Source of the DNA: Myxococcota bacterium
Lineage (GTDB): Bacteria; Myxococcota_A; UBA796; CAJQPC01
Direction of reading: 5' to 3'
NCBI GenBank assembly: GCA_036012755.1
Contig: DASCPX010000180.1
Location: 1-11,422, forward strand
Length of the DNA stretch: 11,422 nt
The notes beneath the pieces are model-generated. The model was not told where the DNA came from and made no database searches. It saw only the letters and a program-made list of their open reading frames with translations. Below, one piece after another: positions 1-11,422 of this stretch (positions are counted from its first letter, which is position 1; each line of letters opens with the position of its first letter). Made by a program: the position numbers and the translations under genes.

Positions 1-204
1 GTCCGCTACGAAGGTGGCCTCGCGCTGTCACACACGTGGATGGGCGAGCCCACGCGTGATTGCGAGTTCCGCTACAACTACCTTCACGAGACCTTCGACG
101 GAGAGAAACTGGGCTACTTCAGCTCGTCCCAGTCACATCCCCACTGGTTCCGGATCCATGAGAGTCGGCCGAGAACGCCTGCATCCATCGCACTGACGTT
201 GTAG
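1..204 (+). CDS. 3' end of a hypothetical protein running in from the left edge (possibly interrupted near ~160 by the downstream IS)
   Basis: Frame 1 is open from base 1 to TAG at 202-204 (VRYEGGLALSHTWMGEPTRDCEFRYNYLHETFDGEKLGYFSSSQSHPHWFRIHE...). Codons are mostly G/C-ending until ~160, then rarer codons appear (AGT, AGA, CCT, TTG). Not in the supplied ORF track. Confidence 0.5.
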   Translation, partial: VRYEGGLALSHTWMGEPTRDCEFRYNYLHETFDGEKLGYFSSSQSHPHWFRIHESRPRTPASIALTL

Positions 205-272
205 AGAAGCCGATCCCCTGGGATGGTCCCGAGGGTGTCGGCCGCGGGCCATCTGGCACATGCACATCCCGC

Positions 273-296
273 GACCGCCTCCAGCGGAGGAAGGTC
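273..296 (+). promoter_or_regulatory. Hairpin sequestering the transposase Shine-Dalgarno
   Basis: GACC-G-CCTCC-AGC-GGAGG-AA-GGTC: CCTCC (278-282) pairs with GGAGG (286-290), and GACC (273-276) with GGTC (293-296). Confidence 0.5.
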
Positions 297-299
297 AGC

Positions 300-953
300 A
301 TGGCAGGTGGAAGGCTCGAGGTCACGTTCAACCCGGAGGATTTCTCCCGGCTCCCCGACTCGGTCACGGAGGGAGCGGTGCAGCTGCTTGACCTCCGGCA
401 GCGCGGGAGGCTCGATGAGCTCGCAGAGCACGTGCGCATCCGGCGCGAGGGCGGCTTCTGCGGACTCGACGTCTGGCTCACGCTGCTGGTGTTCTTTGCG
501 GCCGGCGCCGGCGTCGGGTTCAAGAAGTTCTGGCAAGACGCCGCGGGGCGTCATTCCCGTCAGCTTGGCGCGCTGGTGGGGCGCAAGAAGCTGGTGTCGC
601 CGTCGTCGCTGTCGCGAGCGCTGGACGCTGTGGACCTGGAGCTCGTCCGGCCGGCAGCGAGCTGGCTGCTGGCCGAACTGCCCGGCCTCGACGAGGTCCT
701 GAAGCACCCGGCGGTGCGGACCTACGACACCCTCGGCGAGGGCTGGCACGTCTTCGACGTCGACCCCACGGTCAAGGCCCTGCGCCACCGCGCGCTGCCC
801 GTGGGCGAGGAGCTGCCCGAGCCCTCGCGCCGGTCCGAGGACACCGTCGCGCCCGGCTACAAGGGCCGCAAGCGCGGAGACGTCGTCTTCCGCCAAGCCA
901 CCGTCCAGCACGCCGGCTCGGGCGGGTGCCGGTCTATCCTGCTGGACTTGTAG
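300..953 (+). pseudogene. 3'-truncated DDE-type IS transposase (N-terminal ~208 aa; family uncertain, IS4/IS1380-like superfamily)
   Basis: GGAGG SD at 286-290 before ATG 300; strong GC3 bias. Has an SxSSLSR helix motif, a 'WHVFDVDPT' first catalytic-Asp strand and 'APGYKGRKRG', typical of the GY-x-x-K-R-G segment after the first D of DDE transposases. Composition changes abruptly at ~924 and the frame stops at 951-953, before the second D and the E. Confidence 0.7.
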
Positions 954-1173
954 GAGGACCGCCGAGCAGCGCGTCGCCTTGCTCAACGCAGACGTCGAGG
1001 ACGACACAGACGGTTCTCTGTTCACGCACGAGGTTTCACTTGAATGGGTCGAAGTGCCGGTTGGACACCAGACCTTTCTCTTTCCTATGTGCAGGCTCTG
1101 CATGGTGCTGCACGGCAAGCCGGTGAGCAAGCCCGTTGGTACCTGGTTGCCTGGGGAAATCGGCGAGGTGTAA
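925..1173 (+). pseudogene. 5'-truncated remnant of a small CxxC...CxxC zinc-finger-like protein
   Basis: Frame 1 from the breakpoint reads GAGLSCWTCRRTAEQRVALLNADVEDD...FPMCRLCMVLHGK...GEIGEV*. CWTC is at 940-951 and CRLC at 1090-1101. The track ORF 979..1173 omits the first CxxC; there is no in-frame start between the stop at 700-702 and TTG 979. Confidence 0.45.
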
Positions 1174-1198
1174 CCACGCGTGGTTCCTTTCGATATCG

Positions 1199-1870
1199 TC
1201 AGGGCAGCATCGTGCGGTCTCGCTCGCTCGCCCCGTCGGCGTTCTTGTGACCTCTATTGGCGGCGTGCATCCCCAACAGGTCTTTGAGTTTGGCGCGGGC
1301 GCAGTTCTCTGTGAGGCGGTGCCCTCCGCCCTCGATAAGGTCTACCCGGAAGCCAGCGTCCCCCAAGAGTCGAACCTGAGACGCTGGGCATTGTGGGTCG
1401 TCCGCTCCGGAAATGATGTGGAGGCGGGCTCGGAGATGGTCTACTGCTGGTTCGGGGGCGGAATCGTGGCCAAGCATCCACTTGCGGATCTTGGCCGATC
1501 TTGGGGGGCGATAGCCGAGTCGTCCAGTGCCACCTTGAAAGAGAACAGGGCTGATCAGCAACAGTTCCGGCAGGGGGTCACCAGATTCAGCGAGGCCAAC
1601 CGCGTACGCAAGCGCAATCCATGCCGAGAACGAGTGGGCAAGCACCAAGTCGGTTGGCGATACTCGAGCGCTCAGAAACTCGACTTGATCAGCAAACGTC
1701 CTAGCGAGAAAGTCGTCATCGAGCGGTATTCGCAGGAAGGTGGTTGGCCACGAGATTGCCTCGACCACGTCGCCCGGGGGTGGCAACAGTTCTTCCGGTC
1801 CTACGGTGTCACCGCGACCCGGGAGGTACAGCGTTCTTGGAGTCTGGGTGCCGGTCAAAGCTCTTCCCAA
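1199..1870 (-). CDS. Alpha/beta-fold hydrolase (small esterase-like)
   Basis: 'YLPGRG' oxyanion-loop-like strand, nucleophile elbow AHSFS (GxSxG variant), 'LLLISP', acid in 'ISGADDPQCP', His in 'IEGGGH'. GAGGAG SD upstream of TTG 1870; an alternative TTG at 1858 overlaps the upstream gene's TGA. Confidence 0.8.
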   Translation of the reverse strand: MGRALTGTQTPRTLYLPGRGDTVGPEELLPPPGDVVEAISWPTTFLRIPLDDDFLARTFADQVEFLSARVSPTDLVLAHSFSAWIALAYAVGLAESGDPLPELLLISPVLFQGGTGRLGYRPPRSAKIRKWMLGHDSAPEPAVDHLRARLHIISGADDPQCPASQVRLLGDAGFRVDLIEGGGHRLTENCARAKLKDLLGMHAANRGHKNADGASERDRTMLP

Positions 1871-3186
1871 TCACCGATCTCCTCTGAGAACCTGCCCCAA
1901 TTTGGCTCAGCCCAAACTGCCTCAAGCCATTCGCGGAGAACTCGGAAACACCCCAATGAGGGCGGACGGTTGTTCTCGGCACGGAACTCCGCCAATTCAA
2001 TCCCGTGCTGTGGTGCCTCATTCGGTCCGCCGTCCCCTTGTGTCCTTCGAAGAACGATCGCCGCCGGTTCCGGCCACGCCAGACGGTAGGCCAGATAGGC
2101 GCCTTCCTTCAACCGATTGGTCCAAGTGGCACGCCCGATACAGATTCCCAACTCTCGACCCAATTCCCAAGTAGCCTTTGAGTCAGGCAAGAACTCGATC
2201 AACCCGGGCTCCCCGGGCAAAGGCACCGCCGCGAATTCTATCGGTTTTGCTGGCCCTTGCGATTGATACCGACGGAGGGCTTTGCAGACGGATCGATGCA
2301 GCCCCTTGACCGAGACGAGCTCCTGCCGCTCGACGCCGCAGGCCTCCAGGGCCGTGAGTACCTGGTGGAGCTTCCGGGGGCGCCGATCAAAGGTTGTTTG
2401 TCGCGAAATTTCCTCCAAGAAACGCTGACGCAGTTGCAGGCCGAGTTCACGCTGAACCATCAGCGCACCAATGACACCGGAGTTGATCCGCTGGATATTT
2501 CCCAGCGCGGCCAAGGTTCGCTGAGGGTCGCGGGCAAGCAAGGATTTTAGGTCCAGGGCGAACGTGCTCGAGACGGAAACAGCCGGAACGCGCTCGAATG
2601 CTCGAATGACGCCAGGCGAGTGAGGGAATCCCATGTCGTCCAGGACTGCGGCCGGCGTGAACTTGGCCATGAGACGCCGCACCCTGCCAAGATGACGTTT
2701 GCTCGGTCCCCGCGGGCTGACCAGAAAGCCGTTGGCGATGAGCCATGTCAGCATAGGTGCTCGGATTGCGAGTTCTTCAAGTTGAGAGCCGCCGGTCACG
2801 AGCGCGTTGAAAAGGGCGTGGTGGTTCCCCCGAAACCGGCCGAGGAGCGGTGCAAGCCTATCCCAGTCGGCCAGGTCGTCTGAGAACTGGGCCCAGGCTG
2901 CTGGCCCGACTGACCGCCGCATTGGGTCTGAGGCAAACTGGGAGGAAAACCACTCGGGATCAGATCGGCGAGCTCGGGCCAGGCGAACCCAGGGTCGAAA
3001 GAGGTTCACGGTTGTGCGGCTGTAGTGCCAAGATCCGTGTTGCCCGATTTTCCTCGAACAGCTAAGCAGCCGGCCCTTGGCCCGGAGGCAGTGGATTTGG
3101 CTGGGGGCGCCAGTGCGGAAGGCGATGAGGGTACTGGTCGAGCGGCGGTAGTAGTCCCCAGGTCGAATTGGTTGACCACTACTCAT
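1855..3186 (-). CDS. PcfJ-like domain-containing protein
   Basis: 443-aa ORF. C-terminal 'WELGRELGICIGRATWTNRLKEGAYLAYRLAWPEPAAIVL...ELAEFRAENNRPPS' matches the PcfJ-like pattern (EGxxMxHCV..Y....G...Y.L..P.rAT......Q..G..N) in degenerate form, after a helical Arg/Leu-rich region. Stop overlaps the hydrolase start. Confidence 0.6.
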   Translation of the reverse strand: MSSGQPIRPGDYYRRSTSTLIAFRTGAPSQIHCLRAKGRLLSCSRKIGQHGSWHYSRTTVNLFRPWVRLARARRSDPEWFSSQFASDPMRRSVGPAAWAQFSDDLADWDRLAPLLGRFRGNHHALFNALVTGGSQLEELAIRAPMLTWLIANGFLVSPRGPSKRHLGRVRRLMAKFTPAAVLDDMGFPHSPGVIRAFERVPAVSVSSTFALDLKSLLARDPQRTLAALGNIQRINSGVIGALMVQRELGLQLRQRFLEEISRQTTFDRRPRKLHQVLTALEACGVERQELVSVKGLHRSVCKALRRYQSQGPAKPIEFAAVPLPGEPGLIEFLPDSKATWELGRELGICIGRATWTNRLKEGAYLAYRLAWPEPAAIVLRRTQGDGGPNEAPQHGIELAEFRAENNRPPSLGCFRVLREWLEAVWAEPNWGRFSEEIGDWEEL

Positions 3187-3246
3187 TCGGGCGTTCCTGG
3201 AGCGAAAAGAAGTTGCGGCGAGTGCGAACAGCGGCAGGGAGACTAC

Positions 3247-4014
3247 TCATTTCTCGGCGTCGTAATCGTGGGGGAAAATATTCCGCAAGATCCGGTCCGA
3301 GACAGTTCCATCACGCGCCAGTTCGCGCACTGCTTCAAGAAGGGGCCTTAGGTTTGGGTGGTCGTCGTAGTGCCGAATGAGATCGTCAATGAGAGTAAGC
3401 GCTTGGCGCTCGGTGCACCCTGGTCCGAAGCGAGCCTCCAACTTGTTGAGCCCTCGCCATCGTTGATCTCTGGTCCGGGATTTTTCACGGGAAACCGCGG
3501 CATCGAGCAGGGCGTCAACTTTGGCGATCAATGCGGCTTGGTCGTCAATCTCGTCGCCGCGCTCCTGGAACTTCCTCTTGAGCTCCCACAACTCTAGCGG
3601 GTCTTCATCGTCAAGGTGAATCAGTGTGCGAGGGAATGGTTGCACGTGGACACCACGGTCCTGTTTCACCTCGGGCTCAGGGATCGTGGCGCCCGTGATG
3701 AGACCAAACAAAATCTCCGCGCATAGTCTTGCTTCATACGCCGCCACAGCGCCTTCCCCAAAGTCGCCAGGGGTGAGGCACAGCATGTGGAAGGCCGGGG
3801 AGGACATCCCCAAGGCGCGAGGGGCAGCAAGTTCGATTTTCAGGCCGCCACGCTTCTCGCCGCGCTCGATCATGCCAATGTAGCCGGACTTCACCGCACC
3901 ATTCTCGTCGATTCCGTGTGCTTGCATCACCCGGCCCAGCGCGCTGGCCAACTCGGACTGCGTCATGCCGCGCAGCGCCCGCCCGAGTTTCAGACCCTTC
4001 GCCAAGCTCGGCAC
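3247..4014 (-). CDS. XRE/Cro-C1 family HTH transcriptional regulator with an unknown C-terminal helical domain
   Basis: N-terminal 'LKLGRALRGMTQSELASALG...SGYIGMIERGEK' is the HTH_3 signature, with an insertion in the turn. GAAGGAG SD upstream of GTG 4014. Confidence 0.8.
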   Translation of the reverse strand: MPSLAKGLKLGRALRGMTQSELASALGRVMQAHGIDENGAVKSGYIGMIERGEKRGGLKIELAAPRALGMSSPAFHMLCLTPGDFGEGAVAAYEARLCAEILFGLITGATIPEPEVKQDRGVHVQPFPRTLIHLDDEDPLELWELKRKFQERGDEIDDQAALIAKVDALLDAAVSREKSRTRDQRWRGLNKLEARFGPGCTERQALTLIDDLIRHYDDHPNLRPLLEAVRELARDGTVSDRILRNIFPHDYDAEK

Positions 4015-4113
4015 GACGCAACTCCTTCACCCACGGGCCATCATCCTATAGCCTTAGCTGGCGCGAAAATCGAGACAAAACAGCCCGCCGCGAGTAGATA
4101 TGCCGACTCATGG

Positions 4114-4131
4114 TATCGATTTATATCGATA
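4114..4131. promoter_or_regulatory. Candidate operator: perfect inverted repeat TATCGAT-N4-ATCGATA
   Basis: TATCGAT-TTAT-ATCGATA is an AT-rich dyad in GC-rich DNA, ~100 bp upstream of the XRE gene start. Confidence 0.45.
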
Positions 4132-4612
4132 GTACGCCCGTCTGCCGGAAACGCGGTTGACCAACGCCCAGCGCATCCGCAGCCTGATCGTAAGACCCGA
4201 CTGCGCCAATAATCCCGACCACGGAGCAGTCGGAACGGCGGAACATCGCAAACTTTAGAAAACACCGACGCAGCGGACCCAAAGAGCCGACTTGGCAATC
4301 GCGCGCACCAGCGACGCCATGCTGAACCGCCCACCCGCCGAAACCCAGGCCCCCATCAAAGACGCGGCGGAGCGCCCCGCGGAGGGCAATTCGAAGCAGC
4401 TACCCAGCCCCCGGCGGCAGCTGCAGTTGCCGCACAATCTGCACCGACCATTTCAGGGGGCAACGCGGAGATCACCACGCGGCCACTGGAGCGGTGCCAT
4501 TACTGCATGGAGCCACGTCTTTCCCCCAGGCTGTCGGCGAAGCAACAGACCCGGCTTGCGCCGGGCGCGGAAACGTAGCCCAACGACGGCAGGCACCCAT
4601 CGCAACCCTCGC

Positions 4613-4816
4613 TCATTCCTCCTCAATACTGAAAGCAATGAGCCGGCGGACACCAGCCTCTTGCCCTCGCAGGTGTTCGAGTTGCTCGGCAACGAGTGAC
4701 AGCGCTCTCGTCAACCGCTCGGCCTCGTCCTCCCGTTCTTGAACCTCCCGCCGTATTGACTTGAGCAAGTCTCGTGCCGGATCCACTGTAGTTTTTGGCG
4801 CCCTATCCCTTGGCAT
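4613..4816 (-). CDS. Small coiled-coil hypothetical protein (67 aa)
   Basis: ATG preceded by AGAGGAAG. Heptad-like E/R/L-rich helix (LLKSIRREVQEREDEAERLTRALSLVAEQLEHLRGQEAGVRRLI). Confidence 0.55.
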   Translation of the reverse strand: MPRDRAPKTTVDPARDLLKSIRREVQEREDEAERLTRALSLVAEQLEHLRGQEAGVRRLIAFSIEEE

Positions 4817-4885
4817 ATCTTCCTCTTGGCATGAGGAAGAGAGTCTATCGTGTACTGCCCTGGCGACAACTGGCTGAAGCAGCGA

Positions 4886-5467
4886 TCAACACAACCGCAG
4901 CACCCGAAATGAAGCGACTCCGCCGAAGCCCAGGGACAGGTCCTGGCCGACCACGACGCGGCCAGTGATGCACTGCAACTCGGCCATGCCTTCGCCCCGC
5001 TGGGCTTGGATGCGGTAGTCGGTGTCGCTGCCGCCGCCGGGGGCGCCGCGGTGCTCGACGGTGAGCACTGGTACCAAGCGCTCCTGCAGGGAGTTGCCGC
5101 CGTGCACGAAGGGCACGTCGCGGTCCCCGCGGTCGAAGAGCTCGATGCCGCGGGGCATGTGCAGCACGCGGTCGGCGCCGGCGCCGGTGTAGGCCAGGTC
5201 GTGGAGCGCGACGCGCTGCAGGGCCCGCTCGCGGAGCAGCTCGTCCCGCAGGATGTAGCGGGAGCGCGGCTGGTTCTGGTGGCCTTGGGGCAGGCGCTTG
5301 GGGTGGGTCAGCAGCAGGAAGCCGTGGTCGGCGGTGAAGACGAAGCGTCGGATGCCGGCGTTGCGCAGCTTGCGCCAGGCGGCGACCAGGTTCTCCAGGG
5401 CCCGGGGGAACTCCGCGGCTCCTCGAGCGCCGTGGCCAGCCTTGTCGATGTCATCGCTCTCGACAGG
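4886..5467 (-). pseudogene. pglZ: Internal fragment of a BREX PglZ alkaline-phosphatase-superfamily protein (resembles BREX type 6 PglZ), truncated at both ends
   Basis: 'SDDIDKAG...AAWRKLRNAGIRRFVFTADHGF' (TADHGF at 5318-5335) and 'FVHGGNSLQERLVPVL' (HGG at 5096-5104) are PglZ core motifs. PglZ-like sequence spans ~4917-5465, and the last ~10 codons to the stop at 4886 are foreign lower-GC sequence. The part of track ORF 4886..6007 above ~5467 is antisense of the esterase. Confidence 0.8.
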
Positions 5468-6016
5468 GAGAGCGTCTCCGCGGAGGTGTCGGTGGACCAA
5501 GACCGCATCCACGTCAATGGCGAGTCCAACGGCGGCCTGATGACCCAGCGCATCGCTCGCGAGGCGACGTCGCTGGCCGCGAGCGTCGGCGTGGTGAACG
5601 CCGCCCAGCCCGCGAACAACGACTGCGGCGACCCGACCGGCCCCATCCCCATCGCCTTCATCGTCGGGACCGCCGACGAGACGATGCCCTGGGACGGAGG
5701 CAACGCCGGCCCCGGCGAGATGCTCTCGGCCGAGGACACCTTGGCGTACTGGCACACACTCGACGGCTGCTCGGGGGACGGAGCGACCGAGGCCCTGGCC
5801 GATCTGGACCAGGACGACGGCTCGACGGTCGAGCTGCAGACCTGGAGCTGCACCGAGGCCGATGTCGTCCGGTACGTCGCCGAGGGCGGGGGCCATGTGC
5901 CGCCGAGCATCGACCAGCAGACCAGCGACACCTGGGACGCGTTCGCCGGCGAACAGAACCACGACCTGGAGACAGCGCACGCGCTGTGGGCCTTCTTCGA
6001 GGCGCACCCGAGATGA
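5468..6016 (+). pseudogene. 5'-truncated LpqC / PHB-depolymerase-family esterase (alpha/beta hydrolase), C-terminal ~182 aa
   Basis: 'VDQDRIHVNGESNGGLM' nucleophile elbow (5519-5536), 'IVGTADETMPWDGG' acid, 'EGGGHVPP' His, 'ALWAFFEAHPR' C-terminus. The N-terminal oxyanion (HG) region and signal peptide are absent, replaced by antisense pglZ sequence. Confidence 0.8.
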
Positions 6017-6043
6017 AAGCTCGCTGCGCCGCGCGGCATGGGA

Positions 6044-6056
6044 TAGGTTGAACCCG
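6044..6056 (+). promoter_or_regulatory. Possible -10 element (TAGGTT) giving a leaderless transcript starting at GTG 6056
   Basis: TAGGTT (TAnnnT) at 6044-6049 ends 6 nt before the start codon; no SD upstream of GTG 6056. Confidence 0.35.
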
Positions 6057-6400
6057 TGAAGCGCGTCCTCCTGCTCCTAGGTGCTGTCGCCTGGCTCGTC
6101 GCCAGCTTCGCCACCACCGTGCACGAGATCGAGACCCAGCACGTCGTCTGCGCCGAACACGGCGAGGTCGTCGAGGTCCACGGCGGCGAAGTCATCCCCG
6201 ACGGTGTCCACGTCAGCGCACCCGACGGCCACGAACACGGCTGCGCGTTCGACCTCGTCGGCGAAGACACCATCGAGCTCGCAACAGCCAGCACCGCGCC
6301 GCTGCTGCTCCCGAGCGCCCGGAGTGTGCTCCTCGACCCGAGCCAGGCCCCCCGCGGCCCGCCGCTCGTCGACGCGCCGAAGACCAGCCCGCCCGCCTGA
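6056..6400 (+). CDS. His/Cys-rich exported leader protein, DUF2946-like, with C-terminal RGPP and PKTSPP motifs
   Basis: N-terminal KR + hydrophobic signal/TM segment, HxxCxxH (HVVCAEH) and HxHxC (HEHGC), 7 His and 2 Cys, Pro-rich tail APRGPPLVDAPKTSPPA. First gene of a metal-uptake operon. Confidence 0.75.
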   Translation: MKRVLLLLGAVAWLVASFATTVHEIETQHVVCAEHGEVVEVHGGEVIPDGVHVSAPDGHEHGCAFDLVGEDTIELATASTAPLLLPSARSVLLDPSQAPRGPPLVDAPKTSPPA

Positions 6401-6413
6401 GGATGACGTTCTC

Positions 6414-6433
6414 GACGGGCTCGATCGCCCGTC
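6414..6433 (+). promoter_or_regulatory. Hairpin between the leader gene and the porin gene (possible attenuator element)
   Basis: GACGGGC-TCGATC-GCCCGTC, a perfect 7-bp stem followed by pyrimidine-rich CTTGTCTCCTCC rather than a U-tract. Confidence 0.45.
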
Positions 6434-6460
6434 CTTGTCTCCTCCAGCAATGGCACGGGT

Positions 6461-7513
6461 GTGTTTCATCTGTTGTTTGCGAGTGCGTTCGCCCAGGGCA
6501 ACGCGCTCAACCCCGACATCGCGTTCATCGCGGACATCGCAGCGGCCGGCTTCTCAGGGGATCCCCTGCAGACCGGCGCGCACGATCCCCAGCAGAACGG
6601 CTTCAACCTCCAACAGCTCGAGCTGTCGGTGGGCCAGGCCGTCGACCCCTACTTCCGCTTCGACGGGAACATCGTCTTCGCCCAGTTCGGCGTGGAGATC
6701 GAAGAGGTCTACGCGACCACCCTCGGCCTGCCTGGCGGCACCCAGATCCGCGCCGGGCAGTTCCTGACGCGCTTCGGTCGCCACAACCCCACCCACCCCC
6801 ACACGTGGGACTTCGCCGACCAGCCCTGGGTGACCGGTCGCGTGATGGGCGCCGAGGGCAACCGGGGACTGGGCGTCGAAGGCAGCTGGCTTGCGCCGAC
6901 GCCGTTCTACCTGGAGCTCGTCGTCAGCGAGACGATGCTCGGCGGCGCCGCGACGAACCGGTCGTGGTCGGACTTCTCGGGGGTCGAAGGGCCCTTCGAC
7001 CTGCAGACCACCGCATCGGCGAAGACGTTCCTGGCGCCGCACGACGACCTGTCGGTGCTGGCCGGTGTCTCCTGGGCTGTCGGCCCCAACGGCACGGGAC
7101 GCGACAACCGCTCCGAGCTGTTCGGCGGCGACGTGACGCTGAAGTACCGACCCATCACCCGCGCGTCGGGACACCAGATCGCGCTGACCAGCGAGTGGAT
7201 CCAGCGGCGCCGCCAGCTGCCGGGCGAACTGGTCACGGACTGGACCGGCCTGACCGCCCTGACCTGGCGCAACCAGCGCGTCGGGCTGGGCGCTCGCCAC
7301 GAGCTGGGGACGCCGTCGACCGGCAGCGACCCGCTCGACCCGGCCTGGGTCGCCAACCGCCACCGCTGGTCCGGTGCGGCCACGTACTGGCCCACCGAGT
7401 TCTCCCGTCTCCGCCTCCAGGGCGCCCGCGACACCGGCATCGACGCGCCGCTCTACAGCGTGTTCCTGGCCTTCGAGTTCGCGGTCGGAGCCCACGGCAG
7501 CCACGCCTTCTAG
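6461..7513 (+). CDS. Outer-membrane beta-barrel (porin-like, His-motif-containing) linked to the metal ABC transporter
   Basis: Signal peptide ending AFA-Q; alternating amphipathic strands; 'NPDI', 'EIEEVY', 'RAGQFLTRFGRHNPTHPHTWDF', 'PTEFSRLRLQ'; C-terminal GAHGSHAF ending in Phe. At 350 aa it is too short for a plugged TonB-dependent receptor. Confidence 0.8.
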   Translation: MFHLLFASAFAQGNALNPDIAFIADIAAAGFSGDPLQTGAHDPQQNGFNLQQLELSVGQAVDPYFRFDGNIVFAQFGVEIEEVYATTLGLPGGTQIRAGQFLTRFGRHNPTHPHTWDFADQPWVTGRVMGAEGNRGLGVEGSWLAPTPFYLELVVSETMLGGAATNRSWSDFSGVEGPFDLQTTASAKTFLAPHDDLSVLAGVSWAVGPNGTGRDNRSELFGGDVTLKYRPITRASGHQIALTSEWIQRRRQLPGELVTDWTGLTALTWRNQRVGLGARHELGTPSTGSDPLDPAWVANRHRWSGAATYWPTEFSRLRLQGARDTGIDAPLYSVFLAFEFAVGAHGSHAF

Positions 7514-7525
7514 CCAGGAAACATC

Positions 7526-8392
7526 ATGCTCCTCGCCCTCTTGAACCTCGCCCACGCCGACCTCAACGTGGTGGCCACACTGCCCGACCTGGCGGCCGTC
7601 TCCCAGGCGGTCGGCGGTGACCACGTGAAGGTCACGTCGATGGCGCTCCCCACCCAGGACCCGCACTTCGTCGACGCGAAGCCGAACCTGGCCGTCAAGC
7701 TGTCCAAGGCCGACGCGCTGGTCCACGTCGGCCTGGAGATGGAGATCGGGTGGCTCCCGACCCTGGTGACCGGCTCGCGCAACAAGGACGTCCAGTCCGG
7801 TGCGACGGGGAACATCGACTGCAGCCAGTACGTCACGGTGCTGGACAAGCCGGCGGGCGCCGTCGACCGGGCGATGGGCGACGTGCACGGCCAGGGCAAC
7901 CCCCACTACTTCTACGACCCGCGTCGCATGAAGGACGTCGCGCTCGGCCTCGCGGACCGATTCGGCCAGCTGGACCCCGAGTTCGCCGAGGTCTACACCG
8001 CGAACGCCCAGGCCTTCGCCGCGGACATCGACGCGCACCTGCCCGAGTGGGAGCGGCGTCTGGCCGGCTACCAGGGCGCCCCGGTCATCGGGTACCACCG
8101 CTCGTGGAGCTACCTGGCGGACTGGATCGGCTTCTCGGTGGTCGGCGCAGTCGAGCCCAAGCCCGGCATCCCGCCCACGCCCGGCCACATCGCCAAGACC
8201 GTCAACGGAGCCAAGGAGACCGGGGTCCAGCTCGTCCTGATCGAGTCGTTCTACCCGGCCACCAGCGCCTCTCTGGTCGCGGACAAGGCCGAGGCCACGC
8301 TGCTGACCCTCACGGCCGGCACGGACTTCCCGCGGCAGACGTACGTCGCCCACATCGACGCCTGGGTCGACAGCATGGAGGGGGCGCTGTGA
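7526..8392 (+). CDS. znuA: Metal ABC transporter substrate-binding protein (ZnuA/TroA cluster A-I)
   Basis: 'VVAT...VGGDHVKV', 'QDPHF', 'HGQGNPHYFYDP', 'YHRSWSY', 'EPKPGIPPT', 'IESFY': three His ligands plus a probable acidic ligand. AGGA SD upstream. Confidence 0.92.
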   Translation: MLLALLNLAHADLNVVATLPDLAAVSQAVGGDHVKVTSMALPTQDPHFVDAKPNLAVKLSKADALVHVGLEMEIGWLPTLVTGSRNKDVQSGATGNIDCSQYVTVLDKPAGAVDRAMGDVHGQGNPHYFYDPRRMKDVALGLADRFGQLDPEFAEVYTANAQAFAADIDAHLPEWERRLAGYQGAPVIGYHRSWSYLADWIGFSVVGAVEPKPGIPPTPGHIAKTVNGAKETGVQLVLIESFYPATSASLVADKAEATLLTLTAGTDFPRQTYVAHIDAWVDSMEGAL

Positions 8393-9057
8393 TCCTCCTC
8401 CTGACCGCCTGCACGATGCAGCCCGGCACCGGGTACGCGTCGCTCGACGAGGTCCTGCTCGACGTGGCCTTCGACCCGACCGAGGCCCGCGATCTGGGCG
8501 ACGGCCTGGTCCTGACCGATACGGGCGCCCGGGTCCAGTTCCAGGTGCTCGAGCTGGACGTGGCCGAGCTGCGCGTCGAAGAGCTGATCGGCGGCGTGAC
8601 CTTCTCCGAGCAGGACCCGCCCGATGGCTACAGCCTGTGCCACAACGGCCACTGTCATGCCGACGACGGCGAGCTGGTCGACTACGCGACCATCGAGGCC
8701 GAGATCGGCGGGGGGTCGTTCGAGACCGCTCTCTCCTGGCCGATCGACGGGACGATCGACGCGCTCGCCGGCGAGACGCTGACGCTCTCGTCGTGCCCTC
8801 AGGACCTGCCCGAGCTGAGCCTCCGCCGCCTCTCGATCGACGTGACCGAGCTGCGCTTCGAGGGCACGGTCGACGGCCAGGAGCTGTGGGCCAGCATGTC
8901 GGGCGACGCGCTCGGCCCCTTCACCCTGGACGTCGATCGGAGCGCCCCCGAGGCGTTCTCGCTCGACGCCGCCTTGATCTTCGACGGGACCGGCTTCGAC
9001 GGCCAGGACCCACCGATCACCCTCCCCCTTCCCATTCCAACGATGGAGCTACGATGA
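8389..9057 (+). CDS. Uncharacterised acidic lipoprotein with a CHNGHCH motif (222 aa)
   Basis: GTG 8389 overlaps the znuA TGA (GTGA), with GGAGG SD. Lipobox LTAC; 'DPPDGYSLCHNGHCHADDG' (CHNGHCH at 8638-8658). This is the real 3' part of track ORF 7750..9057. Confidence 0.8.
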   Translation: MILLLTACTMQPGTGYASLDEVLLDVAFDPTEARDLGDGLVLTDTGARVQFQVLELDVAELRVEELIGGVTFSEQDPPDGYSLCHNGHCHADDGELVDYATIEAEIGGGSFETALSWPIDGTIDALAGETLTLSSCPQDLPELSLRRLSIDVTELRFEGTVDGQELWASMSGDALGPFTLDVDRSAPEAFSLDAALIFDGTGFDGQDPPITLPLPIPTMELR

Positions 9058-9452
9058 TTTTCCTGACCACCCTGTTCGCTTGCACCGGCGCCGAAGAAGA
9101 AGAGCACGACGTCTTCCACGAGGCCTGCGAGGTCGCCGGCGAAGTACACCACTCGCTGGTCGAAGGCGACGAGATCGAGCTCGGCCATCCCAGCGAGATC
9201 ACGCTCACCGACCTGGGCGATGGTACGTACTCGGCGACGTTCGACCTCGATCACGCCGGCGCCGTCCTGTTCGTCGGCACCGAGGGCCTGACCGACCTGG
9301 GTGACAGCACCCCGAACCCCGACTGCCCCGACGAGATGCCCGAGCACTACGACATCGACGAGGCGACCACCGTGACGTTCGGACCCGCCGCCGTCGAGAC
9401 CGTGTGGGTCCTGTACACCGAGGCCGAAGGCCACGACCACGCCAACCATTGA
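9054..9452 (+). CDS. Uncharacterised His-rich acidic lipoprotein (132 aa)
   Basis: ATG 9054 overlaps the previous TGA (ATGA), with GGAG SD. Lipobox LFAC; 'EHDVFHEACE', 'EVHH', 'DCPDEMPEHY', C-terminal 'GHDHANH'. This is the real 3' part of track ORF 8637..9452. Confidence 0.8.
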   Translation: MIFLTTLFACTGAEEEEHDVFHEACEVAGEVHHSLVEGDEIELGHPSEITLTDLGDGTYSATFDLDHAGAVLFVGTEGLTDLGDSTPNPDCPDEMPEHYDIDEATTVTFGPAAVETVWVLYTEAEGHDHANH

Positions 9453-10132
9453 GCCTGCTGTCCTGCCAGTCCCTGCGCGTCGGGTACGCCCGTAAGGCGC
9501 TGCTGCCCGCGGTGGACATCACCGTCGAGCCCGGCCAGTTCTGGGCGGTGCTCGGGCGCAACGGGGCTGGCAAGACAACCCTCTTCCGCACGCTGCTGGG
9601 CCTGCAGAAGCCGGTCTCGGGCAGCGTCACGCTGTCCACCCAGCCGGCGTACCTGGCCCAACGTCTGGCCTTCGATCCGCTGTACCCGGTGCGTGTTCGC
9701 GAGCTGGTCGAGAGCGGGACCATCCACGGCTGGAGCTTCCTGCGCCCCCTGGCCAACCCCGTGGACGAGGCGCTCGAAGCCACGGGCATCGCGGACCTTG
9801 CCGACCGGACCTTCCGCAGCTTGTCCGGAGGCCAGAAGCAGCGCGCCTTGTTCGCTCGAATGCTGGCGACCGGCAGCAAGCTCGTCTTCCTGGACGAGCC
9901 GACGGTCGGCATGGACGCGGTCGCCGAGCGTGAAGTCATGGAGCTCCTGGCCCGACTGCGGGTCGAGTACGAGCTGACCGTCGTCGTTGTCACGCACTTC
10001 CTGGACGTGGCCCGAGCCCACGCCGACAACGTCCTGTTCCTGGACAAGGACGACCAGAACATCGTCAGCGGGCCGCTGGACGAGGTGTTCGCGCACCCCG
10101 CGTTCCAGGCACGCTACGGGCAGGTCCTGTGA
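9449..10132 (+). CDS. znuC: Metal ABC transporter ATP-binding protein
   Basis: Walker A GRNGAGKT, signature LSGGQ, Walker B VFLDEP, H-loop VTH. Start placed at TTG 9449, overlapping the upstream TGA (the track start at 9404 adds a non-ABC-like tail). Confidence 0.92.
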   Translation: MSLLSCQSLRVGYARKALLPAVDITVEPGQFWAVLGRNGAGKTTLFRTLLGLQKPVSGSVTLSTQPAYLAQRLAFDPLYPVRVRELVESGTIHGWSFLRPLANPVDEALEATGIADLADRTFRSLSGGQKQRALFARMLATGSKLVFLDEPTVGMDAVAEREVMELLARLRVEYELTVVVVTHFLDVARAHADNVLFLDKDDQNIVSGPLDEVFAHPAFQARYGQVL

Positions 10133-10959
10133 CCGTCACCGACTTCTTCGAGGCCTGGGACCTGTTCCGCGACGCGGTGCTGACCGGCGTCATCGCGGGC
10201 TCGGCGCTCGGCCTGCTGGGCGTCTTCATCGTCCTGCGCCGCATGGTCTTCGTGACGGCCGCCATCACCCAGTCCGCCGGGTTCGGCGTGGTGTTGGGCT
10301 TCTGGATCGGCATGATGACCGGGACCGAGGTGGACCCCGTCTTCTGGGCCGTCGGAGTGAGCCAGCTCGCCGCCGCAGTGTTCGCCATCAATCCGGCGCG
10401 CGTCCACCTGTCGCGCGAGTCCATCCTGGCGCTGGTCTGGCTGGTCGGCAGCGGCGGAGCCATCCTGCTCGGAGACCGCATCGCGGCCGAGGCCCACGAC
10501 GTGAAGGCCATCCTGTTCGGGACCGCCGTGCTCGTCCGACCCGAGGACCTGGTCGCGGTCGGCGCTGTCGGTACGCTCGCCATCGTCGGCGTGCTGCTGG
10601 CGCGACGTGGACTGGTCTTCGTCGGGGTCGACCCGGATGGCGCTCGAGTCCAGAAGGTCCCCGTCCGCCTGCTCGAGCTGGGCTTCCTGGCCCTGGTCAC
10701 GCTGGTCGCCAGCGTCGCCACCCGAGCGCTCGGAGCCTTGCCGGTGTTCGCGTTCTCGGTGCTGCCCGCAATGGCCGCCCTGCTCGCGACGCGACGGCTG
10801 AACGTGGCGCTCATCCTGGCGCTCGTCGGCGGCGGACTGGCGGCGTTCCTCGGCTACCTCGGGGCGTTCCTCTGGGACTTCCCGGTCGGGGCCGCGCAGG
10901 CCGCCACGGCCCTGGTGTTCGTGCTCCTGGCGCTGCCGTTCCGGCTGCTCCGGGGCTAG
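10129..10959 (+). CDS. znuB: Metal ABC transporter permease (ABC-3 family)
   Basis: Multiple TM helices, 'LGVFIVLRRMVF', 'ILFG', 'DPDGARV', 'LPAMAA', 'WDFPVGA'. GTGA overlap with znuC. Confidence 0.92.
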   Translation: MTVTDFFEAWDLFRDAVLTGVIAGSALGLLGVFIVLRRMVFVTAAITQSAGFGVVLGFWIGMMTGTEVDPVFWAVGVSQLAAAVFAINPARVHLSRESILALVWLVGSGGAILLGDRIAAEAHDVKAILFGTAVLVRPEDLVAVGAVGTLAIVGVLLARRGLVFVGVDPDGARVQKVPVRLLELGFLALVTLVASVATRALGALPVFAFSVLPAMAALLATRRLNVALILALVGGGLAAFLGYLGAFLWDFPVGAAQAATALVFVLLALPFRLLRG

Positions 10960-11001
10960 CGTCCCGGCATCGGATACACGCCGCCCAGCGAGGTCCAGAC
11001 C

Positions 11002-11247
11002 ATGAAGCAAGCCGCCGATCAGCGCCCAGAGCCCACCTACCAGCGGAAAGCCGCCATCGCCCAGGGCAGCGTCCTGGACCACGCGGGCGCCGTACGCGTC
11101 GAGCCCATCCCGGACTTCGACCTCGACAAGACCATCTTCCAGACGCTCGAGGGCAAGGCCGCCCGGTACGTGATGAGGGCTCGCGTCGGCAAGGAGGTCG
11201 TCTGGAACCCCGACAGCGCCGAGGGCGTGAGGGATAGCTCGCATTAG
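11002..11247 (+). CDS. Hypothetical protein, probably the N-terminus of a longer gene truncated near 11229
   Basis: GAGG SD before ATG 11002; strongly G/C-ending codons up to ...GAG GGC GTG (11229), then AGG GAT AGC TCG CAT TAG and non-coding-looking sequence. Confidence 0.55.
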   Translation: MKQAADQRPEPTYQRKAAIAQGSVLDHAGAVRVEPIPDFDLDKTIFQTLEGKAARYVMRARVGKEVVWNPDSAEGVRDSSH

Positions 11248-11422
11248 CGCCTCTCACTGCCCTATTCTCTCACGCTCGCTGGCCTCTTCGCGACCCTCGA
11301 GTCGCCGGAAGGCCTCCCTTCCGCCCTGGTGTCTCGGGCTCGGGCTCGCGAAGGCATGCATCCGGCGACGCCCACGTGCCGAGCACGCACCTCTCCCCTC
11401 CGACGGCTCCGCCACCGAGCCG

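What the first reader, a model, noticed from the sequence alone, without database searches (positions are those of the whole stretch)
6017..6463. Candidate metal-sensing ribosome-arrest leader peptide controlling a Zn-type uptake operon
Seen: the first gene encodes a signal/TM segment, HxxCxxH and HxHxC clusters, then RGPP (6353-6364) and a second Pro-Pro motif PKTSPP (6377-6394) just before the stop. A 7-bp hairpin and a C/T-rich tract follow, and the porin GTG has no clear SD. The 39-bp upstream gap is GC-rich with no AT-rich Fur/Zur-type box. Established: RAPP/RGPP-type motifs stall ribosomes in secretion-monitoring peptides (ApdA, ApdP), and DUF2946-type leaders CruR (Bordetella) and CutF (Rhodobacter) control downstream copper genes post-transcriptionally via Cys motifs and Pro-rich C-termini. 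Inference: a His-dominated, double-arrest-motif variant that senses periplasmic Zn (or Ni/Co) co-translationally and gates a porin + ABC importer in place of Zur. I know of no described example for a Znu-type operon.
Basis: partly seen in the sequence, partly recalled or inferred. Interest (0 to 1): 0.78.

Follow-up and report, generated by a model that had tools for sequence, protein, structure and literature searches.

The report
Arginine-free stalling leader before zinc importer
A small exported peptide gene in front of a zinc-type uptake operon belongs to a large family of myxobacterial leader peptides that probably stall their own ribosome to switch the uptake genes on when metal is scarce, using a stalling sequence that lacks the arginine required in the known copper-sensing versions.

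Summary
The 114-aa ORF (6056-6400), its His/Cys clusters, RGPP, PKTSPP and hairpin are real. It belongs to a large unnamed, DUF2946-like family (2,373 clusters at E<=1e-10; 104 of 301 phylum genomes) heading porin-ZnuABC or TonB-receptor operons. The family motif is not RGPP (20 of 233 leaders, a subclade add-on) but Arg-less APKxSPP, placed 52-53 residues after the HxC cysteine, as RAPP is in CruR (52). The same porin has HGPP, RGPP or RAPP leaders in other lineages. The Ser-Pro-Pro codons pair with their own downstream start region: a modelled ribosome there eases opening by 2.7 kcal/mol, against 0.2 upstream, 0.6 for swapped partners and 0.2 for ordinary gene pairs; 28 further loci agree. 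Best reading: stall = operon on, periplasmic metal (probably Zn) releases it. Stalling and metal are untested. 'In place of Zur' holds here (one Fur-like gene, no box) but 8 of 133 homologous promoters carry a Zur-like palindrome. This scan noted RGPP/RAPP/HGPP analogues on other DNA, and RAPP leaders before this porin are rows in a published data table; I found no mention of the KxSPP form. New variant of a known kind.

The parts
6044..6049 (+). -10-like hexamer 6 nt before the leader GTG; probable leaderless promoter
   Evidence: Sequence; same geometry in 17 of 89 dereplicated homologues against 0-6 at shifted positions, and TTGAC-type hexamers are the most enriched upstream words. Fails the strict promoter scan. 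Inference.
6056..6400 (+). Leader ORF, 114 aa, DUF2946-like APKxSPP family
6059..6133 (+). Signal peptide or membrane helix, residues 2-26
   Evidence: AlphaFold2 helix, pLDDT about 95; hydrophobic stretch in all 31 aligned homologues
6122..6160 (+). First metal-ligand cluster H23, H29, C32, H35
   Evidence: H23 and H29 invariant, C32 and H35 at least 90% in 31 sequences
6230..6244 (+). Second cluster H59-x-H61-x-C63; C63 lies 50 residues before the last Pro
   Evidence: C63 invariant, H61 at least 90%; spacing 49-54 in most leaders
6353..6364 (+). RGPP, subclade-specific second stalling-type motif
   Evidence: 20 of 233 leaders, fixed position; kept in the window's porin clade
6374..6394 (+). 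APKTSPP, family-defining candidate arrest motif; its codons also form the anti-start strand
   Evidence: A 96%, P 100%, K 97%, S 95%, PP 100% in 233 leaders (selection pattern forced the Pro residues); codon bias; folding
6399..6444 (+). Inner stem: 7-bp hairpin (6414-6433) closed by 6399-6408 pairing with the C/T tract 6436-6444
   Evidence: Predicted structure; z -1.8, 10 of 200 shuffles as stable
6445..6470 (+). Porin start region, predicted to pair with the K109-P113 codons
   Evidence: Opening cost 16.8 kcal/mol free, 12.1 with ribosome at SPP, 13.5 with ribosome at RGPP
6461..7513 (+). [quoted passage not shown]
   Evidence: No Pfam/NCBIfam/PDB hit; Atlas model TM 0.95 to that cluster, porin clusters by features; invariant His motifs
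7526..8392 (+). ZnuA/AztC-type binding protein
   Evidence: PF01297 E 3.7e-48; best PDB hit a zinc-uptake binding protein; three His ligand positions kept
8389..9452 (+). Two exported or lipoprotein-like proteins with His clusters
   Evidence: No family; the first recurs in 57 of 68 porin loci
9404..10959 (+). ZnuC/AztA ATPase and ZnuB/AztB permease

Best explanation
A cis-acting, metal-sensing leader peptide. The operon is transcribed from an ordinary promoter. The leader's N-terminal helix takes the nascent chain into the Sec translocon; the ribosome pauses with the first Pro of SPP in the P site, which puts the His/Cys clusters (50 and 78-90 residues back) at the periplasmic side. While paused it covers the Ser-Pro-Pro codons, which otherwise pair with the porin start region, so porin and ZnuABC are translated. 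When periplasmic metal, most likely Zn, binds the His/Cys site, folding releases the pause, the ribosome leaves, the long stem re-forms and uptake is shut off. Shown: ORF, family, motif conservation, spacing, operon position, codon bias, predicted locus-specific pairing. Inferred by analogy with CruR and CutF: stalling, metal binding, direction of the switch, identity of the metal. In this subclade RGPP is probably an auxiliary pause.
For: (1) Motif: APKxSPP near-invariant 1-5 residues before the stop; 59 of 80 porin-selected loci have it. (2) Register: HxC Cys to last Pro 52-53 in 145 of 213 non-RGPP leaders, 49-51 in the 20 RGPP leaders; CruR C90 to P142 is 52 and the spacing matters there (PMC9426467). 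(3) Interchange: the same porin is headed by HGPP leaders in 11 and RGPP in 1 of 12 Verrucomicrobia loci, and by a CxxC+RAPP leader in L058. (4) Codons: first Pro of PP is CCT in 25 of 66 against 98 of 854 in neighbouring genes; Ser is TCN in 54 of 57 against 462 of 631. (5) RNA: footprint at SPP lowers the cost of opening the next start region by 2.7 kcal/mol (47 of 66 over 1), footprint 10 codons upstream by 0.2; synonymous recoding weakens occlusion in 49 of 66; 70 ordinary gene pairs 0.2; swapped partners 0.6, own above swap in 48 of 66; second set of 28 loci 4.1 against 1.1 swapped. (6) Targets: porin or ZnuA in 70 of 110 leader-selected loci, TonB receptor first in 20. (7) DUF2946 link: two members pass the Pfam cut-off, top Atlas cluster is named DUF2946. 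(8) One Fur-family gene in G000, Fur-like not Zur-like.
Against: No experiment. Arg is essential in ApcA, ApdA and ApdP (PMC12992588; PMC10951233) and is absent from xSPP, so stalling would need other contacts. Most RAPP-like sequences tested did not stall (PMC10987492). In the window the SPP footprint opens the start only partly (12.1 kcal/mol left) and an RGPP footprint gives 13.5. Absolute occlusion is not higher than in ordinary gene pairs (12.3 against 11.8, p 0.35). Start codons were picked by my heuristic, which rewards an SD; relatives are not independent. Three leaders head TolC-MFP-CzcA efflux operons and one lies before a CDF gene, which needs the opposite logic. No proteome avoidance of KxSPP could be shown. 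The predicted structure beyond residue 42 is unreliable, so no metal site geometry.
Confidence: 0.62

Rival explanations
1. Same stalling leader, but the output is transcriptional: release of the stall exposes a C-rich stretch and Rho terminates before the porin, as for CruR. Not exclusive of the main reading.
For: C exceeds G across about 6180-6440 (31-38 C against 22-25 G per 78 nt); CruR works this way; pyrimidine-rich codon choice at SPP also suits a rut site.
Against: A similar C excess is seen inside the porin gene; the pairing effect is partner-specific, which a rut site would not need; gaps are mostly 55-140 nt.
Confidence: 0.14
2. Two functional arrest sites in this subclade: RGPP is a first, secretion-released pause and APKxSPP the metal-released one, or RGPP is the real stall here.
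For: R[AG]PP kept in 5 of 5 leaders of the window's porin clade at about 40% identity and only at one position; RGPP is the most stall-prone, most avoided tetrapeptide; the DUF2946 model end aligns to RGPP in L002.
Against: Decayed in many leaders of the same order and class; Cys-to-RGPP spacing is 40, short of 52; in 7 of 7 RGPP/RAPP leaders modelled the SPP footprint opens the start more than the upstream footprint.
Confidence: 0.12
3. The sensed metal is not zinc (Ni, Co, Cu or Mn), or differs between branches of the family.
For: His-only CutF-like proteins lie before Ni/Co genes (10.1101/2022.11.11.516240); some members keep a CxxC (16 or more of 233); TonB receptors and CzcA-type pumps among targets have no assigned metal.
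Against: Binding protein closest to ZnuA/AztC with three His; 8 of 133 promoters carry a Desulfovibrio-type Zur-box-like palindrome (3 or fewer mismatches) against 5 of 3,616 background windows.
Confidence: 0.2
4. A small periplasmic metal-binding protein or chaperone of the uptake system with no cis role; the Pro-rich tail is structural.
For: Export signal and His/Cys ligands; always in metal operons.
Against: Always first in the operon; poorly ordered; invariant tail 50 residues after the last ligand; synonymous codon bias and partner-specific RNA pairing are not explained by a protein role.
Confidence: 0.08

Closest known systems
CruR (Bp2923) of Bordetella pertussis, DUF2946/PF11162 (PMC9426467: abstract, passages, section 9 read; arrest shown in PMC12992588, passages read)
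   Same: Short exported uORF first in a metal-uptake operon; Cys about 52 residues before a terminal Pro-Pro; stall predicted to keep uptake on
   Different: No CxxC and no terminal RAPP here; His-rich H-x5-HxxCxxH plus HxC; targets are a porin and ZnuABC, not copper genes; output predicted to be start-site occlusion rather than Rho termination
CutF of Rhodobacter capsulatus (10.1101/2022.11.11.516240 passages; 10.1101/2025.02.05.636593 abstract and Discussion read)
   Same: Arg-less Pro-rich tail, Sec export, stalled ribosome melts a stem over the next ribosome-binding site
   Different: Copper induces the stall and turns on detoxification; CxxxC ligand; PPP tail that depends on EF-P; here the motif has invariant Ala-Pro-Lys upstream and heads uptake genes
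RAPP/RQH arrest peptides ApdA, ApdP, uA_RQH_Myxococcales (QAPP), uA_LPPP (PMC10987492, PMC10951233, PMC12992588; passages read)
   Same: Small exported peptide with x-small-Pro-Pro near the C-terminus; Ser is partly tolerated at the second position
   Different: Arg/Gln/His at the first position is needed there; here that position is free (T, A, S, N, Q, G) and Lys one residue earlier is invariant; these monitor secretion
[quoted passage not shown]
   Same: Same kind of downstream porin and same leader layout
   Different: Canonical RAPP ends; listed only, not discussed or tested; no PKTSPP string in the held part of that file

Membership tests
DUF2946 / CruR | Matches PF11162 above its cut-off | tested here: not met
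   No hit for the window protein at E<=1; 7 of 31 homologues hit weakly, best E 0.007; two family members pass the cut-off, 28.5 and 27.8 bits against 23.7
DUF2946 / CruR | CxxC copper motif | tested here: not met
   C32 and C63 are single; CxxC in 17 of 150 top hits
DUF2946 / CruR | RAPP as terminal conserved motif | tested here: not met
   Terminal motif is PKxSPP; R[AG]PP in 20 of 233, 10-11 residues upstream
DUF2946 / CruR | Fixed ligand-to-ProPro spacing (first Cys to last Pro 52 in CruR) | tested here: met
   50 in the window; 49-54 in 214 of 233 leaders (CruR positions)
DUF2946 / CruR | N-terminal export signal, first gene of a metal-homeostasis operon | tested here: met
DUF2946 / CruR | Metal-dependent relief of arrest controls downstream genes in cis | not testable with these tools
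   Only indirect RNA and codon evidence
CutF-like proteins (rule-based set of Ozturk et al.) | Under 150 aa, signal peptide, PP within 15 C-terminal residues, same-strand neighbour within 1,000 nt | tested here: met
   114 aa, PP 1 residue from the end, 60-nt gap; criteria. SPI cleavage itself was not predicted. Whether this family is in their list is unknown: that file was not among the supplements held
CutF-like proteins | Stem over the downstream ribosome-binding site within reach of the stalled ribosome | tested here: inconclusive
   Supported across the family by folding with controls; only partly opened in the window itself; computed, not probed
RAPP/RGPP arrest peptides | Arg at -3 from the last Pro of the conserved motif | tested here: not met
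   T 40%, A 15%, N 12%, S 12%, Q 9% at that position; the subclade RGPP does meet it
RAPP/RGPP arrest peptides | Ribosome stalls with Pro3 in P site and Pro4 in A site | not testable with these tools
   Needs toeprinting or ribosome profiling
Zur regulon | Zur gene and Zur box at the promoter | tested here: not met
   One Fur-family gene in G000 (96% complete), scoring 98 bits as Fur and 40 as Zur; no box in the gap; one 2-mismatch Desulfovibrio-type site elsewhere in the genome

The most novel reading that the evidence does not exclude
APKxSPP is a new, arginine-independent ribosome arrest motif, used by thousands of myxobacterial leaders to sense periplasmic zinc through the translocon and to gate zinc import without a repressor; its Ser-Pro-Pro codons double as the anti-start strand, and the window's subclade has added a second, RGPP stall ten codons earlier, giving a two-step switch.
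Probability: 0.35. Interest if true: 0.8.

Novelty: new variant of a known kind. Interest (0 to 1): 0.62.

Why it matters
Metal-sensing arrest leaders are proven only for copper (CruR, CutF), and structures make Arg the key contact of RAPP-type stalling. A family of over two thousand clusters with an invariant Arg-less APKxSPP in the same register would extend the arrest code, would be missed by the RAPP/RGPP screens, and would give a route to zinc control in bacteria where no Zur is found (PMC545781 already noted delta-proteobacteria with znuABC and no Zur). A Myxococcus xanthus homologue exists (L029), so the test can be done in a laboratory organism.

Tried and rejected
Single-sequence homologue search found only 3 near copies; the family was reached through the porin. 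Pfam and NCBIfam gave nothing for leader or porin. Profile comparison of the Myxococcota and Verrucomicrobia leaders gave probability 1.3%: they share layout, not detectable sequence. Proteome avoidance test in G000 was uninformative: even RGPP was 41 observed against 40.5 expected on rough gene calls. Single-sequence fold of the porin failed (pLDDT 28), so no fold search was run; the leader model was too weak past residue 42. Fur-family count against leader presence: 53 of 104 leader-positive and 79 of 197 leader-negative genomes have at most one match (hand tally; p 0.09), not phylogenetically controlled, no conclusion. Porin tree: quick tree only, careful search unfinished, and my automatic RGPP labels were wrong, so I read labels. 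Metagenome locus search by alignment was not possible, so range outside the phylum sample is not mapped. No RNA holder listed. Intrinsic terminator reading of the hairpin rejected. The ATG at 6403 and other overlapping frames have no family support and were set aside.

Full report
Observation. The window holds, on the + strand, a 114-aa ORF at 6056-6400 followed by a 350-aa porin-like gene, a ZnuA-type binding protein, two His-bearing exported proteins, and ZnuC- and ZnuB-type genes. There is no intrinsic terminator, strict promoter match or Rfam hit. A -10-like hexamer ends 6 nt before the leader GTG; 17 of 89 dereplicated homologues show this geometry against 0-6 at shifted positions, and -35-type words are the most enriched upstream. 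Named relatives and Atlas taxa place the family in Myxococcota.

The family. The leader has no Pfam or NCBIfam match and only three close homologues. Searching by the porin gave 80 loci. A small ORF ending in PK..PP lies before the porin in 59 of them; 6 of the 59 also have RGPP. Of the other 21, the 12 Verrucomicrobia loci have His-rich leaders ending HGPP (11) or RGPP (1), L058 has a CxxC+RAPP leader, and 8 showed none by my patterns, one of them cut short. ZnuA follows in 66 of the 68 loci with enough DNA. An alignment of 31 leaders has H23, H29, C63, P108, K109, P112 and P113 invariant. Its profile finds 4,243 clusters at E<=0.001 and 2,373 at E<=1e-10, and matches in 104 of 301 genomes of the phylum. 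I fetched 110 of the 120 genome matches, leaving out nine of the weakest and the paralogue on G000:C18. Downstream, the porin is found in 65 and porin or ZnuA in 70 (the first 30 loci had only 1.5 kb of flank). Of the 45 without a porin hit, 20 begin with a TonB receptor, 2 more have a probable or second-place receptor, 5 have ZnuA next or second, 3 head TolC-MFP-CzcA-type pumps, 1 lies 592 nt before a CDF gene, 2 have an unnamed exported protein and 12 are unresolved.

Which motif matters. In 233 leaders dereplicated at 60% (from 294), the last seven positions are A 96%, P, K 97%, variable, S 95%, P, P, with L/Y/F ten residues from the end (the Pro residues were forced by the selecting pattern). 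R[AG]PP occurs in 20 of 233, only 10-11 residues before the last Pro. It is kept in all five leaders of the window's own porin clade (97% SH-aLRT in a quick tree) and in two of a second clade, where neighbours show decayed forms. The distance from the HxC cysteine to the last Pro is 49-54 in 214 of 233, mode 52-53, and 50 in the window; to RGPP it is 40. In CruR C90 to P142 is 52, and adding five residues breaks control (PMC9426467, section 9). So APKxSPP stands where RAPP stands. Seven of 31 homologues touch DUF2946 weakly, the two best DUF2946 hits in the phylum sample are members of this family and pass the cut-off, and the top Atlas cluster is named DUF2946. The window protein itself fails the model and lacks CxxC and terminal RAPP, so I call it DUF2946-like, not a member.

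RNA evidence. In the window the hairpin and C/T tract are inner arms of one long predicted stem whose outer arm pairs the K109-P113 codons with 6452-6470, around the porin GTG. I assigned downstream starts in 123 porin loci by a heuristic, dropped 11 doubtful or duplicate ones and those over 160 nt away, and dereplicated 102 to 66. The first Pro of PP is CCT in 25 of 66 against 98 of 854 Pro-Pro pairs in neighbouring genes; Ser is TCN in 54 of 57 against 462 of 631; the Pro before Lys shows no such bias. Blocking a ribosome footprint at SPP lowers the cost of opening the start region by 2.7 kcal/mol on average (47 of 66 over 1); a footprint ten codons upstream gives 0.2; synonymous recoding weakens occlusion in 49 of 66. 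Seventy of 91 ordinary gene pairs from G000 give 0.2 (14 of 70 over 1), but their absolute occlusion is the same as the leaders'. Leader ends joined to another locus's start region give 0.6, to unrelated genes 0.2. A second set of 28 of 30 loci without a porin hit, not dereplicated, gives 4.1 against 1.1 swapped. In all 7 RGPP/RAPP leaders of the first set the SPP footprint opens more than the upstream one. In the window the values are 16.8 free, 12.1 at SPP and 13.5 at RGPP, so opening is partial and the two sites are not sharply separated. These are energy models on related genomes; the p-values overstate independence.

Metal and Zur. [quoted passage not shown] G000 has one Fur-family gene, Fur-like rather than Zur-like, and no box in the gap (two of the four patterns were recalled). 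However 8 of 133 homologous upstream regions carry the Desulfovibrio-type Zur palindrome of PMC545781 with at most 3 mismatches, against 5 of 3,616 background windows. That supports zinc, and shows that leader and repressor can coexist. Leader presence does not clearly track Fur-family number.

Mechanism. Most likely the ribosome pauses at SPP during export, with the His/Cys clusters at the periplasmic side, and by covering those codons frees the porin start; metal binding releases the pause and the stem shuts uptake off. That is CruR logic with CutF-type RNA output. Stalling, metal binding and direction are inferred. The main doubt is chemical: all 19 substitutions of Arg abolish arrest in ApcA and ApdA (PMC12992588, first part of text) and Arg makes nearly all rRNA contacts (PMC10951233, passages). 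Arg-less motifs do exist (QAPP, HAPP, LPPP, NSP-stop; PMC10987492, passages; PPP in CutF), so a Lys-based variant is plausible. The efflux-heading members need the opposite polarity, as CutF shows is possible; two of them end in PKIGPP and show little RNA effect.

What is known. CruR and CutF are copper systems. Ozturk et al. list His-only CutF-like clusters before Ni/Co genes; their protein list was not among the supplements held and may include this family. PMC12992588 reports RAPP/RGPP uORFs before metal genes without naming zinc, yet its source file has 9 RAPP uORFs before the zinc-regulated receptor family; the held part, which is cut, has no PKTSPP. A full-text search for six spellings of the motif gave 9 papers, none on bacterial leaders by title; three further searches on zinc and arrest leaders listed nothing else relevant. 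Subscription papers are not covered. This scan's notes hold several RGPP, RAPP and HGPP leaders before zinc-type importers in other phyla, read after my RNA tests; none holds the words APKTSPP or PKxSPP or a look-alike sequence.

Verdict. Observation confirmed, interpretation partly supported and redirected: the new element is a phylum-wide, Arg-less APKxSPP leader family with comparative evidence for a stall-coupled RNA switch, of which the window is a two-motif member. New variant of a known kind; interest 0.62.

Noticed in passing
G000:C18 about 25970-27170, minus strand (L081 9968-11195): Second family member ending APKTSPP whose 5' end is replaced by an unrelated gene fragment, followed by a truncated porin paralogue; decayed copy or misassembly.
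   Followed up: partly
L068-L079 (Verrucomicrobia): His-rich leaders ending HGPP (11) or RGPP (1), Cys to last Pro exactly 55 in all 12, before the same porin-ZnuA-ZnuB; no profile similarity to the Myxococcota family.
   Followed up: partly
L147, L165, L181; L191: APK-type leaders before TolC-MFP-CzcA efflux operons (two end PKIGPP) and a CDF-band 7 fusion; opposite polarity would be needed.
   Followed up: partly
L115, L117, L119, L126, L133, L137, L143, L145, L155, L156: TonB_C-fused TonB receptors (MxcH-like layout) headed by the leader, with strong predicted pairing to the start region in several.
   Followed up: partly
L187, L127, L141, L120, L114, L132, L092, L094: Desulfovibrio-type Zur-box-like palindrome upstream of the leader; possible two-layer control.
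   Followed up: partly
L148, L161, L172, L176, L183, L135, L190: A sub-branch has lost the Lys (SPGHSPP, SPINSPP, SPGLSPP, APSHSPP): natural variants for testing the motif.
   Followed up: no
window 4886-5500 (-) and 5006-6016 (+): A BREX-6 PglZ fragment on the minus strand abuts or overlaps a PHB-depolymerase-like esterase frame on the plus strand; looks like a junction or broken island.
   Followed up: no
window 6461-6495, 7526-7560, 8389-8420, 9054-9085: Very short signal or lipoprotein leaders on the operon's exported proteins.
   Followed up: no
window 300-953 (+), 1855-3186 (-), 3247-4014 (-): Lower-GC region (about 60%) with a transposase-like fragment by eye and unassigned ORFs, one with a weak HTH hit.
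   Followed up: no
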